DNA from: Dimorphilus gyrociliatus
Taxonomy: Eukaryota > Animalia > Annelida
Assembly: GCA_904063045.1 (NCBI GenBank)
Contig: CAJFCJ010000025.1
Span: forward strand, 248,001 to 312,000
DNA: 64,000 bases
Reading direction: 5' to 3'
Shown: piece after piece, positions 1-64,000 of the stretch
Layout of the letters: the number at the start of each line of letters is the position of its first letter
How positions within the stretch are numbered: position 1 is the first letter of the stretch
Position numbers and translations under genes: made by a program
The notes under the pieces: model-generated
Databases searched by the model: none
What the model saw: only the letters and a program-made list of their open reading frames with translations
Told to the model about the DNA's origin: nothing

Positions 1-1440
1 ATTGTCGTCTGAATACCCTGGACGATAATTCGTTGATGACGTCACGCAACAAGCTTTAAGCTCCGAAAATCATTCACCTGATTATTAAACTTTAAATAAA
101 TTCCTTTAGAAAAGCACTGATAGAAGGATAAAATTCTTCTATTAAGAGGCAAAATGACGAAGTTCATCTCCCCTGGAGACTCGACGGAATATGCTAAGTA
201 ATTAAGTCGAGAAGAACACTTTTTACTTTTTCCTTTCTTTTTGAGAAATAGGAGATATTGTACATAAATAATAGATAAAAGAATTTTCCCTTTTCGTACT
301 TCCTTCATGTAAATGGGAATAAAAATACTAGACATTGCCGCACAATTTCTTATGACAAACGACGATTACGGTTTGTCGCCCCGGCAAGGAAACCGAATTA
401 TTTACAAATGTCTTTTTATAAGTGGTACACTGTACTTTGATTAATGGCTATAGTATAATAAGAACAGACAGAAAAAAGTGAACACTTAAGTTGCTCGCAA
501 CGACTTTCTCTTTGTTCTAATCATCGTATAGAAATCGAAAAGTGTAGATGTATGCATTACGTATTAGCATATACATATACTTATAACGTCCATTTTAAAC
601 TACCGAACTAGATTCTTGAATGAATGGTAGTATGTTTATATGTACGTTTGTAAAAAAATCGTTACTTAAGCGCTAATCGGTTTGAAGTAGTTGCGTGCCA
701 TGGTTCGCATCTTAATCGCATAATCGGACCGCAAATTGTCGTTTGTCGCGGGACAGTTGCAGCTGCTATCGTCTCAAAGCCTTATAGAAAAGCTCATAAT
801 ACCAAAAGAAAAAAAATCTACCATATATGCCAGTTATTCAATTCCCAATGCAGAGATCACGAATATAAAGAAATAAACGATTAAGAAAAGCGGAAATGGT
901 TGAAAATGATTTAAATAAGTAATATTAATTGATTTAATTAAATTTTATCATCGTTAAACACAATATTAAAAGGATTAAAAGGTGACAATCAAGAAAATCA
1001 CGTTAATTAATACGTTAAGAAATTAATTAATCTTGAGAGTTCAATGATGCGTCGAGAATGTTCATTAATCGTTTTTAACCGATTAAATAGACAACTAGTT
1101 GACTTTTGCGCTATTGGACAACATAGTCTTACTTAATCTATTATAGTATATCGCCTACAGGTATAAATTTTACTATATAGTATATACTATAGAGTATAGA
1201 CTATGTATTAAATCGGGGGGAGTTTACAAATAAATAACTAAATATATACGCTAATATATATCTATATATATGTCAATAATAAATCAACATATATAATTGA
1301 TGGAATATCTTATTTATTATTCCTGCTCTTTTATTCATGTATTAACTCGGAATAGATAAAATATCAAGTTTTTTGAAAGAGAGTCTGAGATAGGGACGTC
1401 TACAGATTAATGCAGTTGGGTGTGGAAGGCGAAGAGAATG

Positions 1441-1588
1441 CTAGTGAGTGGGTGGAAAAAGAAGAAATGATGGCCGTCTAGATAAAGAATTATAGATTTC
1501 AGTAGGTGTAGAGGGCATATGATGAACATTTATTATCCGAATTCTTTCGGCAGCGCTACCCTGTAAGCTCATCGTGTCAAAGTTCATT
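1441..1588 (-). CDS. Unassigned candidate terminal exon (MNFDTMSLQGSAAERIRIINVHHMPSTPTEIYNSLSRRPSFLLFPPTH*)
   Basis: Pyrimidine-rich acceptor (ctcctatttag), open frame to TAG at 1441, locally raised GC. Its phase 2 matches the exon-like island at 3123-3320. No family recognised. Confidence 0.25.
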
Positions 1589-3122
1589 CTAAATAGGAGA
1601 ATCAGATGTAAAAAAAGAGAAACTCTACGTCTTTCATTACCTAGTTTTGACGTTGATGTTTTCATCGATTATTATGGAAACTTGTCAATAAGATAATAAA
1701 TGAAATATAAAGACAGTAGAGAGAAATTTAGTCCATTTATTTGTAATATGTTTGATAATTTCTATTTGTTTATAGTTATTACATTTTATTTTTAGTAATA
1801 CCTGTGAAAAATTATTACTATCTTTCTCTCTCTCTCTCTCTCGCTCGCTCTTTCTCCCTATCGCACTTTCTCTTATGTCACATATTCTATGAGCTCTTTT
1901 TACCTATTTCGTGACATGATTCGCTTGTTAATGGGATAATCGTATAGTAAATTGCAGTTTGTTGTGGGCGTTAAACATTCAGTCCCAGAAGGACACAAAA
2001 AATATAATAATAATAATAATAATAAGAAATAATAGGCCAAAATGAAAAATTATTACTCCTTTCCCAGGACAAATGTACGCTAATTTTTTTTATGTATTGA
2101 AGCTCAAAACCAACTCGTCTTTATCTGTAATTATATTCCTAATTCATAAGTCAAATAAGCGACCTAAGACTCACTCCATCCTTCTCTCCTTGCCATGGTG
2201 TTATTTCTATTTCTTGTCGTCTCTTCTTCCCCTCTACGTATATAAATGTTTAGATATACAGTATGTATACTCCTTTCCTCTCTCTTTCCTTCTTGTGAAA
2301 TCTTAAACATGAAGACAAATTACTTGCTCATCTTATACCTCTTTTACTTGTGCTACCAATAAATATAGTTTTCTTTCCTACTAGAAAATAGAGTAAATAA
2401 GTGAAAACAAGATAGGTCAAAAGGGGAAAGGATTTCTAGTAACTAAGACGCAGAGTCTTAAAAAGGAAAAAGAAAGCGCCTAAGGATAATTTGTTCCTTT
2501 CCTTTTCTAGATATCGCCTATCGATAACAGAGTTCCATAACTGAGATTAGTACTTGAGGCAGCTCAATGTTCGATTTCAAATATATACTGTATACCCTAA
2601 TATATAATACGACAGTAAAATATGGAATACATTTTATTAGATGGATATTAGATTACTCATTATAGAAGAATAATTAACTATATACATACGTAGAATTAGC
2701 TTTATTCGTATTTGGACCAAAGTAATGTCCCATGTTGAGGACGGAAAAATATGTCTATTAAGCAATAAAACATAAAAACCCACAAAAATTATTATTTCCC
2801 TCCCTCAACAACCGTGCACTTCGTCACGCATTACGCCTCTCAATAGACGCCGGCGTCCATCAACAATCGTCCGTCAGTCGCGATTGAACGCCTATGCCAA
2901 TTAGGCGCGGGCGGTAAAGCGTTACAGGAGCGGCGTGAGGCGAGAATATATTTAATTAGGCTGTAATTGTTTAGTAGTTTGGCTAACGAACATCTTTATA
3001 ACAGTCGTCAGCGTTTATTATTATACTGCTAATTATGCTCGTATTTTGTCCTCTGTGACGTAATGTAACCCTTTTTAGCTTAGCAGATAAAATCGTTTTA
3101 TTAGGTATTTGAATATCTTTAC

Positions 3123-3320
3123 CCATTTCTTATTTTTTTATTTGATAGTCTCCTACCAAAAACGAATCTAGGCATATACCGCATTTGCATTGCAGAGTAT
3201 TGCAGCGGCCGGAGGCCAAGCCCCCTAGTTCTGTTATTGTGAATATCCTGCGGCTTCCCTAGTTGAAAACAGGAATGCCAATACGGCTGATCTAATGTTT
3301 TTATTGCATTCAAGTGGGGT
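3123..3320 (-). CDS. Unassigned candidate internal exon (PHLNAIKTLDQPYWHSCFQLGKPQ...MPRFVFGRRLSNKKIRNG)
   Basis: GC-richer island with acceptor attcag, donor gtaaag and a 198-nt open frame of phase 2-2. No family recognised. Confidence 0.25.
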
Positions 3321-3640
3321 CTGAATAATTGACGTAGGAATGTTAGGCTTTTTCGTCTAGTTATCTATGGTAGGATGAAAATAAACCGAAGGAAGCCGTC
3401 TGGGGAATATCGGGGAAAATTTGTGTCGGAGTAAATTTGCTGAGGGCATCATCTTTGGTCTCTTTTTTTCTCTTTCTCTCTCTTTCTCTCTTCCTTTTTT
3501 TATATAGCAACACTTGTTGAAAGCATTTTGATTATTTATTTGTTTTTTAAAAAAAGAAGTATAGGAAAAAATTCCCAAATGAAAAAGTGTAGAGGCCTTA
3601 AATATTCGATTAGATACCTTCAAGATAAATATGCTCATCT

Positions 3641-3720
3641 AATATATGCATATATACATATATATATATATATATATATTAGTATATATATATACTGTAT
3701 ATATATATATATATATCTAT
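3641..3720. repeat. Interrupted (TA)n microsatellite
   Basis: Direct reading; it generates the spurious IYIY ORFs in the ORF track. Confidence 0.9.
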
Positions 3721-6700
3721 AAAGATAAAAGTAATTAATGTAAGATATAAGATTTCGAATGACTATGATATATTTCATATTATTAAGAAGATAATATTGC
3801 AGTATTCTATCTCTTGTATATATACACTTTTTTTGCCTCAGTCCTTCTTTTTTCCTCTTTCCTATATGCACTCATTTTACGTTATCAGTGTTTGTTGAAA
3901 AAAAAACAACCCAATGTTTGGCCTTCTAAATGGATTTATAAAGTTAAATTCTTATAGGGTTGTAACACTGAGAGTAAAATATTCCATTCTGTTTGTCCCA
4001 TTTTACTATTTTACCCTTTTCTTTCAAAATCACTCTTTTCTTTGTATATTTCTTGCTTTTTCTCCTTTAGACAAGATTAAAATGGTACTTTTATATCATT
4101 TGAGAATATTTTAGCTTTCTCATTAATTATTTTAAAAAAGGGAAAGTAAAGAAAAACAATTTCTGTTAAGATTATTTGTTTCTTTTAATTACTTTCCCTT
4201 ACCCTTTTTTCGCTCTTCAATATTTCTTGACTTTTAAGTCTTTAAAATCTCGAGATTGAATTTGTTTTCTTTTCTTTGTTTGCTTATATTTTCTCTCTTT
4301 TTTTTAGGTCTATTAACATGAACTTATTTGCTTTTTATGATTGATCGGTTTATATTTTCTCTTTCTTTCTTTTCTCTCATGCTCTCTCTTTTCTCTCTCT
4401 CTCTCTCTTGTGTAGGTTTAAAAAGAGAAATAGAAAGGAAATGATAATTTTCTTCATCGTGTCGATTAAATAATTTTTTACTTTTTTAAATTAGAAATAG
4501 TGAAAATGTTAATTTTTTTCTTTTGATAATTAGGGCTTTTATTGTAACGTTATTAGGGTTTCAAATAGATCACCAGGGGTCTTATTGTCTGCAGAACGAA
4601 TTATGCCTAATTGACTATTGGAAAAAAGCTGTATTTCCCAACAATATACTTATAGATTTCGGGGTCATGCATCTACTCTGAAAAGGACATAGGAAAATAA
4701 AGAGAGAATCGGAAATACTACCTGTAAGGTTCAGGTGTATTTTTTAAAGGAAATTCTAGACATCAACATCGTACTGAATTGCTCTAGTCAGCCGCTAAAA
4801 GCCGCTAAATAGTTAAATGTTAGCAGCAATCAGGATTAAGAGGAATTTCCGGAAATATCGTAACCAGTATCCATAAATAATAAAAAGCCGTAATAGCTCA
4901 AAAAATCAAACAATAAGTAAACCTTATAATTGTAATTATAGACATAAAAAAATGGAAATTAATAATAATTAAAGATTAACAATACCCATTATCGGTTGGA
5001 AATGAGAAAACCTGGTAAAGGTTGGTTAACTTCACTTGAATGTGGGATAATTATTAAAATTGGGAACAAAACAAAAAGAAAAAAGGAAAAAGTCAATGAA
5101 AGTCTTTTTTTTTAAAAAAACAAAACAACTAAAAGCTTTTTTAGTTTTATTTTAATATTAATATTTATATAATTCTTAGAAAGAACATGGTTCGAAAACA
5201 AAAAGGTACTAAAAATGTAGCACGAAAATTATGTCAATTAAATAGAATTCTTTATTATCGTTTTAATAAATTTCTACGAATTTATTTCAATAGAGATATT
5301 TGACCTATAAAATAAAATAAAAAAAACGAAATAGGGTTACAAAAATTACGTTCTATTTAGAAATTTATGAAATTAATATCGCGCCAAGCTTACTAATCTA
5401 GACCGCCTTTTTCAAATTACCTACTCGCCAATGCTGATCACGAAATTCGAGTTTCGGCTTCGATTTAGCGAGTAACTCTCTCCTATTCTCCCTTTCTCTC
5501 TTTCTCATTTTCCTTTACCCCCTCATTCATTCTGTCTTGCACTCATTTTCTCTCTCTTATTCCCCCATTCCGCACAGGAATTTCTAGGCGGCTCGAGTTC
5601 ATGAACTTTAGCAGTCGTTGATTGATCAGTGCCTAATCGAATGAAAATTATTTACGCGATTATAAGCTTCCGGTAGAGGTAAAATAGCATTTTAGAGAAT
5701 AATTTGAGTAAAGTGAGATGGGAAAGGTAGTCCTTTGTTTCAAGAGGGGTAAAAATCAAGTAATACAATACAACCTTTTTACCCAGACAACTACTAATTG
5801 ATTTCTTGGTCTCTTTGGCTTACCTTTCAATAAGATTGTTAAGAGATCCAATAGCTTATCTCCTGAATTCTTTCTGTATGATATATAAAGAGGATGTGCT
5901 ATTAATCAACGCTGTTTCAATTAAGAGTTATGTCATTTTGTCAGACTTGTTGGTATTTATTTAGTTGGGTTCCTGCAGGAGGGAGAGGAAGAACGAGAAT
6001 CTGTTAAAAGTTAGGTGTTCTTTCTTTTACATATTTTCTCTCTCTCTCTCTCTCTCTATTCTAAACCACATGAATGCACATTTATAGTTGAATAGAAAGT
6101 AGAAGATTAATAGGAGATAGGGAGTTATTCAATACCCTGTTAAAATTTACAAGGATACCGGATGAACAAAGGGAATAATACAAGGAAGATGATTGTTTAA
6201 GGAAAAGGAGGGGACATTGTGAAACTATAGAAAAATTTATGAATTTTTTAAAAGGAAACTTTTTGTACCCCTTAATAATTAATCTTAATATAACACAAAT
6301 TAATTGTTACGAGACTAAACAATTATCCCTTAAATACGAACGAATATAATATACACAAACCTTTAATAATGTAATCATAACTTTTTTATTATTAAAACTA
6401 TTACCAATTTTCTATTTCTCTTTTACTTTATCTCGTTCTTTCTTTAAATACAAAAGTAAAAGATTATTAAACTATCAAACATTCTATAAACCACTTTGAT
6501 AAAAAAATTTTTTGCCAATTTGTAATAGAATGTGAGAAAAATGGATAGTATAAAATAAAAGGTACTTTTTCGAAGCGTTAATGATCCTCTCTCTCTGTCT
6601 GTCTCTCACACACAATCACTCGATTCTGACTATACATATATACATTTTATTAATCTATAAAGAGATTATATTGTATTCTGTTGATTATATAGGTTTTGGT

Positions 6701-6893
6701 CAACAGCCGACTTTTTTTTCTAAATAAAGAGTAATATAAATAGTCTATGAATTTAGTAATGGACCTCTCAACTATTGATGTAATACTGCTGTACTTTAGT
6801 AAAAAAAAGAAAAAAAACCGTATAATCACGCAATACGTTTTCAATGAATCACACGTGATCCAGCTAAGTAATTGACTGGTAACTTAACTTGAA

Positions 6894-6894
<1 letters not shown>

Positions 6895-6925
<31 letters not shown>

Positions 6926-6960
6926 TTATATATATATATATACTTACTATATATATATAT
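6895..6960. repeat. Compound (CT)n/(TA)n microsatellite
   Basis: Direct reading. Confidence 0.85.
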
Positions 6961-8709
6961 TTATATAATTATATATTTGTAACGGTAATATATTCTATTT
7001 TTAGAAAAAAGTCCTTTCTAAATAATAATAATAAAAAACAACTGGAATGTTGTATTATATAAAATATAATAGAGAGAAAAGTGGGCGGGGTAAAAGCATA
7101 TAGGTAGATACCTTAAAATATTCATAATTATATATTAAATCAAGTGGACAAAATAAGATTGAAGCAATTAGGAATACTTTCATAGTTATAATAAAGGAAA
7201 CTATGTAGTTGCCATAATATGTTATGGAATTTTCTCGTTTCGGATTTTCCATACAGATTAAACTCTGACCATTATTGTCCTCTTAATGTGACAAAATCCG
7301 GATATGAAGAAGATAGAGATTTATTTAATAGAAATGTCATTTTATTGTTAGTATCTTCCGTCCTGTTGTTAGTAACAATAACAGTAATAAAAACAGAAGC
7401 AAATTCTTTTTATCACGTGGCCATTATATGGTTGGTTTTCATTTCTTACGAAATAAGATGTATCTTTACGTTACCTTTTCTTACGAATGCTGGAGTTTAT
7501 ATTAATAAGTTTGCTCAAGTTACAAATTAGCTTTTCATAAATCTAAGAAGGCAGAGTAGGTGAAAAAAAAGATGAACTAGCTTTGGGGCTATGTCGACTC
7601 TTCTCCGCAGTATGTCAATCACTAGGCGAAAGAAACTAGGAAAGATTATGTAGGAAAGAAATATAATAGTACTTGTATATGGTAGAGAGAAAGAGAAGAG
7701 GTAGAAGAAGATTCTATATTTGATCTAGACGAAGACGAATACAGGAGGGAAAAAATCAAAGGAGAAAGCCTCTTTAAGACCATGGCTTTCTGTTACGTAT
7801 GTCGCACATTTACCGTGAAAAATATATATAAAAAGCTGTAAAAATAGAAAAGTTTTTCGACTTACTTCTTGTTATTGCAATCTCATGTAAGATAAAGAGT
7901 ATCAAAGAAATGAACCTTTTGATGGTGAAATTTCATAGGCCTATCAATAATTCGAAAGCTTGGAAGCCGTATCTAAAATAAGAAGATGGGGAGGGGGGAG
8001 AGAGAAAGAGTCGGTCTTTTTTTATTATTATTTAAAACCTAAAACAAGAAAGAAAGGAAGAAAGAGATGATAAAATACCATATACAGTATATATATATAT
8101 ATATAGGCTTAATTATTACCATTGGAGTAGATTTATTAATAAAAGACCAATAAATATGTATATAAGGTTTTAGAATTTGAAAAGTTGATTTATTTTATTC
8201 ATGAATCTATATTTATTCTTAGTTTTGACTAAGAATGTGAGAGAAACTAATTTTATACTATATATATATATATATATTAATGTAGTCTACTATCTGGGCT
8301 GGGATAGTTTGAGCGAAAGGAAATAAGGACAAATGAGGAAAAGCTTTTGTAACAGATACGTAAAAACGATTATCTATAATTGTATGAAAGATAACGGTCA
8401 TCTAATAAGATAGAAAGATGGTCAGGAAACAATATCAATGGGAAAAGGCGAAGGAGAACAGATTTTTTTCTATTTAATGGTAAACTATTAATTTAATCAT
8501 AAATGAAAGATTATGGGGAAACGTGTCTGTGTTTTTTAAATATATTCTCCGGAAACGGAAAGTCGAAGCAAAAATGTTATAAAGAGTCTTGTTTCACTTT
8601 GGATATATAATAAGCGAATTCGATACAAGAAGTAGAACACTTATCGATCGTCTCATCCCTGATTTTCCCAAACACTCCGGGCAGTCGGCGAATTTCGGTC
8701 AATAATCCA

Positions 8710-10322
8710 CTATTTCGTAAATCGAACGTCCTTGACTGTAATCATGTAGAAGACGCAATCTCCGACGTGCTTGAAACACGATAATAGAGCGATGACAGTA
8801 GCGATAATAGCTACTATGTTTGGTCCATAAAAATTAGATTTGAAATTTCCAAATCGGCAGTTACTAAATTCAGTAGTTTGTATTTCCGGTAGATTTTCCG
8901 CTTGCTTAAGATCAACAGTAAATTTTTGTGGTAAACGACCCATCTTCAGATGGCAACTCTTGGCGATTTCCTCTTCGAAACGACCATAGGACGTCACCTT
9001 TCCTGGGGCCTTTGTCCAATTTACTCTCTCATCGTCCCAGATCTATACCATTTGGTTTGGGTCACGATTTCTTACTTAAGGTTTTACACACATTTAACCC
9101 TATAGTTATTTTTTACTTTTATCTAGGCTTAGAATTGTTGACCCTAAGGTCAACTTCGGATAAAGAATTAAACTAAAATTGAATATAGATTTAATTATAA
9201 TTATAACCCATTTCTTCAAATGGTAACCCATACTATTTCCGGCTCGATTCTACCATAAAAACGGATACTGCATTCATATACAGAAATTTTTTGACGCTTA
9301 GAGACGCTACAGTAAATTCGATTTAAGACGGTTGTATACTGAACTATACTAGAATTGTCCCTTTCGCAAAGTAAAGTTAATCCATGTTTTTCTGTTAAAG
9401 TATTTGTATTGGATAATCTTATAAAAATGTAATATTTATACAGTAAAGTTAGTATTTAAAAAAAAAAGGCAAAGAGATAGAGGAAACCTAAAAGGAAGTG
9501 AGAAGGGATGAAGGAATGCGAAAAAGATAAAAAAAAAAATTTAGTATTCATCCCTGAAGGTATGAAAACTTACTATACGAATTTTGAATATTTGCTCAGT
9601 TGCAGATTTTTTTTCAATTGTCTTTCAATATCTAGTATTTGAATATTTTAATCAATAAATCTTCTTTGCTATATGCTTTTTTGTGCAATTTTTTTTTGTA
9701 AGTTGCTATGACAACTTCTGAAGTAAATATATTAACAGCGAATTTTTGAATAGATGATATTAATTCTATTTATAAAATAGGACGGTAAATTAATTAAGTT
9801 CTATTTGTTAAAAATATATGCTATATACTATAATATATGTATATAGTATATATATCCTCCTTCTTTATTTATTCACATCTCATTCTCATCCATCCCTATA
9901 CCTCTTTTATCGTATTCCTCTAACTCTTCTTTTTTTTTTCCCCTCTCTCTCTCTCCGTCTTGTTGATTTAAGAAAATTGACGCCCCGCTCAAAAAAGTGA
10001 CGCTCGCTCTATTTAATTTACATAAAATTATTGGTGTTACGCAATACAAACGTTTTAACGGTTCGGTAGTTGTTAGTTTATATAATTGTTTGTCATCCTT
10101 TAGTTTATCGACGGAAATTTTATTGAAAAGACTTTTGTAACGTTTTTCAATTTTATTTTCAAAGCTTATTCGAATTTTTTTATTCGTTCTATTAATTTCA
10201 AAAAAAGATACATTCCTTCCTTTACAAGTATAAGTTATACTGGAGTCTCCTAAAAACGCTACGACGTTGGTAAAATCATCGAAGGCGTCTATAATACGAA
10301 TTAAGTAGAATACGTACAACAT
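8710..10322 (-). CDS. Candidate divergent Ig-superfamily membrane protein (exon structure unresolved)
   Basis: ORF 10322-9873 reads as a signal-like MLYVFYLIRIIDA followed by VVAFLGDSSITYTC...LYC, two Cys about 60 aa apart as in an Ig fold. The island at 9395-9222 gives YECSIRFYGRIEPEIVW (Ig B/C-strand-like). The ORF 9042-8710 ends with a hydrophobic stretch NIVAIIATVIALLSCF. I could not build a clean phase-consistent join. Confidence 0.3.
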
Positions 10323-10533
10323 CAAACCTGAAACCGTCGCCGAATTAAATTTCCTGTTTTGGCGTCATTGGGATTATAATTCAAATCGATCGTGACGATC
10401 GTCTATGTTTGAATAAAAAGTCATGCTTATCTATAATAGGCCTATGTAGTTTATAAATAAATAGAATTCAAATCGGATTGAAAAAGATGGGAGATTGTAT
10501 CAAATTTTTAATATTATTATATGAGGATAGATT

Positions 10534-10564
<31 letters not shown>
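10534..10564. repeat. (GA)n microsatellite
   Basis: Direct reading. Confidence 0.85.
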
Positions 10565-10566
<2 letters not shown>

Positions 10567-12015
10567 TGGAGTAAAGGAAAATAGAAGATAGTATATTATG
10601 ATTTATTCAAAATATTTCACCAGATCAAAAGATACTTGAATTCAATATAAAATTTACTATAAAGAATATAAACATGAGAGATTTTATTCATTCATATTCT
10701 TATTTAACAGTTGATAATAGCAAAGAACAATAAGAAATATGTTTTACTTTAATAGGCCTAAAACCAATTATTAAATGTATATCCTAGATAAGACGTTGAC
10801 ATGTTTGTAACCTTTAAATAAGGAATAAGAGTTTAAAGACGATTAAGTTTTCCACTAATTTAAGAAAAAGAGAATTAGTTAAAGGGGTTTTTTTCTTCTC
10901 TTTCATTGTTCTTTGGTTAAGTATTTTTTTATTTATCACTTTACTATTGCGGTTGTCTGGAGAAACGAGATTACAGTTAGACGACTTTATCAGGAAATTA
11001 AACGCTATAAGTAGACGTCCGTAACATTTCCATTGGTTTTTTCCAATATCGAACGCCAATTTGCCTAATGAAAATAAAAAAATACTCAGTAGAATCCTTT
11101 AACGTGTAATTTTCTAATGAAGCAGTCGATAAGGATTGAATTTACTGGAAGTTGGGCGTCGCTAGTCTAAATTCCCTACTTTTTTTGAAGACGTACATAC
11201 ATCAAATTGGTTGCTTTCTATAAATAGTATACAGGGTATAGATCTGTAATACACATAAATGCATCTATATATGTACACAGATACACTTATATTAAGTGGG
11301 GAGTACTCGATGTGAATAAAAAATAGTATGAGGGATAAGTAGAGACTACCGTCAAGGCGTTTGATTTCCCACGGAGTAGTTTGTTGCGACGCTTTTCAAC
11401 AAGCCCCTCGACACCTTTTCTTTTTCATATGGTCTTTCCTTAAAACGACGCCTGATCGAGTTCCGACTCGTCACAAACGCTTCGTTTCGTTTCTGTCTCT
11501 TAGGATACAACTGTCTTGAATCCCTTGATGCTTGATGTAGTTTCTCCTTTACAAATTTTTGTTCCTACTCACCGTCTTTAGTCTTCTTTATCTTTTCAAG
11601 GTCCTCTGTTTTCTTTCCCTTCCCGGCAATTTCTCTTTCCTTGTATCTCTTTAAAAATTAATCATTCTCTCGTCAATAACAATAACTTATTAAAGATAGA
11701 ATGCTAAATATACATAATAATACTACTTACTAACTGAGAGTCAAGAAATGAGGTCATTTCAATAAAACATGAAGATTTTTCTACAGAAGACAAGATATAA
11801 AAGAATATTTAGTAAATAACCTAAAAAAAGAAATGAAACTATAATTTCAAAATAGTAGTTAAGTTATTAAGTTTTCACTTTATTTACTTAATTTAATTTA
11901 TCACTGGTTTATAATCTAAAATACATGTAATATTAGAATAAACAAGTATAGTCCATTATAACAATATTTAACTTATTATGTATAATAAATATAACGTAAA
12001 GTACATACTGTATCT

Positions 12016-12018
<3 letters not shown>

Positions 12019-12050
<32 letters not shown>
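12019..12050. repeat. Perfect (TA)n microsatellite
   Basis: Direct reading. Confidence 0.95.
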
Positions 12051-12056
<6 letters not shown>

Positions 12057-12242
12057 TAATACATAAATAGCAAATTAACACTATACCTGTTTAGAATACT
12101 ATAAAATTTATAGAAAAATTATCTTGTTTACTCTTACCAGTTTTATTAATTAATAAAAAAGTTCTTATTGATTTTCTCGTAAAACTTTTGCGATCATACC
12201 TTTAAAGGTATTGAACTAATTAATAGTTGCATTTTTTAAGCC

Positions 12243-12258
12243 GATAGATGGCGATAGC
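12243..12258 (+). promoter_or_regulatory. CTCF-like motif (gatagatggcgatagc)
   Basis: AGATGGCG core matching the CCASYAGRKGGCRS consensus core. Confidence 0.35.
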
Positions 12259-12687
12259 ATTTTGAATGATCAAGTTACAAACTGATCCAAACGTCCCCAT
12301 CTGTCGGTGGAAAGCTTATTCATAAAGGTTGTGTTTGTAAACTGGATTATTTTATCGTAAAGGGTATCCGTTCTACTCTATATAAGATATGCCTATGAAA
12401 ATTTAAGTGCAGAAGAAGGAATCTAGTAAGATTCTAAGGGGAAAACTCATTAGATATTTATAAGAATTTATGAGTAAAAATTGAAAAAATACAATATTTG
12501 AGCTATAAATTACGTATAAAATGCCGTAAAGGTCACCAGCTAAGGTTTACGATTAAATTATATATAAATCCAAGCAAATTAGACTTGACTTTTATTCTCT
12601 TCATTATTTGATTATCGCACTTGTTTAAAAAACCAACCGTCGAACAAATCGAATTTATAAACTCCATCCGGATTGAAAATTGAAACC

Positions 12688-12701
12688 CCATAGATGGCGT
12701 T
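12688..12701 (+). promoter_or_regulatory. CTCF-like motif (ccatagatggcgtt)
   Basis: TAGATGGCG core. Confidence 0.4.
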
Positions 12702-13261
12702 CGTCAAACCTTATACCCCTTCCTTCCTTCCTTCCTTCCTTCTTTACACCTTTCGTTCTGCTCGCATCTGTCTTTTTTCCCATCTAACCAAGACAATTGG
12801 AAAACTAACTTTTTGGGAAATGAAACGTCAATGAGAACAAGAGAAAGAATAACTTTTATTCCTAGCCGCAGCTGGTTAATCTTGACTTAGACTGTAGTAA
12901 AATTTTCTAATCCAAGAAAAGGCGGAGTGCCAAGGCAGAATGTCAAGCTTCATTTGTACGTGCGTCATTTTATTTGTCTGTTTCACTAATTAGGGCGGTC
13001 GTTAGTGGCGTTTTAAAGCATATAAATAGCGACTAAATATCAGTCGTATTCCCTTTCCTTCTTTACTAGTCTTCTGAAAGCAAGGCACCCTTTTCATTTT
13101 CTTACAAGTCTTCAGTTTAAATAAGCTATTAACCTTAGCAAGATGATATATTAAATATTGTTTGCTATATTTAAAAATACTCTACTTTACTCTTATTCTC
13201 GAACTAAATCCGCTTCTTGGTCTCGCCTTCTCTCACTCCCCCCCTTACATTCTCACCCACG

Positions 13262-13289
13262 TCTCTCTTTCTCTCTGTTAGTCTCTGTC

Positions 13290-13322
<33 letters not shown>

Positions 13323-13350
13323 GTCTCTCATTCTCTCTTACTCTCTCTTC
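13262..13350. repeat. (CT)n/(CTGT)n polypyrimidine repeat
   Basis: Direct reading; source of the SLSL/VCLS ORFs. Confidence 0.85.
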
Positions 13351-16300
13351 TTCCTCTTACAAGCCATCGTTCATTCGTCTATTTATTCATTTATTCAAAA
13401 ATTCGCTCACATTTCTATCTTCCATTGTCTGTTTGCTCTACATATAACGTATTGATATCTCTTTCTCTACTTATCCTCTTTTTTTGCAAAATACTCATAA
13501 ATATGTATAGATAAACCAATTAATGAATGTTAAAAGTATTATAAAAAGCATTAAAGGCGAGAGGGAAAAGAGCGTCTCCTATAATCGAATGTTATCATAA
13601 AAAAAATAGTTATATGAGGTTTTATTAATTAAAATGTTACCAAGTTTGGTGCTGCTCATTGCATTTTATGCTCCTTTCTCGATATCTAAAGTATTATTTT
13701 CCTCTAAAAATAAGTACAGTACGTGCAGCATAAAGGGGTCAATGGGAACGAGCGTTTAGGCAAAATTTCAAACGGAAGGGCAATAATTATATGAGAAAGT
13801 AATTTGTATAAGGTCATTATTTTTATTGGTGTTAAATTTGTTGTTAAAAATCATAAGTACAGGATATTTTAGAAGCAACTGGAGACAGGATAATCGGTGA
13901 GCAGGCGGAAGATGCGTTACATATAGCTTATTAACGTGATAAGCCGTTCTTTTACTTCATTTGCGCTTTTAAGTCTTCTTTCACCCAGACACGCACTGTC
14001 TCGGGAAAAAAAAATACGAAATACTGCCTAATACGTTCATAAGATCTCTTCCAAAATAGAATTAACAGTTTTGTAACAATACATTTTCCCCGTTACCCTA
14101 ACGTAAAGATTATTACATAACAAATCCCTCCTCCCCCATTCCTCTATCTTGTCAATTTTTCCTCTTTCTCTCTATCTCTCCTATTTTCCATTACGATGTT
14201 AATGTTAGAAGAGAACAGGACATATAAAAGCCTATATTGGAGAAAGAAAGGTTTCTGTTTTATATTATATTTTGTAACACCTGTCGGCAGTTGTTTACGA
14301 GTGTATATATAACTGGTGGGTTAAAAAGAAAGATGGGAGATATAGGTGGCCGGAAGTGAGGTAAAATTCCCTAAGTTTTCCCCCTACTATTAAATTTCGT
14401 TATTAATACATAAATGAAGAAGATGAACTATTTAGACGGCTTTTTACACAGGCAAAGCCTTTTTTGAAAAGCGTCGAATAAGGTTGATATTTATTATGGT
14501 TTTATCGCGGGATTTTATAATGGAAAGTTTATCCGGAAAACCTCTCATGTATAAGGCTTTCTGAAAAAAGAATATGCTGCCTGACAGCAATTTCTCTCTT
14601 GTCATTGCAGTAGAATAATTCTTTATATATTTTTTCCCTTTCTTTCACTTTTAGGATTATATTTTATTGATAAAAAACATTTTAAAATAATTCTTCTCTT
14701 ATCTGAAAAAGATTTAAAGAGAGAGAAATAGCAGATAATGGAAAGTGAAGAAACTAGTTCATGTTTATAACTAAAAAAGTTAATTATCTGAAAACAAATT
14801 GAAGCTGTTAAGTAAATACCCTAAACAATACATGTCGAATATACAGTATAGAATATATAGTACAGTCTATGCAGTATATATCATTTCGTATTTGACATCA
14901 ATGATTTTTCATATATTTCAACCTGTTTTTAATATTTATAACTTTATTAATACGAAAATAACTTTTCGAATAACTCAATTAGTAAGGAAATGAGCAATTT
15001 CTATCATTTTTCTTCCTTTTTGCTTAGATGAACTGATTTTATATTTGCCATTTATAAAAATGTTAATTCATTCAAGTCGGCCTATTCGGTACAAAATTTT
15101 AATTTCGATTGGGTGTTTTCTCGTGATTGGGATTTGTCGTGAAAGTTGAGAAGAGGCTTTACAAATTAATGGAAATTGTATTATGTTTTTTTTTATTAGG
15201 CCTAATAAAATCCTTGAAATATTAAAAAGGGAATAAAAATTGAAAGAAAGAAAGAAAGAGAGATGGAGTGGGAGGGGAGGGGGCGGGGGAGAAAACGATG
15301 AGAGAAAGAAAAAGACATTGAAGGCAAAGGAAAAGGATAAAAAAATAATAATAGGAGAAGTACGGAGGCGAACTAAGAGAAAGCGTAGAATTGTTGACCA
15401 TGAATTATCATTGAGAAAACATAAAGATAGAAAGGAACTAAGACTACTAGCAATTACAATTTGTCGGTGAACCTTACAAGCCTTACAAGGCTAATACAGA
15501 TTTATACTTACTCGTTTACTTACCAATACTGGGTATTATAAAACATTAAAAAAATAAAGAAAACGTTAATAAGATAATAAATTTATGAAATATTTTGAAT
15601 ATTTATGATAACATATTGAAAATAGATGGAAAATCAAGATTAATAATAATATTTTTAATCACTGTACTAGAGGTACGGTCTATGAATAAACAGTACAGAT
15701 ATATATATATATATATATATATACAATGTATACGCAATATACAATTATATTTAAACAAATACTGATTGAACCCGAACCTAAATCTATAAGAACGGAAGTT
15801 TTGATATTTTAGATTATCTGTTCTTTGTTTCTATTAAAATTGATGGAAATTTGATATATATGTTTTTACTCCAATCACAATTTTTATAATTAGAAAATTT
15901 TTCACCTTGAGCATTATGAAAGAATTCCGTGCAATTAGGCCTGTTTTTCACTCAAAGGGAATATTCTATTATTTCCCTTTTGGAATATATTTAGAGAGCA
16001 TGCTTTTTAATCGATTTTTGTTGATTATATAGTATATTTAGCTCTAAGATATTTGAAAGAAAAGTTTGATTGAAAAGAGCATTCTTCTCTTTTCAACTCA
16101 CACTTCTGTTTAGTTTCCTCTCTAGTAGTGTAGAAAAATGGGATAATGATTACTATTTGTCCAACCGATTACGTAATCGGTACAAGTTTGATATAGCGTA
16201 AAGGTTTGTTGCTTCTCATCTCAGCGCGTGTTTATTATCAACGGCTACATTTCGTTTTACCCAACACCTGCCGTGTTTGTCATCGTGCAGATCAGCCAAA

Positions 16301-19300
16301 TGCTCTGCAAAACCGCAAAGAAAAACAAAACTTTCAACGGATCAAGCAGACCATTATACTATACATACATGTACACACACGTACAGATACATACTTAAGG
16401 TTTTTAGTCTCATATTCCTCTTTGGTTCTTTTCATATTGCCCTTTCAGGCTCTCCGTCTATATCCACACGTCTATTTTAACCCTTTACGGGATTTAGTTT
16501 TCAAAAGGCTTCTTACCAAAAGTTTACAATAAAGAAGATAACTCTAAAAATGGCAAATTGAATTGTCCTCTTCTCTGTAATGTAACTTGTGAGTTATTGA
16601 ATATTGCACGAGCATCATTCAACTGTAAAATTGTGGAAAATTGATGAATTTCGTCACTGAAGCTATTTTCTTTTTTAGTTCATTTTGTTTTATTATTACA
16701 ACACAGAGATAGAGAGAGACCGAGACTGAAAGAATAATCTATTTTATATTTCATTTTTCTGTATGGATAATTTAGCGCGATACCTACCAAAGTCTTTGTC
16801 ACTGCTCAGCTTATTTATTACCTATTTTAACGAAAAGCTTATAATAATTGTATGAGATTTTGACGAAAGATTTGCAAAGGGTAGAAATTGACTTTATTGA
16901 CGAAACGTCATTGTTGAGCTGTAAAAACCGACGTCTTTCTTGTGAGAAGGAAGAAAAGGCTAAGGGAGAGATTTTTATAGGAAAAAGAAAAAGAAACGCT
17001 TTATAGTTAAAGAATAGGAGTAAATTGTGCCGCTCTATAATTGCCTATTGCCGGCGGTTTTGACATTTTTACTATAAAGATTTAAGTCTTTTTAAACTAG
17101 GTATAAATTACATTTTTCACAATGATGATAATATGGTAACATTGTGATATTCTGTATTATAGAATACATCTTATAAGGAAAACAAAGATAAAAATAGGAC
17201 GGTACCAATACGGCTAATTCGAGGCTGTATACGCTTAGTAAGAAGTTGTCTAGATAGAACTAATAGTATCAGTTATAAGAGAAGAGAAAAAAAATACTTT
17301 ACTATTCTAGTAAAAGATTAATTTGACTTTTCTTTTATAGTTAAAATTTATTACCCCATTTCAAGACTAATAGCCATATTTTATATTATTTTCATTGAGT
17401 ATTATTACGTACTCTAATAATAGTTTGTTTTATAATACATAATAAATTATCAGTGATCAATTAATCTAATTTCCAAATTACTCTCGATGACGCCATTTCG
17501 AATATTTGTACAGATGGTGAAAAATTTCAAAACGTTAGATACTGGTGTCGTAACAATTCATTGCGTAACTAAAAGAGAAAATAATGACGTAATAGCTATT
17601 GTATGGATTTTTTTCGCACTCTTATTCCACGAATAGGTATGGATGGATGTTTAGTTTTTCTTTTTTAAAACTAGATATAGAAAAATGTAGAAAATAAAGC
17701 AGAAGCCAGCAAATATTTTTTTGTACAGCTGCCCTCTAAATTAATGTTGTTACACAGTTTCTGACATGTAAAGAAGCATAGTCTACACATGTGTATAAAA
17801 AGGATTAATATCCAGAACTAGAGAAGAATCTTATAGAAATATGAAATCTGGCCAGCGGGCTCTGCAAAAGCAGAATACCTTATGCTAAACTAACTTGGTA
17901 TTAGAGTTACATAACTATGCCTAAAGATGCTTTTTTATTTAACTTAAATTTGTGTATATATACTAATATATATACATATATTAGCTCTATTTATACAGCG
18001 TTTACTGTAAAGCATTCCGTTGCAGTTTAGAGATTGTTTCTCTTATGGTATTATATCAGTTATATTCTCTTCATCCCTGCCACCTTGTAAAGCTATCTAG
18101 AAACTGATAAATAAAGAAATTGACGAATTTCTCGGGCGTTTTTATATGCATTACTTTGGTCGTATAACCGACGTAAACAGTATTATCAGGATAACTTTTA
18201 GCAGCGAAACTATAAGACAAAACGTAATTATGAACGATTGAAATTGCCTGATCAATTCTCTAGAGACATTTTTACTAATTTTTTCTATTTTATTTTTTTT
18301 ATACCCAACATATTCATATTTTACCTTTCTCTTATGCAATGCTCTCACCACTTTTCATCATTATCGTCTAACCCTTTGTCTGTTTTTTTTGCTTTCTTTA
18401 TACGTTTTTCTTTTATCTTTGTATTTCGACTGTTGTTAGTAAGGCCGGCAGGTTTTTAACGCTCTACCCTCACTTCCATTTGTGGAAGGGCATCAGGGGA
18501 ATTTGTCTGTGGCAATATCTTTACTCTTGGCTACCTACTGGGTTTATACGTATATAATTTTTTCCTTTTCGTTATTTCATCTATTCTACCAATTGCGAAT
18601 AGCATTTTGCATTTTATTAAAAGAATGTAATCTTTACCAAAAAGTATTACATTATCAGTAATAAGAATCACGGTTTACTGAACCTGTTAACCTTAAAAGA
18701 AAAAAAAATCAATGATTAATTATTACTCTTCTCTTTCTCTCTCCCCCTTACTCTCTTTCTCAATCTTTCTGATTCTTATTATCTCACTTTTTACCTTTTT
18801 TTTCTCCCCGACCCTCTCTCGCATCCTCCTCCCCCCCCATTCTCTTTCTTCTTCTTAAACTACTTAATTACTATTTCATTCCCTAATTTTCTATTTATTC
18901 TTTTTTTTCTCTTTTACATCTATATCTTTAGTTTAAAAAGTCAGTCTTCTAGATTGAAAATATTCCCAATTGGATATTTCTTTCGCTGTGCAATATCTGT
19001 CTGGAAGGGCAAAATCAAAAAATTACATCTTTTAAATATACAATTTATGAATGTAAATGAATGTTTAATAGGCTTAAATTGAAATATTCCCATTCATAAA
19101 TTAATAACTTTAATATAAAGAGAAGTAAATAAATAAAATAAAAGATAATAAAACTTAATAATAAAAACAGATATTAACGCCGAAATGTCTTTGATTGTGT
19201 AATAACTTTTTTTCTATTAATTACTAACAACTAATCGTATGACGTCGTCACATGATTACTTACCGTCAACGTCACACGCACTACAACAGTGAAAATCGCT

Positions 19301-19454
19301 CGAATCAGATTAGAATTTCTGGAGGCGGTTTTGGGTGGACACTCGACTTTTTCCTCTCTTTTTTGTGTTGAGAAAAGAGTGTGTCCGTACATGTATGTAT
19401 GTGTGTAAGCGTATGTGTGTATGTGTAAGAGAGAGAGAGCTAAGGGAGAGCGCA

Positions 19455-19469
19455 TCGGCAGATGGCGCT
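19455..19469 (+). promoter_or_regulatory. CTCF-like motif upstream of the lachesin-like gene (tcggcagatggcgct)
   Basis: Close match to the CTCF core, about 0.9 kb 5' of the ATG. A YY1-like aaaaatggcg lies at 19961-19970. Confidence 0.45.
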
Positions 19470-20391
19470 TTGGAAAAGATATAATCTTTTGATTCATTCC
19501 AATTTTTTTTTACTTTCTCACTAAACCTCTTTATTATCTATTGTACGTAACTGAATGATCAGTGTTGCGGAAATTAATTATCAAAGCTTAATTTTTTTTT
19601 TTTTTGAATTACTCTTGATATCTTTGCTTTTTGCCTTTAGGCAGTCTATTTTTGTCATCTTTGTCATTTTGAAATACGATCGTTGTTGCAATAAAGAAAA
19701 CCGCAGATTCATTACATAGAATGAAATTCTTTTCATTTCTTCCATCCCTACCTTCTTCTACAATCTTTTTCATCTCCCTAGATAGATTTTACTTATTAAT
19801 TATTCTATCATTGTCATTTCTTTAGTTATTTTTCTTGTGCTCTTTGTTTTGAAGACAGTTTATAGTTAGCTTTTTTTTTTATCTCCCTTTTCTTTCTTTG
19901 TAAAGTTGACTTTTGTAAAAAGATAAACAATTTTTAAAACTTATTTAACTTATCCGGATAAAAAATGGCGTCATTTTCAATTTGTTATATTATTATTGAA
20001 CATTTATTAAACGTTACATAAGGGGGCGCGTGCATTTTGTAATTTTCCACTCCATTTCGCTGCTATTAGGTACAGGAATTTAATAAATGCGAGTTTGCCG
20101 AGTTGTTTGTAGACCGTCACGTTTCTGCCTTTATAAGGAAATGCAATGACGAAACTGATAGATTTTTCTCCTTGGTAAAAGTAAGAGACAAATAATAAGA
20201 AATATCTTAGAATGAATAAATAGTGGGAAAAATATGATAATAAGAGAAGAAAAAAGTATGTAGTGAAAATACAGAGAGAAAAAATCCCCGTAGCATATAA
20301 AACGCCACCTATCGTTCGCGCGAGTTTAGTTATCGGACGACGGCGATTTAGTGAAGATGAAGCGGGAAATGTACACGAGAATGAAGAATGG

Positions 20392-23300
20392 ATGAAAATC
20401 ATGGAGATTTTTTTACTATTTATTATAACAATACCGTTTATAAAGGGTAAGTAGACGTCTAAAGATTAGTTTATTTCAAATAAAGAAACTAAATTAAAAA
20501 GAAAATAAAAACTCTACAAAAAAAAAAAATCTGATTGATTGTTTTAAGGCAAGAACAAAACAAAAAGAAACGTAATATAGTATTTTTCCTTTGGACGCCT
20601 TTCGGTTGTTATTGTTGTTTTTTTTTTAATAAAGAATTCATCAAACGCCACCAATTTCCTATCCGAATAGAGATTTTTTTAAAAGGAATATTCATAGATA
20701 ACGAAGAGAGTGTAGTATTTTTTTTTGTCGCTTATAAAAAAAAAAGGCGACTGGAAATCGGATGAAAGGAGTAGGATGAAAAAAAAAGATTTTACGAATG
20801 TCACCTGTGGCAGTGTTGAGTGCATGCGAGCTGATTATTAAGAATCGACGCCTAAAGATAATCCGTAGACTAACATACCTTCGCTTTCAAGCTCGAATGT
20901 CGATAATTATATATACGATTATGTGGGGAGAAAGAATAAGATTATATAATGAAAACTGTTCTGCTTTCATTAAAACGGTCATTTCTTTCTCTATTTTTTA
21001 TAACGTACTTAAGATCGTCTGTAATATAAACTTATATCTACGGCATATACATTTGTCTATTTATAGATACAAAACTATTCATTCTTGAACAATTTTTTAT
21101 CACTTTATATATTTATAATCAATATTATATTCAATTGTCCTATCGCGTTATTCAATAGTACTAGTAGTTTGTTACGTTGAATTATACAAACGACTTGAAC
21201 ATTATCCACACTATGGACAAAACTGAAATCTACAGTATTTAGTTAAATAATTAATATTTATTCGAATTTAACTGATACTTCTCTTCTATTAAGTAAGAGT
21301 GTTTTTTTTCACTTTCCTATACATTTATCATGTTATATATCGCATAAACTTGCAATAATTATATAGCAACAGTTCTATATATAAGAAGGTTTAACATAGT
21401 ATAAACAGTAGTTAAAATATTTAACATTTAAACTAAAAAATATATATAAATAAAGATATTTTACTTATTTCTTGTATAAATATAAATAAAATAGAGATAA
21501 CTGCACAAAAAATGTATTAATTAAGTTTATATACTTGTATATAAATATGTATTTATAAAATCAAACTTTATTTTTACTCTACCTTTCAATGCTTGTAAAT
21601 ATACTATATAGTTAAATTCCATAAGCACATTTGATATTTTGAATGTTTTTACTTGCATGCTCAGTTTGTAGGTCACTATGTACATAATTGTTTATTCGGT
21701 CTGCTGGTAGCGCGGATCAATTTTTATATTGATAGGCCTATGTTTAGCTCCTAGCTAATTCCCTGGAAATATTTGGTATTTTAAAAAATATACTGAAATT
21801 TATATACATGTTACTAAGCTATAGTAGACAAGTATATATATATATATATATTTATATATATACTGTATAAATATACATTTATTAATTAGTCTATTAATTA
21901 AATAATTTTTTTACAAATTCTGATAGAATGATAATCTATTAATAAACCATTTTAATTACTTTGTTAACTATACCTTGAAAAAAGGTTTCTGGTCGAAAAT
22001 ATATAAAATAACAATAATAATAATTAATAATTTATATAAAGATTTTCTAGTAAACTACAATAAAATACATTAATGATTTATAAAGTTATATACATTAACT
22101 TATAGTAGGACTACACTTTCAGAACTGATAGCATTCTTTTCCCAAAAGTAACGTCGCATTGTTTAATCCATCTGCATGTGACGCAGATCAATTTATTACG
22201 TAACAGAGTCCGGACTAATTCCCAAGAAATATGCTTAAATTAGCCTATAGTGGAACCTTTAGCATGCGACTATTTACTCTATAAATTGATATTTTCTTCC
22301 GCATCATTCATTGTCCAAGCCGGTTTTAGTGCTATAGAAAAGCTAAAGAGGAAGATGCAAAGTTTATCTCTTAGCTCTTCTATCGCAATCTAATAGTTAA
22401 GATCTTAGCAATAGCGTAAAAATAACTGAGTGTAAAACAATCAGATATTGGACATCGATAAAACAGTCTAAGAGTAATTAAGTTGTATATACTGTATATA
22501 TGCTGTATATATATATATATATATATGTATATACTAACAAAGTACAGTTTTTATAATGAAACTACAACACCAATAGAAATATAGTAGCGAGTTACCTCAT
22601 CTCCAATATGTTTGTTTTTTCTTAATATACAATTAAGAACTATTAGCAGTATTTAATTTAATCTGTAAGTTGTCATCCGTTTCTAAGAAACTTATGACGA
22701 GAGCAAATATTTAGCTGTAGATTATCTAAGTAATACACGCTCCTTTTAGCCTATAGATTATAGGTTTCGCGGGGCAAACACGCCACTCGTTGTATTTATA
22801 TACACAAAAAGGAAAAGTTTAGATATCTAATTAATTAACTTATTAAACTATCTATATTAATATATTTTATTTAAAAAGCATTACTACCATCTGATTTTTG
22901 ACTAATCATTAAACTATTTTGAATTTTATCACCCTTATCACGATTTCTATATTGGAATTGGAATTACAAAAACTCGCTAATTATTTATAAATATTGAACC
23001 CAAAGTCTAACTACGCACGAAAATCTTCGATTATTCCACACGTACTCATTCTTTTTACTTAGAGAAGTAAAAAAAAAAAAGAAAAAAAAAACACAAACTC
23101 TTTTTAACAGAAGTTTTTTTTCTCCTATTAGATTTTGATCTACACAGTATTCATTATTATCTTTTACCTTGTAATTAGAAAAAGAATACATATTTCACGT
23201 ATATCTTTCTAATAGGTTGCATAGCTCTATTCTCATTTAAATCATAATTCATTTATTTCCTAAATACCGGTACTTTCTATTATTCTATCAAACGTCAGCT

Positions 23301-26300
23301 TTTCTATAGGATGAGGTCTTTAAGTAGGTGATACGCGGGTGTAGAATAATAAATTTATAACCATAGTTCTTCATTCATAACTATCATTCAACCAAACAAC
23401 ATTTGTACATTATATTTAAATTGAGTAGATATTTTGTAAGAGGATAATCAATTAATCTAGGTCTATATTTATAAGATTTGATAATATTTCTTTATTTATT
23501 ACGTTAAAAAGTTAATTTTATAAATAAAGAGAATAGAGATAAGACTTTTAATTATCTCCTCTTTGTATATGTAATTATTGACATTATTTAGAGACGGGGG
23601 TCTTCATTTATTAAAAATTTAAATATTTATAAGTATACAAGGCCTGCAAAAAAATCAATATATTAAGGAAAGTAGTAAATAATCTCAACCTAAATTTAAC
23701 CTCTCTATTCGGTGGTATTGTAATAAAGGCGTCCATTCGATTTATTCTATAATTAAAGAATAGATATTTATAATAATCATTGCAAAAGTAATTTCGTAGT
23801 ACAATCGGTAGAGGCGACGTATATCTTGCAGTTGGTTGAGAAAACAATAATAATAAAAACGGATGTTCTACTGCAAAGGGAAATTCATAAACCATTTATT
23901 CCTATGTTACTTTTCTTCTATCTTCATATATTTAATAATCATGTATAGCTGAAAATGGAATCTCTATGGATTATGCCTATTATCCAAGCGATTATACCTC
24001 TAACCAGGGTATATTCTTTTTTATAGATGATGTACTTTTTTCATTATCTATACCTATATAGATATTTATATTATCTAATGTATGTATTTTCTATATTAGC
24101 ACAATATATAGTATAAACATGAATATATAGCATTATATACATATATACTAATATATTCATGTAGTTAAAAGTATCTTTTATATGAATACCTTTTTATTAT
24201 AAAAAAAGATATCTATTCCGTTTTTTATTTTTTATTTTTTCTCTTTCATTTGCACGTTGCAAAGTTCAAGTTGCGTACAAAGTTTAATCTAAGTAATACT
24301 GGAACTTTGCGGTCGCCCTTGCCGACATTGCGTAATCAGAAACCCGCTTACTATCCCAACGCCCTCTTATTAGCCTAACAAACTTTTCACAGCTCAAACT
24401 GAAGGAGACACTGGTTACGATTACGAGGACGCTTTCTATGAACATTTCGACTATTCAGGTATTAATTCAAGGGTAAAATATCCATTATCAAAGAGGAATC
24501 TATTCGTAGAAAAAGGAATTTGTAAAAATAGAATAGAAAGATCTGTTCTGCCCTTACAAAGTAAAAGGGTGTAGTCTCAATGTAAAAGGTAGAATGAGAA
24601 GAAATAGTCTAAAAAAGTTAGGGAAAGGGCATGAAATAAGGCAGAATAAAGGGAAATGTGACACGGTGAGTAGACTATAAATGTGAAATGAAAAATCGGA
24701 AAAGGGAACAGAAAACTTCAAAAGCCTTTCGCGCCGTTGTTAGTGCATTTGGCTTTGAACGATTGCTTTGAACGTGACGATACGCGTAATTTATTTTTTG
24801 GTGCACTTATAAAATAATTATTAGATTTTTTCCTTTAAAAAACAAGAGGACAATATGAAAAAGATTGAAAAAAAAATAAAGTGAAAATAACAACAACAAT
24901 ATAGAATAACGGCGTTATATATTATCATCTATACATAAATTGCCTCCTCCCCCTCCATTCTATGAACTCAGTTTATATCTTATTTTAAGTAGTAGTTTAT
25001 AATTATATCTCTTTAACTATCTGATAATATAAACTTTGTTTCTTTGAAAATTTCTCCTCTAGCCTGTAATTTTATCTAATGGTACTATACTCTTACCTGA
25101 AGATGATGATGAGTAATTAATTGTACTCGTAAACATTAACTGAGTAGAAATATGCGAAAAAAGAGAAATGAAGAAAGAAAGAAAGAGGGATTAAATGTTA
25201 GGAAAAAAGAAAAATATGATAAAATAACAATGATAAATAATGATAATAAGATTTATAAGGAATCGATGAAGTAAATATAGATGTATTGAAAATATACTGT
25301 ATATATAAAATGTATATAAATCAACACTACTGTAGATTAGCGAAGTTTACGAATTTACTGGTTGAGTAGGTTTTCCTTTACGCTTCGAACGAAATGATGG
25401 TACTATTTGCAATTTTTATGAATAGGGTGTAAGAGAAAACAAGACAAGGTTAAACTTATACAAAGATAAGATGATGTTAATAATTATCCTCTTTTAATCC
25501 ATATTATATGTGTACTTTTGTGATACATCTTTACTATACAGAGATGTACTATATTGTCTATTAATGTGTGGTTTATATTAGCAATTTGCAATTAAGAACT
25601 AATTATTCCAAAGAATTATTATTACTGTTATCGATTTTTTGAAAGGATAATTACTAAATATATCATCTTATCAATTTGTATAAAAAATCTATAGGTGTTT
25701 TATTAGTTTCCTACCCTCAAGCTATCCCTTTGAATCGTTATGCGTAAAAGAGAAGTCTTATTAGTACCTTAAAATAAGGGCGAGGGAAAAAAAAACAAAG
25801 TAGGTAACACTTTCAGGCGTTTCTTCTACTCTTTTTTTTATCCTATTCTATCTTTCTATTTCTCTTTATCATTCACCCCTCTTCTTTTAAGATAAAAGAG
25901 GTAAAGGGAATGTGAGAACAATTATAAAGAAAAGTTAAGTACCAAAACGTTTAACCCAATAAAATGCATAAGGAAAGGGTGTGGATGGGAATAGATGAAG
26001 AGAGGAGGAATAAATGTTAAATGGGTCCATATACAATTTTAATTGATAATTAGAATTAAATAGTCTTTATTATATTTTTTTACCTACATTTACCTCCGGT
26101 GACAAGCTATCACGTTTTCTCACTCCATCCTAAAAGCGTCACGAAGAATTTGGCTAATTATTAGGCGTCTACTTTACCCCGTTAGACGTTGGTGTATTTT
26201 AAATGGCTGGCGGGCCTATAGACGTTTCTATTGCACCGTCAGCCTTTGGTGTTTGCTCTGAATATAGGCCTACAATTTTGTATTATTTTTCTTTTTAACC

Positions 26301-29300
26301 CTTATAACCCACGTAGCATAAAAAACCCGTTTAAACGGTACCGATCTTAGTTAAAAAAGTCTAGGGTCTAAAAGAGTTTATTATATTAATAAACTCCTTT
26401 TAATAAAAAATATTGAATAATTAATAAATTACCGCATTTTTAAGGAGAAAATAAAGTTGATCGGTTCGTTTAGTGATTTTCTTTCATATATAAATGTCAG
26501 ATAAATGAAAGAAAGGGTTTTATTTTTTAGGCCCCCCACCCTACATCCAATTATCCCCCCATTTCAAATTTGATAAATAGGTCTAATAATTTGTTATAAT
26601 ATTGATATTCATTTTTTTCTATGATCATACTAATTAGGTGCCGTTGAACCGACGTTTGATTCGGCCGTTCAAAATATAACGGTTAAAGCTGGACATACAA
26701 TTATTCTTCCCTGTAGAATAGAAAATCGAGGCACGAAATATGCGGTGAGTAGTATTTTTTCTTTCATTTTTAATCTCTCTATCATTGTATTATTAAATCT
26801 CGTTAACTCGTGATATAATTCGTGTTTTCCGAGAGAATCACGTGATTATAGCTTTACGTGTAAGGAATTAAATACAATAGTATACAATGTCATACTGATA
26901 TGCTTGCCCCATTTGCTTGGAGAGAATGGGAGAAAGGAAATTATTCTTTGAGATAAACGGACGTATTAAAGAGATAAAGAGAATACAGTGGCAGATGCCG
27001 TTTCTTTCTTTATCCCTTGTTATTTTTTTTGTCTCTCCAGACATATAAACACAAATATTAACAACTATATGTTTAATTTATTACCAAGTGGACTCTTTAG
27101 CTTCCATCTCAACTTGACAAACAAGTTTTACCTACTTAAAAACTTGACTCGTTCAAATCAAAGTAATGACTTAAAAATCGTGTTTAACAACCCTTTTAAA
27201 TACTTAATTGACAAAATCAGAAAAGTTGGGCGATAAACGATTCGATAACCGTCTAATTTGTCTTGCAGTCTTAGTTACAAAAATAAACAATACGCCTTAC
27301 AAATTTGACCCTCGCAACTTCAATCTGGAATCACTTAACGCTGAATAAATTACATCCATTTCAATCATTTCCAAATCGAAGTTAACGACTAAAGCCGATC
27401 TAAAATTTTCTCTCATTAAAATAAGGCCAAAACGGAACTTTCTTTTTTTATTATTAAAAAACAAAATCAAAGTAATTAACTGTAGAGAAGTTTAACAAAC
27501 TTAATAAATAAATATTTGAAGAGAGAGAGTGATAGATAGATAGATAGATAGATAGATAGAAAAAGAGGGATAAGAATAGCGGAAAAAAGAGAAGAAGAAG
27601 GGGGAGGAGAAGGAGGCGTATAAGGAAGGAAGTAGAGAGAATAAAAATCATTTCTCATAAGTCATCAGTATATCCATAAAAATTCTATTACTAGGCGTCT
27701 AATATGAAAATATTCCCTAGATAGTTAGGAGGAAGTTGCGTTTCAATAAAGTGCACTTTGCGATAGGGCACTAATGAATAATTTCATATTCTTATTGCCA
27801 TAAATTTTTTTTCATATTTTTATATGGTTTCCATTGACAATTTATTTTTTACCTATGACATAAAATATTACCATCCAGCCACTTTTTAATTAATTCACCT
27901 GGAAGAGTATCAATTATCAATTATGATAATCAGTTATAATTGATAAATCAATTATGGTTTGTAATAAAACTCCTTCATATTTTAGCTATAGGTATCAGTT
28001 TATAAATATTGATGTTTTTTTGGAAAAAGAGACGCTAAAGAAACGTCGGACAAGCTACGAGCGAGAGAGAATAAAAAATAGAGAAAAAAAAGAATAGAAA
28101 AAGTAAAAGATAGATAGGAAAGTAATAGATATAGGAAAAATAGGCCTACAGAACACTGGATGCAGTAAAGAAGTAAATGTTTCCAAAGTAAATGTATTAT
28201 TGTTTTTTTGATAGGAAAATAAATAAATAGATAAAAAAAGAGAAGGAAAGAAAGAAAAAGAGAGGAAATAAAAAAAATCCTATTCCTTATTTACAATATA
28301 GGAAAAAATAGCAATGTACTGTACAAGAATGAAAAAAATCGATTATTGCACGAGCCACTAGCTATCGAAAGTGACATGATTGAAAACATCATGCTCGATA
28401 GATTTATTATACAGTATACAATAATAATAAATCTATATAGTCTTTATACATATGGCATATGCAGATATGTAGAGATATAAGTATATATATATATATATAT
28501 TTAAGTATATATTATATGTACGGTAGCAGTCTATCCATAGTACAAACATTCGAAATCGAAAGCTTTTTGCCTCGTCTAAATATACTACGTTTTGTTTCCT
28601 TCTCGCTCGCTTACTTTGCTCACTCACACATATACACATACACACACACATATATATATATCTATATATATATATATATATATACTCTTTTCTCTTCCTA
28701 TGTCCATCATCAACTATCTCTTCTATCCATCTTCGGTTCCTTTACCATTTCAAATTGATTTTAATTTTGTGAAAGGGAAATGGATTTTATATATTATCCA
28801 TTAACATTTTATATAAGCAGTTTTTTGAACTTTGGATCAACCACGTGACTTTCATTAAAAGCATCTTCCGGCGGCGAGCAATTAATAAATAAAGCCCAGA
28901 TGCTGAATTTACTGATTTATGGGTTTCGTTTTCATTTTAGAAATTTACATAGGGCTATCTATTTCTTGTCAGGATTCTGTTCATTTTTTCTATAAGTATA
29001 TATATATGTATATAATATATCAAAAGAGAAAAATCTTGGCTGTCTAACAAGTAAGATTCCCCTTTGGGAAATGAAAAGCATTCAGACGAAACATTTGAAA
29101 TAGTTTTTCTCCTTTTTTTTTGGTTTTTAAAATATTTTACTCAACACCCATTTAGACAAGTGTAAAATCAAACGTCACCAGAGTCGACTATCTAAAGACT
29201 TAAGAGTCTTTGGTTTTTAGCACTCGACGCCTAATTCCGACCGACAGGAGGCCCTTTACCGTCGGCCTTTTCAATTTTACATGTCGAAAAAAGGTTCCAA

Positions 29301-32300
29301 CGCTTTGCTAGATGGCTAAAGAGAAATCCTTGATAGTCATTAAAGGTGTCACAACAACGACACCCAGCATTGCTTTTATCTCTTATAATTTTTATTCTAT
29401 ATGTATTTATAGATAATATGGAAATCTCCGGACAATATTATCCTCACCATGGACTACCAACCACAAACAGATGAACCGAGGTACAGCATTATTGGGGAAG
29501 AAAATGAATGGAATTTGCAGATAACTAATGTTCTTTGGGAAGATCGAGGAAGCTACCAGTGCCAGATCAACACCAAGCCAATCAGATATAAAACAGTTAA
29601 CGTGAACGTACAAGGTAAGACATATTACTTCTAAGCCAAGCCAGATAATTAGCATGTTAAGGTAATTAGGAGAGTATTCTGAATTGATTAGGTAATATTT
29701 ACAAATTAGCCTAACAATCCTTTTTAAGCAGCTCTTTTTTTCCCATGTTACCATCTACTTACAATATGGTCTAATGAACTTGAAAATGTTCTAAATGGCT
29801 ATGATAATCAGCGTGTTATGAGAGTGTTTAAATAGTTAATTAATGGAATCTAGTGTCCGCACTTTAGTAATATTTAGATTAAGGACTCTGATGAAACTGT
29901 TTATTTCAAGGTAAAATGAGAACAATTAAAGCTCTTTGATCCAATAAATAGTTGATTAGAACATAACTAAGACGAAAAGAAGTGAAGTATAATAGTAAAG
30001 AGGAAGTGAGGGCGGGTGAGGATTGACTGATATATTTCAGTTTTTATTATAGTTTTGACAAAATATCGTGTAATATTTCTTTCTATACTTTAATTTATTT
30101 AATGGAAAAATGTAAAATATAAAGAGAATAATGTTCACTTTATATAAATTATAATCCAGATAAAAGCTAAATGTCAAAATACAAAATATAATTGCTATTT
30201 TACCAGAGCTTTTAGACCATCCATAAATTGTATAGAGACTATTGTCAATCACTATTTTTTCGCCTATTACGACGCCTCCACGTGACAGACGTTGACAAAC
30301 TAGTAAAAAAAAAAAGGAAACTAAAGGGAGGATGGAAGGGTAGAACGAAAAATACGTTCGTGACGAGAATATTCCTTTTTCGTTTTTTTTTACCAATTGG
30401 ATAAGTTAAGGTTAGAAAAAAACATATCAATACCAATTTCCCGTCTAAAATGTAATAATCTATTCAAATTTTTGTATAAATTCCTTGTCATTATATTTTT
30501 TACTTACAAAAATTTAATTTCCCAATTGTTTACTAAAAGATATCCGAACTTTAGTTAGTTTCTTTCTTTGATGTTATACAGAGTGTAAAGAAGTCAAACT
30601 TTACCTCTTTTTCTCTTCTGTTAAACTAAAAAGAAATAAGAATTACTTCTCCTTTTTATACAGCCGAAACCGTTTCTTTTTCTATTACTCTTTTTTAGGG
30701 CTATAATCTTTGTTTTTTTAAAAAAAAAAAAACAATTAACAATACTTAATAAAATATAATTTTAGGTAATTAAACCAATTCTCTCCCTTTTTTTTCTCCT
30801 CTTTTGTTAGTTTAGTTAAAAATTTCCAGATATGAAAGAATGAAAATACAATTTTCTAATGCAATTTCCTATAGTATAACAAGCAAAATGGGTCGTTTCA
30901 ATGTAAAATAAAAAATATATAGAGCAAAGAAAATCGAAATAAACTGTATTAATTGAAAAATTGTGGTTTAAAACAATTAAAAAACAAAGAAAGAAAGTTG
31001 TAAACAAGACGAGAACAATAAGGAGGAAGAAAAATTAAGAGAAACTTATAGAAAGACGAGAAGATATTGGAAAGAGAAAGAGAAAGAGAGAGAGAGAGAG
31101 AGTGGGAAGGGAAGAGAGACACAAAAAAATGACAATATACAGTATATACAGTATACTGTAACCCAACAGTATATATAAATCCTTAATATTTAAATACTAA
31201 AGGAATAATTATTAGTAAAAGTGTTATTTAAAGCATCTAAGATTCATTAGATCTAAGTAGTTAGATTAATCTTTCTCTTTTGTCTTTCTTTTGTTTGTTA
31301 ATGTTTTATAGGCCTATTACTTCATATATAAAAAAAGAGGAATTAGATGAAAATGCGTTCTATATAATAGAGAATGTATTATACTAGAGATATAAATGTA
31401 TAAATCATAGACTTTTATTCATTATAAAGTCTTAATTATTAATAATTTATTTAATCGTAATAATCTCTTATTAATTCTTCAAATTATAAATAGGTTGATT
31501 AAGTAGGCTATAAATATCCAATAACCTATATACTGTATAGAAAGTGTTTTTCTATATATTGGCCTATAAATTTTGACATTACAACAGCAGGATACACACA
31601 AAAAATGAAAAAGAGAAGATGCATATATGCATCACTTAATTGTGTTAATAGAATATATAATTGGGTTATTTTTACCGTTGACATTGTACTAATTATGTTC
31701 TTCCCAACACACTTTACTCCTAATGTAATGATGTTTAAACCCTCCTATCAACAATTAAACAGAAAACGCAGGTTCCCTATTAATTATACATATAAGAAAG
31801 GATAATATAAAGCGTTCATTAGCACGACTCAAATATAAAGTCAACTCTTTTTTTCGTTCTTTTTTTTGTTCTTGAGAGAAAGTAACAATATCCTTCAAAC
31901 AATCATTATCGTTGTTAAGAAACGAAATCTTCACATTTCAATGTCCAAAGATACATATTAATATAGATGTTCAAATGTTGCACGATGTGTAGAAGAAAGA
32001 TAAAGATATCTATAGAAAAAAAGACAGAGAAAGGACGCAGACTCAATGACAGAGACAAGCAGCAGTTTTATCATAGTCCTAATTAATGATTAATGATTTA
32101 TACATTAAATAACAAAAAAGAAGACGGATTTTCATAATTGGCGAAGATTTCTTGCGGCGTTTATCAATAATTATCGCAATAAATCTAGCTTTAAGGGAAA
32201 GTCAATATAACCTAGATATCAGACGTATTTTACTAAATAAGCCATATAAGAAGTTTTGTCTTTTAATGGAAAATATTGTAATTAATAAGGTATTTGGAAA

Positions 32301-33344
32301 AGGGTGATGATTTTCTCCTTTTTTCGTCCTTATTAAAAACTACTTTTCTTTTAGTTGCTATGAATGCAGAAGAGACAGGGAGAGAGAGGGAGATAGAAAG
32401 AAGGTGGGAGAAGAAAAAGATTACAACTCTCTACTATAACTCCCTATATATCTATTCTTTTATAAATGACAGAATAGAATGAAAAAACAGTTTTTGGATA
32501 TAGCTAAAACAGACAATGGAGAATAATATTTTGTAGAAATAAAATTTCTAATATAAAAAATTCCTATGGGAAACTACCTAATCTCTGATAAAAATGTTAC
32601 TACTAGCTCCATAAATAGAATCTAAAGGCGTTTATATGTTTTTGGATTGTGAACAACAGATCAATAGTTGCTTCTCTCTCCCTCTCTCTCTCTCTAGTGA
32701 ACTAACAGTCTAATTGCTGAGAAGAGAATGACATGAATGGAGATAGTGAAAGAGTGAGCAAGAAAGAGAGAAAGAGAGAGAAACGGAGGTATGGGAGGAG
32801 GGGTGTATGAGGAGTTAATAGAAAGAAACATAGTTTTCTTTCTACTGCTTATTAGCAATGCTTATATTATTAATATTGAGCAATTGAGTGCTAATTAACT
32901 CAAGTACAACTAAATTTTAGTACTTGAAAGTCTTATGCTCTCAAATAGCATAACTTTTATAGAGATAGGAGAAATGAAGTGTCAAACACACTTGTAACAA
33001 TATAACATTAGGAAAAACGATAAGTAATTAAGAGAAATGGGGACGTGAAAAACGTACATATAATCTCTTTGAAACTTTCGAAAACAAAGTAATTTCGATC
33101 TTATATGATTGTAAGCCTATAAATTATTACTAGAGAACGCTCTGTTAATGCTTTAGACGTTTTCATAAGAAGAATAATAACGACGTCATTCCTACCAATG
33201 TACCGGAACGAAGTGAGCAAGTAACGGAAGAAGTCCTTTATTAAGATATTACTAACAGCATATTCTAATTAAGAGAGGCAGTTGGATAGAGTCAGAGGAA
33301 GAGAGAACGAAAGAGAGAAAGACAAAGAAAGAGCGAGAGTGACA

Positions 33345-33384
<40 letters not shown>

Positions 33385-36300
33385 AGGAAAGGGTGGATCA
33401 TAAATAGAAAAGCGAATAGAAAAAGAGAAGATGGAAGGGTGATAAAGCATATATAAAACGACACGTGTGAAAAAAAAATTAGACGCCCACCAATATCGAA
33501 ATATAGATATATAAACGGCTCGAATTGCTTCAAGGGACTGCTGTGTCCATATGATCATTAATCACGTAGCAGTGGCTTATAATTATCATTATTATACAAG
33601 GTCAAGGTCTGCTATAAGCAATAGACAAATTGTATGAGACGAAAAGAGGAAGAAGTTGGAGACGTATGCTCTACTTATAGGCTATAAAGTCAGCAAAAAT
33701 TCGCTACATTCCTTTAATTAAAAAGTATAAGTAGCCTACTTGCAGAATGCATGACTTGGATCTTAAATATCTTACTGAATAGTTGACTGAGCCTCTTTCA
33801 ATTGAGGTTTTCCTATAGGTCTTTAATGCGTTCTCTCCCTATAGTGTTTTCGTGCAGTCTCTTAATTAATGTTAAATAACGTTTCATCTTTACATAATTA
33901 CAAATTTAAGACCAAGCTACATTTAAAATGTTGACAAATAGGAATAGCAGCAGAATTAAGTATAGGAAAGATAAAGAGCATAGAAATGAGAAAGAGAGTG
34001 TGCAAAGAGAGAAGAGCGAAAAGTTTTCAATCTAATTCCTCACCCAGAATTTGTTTACGTAGTAACGTACGCATCTTAGAGGTGACCCCTAATTGACCGC
34101 CGGCCGCAACCTAAATGATTTAGGCGTCGAACGCTAATCCCAACAGCAAACTACTGCAAAAAGGCGGGTACGTTGGTTAGTGCACGTGTTAATGCACTTT
34201 ACCGCAATATATACAAGAGAAATATTTATCGAATTTCGTGCTATTTATCATCAGTTGGTTTATTTATAAAAGACTGTATATTAAACGGTTAATGTGTAAA
34301 ATGACGTTACACTTTTTCAGTTCCGGCTGCCATTGTTGACGAATTTTCCAGTAACGATGCGACAGTTGATGAAGGGGAAACGGTAGTTCTTTACTGTAAT
34401 GTCACCGGAGTTCCTCGACCAGAAGTCACGTGGTATAAAAAGCCATTTCGCGGTTTGGATATCGACAGGTTTGCTATTTATTATTTTCAAATTAACACTC
34501 GTATTCAAAAAGCCTTACAAAGAAGATGAAATTTTACCAATACTTAATTATGATATGAACTATACACGATAGGCCTATTCTAGTTAATAGTAAGACCAAT
34601 AGACCAATATTAACGCTATTAGGAACTGCTTAATAGACTTGTATACACACGAGAATGTTGTATTTTTTTTTTAAATTTCCGCAATTATCTTAAAATTGGT
34701 TACGTAAAAATAGATACATTTAGTTGGAAGTCTAGGATGAAAAATAGCCTGAAATCTTATAAAGAGTAGAGAGTCAGATTCCAGAAAGTAAGTTTCCAAT
34801 TTTAGGCCAATACGAACTTTATTTAAGGAGGAAAACATAAATTATATATATATATATATATATACATATTTCTATATTTATATATATTAGCATATTAGCG
34901 GATATCAGTCTATATATACTATATATATGTATAATTTATACAGTGTGAAGCTAGAAACAACTAAATATTTCATAATGCTGATTGTTTTAATATAGAAAAC
35001 TTTTGGTCCCTAAAGACTATTGTAAAATTGATTAATAAGATATATTAGAATGTTTTAGTTATAAAAAAAGAAAAGGGAAAAAAGGGAGGGATCATAGAGA
35101 TCATGTTGTACTCTAATAGAAGTTTTAAGATGAAAGAAGATAAGTACAGAATATCTTAGGATATAGAGGGAATAAAGTAATAAATAAAAACTTGGAAATC
35201 TCTCTTCTTCCTCTTTATCATGCAAGACTCGTTAAAACGTTTCCACTTTTCACTGCTAGCTAGTCGTTGTTTGCATATCAAAACAGAAAGGCGTTTAAAT
35301 ATTTACCGTCGCTTATAAACCAAATGCCCATTGATTTTTATAAACGTTTTTTCTTGTAATAATAAAAATATTATGAAATAATTTTACTAGAAAATATTTA
35401 AATAAAAGTTATAGAAGTAATAAACAAAAATTGTTCATTACTTTATCTAAATGTTCAATAAAATAATAATAAAGCAGCCATAAGAATAAACTGCAATACT
35501 GTAAAAAGCTATAAAACTGCTAAGTTAATTTAGGTCTAGTTTTCGTATAGTAAAATGAAATAAATAAGAATCCTTTTTACTAATTTAATTTTTATTTTAT
35601 TATCAAATAAAAATAATAATAAAACGTAATTTTTTATAGGCAAAAATTAGATAAAACAGGCGAAATGCTTGTTATAAAAAATGTCTCACGCTATTGTGAT
35701 GATATCTACTCTTGCGTTGCCGAAAATGGTGTTTCTTCTGCCGTTAGTAGACAAATGAGAGTGACGGTTGAATATCCTCCAGAAGTTACTCTTCCTTCTT
35801 CCAGAATGAGACAAATTCTGGGTAAAGCTACAATGTTTGAATGCAAGGTTAACGCCTTTCCTGTAGGAGAAACCAGTTGGAGGAAATTCGGTGAAAAAAT
35901 ACGAATAAAGGAAGAAGATTCTGGCTTCTCAACAGACGCCTATGAAATAGGTGGAAATACTTGGGTTGTAACGTTAACAATTACCAAGGTCAGACAAACT
36001 GATTATGGAAAATATGAATGCTATTCTAGCAATCCATTGGGTTCAGATTCAGAGACATTGGAATTTTTCCGTAAGTTTTTAATAATAAATATTCATTTTC
36101 CGGATTCTTTATTATTTTATCTTCTATTGTTAAATAAGTTCCAGAGAAGTGATTATTCTTACCTAAGCAAATAAGCAATTTGTCCATATAACGCTTTATA
36201 TAATTCTTATAATTGCATAATAGAATAATACACGTAATAGTTATAATAATAATAATAATTATTAAGTATAGACTAAATGATGCTATTCTTAGACTTACTA

Positions 36301-36695
36301 ATGCATTGAAATTATAGTATATTCAGTATATGTTATCATTTATAATAGAGAGTAAAAAGAGAAAAGAGATAAAGCCAGCGTTTATGTTTAAATTACAGCT
36401 TATTCTGTTGAACCGAAACCGACTAAAATAAGCGTTGAATACAATGATAAAGAGAAACATAAGCTGAAAAAATCGACAGGATACAAGCACGACAAAAATT
36501 CGTCTAACAAAGGTTTGTAATCGATGGAGTAAATATTAATAAAATTACGCCACTGTTTCTCTCATTTATTCAGAATTACCGATACGACGACGTGCTCGCA
36601 ATGGTTCGGGTGACAGCAAAAGCAATATGACGTCGCTGCATCTGACCTTACTCGCCTTGACCTTGACTATAACTTTTATAAGTCTCATTTGCTGA
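20392..36695 (+). CDS. Lachesin/IgLON/DIP-like GPI-anchored cell adhesion protein with three Ig domains (about 434 aa)
   Basis: join(20392..20446,23949..24008,24393..24458,26638..26744,29413..29614,34321..34468,35640..36070,36399..36512,36574..36695). All introns are GT-AG and the phases are consistent (1305 nt). Signal peptide MKIMEIFLLFIITIPFIKA. Ig1 EPTFDSAVQNITV..LPC..W..WNLQITNVLWEDRGSYQCQINT; Ig2 VDEGETVVLYCNVTGVPRPEVTW..DDIYSCVAENGV; Ig3 YPPEV..FECKVNAFP..DYGKYECYSSNPLG. Hydrophobic C-terminal tail LHLTLLALTLTITFISLIC*. Confidence 0.93.
27531..27560. repeat. (GATA)n microsatellite
   Basis: Direct reading. Confidence 0.9.
28624..28684. repeat. Compound (CA)n/(TA)n microsatellite
   Basis: Direct reading. 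Confidence 0.85.
33345..33383. repeat. Compound (GT)n(GA)n microsatellite
   Basis: Direct reading. Confidence 0.9.
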
Positions 36696-37188
36696 TTTCT
36701 CGAAATCGACGACCTTTTCGTTCCTTTACATTAAATGACTCCTCATAATGTGTTTTTTTCTGTCTTATTTTGGATGATAGTCCTCTTTTCTGTATACTAC
36801 ACCTTACAAAGTAATTCTCTCTCTCTCTCTCTCCTTCTCTCTATCTTACTCTCTCTCTCTCACCCACTTCTCTCGAATCTGCACTCAAACAGCTTCAATT
36901 TTAATCGACGAAGACTTTCTTCTTGAGTTTTTCGTGCTAAAATTTTTATCCTGGGTGAAGACTGCTCGGTTTTCTGCGATCTCCAGGCAATCCTGTACGT
37001 TGTTTTCCACTTATTTTTGTATAAGAAAAAATATCAGCAAAAACTTTCAAATTTTCCATTCAATTCCTTTCAAGATAATCGGCGAGAGAACAATTCCTTT
37101 TTTTATGGTAGTGGCGCCATCCAACGCTCAAAAGAAATCATTCGAGAGAGTTTTTATAAATTTACATTTATGTATATCGTATATCATA

Positions 37189-37212
37189 TCTATATACATA
37201 TATATATATAAA

Positions 37213-37243
<31 letters not shown>
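37189..37243. repeat. (TA)n microsatellite in the lachesin-like 3' region
   Basis: Direct reading. Confidence 0.9.
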
Positions 37244-37246
<3 letters not shown>

Positions 37247-38705
37247 TGTATATACTGATTATATATAATCATATATATTGTCTCTATTTGCTTATTTTCT
37301 ATTAAAATAACTTATGTACAGTATATTTAAAACAATGAATCAATGAAAAATTACAAATTTACTATTTCTATATATAAATATATATAGAATCTTAATGTAA
37401 ATTTTAGTCGAATATAAAGAAAAAAGCTATAAAAAGAAAAATATAGTCAAAAGATATAATGAATTATTTTCCTTCTAATTTCAACTAGTCTTCTCTTTTC
37501 ACGATAAAAAGATAAACAACAACAACAAAATAGGCTAAAATTGATCCTAAAACTATATATATATATATAGATAAATATTAAGTGTAAACTAAACGATTTT
37601 CCTTTAATCGTATGAATAAACAAAATAAAAATGCTAGCCTTTCGATAAAAAGTCAACCTCCTAAAAAATGGGGAGAGCTTATTCTAGCGTATCGACTTCC
37701 GGTGTTCTGCGAATCGTTACTGGCACTATACCTTTCCAGGTAAATTTATTGAAAAATCAAAGAGCAAGATGTTTTAAGAAAAAAAAATCAAAAGTAGGTG
37801 AAAGTAAATCTTGTGTGAAGAGAGTAAGGAAAGGGCGAGAGGGGAAAGATCGAAAGCGCACTATAGCCGATAATTTACGCAAAGTGCTTGTTATTCTTAT
37901 ATCTTTTACCTCTCTCGACGACTTATGCATGAATAATGTTATTTGGAAAACAAATTAATTAAGGAGAAAATATTACAAACTCATCTGAGAGGGGAGAGCT
38001 TTTTATTGTAGAAAAAGCTTCATATAGTAAGCACGTGAAGAGAGAAACAAGCTAGGCCGAATTGTCCGATTATCTTGAAGAGAAAGGGACGTAGTTTTTC
38101 CTTTTCATCATTTATTAATGTATTACTTTGAATGCATATATATATATATATGAACTTTTACATCAGTGTAATCTCTTCCAAAATGCTATTTGGGTACTTT
38201 TTTTAACATTACTTTCTTTTTCTCATTCATAATAGTTTCGTATTGTTTTAACATTAATGCGTTTTTCGCGTTCTTGCCACGCGGCTGCGAAATATTTTCG
38301 CTAGCAGACGCTCGAGTATTGATCTTAGATTAGTTTGTACTAGGTCCGTTCATGAATAATGTATGTTAATTAAAGCCTAAATCGTGTCTTTTTTTCTATT
38401 ACGACTTGTATAGCGAAAAAAACGTTGTATATTGCTTTTACTTGTATGAAATATGCAAAAGAGACAAAACACATATAACTTAATTTTTAATGTAACAATT
38501 AATAAACACTGTAAATATTCAGTCACTATATTTATATTTAAGTATGTACATATATCAAGTACATTTATATATATAATGTATATATATATACTAATATATA
38601 TATATATATATACTGTATATGTACTATTATATGTTATTTGTGTAAAATATGATTAAAAATATTATTACCATCAATACACTTTTGTTTATTCGTTACACTT
38701 GGAAT

Positions 38706-38720
38706 GACGCCATCTGGCGG
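38706..38720 (-). promoter_or_regulatory. CTCF-like motif (reverse complement ccgccagatggcgtc)
   Basis: Best match in the window to the CTCF consensus; lies between the lachesin-like and lyase genes. Confidence 0.55.
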
Positions 38721-38850
38721 TTTATTAAATTAAAACAATTAATTCCGTCGACGGTGCGGAAAATTATCTAGACTTCAGTGAACGTTGACTAAAACGGCAA
38801 AAAGTCGAAGTGAATATTTTGAAGAGAATCTTCAAAAAATGTCTATTGCC

Positions 38851-38940
38851 TTACTCATCCTCGTCCTCTTCTATATCCTCTTGTAGATTCTCGTAATTAA
38901 TGTTTTTACCATCTGCGCCCTTTGAAGTTGGACGGGTATT
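38851..38940 (-). CDS. Candidate acidic terminal exon (NTRPTSKGADGKNINYENLQEDIEEDEDE*), possibly an alternative 3' end of the PLP lyase
   Basis: Protein-like open frame, AAG acceptor and a downstream AATAAA on the minus strand (38721-38726). Phase 0 fits a donor gtttgc after 40843. Confidence 0.35.
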   Translation of the reverse strand, partial: NTRPTSKGADGKNINYENLQEDIEEDEDE

Positions 38941-40830
38941 CTTATTGGCCAATGAGAAGTTTATTTAGCCGACTTTATTCATTTTGCCCTATAATAGATG
39001 ACCATATTTGAAACGGGATCATGCCTTGTGTTGGAAAAACGAAGAAAAGAATAAATAAAAGCTTTTCCATCCTATATATTCGAATTACATGTTTCCATTA
39101 ATTCAAGGATGGAAAACGATGGATATATTTAGAGAATGTGCGAACTAATTAGCGAAATAATTAAAATGGTCTTTTACCTAGAGGTCACCTTATTGATTGA
39201 GAAGATAAATTAAAAAAATTTCCGATCAATCAGCTATACGACTGGAAAATTACCTTTCTTCTAATTAATTTTAAATTATCAATTCTTTTCCCTTAAAGAC
39301 GTCTATCAAAGTTTTCATTAATATACAATAAACTTCCTTCCTCACCTCTCAAACCTAAGTAGTTCATTAGCGTGATAAGTATACCAAAGACATTGGTGCT
39401 TAACGATTACATCATGCGCTTATATAATATAGATACCCCAAGCATTCCTTATCGATCTATAATTGCCAAGAAAAGAAGATTATGTGAATAATGAAGGGAA
39501 ATATGAACAGTATATAATAGCAGATGGGATGGAATGAAGAGAGAATCATTATCTTTCACCAATTGCTACAATTTTTCTTTAAAAGACAAGTTAAAATAAA
39601 AGATGATGAAAAATCATTCTTAACTTTATTCCAGAGACACAGAGTTAAGCCGATTTAGTGATTAAAATCGAAAAGTCGCATTTAATGATGTCCTTTAAGC
39701 GGCGAAGCGTCTTACTCTCCAGTTTGTAATTTACTAACTTGTGACGATACTTGCGTCAATTTCTCACTCCATATTACCTTTTGTTATTAACCGGATATAA
39801 CTTCCTCAATCCTAATAAGATTTAAATAGCCAAATCTAGATTATTTTTTCTTTAAAAAAAAAAAAATAACTAGAAAAAAAAACTTTTACTCATGTTTTGT
39901 CTTTTTCAATAGAAACCTAAAAAGAAAAAACTTGAGGGTCACCAAAAGAATATTTTTTACCTTAATTTAATTCAAAGTACAACTAAATAGGCTTTGTGAG
40001 TTTTAAAATAGATTTTTTTTATTCTATCTTTCCTTTCTCTAACGAAAATTTCATCTTTCTTAAAAGCTTAATTAGAATACTGAATTTGGTGGGCACCTGG
40101 TACTCTTTTTCTTTCTTTTTTTCTTTTTTTTGAATTAGTACTTAGGCCTAGTCTTATTGATTTCTTCGTTTTTAGAATAGATGTTACAAAGATAAATTAG
40201 TGGACATAAGATTTATAAATTATATACAAATATATATGGGAAGAATTCAGAGCATAAAATAAAACAAAAAGAACAAGTTCTAGCTCAACTGCCATAGAGG
40301 TCGCTTGTTCATGCGAAAAGGAAGTGTTTGTAAAGTAATTGTTGTTGACAAGATACCGCGATTTTTTGGCATTAGCATACAGTTATTTTGTTTTTGGTTA
40401 GCGCTTGATTACTAGTTTACTATCTGCTGTGAACTCTTTTTCACATGACAAGATGCTTGGAAAAGGAAAATGGTACAGTTAGAAGAAAGTAGAAAGGAAA
40501 GAAAGAGACTTAATATTTTCATTAAGTAGTCTGCCTATTCTTTATACGTTTATGACGTAGTAGAAAATAATTGCGATCCATTCTATCTATCATTCCAATA
40601 TATATATATAATAGATATTTTCCCTGTTTTGCAGTTTCGACAAGTTCCAAGCTTATTTTTATCAATAATCAAATCTTTATTTATTTAGAATGCTTAATTA
40701 CCAATTAAAGCATGAAGAAAAGAAACACTGAGTTAATCATCTTATATCTGTGGTTTTATTGACTACTAATTATCGTGCCAAGAGTAGAAGGAAAAGAGAT
40801 CGAGCTCTACGAAAGAATACAAAGGCTGTT

Positions 40831-43800
40831 TTAGTAGCAAACGTCTTTTTCTTTTTCAACCAGCTGCTTCAAAATGCTCATCTTTTCTGGTTCCGGTTCA
40901 ATATCTTTAAGGACCAAAACGGCTTCTTTTAACTTGTTAATATCCTCCCTATCTACATAACACGGTAGACTTATACGAACGTAAATTTCTTCCTGAAGTA
41001 GAAAGAAAGAGAGTATAGTATTTACATTGTAGTTAACACGGCAAAGTAATTAATCTGTTGAGAGAGGGAGTGTGTAATAAATTAATTAAAAACGTTATTT
41101 GTCGTTAAAATGCTGCTGACATCTGCTCTAAAGAATGTAACGTTTAAGGACACTTTTGTGTTTAATTTGAAAGTTTACCGCACTTTTTTTTCACACGCCC
41201 ACTCGGCTGGCGGTCATCATTTTGAGTGAACATCCATCTGTCGAAATCTAGCCCTTTTCTTTTTGTTTTATTTTTAACGAAATATCCCGCCCCCTTTCTC
41301 AACCTTGCATTCGTTTAACCTTTTTAGACTAAAAGTGATACTATTCAAAAAGAATAGGAGGATCTTTTAATCAATAATATCTTATTATGTAAATTAAACC
41401 TTTTCACTAGATCTGTATGCCATGAAAATGGTAATAGGAAACTATCTCAAAGACTGTCACTCGCTAATCTACCTAATTCTCCCTAATCCGCTCGCGCTAA
41501 CGTACTCTCGAATTATTATTGGATTTTAGACGTACTTAACCTTACATTAACTTTTAGACTATTTTTCCTATTAAAATCACTATTAAATTCAATAAGAAGG
41601 GATGGGGGAGGTTAAAAAGGTGAACATGCTGGTACTTGTTACTTGAGAATACTTCTTTTTAAATGATGACAAATGGGTGGATTGAAATAAAAATAATGAA
41701 TTTTATGAAAGGAATTTGTACGCTTTCCTTTCCTACTATTTTTTTCAGCCTATAAACTTCGACCTTTTATTGCATGGGTATCAAGAAACTATGAAAAGAT
41801 AAATAACAAGTTGAACAAAGTTGACTGTTATTGCATTTATTAGTACGGTTACGCTTACCAGCTGCTCGAGAAAGAATAGGCGAACCCGGATTTTATAGTC
41901 TTCTCTTAGAGCCATCCCCAATAAAGTTGCCCCAATCTGGAATGGAATTATATTAATGGACGACATGATAACGAAAAATCTCTAGTAGAACTAACTATAG
42001 ATTTAGGGAATGCTTTCGTATCGGGAATTCTAACCAATCTAAGGCACGGTGCTCTTAAATCCTCACCCAATCCGATTTCTTCTGTTTCCCAAGCAGAACT
42101 TAGCTCCTGTACGGTCCAATCACCCAGACTTTTCGTGTAATCCCTTATCGCCGCCTGTTGACAGGGTTATTACAAATAGGGTCAAAGAAAAAAGAGAGAG
42201 AGACAGGAAAAAAGGGGAATAGGGGGAGGGATGGAGGGAGAGATAGAGAGAGAGGGGGTGGGAGGAGAAAAGAGATATCATAATTAGAAATGCATAAATG
42301 TACAAGAATAAAAGAATTTGAAAGCGAAAGAAAAATGATGCAGAAGGATCTTTAAATAACTTCTTTAGTTTAGATTTCAGAAAATATCATCATTTAGATG
42401 CTATTCCTGGAATAAGAACGTACCCTTCCTAACCAATCGATAAAATCGAAGGCGGCAAAAGCGGCCGTAAATGCTCCTTCTTCCCGAGTTCCCTGCCAAA
42501 CAAAATCTCCCGGATACGGTTCCTTGTATTTGTTTGATGTGACGACCGGGAAAATCCTCTCCTTATGACTTTGAGCAGTCCAAAGAAAAGCGCATCCTCG
42601 ACACGTTAGACCCCATTTGTAAAGATTCCCTGTATTTTGAATATTTTAAAACTTCAGTCTATAATTTGTCAATACGAAAGCTATGGTTACATATAATTTT
42701 AACACCAGCTAATAATGTCTTTAAAATAAGCTGTTTATATCTCCAGCTGTCCCATAAAAGAGAGAAGGATTCTATATATCTTTCCCCTATCCTCCTAGTT
42801 AATTTTATTCGAGAATACAACCAAGACTGCAATAGGGAATTATTTTTTCAGCTAACAATTTTAAAACAGGGAGATTTGAGCTATTTAATCTTAAAATTCC
42901 AAAATCCCGACCTAAAAATAATTCGTATACAGTTTACCACCAATCTACTAATATGTAGTAGAAAAATATATGCGCATACATAGACGCTATATTTATATAT
43001 GCAGTCTTAGTCACAATAGAGAAGGCTGATGGATCTATAAGAAATAAATATAATTTAGGAGTTTTTTTATCGATTATGTAGATAGCGTAACAATTTACTT
43101 TTATAAAAGGAATAACAATAATAAATTCAAAAAGATTTCATCAAAAAGTTAGCTCCTTTAACCTTATTTCCTTTTCTTTTTTATTGTTTGTATACTATAA
43201 ATATAACCTATTTTTTTACCCATTTTCCTATTTTATATATTTCTCCCATCCTATCCTACCCATACTCTTATTCTACTCTCCCCTTTTTGTTATGTATAGG
43301 GAATTATCCGCTAGTAAGCATTTTGTTTATTAACAAATTAAGATAATTTGACTGATTAAATTTGAAAAGCTACTGACTTATCATTTTAGTCTATTAGTTA
43401 ATGAATGAAGGATAAAATAAAGAAGAATTTGCTAATCTATATTAAGTTTGATTATTTTTTTTCTATTTTTTTATATCTATCAATCAACCTGACTACCTCT
43501 TCCTCTCCTCCCCCCTTCCCCTCCTCTACGTCTCTCTCTCTTTCTCTCTCTATTACAGACACATACACATGCTATCTCCGTCTCAATTTCTTTTCACTTT
43601 ATTCATCCTTTCCATGTTGTTTCCTTTACCTTATACTTAGCATATCCTTATACTAATATATATATATATATACAGTATATACTGTATATACAGTGTCTGA
43701 ATATACAGCATATCATATCTATACTGAGTATTTATATAGAAAAATTTGAAACTAGAATAAAGGGAATATCCTAAGATTAGTCAAGTATTTATCTTTATAT

Positions 43801-45490
43801 TAAAGGATAATTAACAATTAACCGTAATTATTTGGTCATTAGTACTTAGAAGTAAAATGATTCAAAATGGCTGTTTAATTTCTACCAAAACGTTAAAAAT
43901 ACAAATAAATAATCAATAACGCCATCTGTTTGCCATTGAAGGAAAATAAAATTGTCAAGGCAAAAGTTAAGGACGAATGGAGAGAGGAAAAAGAAGACTT
44001 AGGATATGGCAGGAATGGAGGAAATGATAAAAAATGATCTATTAAAAAGCATTTATGCAAACGTGGAAAAAGTTTTGACTTAATTGAAAAAGTATAGATT
44101 CTTTCAAGTGTAGAGTGTTAGTTCAATATTAAGCGAAACATGGGATTCGACCGTCAATTCATAGTTCGTCATGGGCATAATTCTTCGTCTGTCGAAATAA
44201 ATTTTCCATATTCCCTAAATACCTATTACGTAATAGTAATTTATTCGAAAACCACTTTATGGTGGCTTTTTGTGTTGTGTAGAAAGACCTACATTAATCA
44301 ATAATAAATTAGAAATATTGTTATGCTTATTACAAAGAAAAAATTCTACATAAGCGTACATTATTAAGATATTATTGAAATTCTCGCCTTCCTTAGGGTG
44401 TCATGTCCCTCGGGCTTAGCATTTATCAGCCTAAGATTGCTAATCAAAACAAAATTTCTCCATTCCTTTATCTTACAAATTTTTTACAGATATATTTTAT
44501 AAACCCTGTATTTTTATTAGTTATGACCCAAATTGTTTTAATGCCGAGCATTCTTTCACTTAAAAAGAATCTAGAATAAAAAAATACAACTTACCAATGT
44601 AGAAATCGGCTTCGTAACTTGGTACATCTAAATCTACTTGATTTGGTCCGTGAGCAGCATCTATGATTGTTATAATGGAACGATTTCTACATTCGGTAGT
44701 AAGCTCTTTCAGAGGGAAAAGAATTGATGGAATGGAAGAGATATGATCTATATTATGAAAATAGATTATAAGGAATAATAGTTTCAAAATGATTAAAATA
44801 AATAGCTTTATTCAATTAACCGATTATCGCTACTTTTATTCCGGGATGAGCATCCATATATTCGGTATATTGTCTAACGATTTCCTCTTTAGTTGGGATA
44901 GGGAATTTTATGTCCAAAGAGTGCACTATAGCTCCTACAGTTATTTATTTATTGATTATTAATTATGCAAATCAAGTTTATTAGAGATCTTACCGAGAGT
45001 CTCGCTTTGTTGTTTGGCAATATTTTTGATCGAAGAATAAGAAAAGTTATTCAAAAGAATACCGTCGTTAGCTTGCAATTTTAAAGATTTTAGAGCATCA
45101 TTAACACCTCTTGTTGCATTCTCAACAAAGACAATATCTTCTTTTTCAGCTCTGACAAAGTTAGCTAACTTCTCAAGACTCGTATTGTAGGCTTCATTTC
45201 TCACGTTTCCATTAATATACCATGCATCTGGATGATTTTCCATAATTAATTCGTGCCTATAAAATTGAATCTCATATATTGAAGAAAACTTTTTAACATT
45301 GCAACTTTGATTATTAGCATCCTTGATTAGAGAAGAAAGCAACAAATTGAGAATAAACTTACTGTCTTTTCGCTTCAATAACTTTCTTAGGGGCAGCCCC
45401 GAAAGAACCATTGTTCAAAAGGACATCGTCAGTACTTAAATAAAATTCTTGTTCCTTCAGAGCTTTGCCAAATGCTGGTGGTTGACTCAT
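40831..45490 (-). CDS. Class-V PLP-dependent C-S lyase (hercynylcysteine sulfoxide lyase Egt2 / L-cysteine desulfhydrase / isopenicillin N epimerase-like), about 420 aa
   Basis: complement(join(45490..45363,45256..44994,44934..44821,44747..44595,42629..42424,42154..41996,41936..41859,40992..40831)), phase-consistent (1263 nt). Motifs: LLNNGSFGAAP, FVENATRGVN, IIDHISS, IDAAHG, GNLYKW (Schiff-base Lys), GCAFLW, WQGTRE, YVRISLPCY. Confidence 0.92.
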
Positions 45491-45672
45491 AATTACGTTT
45501 TATCGAGATTGTTTCTACTGCTTTTTGGAAAAAACGAGATAGAACGTTGGATGAATATTGAATAGAGGATGCTGAAATATTGATAGATAGATTGTCTTTG
45601 TTATTGTATTAGCGTGTAGAATTAACGGAAGTTAGTGGATTCTTATAACCTGGTCTAATCGCAATTATTTCG

Positions 45673-45687
45673 TCACTAGATGACAGC
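45673..45687 (+). promoter_or_regulatory. CTCF-like motif in the lyase promoter region (tcactagatgacagc)
   Basis: CACTAGATG-CAGC pattern, about 185 bp upstream of the ATG at 45490. Confidence 0.45.
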
Positions 45688-46400
45688 CGTGATAAAGAAG
45701 CGGCTAATAATTGTCATGTTTATTATTTGATTTATGAGTAAAGGATTGTCTGAAATTAGAATAGCCCAATTTTTAACGTTATCAGTTCCCTGTTATTTTT
45801 ATTTTTAAATATTTCTTCTTGAGGTTAGGACCGTGTCGTTTTAATTCTATGTAAACCAATCATTATCTAGATTTGATAAAAGAAAATCCTTGAAATCACA
45901 TCTATGAACAAGTCTTAACCCAGATGTTATCTTGTTCATTTAGAGTGACATGAAGGATGTTATTTTACATAAGAAATCTTTTTAATTTACATAACCTTGG
46001 AAATTATTGCTCATTAGTAATTAACCACTCATCTTCTTAAAAACTTCTTAAAACACCCTCTTTGTTGTTATTCCTCTAATTAACCCTATATCTTCCTTCT
46101 CACTGTATTATTACGTAATTGAACTAATATATATTCATAGGTTACATAACCTTAGACAGATGTCTTTCAAACTAATGTTCGTTTGGGCGGAAAGTAAATG
46201 CTTTCCTCGCAACGTTTGCCAATTTTTTCCAGTTAGGATAGATGAATATGTACAGTATATGTACATTTGTGTCCAGAGGAAGGAGGTTAAGAAAAAGGCA
46301 TCATACCCACATACACACATATAAAAAGAAATTATAGGGTATAGAAAGGGGTCAGGAATTTTAACACAAAATAAAGTTTACATCATATAAAATTATATAG

Positions 46401-46415
46401 CAGCGCCATCTTGTG
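46401..46415 (-). promoter_or_regulatory. CTCF-like motif (reverse complement cacaagatggcgctg)
   Basis: AGATGGCGC core. Confidence 0.45.
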
Positions 46416-49400
46416 TATAAATCGGGGTCAGAAGAAGTAAATAACATCAACCAATCGCTCATAAGTAATTTGGATAAAAAGTATGAATAGTCTTCCGATT
46501 ATCAAGTTTATTCAAATTACTAGTTTAGACTAATAAATGGGCTATATTAATATATATATAAGTTATATTATATATGTATATTTATTTATCTATATATGAT
46601 GATCAATTAAGTGAAAATGTACGGTAATTGAATTAATCTATAACTCAAATTAGACGGCTATAGAGAAAAGACTAAATAATTGTGATTGTAAACACAGCTA
46701 TTAAGAAATATATGAAAATTAGTCATTCATTTGTATTTGATAAGGATCAGGTGATTCATGTGTTTTAGTTATTTCTCTGTATTGTTATCTCTTGAGAAAT
46801 AGATGGTTCGATGTTTCCTTAACTGGACAATTCAATATTTTGAACAGTAACGACAGACTCGTTTCTTGTTATAGTTTTCATTCTAAAAGCATGAGTTAAT
46901 GAATGAATGAATAAATAAATGTAAATACTAATATATATACCGTCTGTATATTATATATATATATGTACACTTGTATGAACGAATGAATAAGTGAGAGGGA
47001 GACAATCGTTCTTTAATGACTTAGCGTATATAAAAGATCCAAAAAAACCTCTTAACTATACTCTAGCAACTAAAAAGGGGTATTTAGAAGCTTGAAGAGA
47101 AGATGGAAAACATAGGAGATAAAACTTACCTTATCAAGAAAACCTTAGTAATTCCGAGTATAATAGACTTAGCTTAATTATTTTTAATTTCTTCTTAGGG
47201 TGATATAATACATACTTTTCAAAATGGGTATCTTTGTGTATTTAAATGTAATATTTATATATATATTCTATTAAATATCATTTACCTAGTTATATATCCT
47301 ATATATAGGACAATGTAAGATCTTTTCCTATTCAGAGGTGTTTTGTTCATTATTTTGAAAGAATTAACAAGTAAAAATTTGATAATAGGAATATAGAATT
47401 TCATTTTAAAAATCGTTTTTTCTCGTTTTGCACAAGGAGATTTCATCAAACTCTATGTAATTGTCTTAACTTAGTGATTCCTTTACAATTACTTATAGGA
47501 ATATATACATATAATAAGCTCTCTATCCTATATCTTGCTCGTTATTATAATAATTGAATAAATGTATACATATATGTATATTCTGAAGATAGTTTATATC
47601 TGCCGAACACGTAAGCATTTGATGTTTTTTTTTACGCTGTTTACCGTAAAGTAATCGCAATTAATCAGTTTTATTCTAAAAAACTAATCTCTTTTATATT
47701 CGCAGACAACGTATCCTTATCTGTTCGTTTTCAAAAGAAATTTTAAGATTTTCAATATCAGAAAAGTAGTATTTTAAAGAGTTAATAGCGTATTATATCT
47801 ACTTTATGTCTATTTTATTCTCTATTTTATCCTTCAACTATTTCTCATCGACTATATAATTTTCATTATTTTAAAAAGTATTTTTGTGATTGTTACATCT
47901 CTCCGATATGAAAAAAATAACGCTTTTATTCATAGGCTTTCCATGCCCTCAAAGATTATCTCAGTTTTATGATAAGAAAGACTAGTTCACTAATTAAGTT
48001 TGTAAGGAAAGGGAAAAGTAGGTGGGCGGTAGAATTTATCTTTGACAAGTAGAGGATCTTATTTGTTTGCTGTTTACAACTCAAAGTAAACAAAGAGAAT
48101 TTAGAGTTGAATTGGGTATGTTTTATACAAAATGTAGATATAATGTTTGTTCATATGTTTTGATAACTAACTATAGAATCATGAACGAAAAATAACAACA
48201 TTCAAATGAAATTCTCCTAATTCTGCATTCTCTTTGTCTTTATTTAATAAAAAACAATAGAAAACCTCAGGGAAAATTAAGAAGGTCTAAAAAAGAATAA
48301 AGATGAGAGATTTTTAACTTCTTTTTGCCAACTAATCCTTATATTAGAAGTATACTGTATATAAGAAGATACAGTATATAGCCTTTATTTTTCGCTAAAC
48401 GCTAAGATTTACTTCATTTTAAGTTGAGGAATAGAAGTTTAACTAATAATCAACGTAACAAACCACTTTTTAATTTATATCTCTTTGCTAGACATGTTAC
48501 AAAGAGATGGACAGGACTGATGTAGCGCTTTTCCCTCATTTTTAGTCACGTACAGAATGACGTCAAAAGGTAAAAAGATTCGCATTCTGTCGCCAACAGT
48601 TGGACAAACCACTTTATAGTTGATAATTGGTATGTACGCAACTATTTTACTTCTTTTTTCTAGCAAATTCTTTTAACAAGAGATAATATTTAAGTTATTC
48701 CTTCTCTATATTATTCTTATTTTTTCTATTACGATTTATACGAAAAAATATTTCTCTCTCTTTTCGTAACACAAAGTTTTTATTTGTTAATATTTAATGA
48801 AATGATTATTTGTGTAAATATTATCCATATCTAAAGAAAGAATATTATAAATTGTTTATAAATATGTATATACATATCTATATTTACATTTTTAAATACT
48901 ATATATTTGATTTTCTTTATATATCTTAATATGTATACAATTGTAGTTATTCTTAATATATATATACAGTATATATAGTAGATGGTATGTTAAACTCTAT
49001 GTACACATAATATATTAATATATTTTATTAAAATAATAGAGACTAATCAAATTGTAGGAATAATTTATTTACACTCTGTGTTTTTTGTTAATAAAGCTAA
49101 AAATCTATTTAAATAATAGGTATTAAATCAAATGGTTAATTTATTTAGGAAGATAGGCTTAAACCGTGTAGAAACAGTTATTTAAGGAATTTTTAAGACA
49201 TATATATATGGTGACATATATATATATACATAAAGCAGTGATTCTGTTTAGAGAGTCCACTGAAGTTCGTCGTTGACCCTTGTTGATCTCCTAGAAAGTC
49301 TGTTACTTATCTCTTTCTAAGAATAACAAAAACTGAACTTAGACAATATGAGAGTTTTTCAAACTTGAAAATATTAGCATAAATATGCATCTATATAGAA

Positions 49401-49759
49401 TATATACATATATATATTTATACGTATTTTCTAATATTTAAGCTATACAGATTTCCTAAGTGCTAAGATTAGTAATTTATTCAATTTTTAAGGTTAAAGT
49501 ATTTACTTAATTATTTTTCTTATAAAGTAATAAAGTGAACGTGATAGGTTGAAGAAAGGAAAAGGTAAAGGAAATAAGCTTAATTTAATGATATATTCTT
49601 TCTCTTCATGAAAACAGGAAGATGGGTCACCAAATTACTCTTTTCTTCCTTCTGGGAGTTTTCACTTTTTCGCTAGCGGCCTCCGGTTTGTTAATAATAC
49701 TTAATTATTTACTTAATGTAAATCTCTAAGTGCAATATCATATAACAACTATTTTACAG

Positions 49760-49935
49760 TTGATAAATCAGTGGAAGATATGGTTTCGGCTGATGCTGGT
49801 TTAATCTGGGGCAAAAGGTTCATTACGTATCCTCAAATGCCAGATACAGGCAAAAACTTCTGCCAGATGCTCACCAAAACTTACCAGTCGTTTGCCGTTT
49901 GTATGCGTTTGAAAAGCCTTATCTGCCAAGGATAA
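49760..49935 (+). CDS. Unassigned candidate terminal exon (DKSVEDMVSADAGLIWGKRFITYPQMPDTGKNFCQMLTKTYQSFAVCMRLKSLICQG*), neuropeptide-precursor-like
   Basis: Acceptor ttttacag, 57 open codons, a G-K-R site and a terminal Gly. It overlaps an antisense exon-like segment (49885-49949), so the coding strand is uncertain. Confidence 0.25.
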
Positions 49936-51919
49936 GGATCAACAATCACCTACAAAGGCAAAAGCAGACGATGAAAAAAAAAGTAAAAAAACAAACAACG
50001 ATGTTGAATCCATAACCAAAAAAATGATAAGAAAAAGAAAATGACAAAAAAAAATGTATTGAATTGACTTGTAATTTTAGAGGTAAAAACTAATAATTAT
50101 TCATAATATTCAATTAATTAATATTCATTAAATGTGTGTTAGTATTTAAAATGTTAATTAACAATAAAATAAAAAAACATGGAAAAGACTTTTTATTTTC
50201 TCTTGAATTTTAACATTATTAATAGTTGATTGATTAATGAAAAATACTATAAAAAAAGGAAATTTTAATCAATTAAACTCTTTTAAATAAATAAAACAAT
50301 GATATTTACTTTACGTATACTTTTATATATTTACTTTATTATCTTCGTTTTATATTAATTAGCTAAAAGATAGGTCTATGTAAATCACTCTTCTCTACTC
50401 AATTATCAATTGACTCTATGAAACGATTCTCTTTCTCACTCTTGCGTAAACAACATGTATAACTCATTAAAAAAGTTTGCCTTTGAAAGTATTTTTCACG
50501 TAGGAAAATAGAGATACTGTTTGTAATCTATATTACATTATATATTTATATAGTTTATGCCCCATAAACACTTTTATAGTTGAAAGGTAGAGAGAAAAGT
50601 CGCGAAGAAAAGAGTGAAGAATATATAATATGCTTTGATATCAGTCGTTGTATAATACAATGTTGAAGAAATTTGCAAGCTTTGCAGTTTTGTACTATTT
50701 CTAAAAGGCAATCAACTGTGTGTACTACTCGAGTGTTTACTTTCCTAGAAATCGAAAACCAAAAATTTTCTGGGTGTTCCTTAGTAGACTAGTTTATTTT
50801 TTTTTCTTTGATTAAGGGCAAAGAGAAAGGGAGTAATTTAAGATCTTCATTGAACCGTTACTATACGGATTTTTCGTAAATTGAAAGCATTTACAAGTAA
50901 ACCTTAATACAGAAAAACAATGACTCTATATAGTCAATAGAAAAGATTTATTTATTATTATTTTGGCTTTATATTGGTTTCTAATAAAAATAATGAATTT
51001 TACCAATAAGGTAACCTTTATTTTTACAACAAGTATAATTGTCATTTATTCATACATATATAGATCATAGATATAGATATTACATTAAAGAAAAAGAAAG
51101 GGATTCTTTTCCACTTTCACGACAATAAGTAGGCTAGAGTAAAGAATAAATATGAAAATGAGAATAATATGCAAACACCCCTATTTGCTAGCATTACTTA
51201 TGTTTCTCGTTAGATTTTCCTTTCGTTTTATTGCTGATTTTTCGTTTATCAATCCTAAAATAAATATGTTTTTTAACTTTCAAATGAATATTCATAGGTC
51301 GTATCCATTTTTCTTTAGTAGTTCTGTTATACTTGTTAATGTGTTCCCATATTGGGACATACTAACGTAGAGAATTACAGTCATCGTCATCCTTGTAGTT
51401 TTTATTATTTAGTGTTACACCTTCAAAAGATAAAAGATAGAGAGAAAGAGGAGGAGAAAGTGAAAATGACTGATTAAAAATAAACGGTAATATATCACAG
51501 TACCACTTAGCCTACTATTATAAAAAAAATTAATATATAATTGTCCTAATTAATCTAAAAGTTTCGTATTTGACCTCAGTAGCAAAATGCTATGTCAATA
51601 TATATTAATTAAAAGGTTAGGATATTTATAATGGGGGAGGAAAATAAAATTAATTCTTTCTAACTAGGGGAAATAAAATCTGTACATCCGTTAATTACTT
51701 TGTTCCTTATTATATAATTAAGCTAATATAAATTGAAATGGAAATGGACATAATTATTATAAACAATAAATTACTATATTTGTTTTATAGAATACAATTA
51801 AATAAATAAAATAGCGTTTTGTTTTGTTTATTTGTTTATTTGTTTTTTTTTATTATAAAAAACAATGGGAAGAATATGGATAATTATCTAATAATAAATA
51901 AATTCAACCATTTCTCCTA

Positions 51920-54703
51920 TTATAGCTTTGTAGTAGGTTTACTCATTGGCTCGTAAGTAGGTACATAGGCATCCGAATAATAGTTTGTCGCTAACGATAC
52001 TTGATTAATTGTTGACGGTATTTCATTTCTATATTCTTCTTCACCGCATAATTTTAAATTGCAGCTTCTCTTATTAATTTTTAAAATGATGAAAATCAGT
52101 ACCAAAATCAAAATTGTTGGGGAAATATAAAAGATAATTATTCTATAAGTTCTCCTTTCGTGTAAACCAATTATATCTGTGGAATAGAATTACAAAGTTT
52201 TAGGTTTTTACTCAAGAACGCATTCTTCTCCTACGCTGCCTGCAAAAGCCAGTAAGTGCAATAATAAAATTGAATATAGTGCCATCTACCGTACAAACTA
52301 TTGAACAATATTAGCAGCGGTTAGTAAACTGTTACCGATCAGCTACTTCAAAGAAATAACGTTTTCAGGGATTCCTGGTACGAAAGAATTACCATTTTCA
52401 GATAATCTATTGGTGTATTACAGAATTGGTCAGAGGCAAAAACTCAATCAAATTCTAGCGCAACATTGAAAGAAACTTGATGAAATTTATTAGAAGATCT
52501 TTAATTCAACTAAAGTCTTTCTCCATGATCGTAAAGGTGTAGTTAAAATGATACATAGTGAAGATAAGTATCCAGAGAGAGACACAGTATCTATACAAAA
52601 ACATTGGAAAGTTTGGATAGCATTGAGCATATCCTTCAGAATGATGGCAAAAGTTGGTGGAATCCTTACAAAAGATTATGTTTGTTAAGTTCCTGTTTAA
52701 GTACAAATCAAAGTTTCATTTGGAATGCTATGAAAAAGGACCGTAAAGTTACAGATATGGCCGAGAAATATACTAAAAAGATTCTGAGTAGCAAGAACAA
52801 ACATAAAGGTCTTATCAAAATTCTAATAAAACGTGGACTATCTGATCCTAATGCAGCTTCAATATCATCTAATTTATTGGGAGGTGAAATTGCAGAAATC
52901 CCACGCAGCTTATCATTTCTTCTCTATAGTTTGGCAAAACACACTGATAAAAAAAAGTTGGCTGAGAAGATTCATCATGCTCTGAGTAATGAACTTTGAC
53001 ATTTGATAAAATTGATGAAATGAAATAGTTGAAAGCTTGCTTAAAAGAAAATCGTAAAATTTTCCATCCAATCAGTGAAGGTACCACTAGGAAGGTTCCT
53101 GAAGATCTAACCCTCTGCGACGACAAACTTATCCAAACGAACTTCAGCTGTTTGGAATTCTGAAACTATTTCAAAGAGTACTGAATATCATATCTTCCTA
53201 AACCAGACAAATTTTTACCAGAAAGATGGCTTAGAATTGGCGATGACTCGGATGTTTTACACTCTTTGGTTCTGATAAACGAATGTGTAGTGGGAAGCAA
53301 GAAATTTATATGGCAGTGGTGAAATTACTTTACGCCTTCAGAATTGAAGATGGCGTCAACTTAAAACAGTTATTGATTTTTTTTTAAAATCAGATCGTCA
53401 ACTAAATTTCAGATTTATCGACAAAAGAAGATAAAAAGTTTTACTAAAAGAAAAAACTTGATACACTCTCTATTGTTGAAAAAAGAGAAACTAATCATTA
53501 TACTAATTCAATGAGAAATTAACAACTATTTTTAATGTAATTCAATGTCAAATAAAACCCAAAAAAACTTAAAGGGCGTCACTTTGATGAAATAAGCTAA
53601 AAAAAACAAACTCAAAACATATCAACTCACCATTTTTTGCGGTAGTTATATGGTAATCATATTTATTCATAAATGAACTAATCGAAATAGAATATGTCAT
53701 ATATTAAAAGTATTACATGAATAGGAACATGTTATATTACCTATCAGCTGTAAATTTGAATTGATTAATGGGATTATTAGTGGTTGAAGGTAAACAAGTC
53801 ATACTGTCATTTAATACAAGCAATCTACTTAAAATGCACATTAATTTCCCCACGGAGTAGCATAACTTCTTTATTCTGTTATAATTACTTGTACATTTAT
53901 TACTTTCTTCGTCGATAATACACATATTATCGGTCTTTAATAATTTAAAGCGATCTTTACATATTACCCTTCCATCTCTTAAACAATGAGTATCTTCTGT
54001 AAAGTAGCCCATACACCTACAGTTGTCACCGTAATACTGGATATTATTTCGAGTTGTACAAAAAATCTTTAATTATTTTTATAAAATTATTAATAAAGTC
54101 ATAATAATAGGAATTTGATTTATCAACTTTATATGATATAATGATAAATGTATCCATGAACATAAGTATCTTCCGTGATTTTGACCTTCTTTGGTATCTT
54201 AAAGGATGAATTTTATAAATAGTTTCCCACGATTCGCCATTTAATTTCGTGCTAAAAAGGAATTAGTTAATTAACTATTTATCATAATTAATTAAGCACT
54301 CATATATTACTTTAATGTGTCTAATCGAAATTTTAAGAATAATTCCCTATGACTTTCAGTTTCAATACGAAACGGACCATGTATTGTATCGAATTCCGAA
54401 TTAAAATCAATAACTGTTCCATAAGTTCCTATGGTTCCATTCGAATTGAAAAGCGGTTGACAACTTCGAGTATTCGACATGAAAGATGAACAAACATGAA
54501 AGGCGTTTAAACATATTTTATTTTTCGGTACTGTACAAGAGTAAATAAATATTTAGTTTATAAATATCTAAAAATAGCAAACCTTTTTGACATCCAAATC
54601 TTGATTCACTTGATATTAACTTAACAATATTTAATTCAACAGTATACATTGATGCATTTAATTTAATTAAGGTAAAAAAATAAAGATAAGCTATAATCGT
54701 CAT
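51920..54703 (-). CDS. Divergent Delta/Serrate (DSL)-like type I membrane protein: signal peptide, C2/MNNL, two DSL-like modules, TM and short tail, no EGF repeats (about 362 aa)
   Basis: complement(join(54703..54583,54530..54311,54251..54128,54066..53741,53677..53631,53596..53569,52142..51920)), phase-consistent (1089 nt). Signal MTIIAYLYFFTLIKLNA; MNNL-like VELNIVKL..CLNAFHVC..ISYKIFC; DSL-like C..YYGDNCRC..HCLRDGRVIC..C; TM IIIFYISPTILILVLIFIIL followed by KINKR; ends PTTKL*. The two small stalk exons are the least certain part (one intron is only 34 nt, or 49 nt with the alternative acceptor at 53582). Confidence 0.75.
52279..52291 (-). promoter_or_regulatory. CTCF-like motif (reverse complement cggtagatggcac)
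   Basis: TAGATGGCAC core, immediately 5' of the CYP pseudogene. Confidence 0.35.
52340..53360 (+). pseudogene. Mitochondrial-clan cytochrome P450 pseudogene, intronless, nested antisense in the Delta-like last intron
   Basis: Fragments read TFSGIPGTKELPF, SEDKYPER, NDGKSWW, SFLLYSLAKH (I-helix), MK*LKACLKE (TAG at 53026-53028 in the K-helix), PDKFLPERWLR and FGSDKRMCSG (heme motif, about 53265-53294). Several in-frame stops and frameshifts. Confidence 0.88.
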
Positions 54704-55406
54704 TCCTTTTTTTTCCAACTGACGTAAACTTGTATTTTTACATTATCAATTTAGTTAATATTTGTTAAATATTAAATAAAATCCTGTTTTTTTTAATTAC
54801 ATATAAAACGTAGATTGTAAATAAATATTTATATATTAATTAGCAATATAATGATATATATATATATATTGACATATATATGTATATATACAAATATATA
54901 TATATATTTGTATATGCATAAACATTTATGAATACATATATAGGGTATAACTTTGATACACTATATGTATACTGAATAGTAAGTCCTTTTTTTAAATTAA
55001 TTAATTTACATCATCAACAAAAGTTTAACGAAAGACGAAATTTATAATTAAATAAAGAAAAAATGTAAAAGAAATACAATACAACTAATGTTGTTCAAAA
55101 ATACGAAACTAATAATGACTTTTAGGACTGTAACGATTCAATTAAGTACAATTTCATTATTTATAGGGTCTTTAATTAAAAATATAATTTATAATATTTC
55201 AAATTCACTCCTAAATTAAACGTTGATTTACTTAATTTTGTTAACCAACTTTAAGGAGCAAATTTGAAATTTACACATCCATATCCGTACGAATGTAAAT
55301 TTGTTTAGGAGTGTATAGAACACGTTAAAAGGTGCTCAAAATTAAAATATCTCTAAAAGATTAAAAAAGTATTCGTACATGTCAAAAAACATGCTTGTAT
55401 AAATAT

Positions 55407-58400
55407 CTAGGATAGATAGGACATTAACTTTCTAACAGCATTAGAAAGATCGCATGATTCGAAAATAATTAGTCCTGTTGCATTTGTTACGGATAAAACT
55501 GCCAGCAAAGCCAGGGGAGATGAAATACCGTAGGCTATTACACAGTCAAAAGAATCGTTGGACATCATAATATCATCTACTAAACCAACTGTTATTGAGC
55601 GTTTACTTTCAATTTCATCATTTTTATTACTGATAGACTTGATGTTAATCATTAAGCCGAGATGCTTTATTATATCTGAAATGATGTTGTCATTTTCTGT
55701 GGCGAAGATAATCTTTTTGCCGTTGGACGATAACTCATACAATATCAAAATCAAATACGCTAACCTCTCTTCTACAGACGTTACTAAATTTACATAAGAA
55801 TTAATTGGTGGAATATCTGGATGACAGCAAGTAGAGTATTTTTCTTCACCCATTATTAATCTATTCAAGAAGTTATTACCAGTTCGAGGTAAGAGTTTCA
55901 AACTAGTTCTTATCCCTCTTACTCGAACTGGTCTAGAGAGAAATTCTATGCAGGAAACGCCACTATCCAAATGGCCATTTGATACTTTAAATTGAACAGT
56001 CATCAATTCCCCGTCTTCCATGACGTTGTCGACAAATCCATGACAAACTGACAGACCGTTGACTATGCAAACTAAATCATAACCATCTCGTTTGACGTCA
56101 CTAGCCGAAACTATAGGCAGACAACGGTCCAAACACCATTTTTTTAGTACAGTAATTTTAGCCTCATTTTTTCCAATTACAGTGACGGGAATTCGTCTGA
56201 CAAGAGCGGAAATACTAGAACGCTTTGTCACTGCTTCTCTGGCTCCTAGCTCGTCCACAAATTTCAATAATTTATTTGAAAAATATTCTATTGTCCCAGT
56301 TTTTGGTTCAGATTCAATTTTTTCAACAAAACATGAGCCAGGAGCTGATAAATGTTCAATGCATACATGAATAGATGGTGTTATTTTAACAAGTTGTATC
56401 TTTAAATCGGGTAAGAAAGATTCAGTAAATCTTAACTGGACGGTAAAAACAGATCCTGATAGTATTACCGCACTAAAGCTAATTGGATCAGAACAATCCT
56501 CTCCATCCACTACAACATCGTCAACGGATACTGTACGAGCACGTTCATCGTATTTCGCAACAGCAGCTTTAGCCTCAGAGAGGACATTCATGACTTTTCC
56601 TCTGTCCTCTCCTCTACCAACAATCGAATATATTAACTTCCAGTATAAATTACCTGGTAAAATAACCATATTCAAAATTGGATTTATCTCAAGTAAATTT
56701 CCTGCTCGAGGCTTTAGCCTCTGGGATTTGAAATCGAACACACGTTTATTCCACTTTAATAGACGTCTTCCGACTGCTATTTCTGTCATATCTAACACTC
56801 CAAGATGATCTAGTTCAATATAGTATTCTTGTTTATGAACATAGAATACTAAACCATTATTATCCAATCTAACGATAGTTGCTGATGCTAAGACAGAATT
56901 ATTTGGAGATCGAAATCTTTCCCTACAAAATTTATATGTTTTCAAATTTATAAGTGAGCTAGTCGCTGCGCTACATAATTCTTCAAAGTTCAAAGAATTA
57001 TCAGCATTATTAAAAATTCTTTGAACGCAAACGTCAAAATAATTACTACATGGCCTCGTACAACTTGTAATATTATTTACTCCATATTTTTCATTCCAAG
57101 TAATAGTATTGTCACCCGAAATGTAAAATTGTGGAACAGCAGTCTTTGCAAATTGACAGTAAGCGTAACAAGAAGTTGGGATATTTTCAATGTTCATTAT
57201 ATCTGTCAGTAAAAAGTCGTTACGTTGAAAAGTTTTCTTCCAAGCTTGCCTTTCTACATAAACAATATCCATTTTTTCCCGATTATTTCCCAAGCATTTA
57301 CAAATTGATTCACACCGACAAACCAGTCCTTGAGGTAACAAAGAGCGTTTTAAAACAATACAATGGGGTAACAAATTTGAAAATGTATGTCGTAACCGCT
57401 CATTGTCACTAGACCTTGGTTGAATAAGACGTGGAATATTTTTACCCATTTTTAAGACATAAATATTTACGGCAATCTCCAATTCTTCAACAAGTAAATT
57501 TCGTCTTTGATTTATTACAGAATTTCCCAGGCGGTTAAATCTCCAATGATCTGCAATCTTTTATAAGGAAAATTAAAAAACTTACAAGTACTAAAACAAA
57601 AGATATCAAACTTTATAATACTCTGGAGCAATAGACTCGCAGATGGTATCAATACAACAAACTGTTTTCTTATCAACGTCCATTCTTATAATTTCAAATG
57701 TTTTGTGATCTATTATAAACTCAAAGCTGAAGCAGAAAATCCGTTTGCCATTTGTAAAAGTAAAATATTCTTCAACTAAATTCCTAGGTACAATGTAGCG
57801 ATTCTCGGCCGTCATAAATAAAGTCCTAGCATAGACATCTAATTCCGAATGAGGGGGTATACACAAAGAAACGTCTGGCACGTGTAAAGTTAAAGAGTAA
57901 TCTGAAGCAAATTCCCTAAAAGAAATGGCTAATTGCCCATCAAGGGAACTATAACCAACTACAGCCTTGCTATCTTTATCAATTTGAAATTTTGGCTGAG
58001 ATTGTAAATTGTAATTTATGAAGAATAACTCATCTAGTAAATTTAACTGATCAGAAGTTGTTTCAGGTGATTTTAAAGTTCCCACTACAATTCCAATATA
58101 ATTACTAATATCGTCTTTCTCAAAAAAGCCCACACATCTGACGTAAAATAACATATTCTTTTGCCAAGGAACGTATTCTTTAAAAAATATTTTACCCGAT
58201 ATCATTATATCGAAAACAGCCACCTGTTCAGAAGATAAATTATAAAAAACGAGCTTAATTTATTAGAAATATTTTATTTCTAAAAGATTAAGATTATCTT
58301 ACCTCGCTAGGTGAATTTATATATTTGTCAAGTTGAAGTAATCGTATTCCAGGTACTTTAAATGGTTGAGCCATAGCAAATTGATTATCCTTCGATAACT

Positions 58401-60620
58401 GACAGACATATGTGGGAAGATTAGCAGTTCTATAGCCTTTAATAATACTAATGACTTCGCAACGATCTTCTTCTAATTTTTTTACTTTTGCAATATCTCC
58501 TATATTCCTCAACCTTTTAGGATTATTTATCTTCAAAATGGAAAAAGAATCATCAAAAGGAATCGCCCGAATCGATCCAAATTGATCCATATCTATTATC
58601 GCTGATATCCCCCTGTCGTTTTCACAGGGAATATCTTGTACCATAGGATAATCTTCGCTGTTATTAAGAACTCTTTCGTTTTCTTTTTGATCGTTAATAA
58701 ATTGAAAGTCCTCTTTAACATTACTATTTAAAATCAACTTTCCACAGTCGTTCTTAAGAACTTTAACATGAGAAAGTAAATCAGATACGCTTTTTAAATA
58801 GTAAATACAATGACGATCGGATCTTCGAAGGCATTCTGTGACTATTTTATCATTATCACTTTCTACTTCTTTTGTACTGTTTAGTGATATTTTAATAAAT
58901 TCATTAAAATTAATTCCTTCGTTGCTCAACATTAAAATCCAAATTTTCTTTTCTAACTCTGAGTGAGCCATTTGACAATCGAAACCATAAGGACATGGTA
59001 CGTTAAACACATACATTTTTTGGGCTATATCTAACTGGCAGGTTGTACTATACATGTAACTTTCACACATGCCTACTTTGTGATTAATTTTCACTTGATT
59101 AGGTAAATTTCGTATGACTGTTAAGCAATGACTATCTTGCATCAGATGACCTAGAGTATTAAGCAAAAAATAAGTGAATAATTAATAAAAATAAAGTATT
59201 CGACAGAATTAACTTAATAAAATAACCTAGAAATTCAATTTACTAACCTAAAACAATATTAGAATTCCAATTATGTTTATTATGACAATATAGATGATCT
59301 AGCTCGCTTTGGGAACTTATTATATTAGATTTTAAGCACAATGCGCAAAGAAGAGCGAATTTTCCAGGATATTCCTTAAGAACTTTGGCAACTTGTAATG
59401 TTCTTCCATCACCAATAGGGGTAGGAAGAGATCTTGGCGATTGTATGGGTAAAATTGGTATATTACTACTTTTCCTTTCGAAATTTGGTAATTTCCTTCG
59501 AAATCCTTCTGATTGTTGAATGATAAATTTGTTAATATCGAATTCGCCTTGCTTTTCAAAACTCCATAATTCTCTTTCTGCTCGAGAATGTGCAAAGCTA
59601 CATCTTTCTATTCCTACACTACAAACGCCTTGTCCAGTAGCTTCGTGGCATAATACATATCGGCCATTAAATTGTCCATTGTCTTTTCGTTCCCTAATAG
59701 CTATCCATCTCAAAGATAAAGTGTTTTGTTCTTTAGCATCCTTCTTGTCAATTACATATAAGACATTTTGATTACATCTGTGAGAATTATTTAACAGAAT
59801 AGAGCATGATTCACAACCTATTCGAAAAAGTGACGTTGGCTCCAAAGGGAACGAAATTGGGCCACAAATCTCTTGAGATAGATTTTCAGGGTTTTTTCTG
59901 TCTTGTTGAACAAAGGTGGAACCATTAAATGATGTCTTTGATTGTGGCGTAACGAATCCTGGGACGTAGTTTTTCTCATTGTCCGTTTCATCTTGCAGTT
60001 TTAAGGAAGGTAGTGGCTGACCTAGAATATCAAAAATGTATTAAATATTAAACTAAATTAATCACATGATTAAAGAAAGAACTGAAGACTTACCGTTATA
60101 ATATCGTTTGACATCACGAAGTACATCCTGAATTCTTAAAAGGCCTTTTCGTTCTTGATTCCAAAAAAAAATCTCAACATGCGAGTGAGCAAAAGTGCAT
60201 TCATTTTCTCCCACTATACATTCTTTTTTATTCTCATAATGCTTGCAAATTAAATACGATCCTTTATGATCCTGCAAAAGAAAAGAAATACATTTTGGAT
60301 ATTTGGTATTATAATATTAAGAAAGAGAGAGATTTTTGCTATTAAAAATCCATTAATATATAGTTTTACAGAAAAGGCAAGATTAACAGTACAATAAAAA
60401 GTACCAAGAAAAGATTAGGTCTTATTTTGTACCATTCTCCATTACATCCCTTTCTTCTGACTATTAAGAAGGCTCTGCTACAGTCGTGCTCCATGTTTTC
60501 ATAAAATTTAACGCCTCCACTTCCTGGTTTAGTTCTTACAAAACATTTCTTACAGGCCAACTTCCAGTTATAATCGTGAAAACTATCAGGTAACTTAATC
60601 GAATGTTGCAGGTGCACAAC
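55407..60620 (-). CDS. HELZ2: Highly divergent HELZ2-like protein (three ZC3H7-type CCCH modules, cold-shock domains, degenerate RNB, S1, truncated degenerate SF1 helicase), at least 1590 aa; 5' end incomplete
   Basis: complement(join(60620..60405,60271..60094,60021..59248,59150..58303,58223..57612,57557..55407)), phase-consistent; the last intron uses an AAG acceptor and is less certain. CCCH fingers CKHY..C..CTFAHS, CHEA..C..CSFAHS and CPYGFDCQMAHS. RNB-like LHVPDVS..SELDVYAR and ITSCTRPCSNYFDVCVQRIF. HELZ2-typical QLVKITPSIHVCIEHLSAPGSCF. The symbol indicates family resemblance, not proven orthology. Confidence 0.85.
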
Positions 60621-61228
60621 CTGTTGTAAGATTTATCATGAAGATATTAACATGTAAACACTTATTTAAAATGCTTATAATAATACTATTTAAAGAAAAA
60701 CCAATTGACACAAGTGTATGGTCACCTTTTCACATAAATTATATATTGTTATTCTATATACTTTTAGGCTCGATATAAAGGATATGCATACACGCTATTC
60801 TCTATGTAAAAATTGTTCATTGCCTATTGGTGCAATTTCAGAGGTCAGCTTATCTACGTATTCTGCATCTTCTTAATCACGCAGTAGCTGCTCATCAAGT
60901 AGGCTCGAGTTTCATCAGACATAAAAATTATCAAACTCTTTTCATCGACTATAAATAATAATAATAGTCCGCAATGTATTTCCAACCAGTAATGCTAGTA
61001 CACTTTTTTACTAAGCAAGTGTCTATTAAATCTCAAGAAATGATAAAATTTAGATATTCCAAAAAGGATACGAACCATTGAGAAAGACGCTCTCTGCGAT
61101 GTCATCTATATAAAATGAATTAATTGTAACTTGTCGAAAAGTCCTTATTAGATCCAATCGTCTTTCTCCATGAATTACAAAAGAAAACTTCTTTAAAAAG
61201 CCTTTGAATTTATAGTATTTTGGCTAAT

Positions 61229-61243
61229 AGCGCCATCTACCAT
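61229..61243 (-). promoter_or_regulatory. CTCF-like motif (reverse complement atggtagatggcgct)
   Basis: TAGATGGCGCT core. Confidence 0.45.
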
Positions 61244-61362
61244 ACAATATAATTTGTAGTGATATTTCAAAACTCTTCGTTTTACAACCTCTACTCTTTC
61301 TGTATAATTTGTTAATTTTTACCTATAATGTAGTTATTTTGTTGTTAAATGGTCGCCTTACA

Positions 61363-62287
61363 ATGAATAAACGTGCAAACAATTCTAACTTTCTATCATC
61401 AAGGTATCGACTAAAATAAAAAAAATTACAAAGAGAATAGGTAAAACTAGTTCTACGCTCTTAAACAAAATAACGACTTTGGTGCTAATTTTTTTGCATT
61501 AATTATAGAATGCAGCCAAAGTATATCTACTGATAAAGGACATTTTATCTAAGTAAATTACAAAACATCTTTATTCTTATTATGTTCTTTAAATTAATTA
61601 AAATTTTTAAAGAGAAGGATCGATTTTAATAATTCTATATTTTACGGGGAGAAAATGTTCGGATTCATTAAATTTATTAGAAAAGGTAATGTTTTAAAAC
61701 CGTTTCGAACATTAAAGGATCTATAGAGATAAAAGAATGTGAAGAAAATAATGAAAGAATGAAAGAAGGAAAGGAAGAAAAGGGAAGGAGTTTTTCTTTT
61801 GTTTATTATAAGAAACAAAGAAGCAGAGGAGATTTGTACGTGTTTTTAAACACGAAATAAACATTCTAGAAAACTCTCGTAGTTTTGTTCTTCCAGAATA
61901 ACGTAAAGAAAAAAAAATAACGTACATAAATTTTACATCAATATTTCTTTTAATATTATTTTTATATTAAAAAATTATATTAATTTTTAAACTATTGTGA
62001 AAAGGTGTAGGAAATATTTTCTTTAATTTGTTACGCCATCTATATTACGAACCTGTGATGAAATGTTCTTTCGTCTTTCGTTTGTTACTTTTTGCCATTC
62101 ACCACCTTCATCATCTTCGAGATTATTTTGATCATCATTTCTTGTCATTTTTTCTTTATAGTTTCCTAATTTTTCAAACGATTGTGCCATATCTGCAGGA
62201 ATATATATCCGTTAACTATTCATACTTTCTATATTGTTTGTAGACGTTTTAAATTGGAGGAGAAAAACGATGACTATTCTCTCAATG
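61363..62287 (+). CDS. Candidate start of a plus-strand gene: exons 61363..61403 and 62244..62287 (MNKRANNSNFLSSRRFKLEEKNDDYSLNG)
   Basis: Donors gtatcg and gtaagt, acceptor ttgtag, phases compatible. No family recognised. Confidence 0.2.
62035..62190 (-). CDS. Probable 5' coding exon (MAQSFEKLGNYKEKMTRNDDQNNLEDDEGGEWQKVTNERRKNISSQVRNIDG), likely belonging to the HELZ2-like gene
   Basis: Protein-like composition, upstream acceptor cctgcag and a phase 0 donor gtaaca compatible with the exon starting at 60620. Linkage is inferred. Confidence 0.5.
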
Positions 62288-64000
62288 GTAAGTTATAGAA
62301 TCTCATTGGAAATATTATTTTCACTAATAAATTTTCATTCTAAAGAACATTTAGAGCTCTTTTAACGCTTTTCTTACATAAGGTGTTTTCCAAAAGAATC
62401 CCTCTACAATTTTAAACTGGTTCCGTATTCTGCAACCGTTTAATTATTAAAACTTTCTTAAATTGATCACGAAGCCTAAAGGTTTCAACTTTTAATGGTT
62501 GGTTATAGAGTATGACTAAATAATACGCCAGATATTTGTATTGTACGATTATTACTCAATAGTTAAATTTCGTAAATTATAAATTGTGGAAAAGATACCT
62601 TATGTATCTTCTTTTAACATTTATTATTTCTTTTCGAATAAAAAAGTAAAATTTGTTGAATTCTTTGTGTTCGTGAACTAAGTCTATCAAATATCGAATT
62701 TATACGATATTTAATTTTTACTGTTTTCTTATTGATTAATATTGAAGCACAGCTAGAATTTACGCCGTATATTGATTATTTAGTATTGAAATCAGGTAGT
62801 TTTTAACGATTGGTATAAATATGTATTATGAATTAAAACTCTTATGCGACTATTAACATGAATAGACTGTAGAATTATTATTATTCTTTAAATTATAAAT
62901 ACTAATAAAATAAATAATAATCACTAAATTAAATTCAAGTTTATTTAGACTTTTATCATTTTAAGCATCGACAGAGTAATTTAATTAGAATTAAAATTAA
63001 TATTTTATCGTATACAATCAATATAGATTAGTAGAGAGGGAGAAAAAGTGAAGCTAAGCAATAAAAATAGAAGATATACTACAAAAAAGCTTATATTATT
63101 ATTGTCTTATTACAACATATATATGCATTATGCTATATTTTTAGTTCTCTTTTTAATCTGATATAAGCAACATAGAATATCTTTATTAAATATAATAAGT
63201 TATATAAGAATTCTCTCTAATTGTATATTGAAAGAAGAGACTACAAACAGATTCTAAATAGTTATTTCCTTCTTTTATCTAATATATATATATATATATA
63301 GATATACAGTATATATAGATATATACATATGCCCTGTATATTACAATTTGAAGCTGACATACTTTACACAACTACGATTCACTTTTAAAACTTACGACAG
63401 CCGGAAATTTGCATTCTTCAGTAACGAACATTGATACTTATCTAGGAAATGGTTTCTGCTGTCAAACTCAATATAATAACTTGGTGTGTCATAAAGAAGA
63501 AGGATAGAAAAACTGATCGTTCAATACAGACTTTTACTTATACAGTAATATTTAACACCATGAATACCTTTTTAATTATTATGTATTTATAGAACATATA
63601 ATGTTAGGCTTAATTGGATAAATGCGGATAATTTTTTTTTCTCGTAAGATTAAAATTGACAACAACTTAATACCCTTTTTTACTATGTATAATATAAACT
63701 ATTAGATATATATAATATGCTTTTTAGGCTGCACGTGGCTTAATGCTGTATATACGTATACATACATTAGATTGTTAAAGAAGCTAATTAAAGAAAATCC
63801 AACCAAAATTTTATTCATTAAAACGACAATATATCTTCGTTATATTTTTAACATTTTTATTATTGTTATTGTTATTATTGGAAGAAAATATGAGTTGGAG
63901 ATGATTATATGTTTAATATAAAAATCAAAGAACCAGGCCTATAACCTTGTACAAAAATCTTTAATTGATTTTTATGCAATTAAAGTTAAGATTTCATTAC

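Follow-up and report, generated by a model that had tools for sequence, protein, structure and literature searches.

Canonical Notch ligands use a pulling force on their receptor, and in Caenorhabditis elegans DSL-1 and some other DSL proteins are secreted. The DSL domain itself has been described as a module of about 50 residues with six cysteines that are conserved and the motif YYG, and genes have been predicted in Nematostella that consist of DSL domains only, or of an MNLL domain with three DSL domains (PMC2770060). Reduced 'Delta-like' and 'DSL-like' proteins have been reported from Platynereis, Helobdella and Lottia (PMC5356439). C. elegans has ten DSL-domain proteins without a DOS motif, signalling reportedly needs no more of APX-1 than its N-terminus with the DSL domain, a 'DSL-only' protein has been proposed as a competitor of canonical ligands, and DLK1 occurs in a soluble and a membrane-bound isoform (PMC2504490). 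The literature already contains secreted DSL ligands and MNLL/DSL genes without EGF repeats, and the claim of an undescribed architecture, made in a sequence-only reading of the locus analysed below, was too strong in view of the MNLL+DSL-only and DSL-only genes of Nematostella (PMC2770060) and the reduced proteins of annelids and molluscs (PMC5356439).

We analysed this locus in a 64,000-nucleotide stretch of Dimorphilus gyrociliatus DNA (the window, 30% GC). That reading had described a membrane-anchored, EGF-less, Notch-ligand-like protein with a signal peptide, a C2/MNNL-like domain, a DSL-like module, a stalk, a transmembrane (TM) helix and a PDZ-type tail. The main practical result of the present work is a corrected gene model with four exons, a secreted product and a cytochrome P450 relic downstream.

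Results

A Four-Exon Gene with Three Micro-Introns

The gene lies on the minus strand and starts with the ATG at 54703, the first in-frame ATG downstream of in-frame stops, from which the reading frame can be carried across four exons (54703-53737). An 892-nt transcript contig of depth 41.5 from a public run covers 54636-54583, 54530-54311, 54251-54128 and 54066-53573, and each of its three joints backs a micro-intron with GT..AG ends on the gene strand; as the joints skip 52, 59 and 61 nt in this manner, the run, whose kind is unrecorded, was taken to behave as RNA. Joined together, the four exons make up 795 nt, that is 264 codons and a stop. The small four-exon gene is real, expressed, and spliced exactly at the three contig joints.

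Exon 1 (54583-54703, minus strand, as are all features of the gene) encodes residues 1-40 plus one base and contains the ATG, the signal-peptide-like residues 1-18 and the start of the N-terminal domain. The contig covers 54636-54583 of this exon and leaves its 5' 67 nt (54703-54637), ATG included, outside, so that both start codon and signal peptide are deduced from the frame being open. After intron 1 (54531-54582, 52 nt, GT..AG; joint 54530/54583, contig depth 41.5), exon 2 (54311-54530), established by contig and frame, continues the N-terminal domain with Cys47, Cys54 and Cys64 and the motif C-x3-F-x-V-C. Intron 2 (54252-54310, 59 nt, GT..AG; joint 54251/54311) is followed by exon 3 (54128-54251), likewise established by contig and frame, which completes the domain with residues 114-155 and closes on ...ISYK. 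Intron 3 (54067-54127, 61 nt, GT..AG, phase 0; joint 54066/54128) sits two residues ahead of the first cysteine of a six-cysteine module that is held entirely in exon 4 (53920-54060; residues 158-204, cysteine spacing 12-1-9-7-12). The same exon encodes the C-terminal 60 residues and the TAA stop (53737-53919; Cys 213, 224, 232 and 246, ending ...TADR) and runs on into a 3' untranslated stretch (53573-53736), which belongs to the collinear contig and features an AATAAA at about 53667-53662.

The published median intron of the Dimorphilus genome is 66 bp, with splicing adapted to short introns (PMC7854359), and the 52-61-nt introns of this gene agree with that median (PMC7854359). By the same token, a last intron of 1.6 kb such as that implied by the membrane-anchored gene model would be atypical in this genome.

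The surroundings of the gene contain further open frames. A large gene lies directly upstream on the same strand (55407-59845), with some 700 nt between it and the start codon at 54703, and has long open exons of 691, 205, 290 and 200 aa. Farther away in the window, a 169-aa open frame on the plus strand (35665-36174) features two immunoglobulin-like patterns (Y-x-C ... G-x-Y-x-C) and probably represents one exon of a gene of the Ig superfamily, and a 150-aa open frame on the minus strand (44959-45411) looks, by eye, like the N-terminal region of an enzyme of the class V aminotransferase or cysteine-desulfurase type.

Features of the Encoded Protein

The 264-residue product contains 14 cysteines in all, three N-x-S/T sequons and a single tryptophan. 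Its N-terminus is hydrophobic and signal-peptide-like (residues 3-13, KD11 2.3), as the sequence-only reading had proposed, and is followed by an N-terminal domain of about 139 residues with four cysteines (38, 47, 54 and 64). Next comes a 47-residue module, residues 158-204, with six cysteines (158, 171, 173, 183, 191 and 204) and a YYG-x2-C motif, and the last 60 residues after this module carry four cysteines only (213, 224, 232 and 246). A hydropathy scan of the whole 264-residue product found no TM-grade segment, the maximum KD19 being 1.55. The absence of EGF repeats noted previously holds: Pfam finds no EGF family match on exon 4, and the transcript contains no further exon.

Motif-Level Similarity to the Receptor-Binding Region of Notch Ligands

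At 47 residues, with six cysteines and a YYG, the module at residues 158-204 agrees with the verbal definition of a DSL domain (PMC2770060). A [YF][YF]G-x2-C motif with at least six cysteines nearby arose in 157 of 200,000 composition-preserving shuffles, in a test that was designed post hoc. Along the protein, the landmarks are V-E-L-x-I immediately behind the signal peptide, C-x3-F-x-V-C, G-E-S-W, SY-K-I-x-C, YYG-D-N-C and four further cysteines, an order that we take to be that of the ligands DLL1 and DLL4, and the N-terminal domain of about 139 residues is presumably of the right size for the C2 domain of these ligands. The 12-1-9-7-12 spacing of the module departs, on the other hand, from what we take to be the canonical DSL cysteine spacing; the GW-x-G motif that we would expect in a DSL domain is missing, and the presumed counterpart of RDD-x-FGH, a motif that contacts Notch in solved complexes, is reduced to a loose D..H. 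Overall, the motif-level resemblance to the receptor-binding end of a Notch ligand is real, with homology unproven, and we consider it slightly more probable than not that the protein descends from the N-terminus of a ligand.

Statistical searches bear on this question with unequal power. For Pfam, five in-frame exon pieces were each scanned separately at E<=10, with HMMER filters that discard most matches above E of about 0.1, and no MNNL, DSL or EGF match was returned from any of the five. The DSL profile (PF01414) was unmatched at this threshold on exon 4, a piece of 109 aa that holds the whole six-cysteine module except the preceding strand; this test is fair, since no intron interrupts the module. 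The MNNL profile (PF07657) was unmatched on exons 1, 2 and 3 scanned singly, which is a weak test because the region is split by two introns over three exons and was read piecewise. Of the two ligand domains proposed from sequence alone, a four-cysteine N-terminal domain and a six-cysteine YYG module do exist, and neither is recognised by its family profile on the exons scanned.

Comparison with known structures followed the same pattern. A phmmer search of exons 4 and 2 against all PDB chains (E<=10) returned no Jagged or Delta-like (DLL) chain. The best PDB match, CLEC-2, has E=0.36 over 46 residues only and was set aside as chance; a C-type lectin domain was likewise rejected, in that no match extends over the approximately 120-aa CTLD and the protein has one tryptophan in total, as against the tryptophan-containing core motifs of that fold. 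A single-sequence AlphaFold2 model of exon 4 alone has a mean pLDDT of 34 and is unusable. As run on exon pieces, the profile and PDB searches gave the ligand assignment no MNNL, DSL or Jagged/DLL match, an outcome that the sequence-only reading had itself named as speaking against it.

Broader searches were also carried out for relatives of any kind. HMMER with exon 4 against 1.84 billion representative sequences found no relative and returned three long repeat proteins only, which were discarded as spurious in that they score via repeated NFCT-type units and have no meaningful Pfam family; the library gave no self match either, so the proteins of this genome seem to be absent from it. A word search with the DSL-like part yielded no candidate sharing three words, a metagenome scan gave 78 pattern matches of which none was confirmed, and feature searches of the ESM Atlas returned either nothing or generic small Cys-rich, EGF-like or Dumpy-like clusters, all below 0.9.

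These results give some weight to a reading in which the gene encodes a lineage-restricted orphan, a secreted Cys-rich protein devoid of Notch-ligand ancestry, whose YYG/six-cysteine and N-terminal motifs arose by chance. In the form in which they were run, all statistical homology tests are negative, the language-model features lead to generic Cys-rich neighbours only, and neither the DSL cysteine spacing nor the Notch-contact motifs are kept. Against chance stands the fact that a number of landmarks follow one another as in the ligands and are spaced from the signal peptide as expected, and that YYGDNC after SY-K-I-x-C is unlikely to arise from composition alone. We regard an orphan origin as unlikely, if deserving of serious consideration.

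The 3' End of the Gene and a Putative Transmembrane Exon

The splice junction 53569>52142, given in the sequence-only reading, cannot be right: exon 4 is separated by stop codons from 53569, a position that simply marks the end of a small unrelated ORF. The sole in-frame join to the TM/tail ORF leads from a donor at 53741|GT to an acceptor at AG|52142. Used in this way, it would make the product a membrane protein of type I, some 337 residues long, with exon 4 spliced to 52142-51920 over a 1,598-nt intron and the read-through form reduced to an intron-retention by-product or a soluble isoform. We consider this model rather improbable.

The TM/tail ORF (51920-52142, minus strand), read from the genomic sequence only, is stop-free after its AG acceptor and in frame with the donor at 53741. 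Its 73 codons after the acceptor encode a strong helix of 22 hydrophobic residues (KD19 3.0), followed by the basic residues K-x-N-K-R and a roughly 50-residue tail. By their look, donor (AG|GTAATA) and acceptor (TTATAG|A) equal the confirmed sites in quality, and joining them preserves the frame; the codon score of the ORF, 0.07 per codon, is similar to that of the confirmed exons 1-3. The same score ranks about 41st among the 179 ORFs of the window that run for 60 codons or more without a stop, however, so that a downstream ORF of this kind is not rare, and I/L/F-rich hydrophobic stretches would be expected to come easily from DNA of 30% GC.

The transcript contig, for its part, ignores the donor at 53741. 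It is collinear with the genome from 54066 to 53573, crosses the donor unbroken at depth 41.5, and reads ...TADR followed by TAA (53739-53737), the stop of the expressed form lying inside the consensus-like and unused donor AG|GTAATA (53737-53741, minus strand). No contig of the public run falls on 52147-51800, though contigs of depth 3.8-5 were kept immediately beside it, and the putative intron contains a transcribed P450 relic on the opposite strand. As the contig reads through 53741 into a stop and the TM/tail ORF has no RNA coverage, the transcript-supported product is secreted rather than membrane-bound. Neither the stalk with its TM anchor nor the PDZ-type tail of the earlier description survives in the only transcript evidence, where translation stops at 53739-53737 and the ORF at 52142-51920 is without RNA. 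Assembled contigs demonstrate the presence of transcripts and not their absence, and some transcripts may still, though rather improbably, join the ORF to the gene as a minor or stage-specific TM isoform. Retention of the donor-like site AG|GTAATA is in itself sufficient to yield a soluble product. The TM/tail ORF may be ancestral, may belong to a minor isoform or may be a chance ORF.

A Cytochrome P450 Relic between Exon 4 and the Putative Exon

The supposed intron of 1,598 nt contains a cytochrome P450 relic (52148-53449, plus strand), which lies between exon 4 and the TM ORF, outside the gene and convergent with it, so that the TM ORF is found on the far side of the relic from exon 4. Pfam matches the p450 family on 52568-52996 with E=3.9e-4 and 19.7 bits, under the cut-off of 22.8. 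By eye, P450 motifs can be followed in order, spread over three frames: a P-G-x-x-x-L-P-type start, an I-helix-like stretch with LAKH..., PERW and an F-G-x-D-x-R-x-C-x-G haem loop. Low-depth RNA contigs on the relic are collinear with the genome, and two of the frame changes fall inside them, which identifies the relic as a transcribed pseudogene. Two other assignments for this interval were rejected, namely a transposon, which the window does not contain a second time and for which terminal repeats of a convincing kind are absent, and designed ankyrin repeats, which were the only PDB matches of an ORF in the 1.6-kb 'intron' and were taken as coincidental.

The TM/tail ORF may be an ancestral last exon severed by the P450 copy. 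A reading of the whole gene as a decaying Delta-like paralogue remnant that lost its 3' exons (EGF, TM) on arrival of the P450 copy and is now transcribed without function is suggested by a gene that ends exactly at a donor-like GTAA, by the pseudogene directly downstream and by a lack of detected relatives that fits fast or neutral drift, but it is very improbable in the face of a 264-codon frame kept intact over four exons in stop-rich DNA of 30% GC, three introns that are all spliced correctly, an even number of cysteines (14) and a contig depth about ten times that of the neighbouring pseudogene.

Discussion

The explanation that we favour, tentatively and at somewhat less than an even chance, is that of a four-exon gene whose secreted 264-residue protein is a very diverged, lineage-specific descendant of the MNNL(C2)-DSL N-terminus of a Delta-type ligand. 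In such a scheme the gene at 54703-53573 (minus strand) would give rise, through its mRNA, to a secreted protein composed of a signal peptide, a four-cysteine domain, a six-cysteine YYG module and a four-cysteine tail. The ancestral step, heavy divergence from the N-terminal MNNL(C2)-DSL part of a Delta-type ligand, would rest on the ordered landmarks described above. Devoid of a membrane anchor or an endocytic tail, a protein of this kind would not be able to pull on Notch; should it bind the receptor, it would for that reason be expected to act as a soluble competitor or modulator and not as an activating ligand, in line with the role put forward for 'DSL-only' proteins (PMC2504490). Recruitment to a function outside Notch signalling may be about as likely, given that the Notch-contact motifs are degraded.

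A more far-reaching version of the same idea would place the gene in a fast-evolving, lineage-specific family of EGF-less MNNL-DSL proteins with soluble and tethered members in a miniature annelid; at this gene, retaining or splicing an unusually long last intron would choose between the two forms, and the family's products would tune Notch as soluble or cis competitors; we regard this as speculative and quite improbable. At present, the locus is best described as encoding a secreted orphan that is expressed and whose motifs are suggestive. If both homology and Notch binding were true, a spiralian would naturally possess a soluble protein of 'C2+DSL only' type, which would bear on what portion of a ligand suffices for binding and on the role of soluble decoys in shaping Notch signalling; it might further be a sign that a family has expanded in a genome that is noted otherwise for the loss of genes.

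Among known systems, the vertebrate proteins DLL3 and DLK1/DLK2 offer a functional parallel: they are partial or diverged relatives of the ligands, and their effect on Notch is inhibition, not activation. They differ in what has been preserved: DLL3 keeps its EGF repeats and TM, whereas DLK1/2 are EGF-only and lack a DSL domain. The DSL proteins of C. elegans resemble the present protein as stripped-down ligands, yet Notch binding of the latter would be hypothetical, and the nematode proteins, unlike it, keep, as far as is known, a Pfam-recognisable DSL domain and at least one EGF repeat.

Reduced lophotrochozoan proteins such as Dl-like1-3 and DSL-like1-3 of Platynereis are lineage-specific and of uncertain origin, as the Dimorphilus protein would be; they combine a signal peptide with an MNLL/DSL-type N-terminus, of which the Dimorphilus protein has a putative counterpart, and have lost EGF repeats and the ATEV tail (PMC5356439). 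These proteins were nevertheless found by MNLL and DSL domains that can be recognised, and they retain a TM and some of the EGF repeats (PMC5356439), whereas the protein described here has no EGF repeat, a TM without transcript support and domains left unmatched by the profiles on the exons scanned. The Nematostella genes, finally, are likewise EGF-less, and are built from the N-terminal modules of ligands (PMC2770060). They are cnidarian predictions with a profile-recognisable and often repeated DSL domain (PMC2770060), in contrast to the present gene, which encodes a single degenerate module and is confirmed by a transcript.

Follow-up and report, generated by a model that had tools for sequence, protein, structure and literature searches.

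A conserved annelid HELZ2-family gene without recognisable catalytic motifs, probably encoding a non-catalytic RNA-binding protein

Introduction

HELZ2 proteins combine zinc fingers, a first helicase (helicase 1), an OB region, an RNB domain and a second helicase (helicase 2). Only lately has HELZ2 been identified as a nuclease that is induced by interferon and in which the helicases deliver structured RNA to the RNB domain; to our knowledge, what HELZ2 does outside vertebrates has hardly been studied. The human protein is an active helicase-assisted 3'-5' exoribonuclease that loses its RNase activity upon any of the substitutions D1601N (at the third Asp of the catalytic cluster), S1920L or R1923L, although it is active with an Asn at the second conserved Asp position (PMC10516660). 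This tolerance of Asn at the second Asp makes the reading of activity from motifs fallible. An RNB fold that lost catalysis is also established: fungal Ssd1 (Ssd1/Sts5 type, derived from Dis3L2) is an RNA-binding RNB pseudonuclease (PMC8097288, PMC8934651).

Here, we describe a HELZ2-family gene on the minus strand of a 64 kb stretch of the Dimorphilus gyrociliatus genome (hereafter the window), which a first-pass annotation of the letters had singled out as encoding a doubly dead, maintained pseudoenzyme and as the strongest candidate for an undescribed system in the window.

Results

Gene structure and family assignment

The gene runs from 61104 to 55407 and comprises seven exons with about 1,600 codons. 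Exons 1 to 6 form a continuous frame of 1,592 codons interrupted by five GT-AG introns of 133, 72, 97, 79 and 54 nt, which agrees with the first-pass annotation (more than 1590 open codons over five introns). The candidate first coding exon upstream of these (61075..61104, MTSQRASFSM, donor gttcgtat) was found through the ortholog contig L002, on which an ATG exon ending in ...PKASSLI has an identical donor, gttcgtat, and precedes the same acceptor by ~480 nt, so that 61104-61075 is likely a further 5' coding exon of the gene. Another ATG exon considered upstream, near 60920, is out of phase and carries a stop codon, and was discarded.

Using an amino acid numbering that leaves out this candidate exon, exon 1 (60405..60620, aa 1-72) encodes the first half of zinc-finger module 1; its AG/GT sites are frame-consistent and kept in the ortholog contig L001, and it matched the N-terminal repeats of mollusc HELZ2-like proteins in tblastn searches. 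Exon 2 (60094..60271) supplies the CCCH-type finger of module 1 (C-x..-C-x-F-A-H-S), with weak Pfam zf_CCCH_4/zf-CCCH matches and a tblastn match to the Dreissena HELZ2-like protein P0050 (E 5e-9), while exon 3 (59248..60021), which encodes a linker, module 2 (~59531-59824) and the beginning of module 3, matched P0050 and P0023 at E 1e-15 to 5e-17 (tblastn). Exon 4 (58303..59150) completes module 3 and continues into an OB/cold-shock region from ~58797 onward, exon 5 (57612..58223) encodes another OB region together with the first third of the RNB domain, and exon 6 (55407..57557, 716 codons plus stop) encodes the remaining RNB, an S1-like region, a stalk/1B barrel and a C-terminal tail. The downstream neighbour is a convergent P450-like gene, in synteny, and an Rfam search of the window gave no match.

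The order of domains is therefore three HELZ2-type zinc-finger modules, OB/cold-shock, RNB, S1-like and UPF1-type stalk/1B barrel. The three zinc-finger modules matched the N-terminal repeats of Dreissena, Batillaria and Bulinus HELZ2-like proteins (tblastn, E 1e-12 to 5e-17), and 36 of the 40 Cys/His residues within aa 1-480 are kept in the ortholog. When exon 6, the last exon, was used as a phmmer query, all matches were HELZ2-type proteins; every distant match carried OB_HELZ2 and/or RNB, many also AAA_11/AAA_12, and the matches bearing names were mollusc HELZ2-like proteins. The OB region is supported at the profile-profile level only: Pfam OB_HELZ2 itself gave no match, and an hhalign comparison of aa 470-770 with the pre-RNB region of eight HELZ2 relatives, which covers OB_HELZ2, reached a probability of 86% (E 5e-6, 222 columns). 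Exon-by-exon scans with Pfam and NCBIfam yielded a sub-threshold RNB match and weak CCCH matches only, and a PDB sequence search with the exons gave nothing useful, with a weak match of exon 5 to DIS3L1. Judged from these sequence comparisons, the locus is a real, conserved animal gene of HELZ2 descent, with the zinc-finger repeats, the OB-RNB-S1 body, a CxCx3CxC cluster inside the RNB domain and the pre-helicase barrel as family-specific features, and the label HELZ2-like given by the first-pass annotation is supported. In an RNB tree, the nearest-neighbour support of the lineage was 66% and its branch was ~2 substitutions per site long; given this branch and this support, we do not claim descent from any particular dead HELZ2 clade.

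Conservation in a sister species

An ortholog was found in a Logan assembly of a sister species. The two proteins share 72% identity and align with a single gap column in 1,592 (71% identity between exon 6 and its ortholog P0001), and each of the five mapped introns has kept both of its splice sites (10 in total). Uncorrected pN was 0.15 and pS 0.69, giving a pN/pS of 0.22, with a low ratio in every domain; the corresponding dN/dS of ~0.09 is approximate only, dS being saturated. These values, which are not near 1, clearly indicate purifying selection on all domains in the two species, in line with the proposal of a maintained pseudoenzyme. A word-indexed search for more orthologs returned only the known one, so that a recognisable ortholog was found in two species only.

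The RNB domain and its degenerate active site

The RNB fold that the annotation had called traceable was recovered by two profiles: Pfam RNB matched exon 5 alone at E 3.6e-6 (26.9 bits, slightly below the 29.3 cut-off), and a custom HELZ2-RNB HMM matched the spliced protein with 63.8 bits over 340 residues (HMM positions 39-386 of 400). Inside the domain, the HELZ2-type Cys cluster C956-x-C958-x3-C962-x-C964 (57294..57320) occupies the nearly invariant columns C80, C82, C86 and C88 of a 21-sequence alignment (A3).

The catalytic residues fared differently when the domain was aligned to 18 HELZ2 RNBs with MAFFT and hmmalign. The metal-site motif D-x6-D-x-D-D is represented by D754 ... D767-G-Q769-L770 (57930..57980), in which the third and fourth catalytic Asp are replaced by Gln769 and Leu770. 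The ortholog has D-R-Q-L at this stretch, with Gln and Leu at the same two positions. The signature T-S-P-I-R-R-Y reads T-R-P-C-S-N-Y here (57039..57059), its core S-P-I-R-R-Y having become R1044-P-C-S-N-Y with Ser and Asn at both Arg positions, and T-R-P-C-N-N-Y in the ortholog; we take the altered Ser and Arg positions as equivalent to those at which S1920L and R1923L inactivate the human protein. The two peptides quoted by the annotation, KAVVGYSSLDGQLAISF at 57968-57918 for the metal site and ITSCTRPCSNYFD at 57071-57033 for the signature, indeed lie at these places, and the alignment with invertebrate HELZ2 proteins uncovered no intact Asp cluster in this protein. Compared with active relatives, deletions were also seen in its RNB domain.

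D754 and D767 are kept, which leaves room for a non-canonical metal site and speaks against full certainty about inactivity.

S1-like region, barrel and missing helicases

The S1-like and intermediate beta-rich region that follows the RNB domain (56358..56903) was modelled with a pLDDT of 80-94, within an AlphaFold model of exon 6 whose mean pLDDT was 68. Using VIA-align, model residues 33-391 superposed on DIS3L2 597-858 (Z 8.4, 198 residues, rmsd 6.8), and the model also matched Rrp44 757-1001 (Z 7.8), the part in common being the C-terminus of the RNB domain plus S1. The next segment (55854..56357, pLDDT ~90) corresponds to a UPF1-type stalk and 1B beta-barrel, which in HELZ2 make up the accessory N-terminal portion of helicase 2: model residues 402-559 matched Sen1 1125-1304 (Z 8.2) and residues 449-540 matched UPF1 322-414 (Z 6.1, rmsd 2.2), while hhalign aligned the barrel to the pre-helicase region of the Dreissena protein P0010 (E 3.8e-5).

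This barrel is all that remains of the second UPF1-like helicase, for which no AAA_11/AAA_12 match was found. Helicase 1 is wholly absent, with no Pfam or tblastn match between the zinc fingers and OB/RNB; since zinc-finger module 3 and the OB region share the continuous exon 4, there is no place for it. Regular-expression scans for [AG]x4GK[ST], GK[ST] and hhhD[DE] found none in either ortholog, and tblastn with six helicase-bearing relatives detected no helicase segment, neither in the window nor in the ortholog contig of 10 kb. Thus, the missing second RecA lobe that the annotation reported was borne out, and the downstream helicase exons that would have told against its reading did not turn up in these searches. 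Its placing of VTSVEERLAY and VIAYG at the Walker A and Walker B positions was not confirmed, as three alignments disagree on it and the last 148 residues carry no helicase signal. Two points had escaped it, namely that helicase 1 is entirely absent and that helicase 2 retains a well-preserved stalk/1B barrel. Doubly dead was then correct in effect, while the term pseudo-helicase was an overstatement: helicase 1 was deleted, and helicase 2 is demonstrably present as stalk/barrel only.

A conserved C-terminal tail

The 148 C-terminal residues (55410..55853) stand where RecA1 of helicase 2 would be expected and have no P-loop and no DE motif. No helicase signal emerged from scanning them against Pfam (E up to 10) or from a PDB profile search, and hhalign against the HELZ2 helicase 2 core gave a probability of 0.4%; from its position only, the tail may be of RecA ancestry. 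It is 76% identical to its ortholog, which equals the conservation of the zinc fingers, and nucleotide conservation stops exactly at the stop codon, whose position is the same in both species. Two AlphaFold runs, one of the barrel plus tail (7 sequences) and one of the whole exon 6 (21 sequences), modelled it with a pLDDT below 50. An origin by read-through of a former intron was rejected for the first part of the tail, since the sequence directly behind the ancestral exon boundary can still be aligned with the following exon in full-length relatives; the last ~90 residues may have arisen in this way.

Discussion

A HELZ2 protein probably reduced to its RNA-holding parts

We propose, with a probability of roughly 0.6, that this protein derives from the HELZ2 family by reduction to its RNA-holding parts and acts as a non-catalytic RNA-binding protein; as far as the sequence tells, it is most likely an RNA binder only. 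Such a protein would hydrolyse neither RNA nor ATP. By analogy with Ssd1, its CCCH fingers and its OB/RNB/S1 surfaces could grip single-stranded RNA or the 3' ends of RNAs. It could thereby sequester, mark or translationally control its targets, which may be the very viral or transposon RNAs attacked by catalytically active HELZ2 paralogs. The conserved tail would probably serve as a protein-interaction or structural module.

It is also possible, though we hold this only tentatively, that the protein is a regulator or decoy of active HELZ2 paralogs, tuning HELZ2-mediated RNA decay mainly through protein contacts made by its barrel and tail or through competition for the same RNA targets, and having no RNA clients that are its own. 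In favour of such a role, the tail equals the zinc fingers in conservation and the zinc-finger modules resemble those of full-length relatives, but the role overlaps with non-catalytic RNA binding and does not exclude it. The more specific roles put forward by the first-pass annotation (decoy, end protector, dominant negative, germline or antiviral) are hypothetical.

An unlikely alternative is that the tail is a membrane anchor tethering the RNA-binding module to an organelle surface. With a 19-residue Kyte-Doolittle window, aa 1545-1578 form the sole stretch above 1.5 (peak 2.05), which ends 14 residues from the C-terminus, and the weak PDB profile matches were membrane proteins. However, the ortholog peaks at 1.71, which is inside the 1.5-1.75 of soluble HELZ2 relatives, when a true transmembrane segment in the set reached 3.2; moreover, the middle of the stretch holds S, T, N, T and G, and AlphaFold gives it a strand-helix-strand arrangement.

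We consider it very unlikely that the protein is still an exoribonuclease working through a non-canonical site made of D754, D767 and other acidic residues. Two of the four Asp positions are kept in both species and the human enzyme tolerates Asn at the second one (PMC10516660), but D-to-N at the third position alone kills human HELZ2 (PMC10516660), and this position is Gln here; in addition, Leu stands at the fourth Asp position, Arg and Ser occupy the Ser and Arg positions of the signature, and the RNB domain carries deletions.

Equally improbable is an incomplete gene model, with helicase exons further downstream or in an alternative isoform. In at least 10 relatives, an intron or ORF break does follow the barrel and helicase 2 lies in later exons; against this stand the tblastn searches of the window and of the ortholog contig, the shared stop position at which nucleotide similarity ends, the convergent P450-like gene that comes next in synteny, and the need to fit helicase 1 inside the continuous exon 4. 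A decaying pseudogene left open by chance, which the loss of catalytic motifs and whole domains might evoke, is effectively refuted by the 1,592 open codons, the kept GT-AG sites, the single gap column despite saturated synonymous sites and the pN/pS ratio.

The gene illustrates that the HELZ2 scaffold can stay under strong constraint after the loss of all three enzymatic centres. It also offers a compact, naturally occurring construct for studying recognition by the zinc-finger and OB-RNB-S1 parts alone. Judging from the relatives surveyed, invertebrate HELZ2-like paralogs appear to have lost RNB catalysis commonly, and both observations suggest that the HELZ2 body is put to non-catalytic uses in RNA binding or regulation, in parallel to fungal Ssd1. 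It is conceivable, if rather doubtful, that there is an old spiralian subfamily of nuclease-dead HELZ2 proteins whose members serve antiviral or transposon control by sensing RNA or by regulation, without catalysis. This gene would be its most reduced member, a pure RNA-binding adaptor with an orphan C-terminal tail that recruits or inhibits active HELZ2 paralogs or other decay factors.

Comparison with known systems

The novelty of the locus is lowered because degenerate Asp clusters occur in 12 of the 18 HELZ2-like relatives in which this region is present (for example P0016, P0023, P0050 and P0018) and because Ssd1 is an established pseudonuclease; "strongest candidate for undescribed system" was for the same reasons too strong a label.

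Mollusc HELZ2-like and HELZ2 proteins share with the protein described here the order of N-terminal zinc-finger repeats, OB/cold-shock, RNB with CxCx3CxC, S1-like region and stalk/1B barrel, and the HELZ2 family also has the conserved Cys/His motifs after the RNB domain in common with it. Unlike HELZ2, it has no helicase 1, no Walker motifs and no longer the catalytic Asp and Arg of the RNB domain, and a 148-residue orphan tail replaces the RecA1 and RecA2 lobes of helicase 2. The RNB-degenerate spiralian HELZ2-like paralogs come closer, with the third and/or fourth Asp substituted and SPIRRY often altered; P0020 and P0023 even have Gln at the third Asp and an x-N-Y signature, as here. These paralogs differ in having helicase domains with an intact GxxGxGK[ST], of which there are none here; among them, Dreissena, Bulinus and Batillaria proteins have kept their helicases despite a degenerate Asp cluster.

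Active RNase II/R, DIS3, DIS3L1 and DIS3L2 have the same cold-shock/OB, RNB and S1 architecture, whereas the protein described here lacks D-x-D-D and the signature Arg and carries fused zinc fingers and a helicase remnant. As in an RNB pseudonuclease, the fold is retained, the catalytic residues are lost and selection is purifying, and the top Foldseek match of the model was indeed Ssd1 (PDB 7am1, E 5e-5; VIA-align Z 6.3). Both proteins conserve the RNase II-family fold though catalytic residues were lost; Ssd1 has an alternative RNA-binding site and channel blockage, and the likeness drawn here rests on fold, lost residues and conservation. Their origins are independent, in the HELZ2 lineage here and from Dis3L2 for Ssd1, and the CCCH-type zinc-finger arrays and the helicase-derived barrel are extras of the annelid protein.

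A constrained gene of the HELZ2 family

In the AT-rich, eukaryotic window (about 30% G+C), six long open segments on the minus strand (60620-55407) join through GT-AG introns of 133, 72, 97, 79 and 54 nt into a single frame of 1,592 codons, as the first-pass annotation had described (a HELZ2-like frame open over more than 1590 codons and five introns). L001, a 10 kb Logan assembly contig from a sister species (SRR23372229), bears an ortholog: blastn aligned window positions 60737-55405 to it at 73% identity, stopping at the stop codon, and all acceptors and donors of the window gene correspond to AG or GT in L001. A candidate 5' coding exon at 61104-61075 (minus strand) reads MTSQRASFSM before the donor gttcgtat, and L002, a longer sister-species contig, has an ATG exon ending in PKASSLI with an identical donor at a comparable distance to the same acceptor. 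This short exon is probably part of the gene, which would then have seven coding exons and about 1,602 codons; residue numbering counts from the first residue of exon 1.

The window protein and its ortholog are 72% identical, with one gap column in 1,592. Between them, pN is 0.15 and pS 0.69, synonymous sites being saturated, and the ratio is 0.22 uncorrected and about 0.09 after Jukes-Cantor correction, the latter approximate since dS is saturated. It is low throughout (zinc fingers 0.07, OB 0.11, RNB 0.11, post-RNB region 0.09, barrel 0.17), and the last 148 residues, hereafter the tail, have a pN of 0.13 with pS past saturation. Identity, the single gap column and a low ratio in every region make pseudogene status unlikely. 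Judged from this comparison, the gene is real, constrained and a working protein-coding gene; the ratio is not near 1, in keeping with the earlier proposal that it is maintained.

Its exon structure is unusual compared to its surroundings, with introns of merely 54-133 nt and four of the nine ORFs of at least 130 aa in the whole 64 kb, one being the 2.1 kb exon. A 131-nt block (61231-61361), some 130 nt upstream of the candidate start, matches L002 806-934 at 75% identity, while the non-coding DNA around it is not alignable. Stop codons fall in the gene's frames here and an Rfam search gave no match; the block could have a regulatory role, for instance as a promoter element, or represent a 5' UTR exon. 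Convergent with the gene, a cytochrome P450-like sequence (52359-53428, plus strand) has as its syntenic counterpart in L001 an intact P450, a single ORF of 464 aa (7435-8829, minus strand). The best named match of the syntenic P450 is from Dimorphilus gyrociliatus (40%), with molluscs, a brachiopod and annelids next; the source organism is a spiralian. In the window the P450-like sequence is found as pieces only, in differing frames at 36-49% identity and with residues 105-310 poorly covered, and it may contain introns, have diverged or be in decay.

With the last exon (exon 6, 55407-57557) as query, a full HMMER scan over 1.84 billion representative proteins found one close relative, the ortholog's protein, and 22 distant ones (E 2e-10 to 7e-4). 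RNB was present in 13/13 Pfam-scanned distant relatives, most of which also had OB_HELZ2 and parts of AAA_11/AAA_12 helicases, and the named ones are molluscan (Dreissena polymorpha "helicase with zinc finger domain 2-like", Bulinus truncatus and Batillaria attramentaria). The HELZ2-like identity assigned at first is upheld by three N-terminal Cys/His modules matching repeated N-terminal modules of mollusc relatives (tblastn, E down to 5e-17), by a pre-RNB region aligning with the relatives' OB region (hhalign, E 5e-6), by 63.8 bits for the spliced protein over nearly the whole length of an HMM from the relatives' RNB domains, and by the retained HELZ2-specific CxCx3CxC cluster within RNB; conserved HELZ2-specific Cys/His positions after RNB are also retained.

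The nuclease site is degenerate

We aligned RNB to 18 relatives with the Asp-cluster region present, using the motifs A-[FL]-S and H-[IV]-x-D-V on either side as anchors. Where active-looking relatives have D-L-D-D-A-L-S and S-P-I-R-R-Y, the window protein has D-G-Q-L-A-I-S and R-P-C-S-N-Y, and its ortholog D-R-Q-L-A-V-S and R-P-C-N-N-Y. Human HELZ2 no longer degrades RNA once its third Asp is replaced by Asn, while Asn at the second is tolerated (PMC10516660). By this best available experimental yardstick, the window RNB is inactive, as first proposed, and became so before the two species diverged. Residual nuclease activity is unlikely, given the changes at Asp three and four and at both positions of the signature.

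Only 6 of these 18 relatives keep D-x-D-D, in a sample biased by choosing relatives for closeness to a dead query; the other 12 have the third and/or fourth Asp substituted, often with an altered signature. The degenerate set, which retains helicase P-loops, includes Dreissena XP_052268696.1, Bulinus KAH9515064.1, Batillaria KAK7471580.1 and the protein P0018. At the genomic locus of P0018 (L004 1-15324, ENA contig ERZ26052449), a big OB-RNB exon lies between AAA_11/AAA_12 helicase exons upstream and downstream, and in at least 10 relatives the ORF breaks at the same point, directly after the barrel motif ...EWI..x..R. In an RNB tree, 8/12 degenerate relatives form one clade (83% support), and the window lineage has a very long branch with no settled placement. 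These alignments show that a degenerate RNB site recurs among invertebrate HELZ2-like paralogs and suggest that nuclease-dead HELZ2 proteins form a widespread subfamily in molluscs and other spiralians. The relatives P0020 and P0023 have Gln at the third Asp and x-N-Y in the signature, as the window protein does, a hint, for which we make no claim, that catalysis may have been lost before the helicases.

Both helicase motors are missing

An AlphaFold model of exon 6 from a 21-sequence alignment had a mean pLDDT of 68, exceeding 85 over much of residues 220-550. Model residues 33-391 match the C-terminal part of RNB and S1 of DIS3L2 (Z 8.4) and Rrp44, residues 401-568 match the stalk and 1B barrel of Sen1/SETX (Z 8.2) and UPF1 322-414 (Z 6.1, rmsd 2.2), and the best Foldseek match is the yeast pseudonuclease Ssd1. 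These Z values for a predicted structure are middling alone, but agree with the sequence evidence.

One exon holds both the third zinc-finger module and the OB region and, on this evidence, helicase 1 is absent outright. Further helicase exons downstream, which would have contradicted the first-pass annotation, are unlikely, since tblastn with six helicase-bearing relatives found no helicase segment in either the window or L001 and blastn similarity stops at the stop codon. Helicase 2 retains its stalk and 1B barrel, both well predicted, and after them comes the tail, which is 76% identical between species. The tail had no Pfam match and no match in a PDB profile search, and hhalign showed no resemblance to the helicase 2 core (probability 0.4%); its pLDDT was below 50 in two AlphaFold runs, with low-confidence strands alternating with helices. 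One MAFFT run put its segment KIIFATENDNIISDI on the relatives' motif Ia, and Walker A and Walker B placement differs between alignments. A stripped RecA1 is thus a reasonable reading by position, short of demonstrated homology, given the missing profile or fold match, the low pLDDT and the disagreeing alignments; a membrane anchor is unlikely. Neither ortholog has [AG]x4GK[ST], GK[ST] or hydrophobic-D-[DE] anywhere, so that the pseudo-helicase claim is confirmed for the missing Walker motifs but not for the Walker positions it had named; judged by motif content, canonical P-loop ATPase activity is excluded in the window protein.

A reduced HELZ2 derivative

The best-supported reading of these sequences is that the window protein derives from HELZ2 and binds RNA without catalysis. 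Close to it stands the alternative that it acts as a regulator of active HELZ2 paralogs. We found no paper on nuclease-dead or helicase-less HELZ2 relatives, which is weak evidence of absence as literature coverage is incomplete. The original observation was largely right about a real, constrained gene with a dead RNB and no ATPase motifs, but the "undescribed system" it proposed is not a new kind. As a non-catalytic RNA-binding derivative, the protein might be likened in function to Ssd1-type RNB pseudonucleases (PMC8097288, PMC8934651), and compared with its RNB-degenerate relatives it is special in additionally losing both helicase motors. It is new as a strongly reduced variant, but both themes under which it falls, the HELZ2 family and the RNB pseudonucleases, are known.
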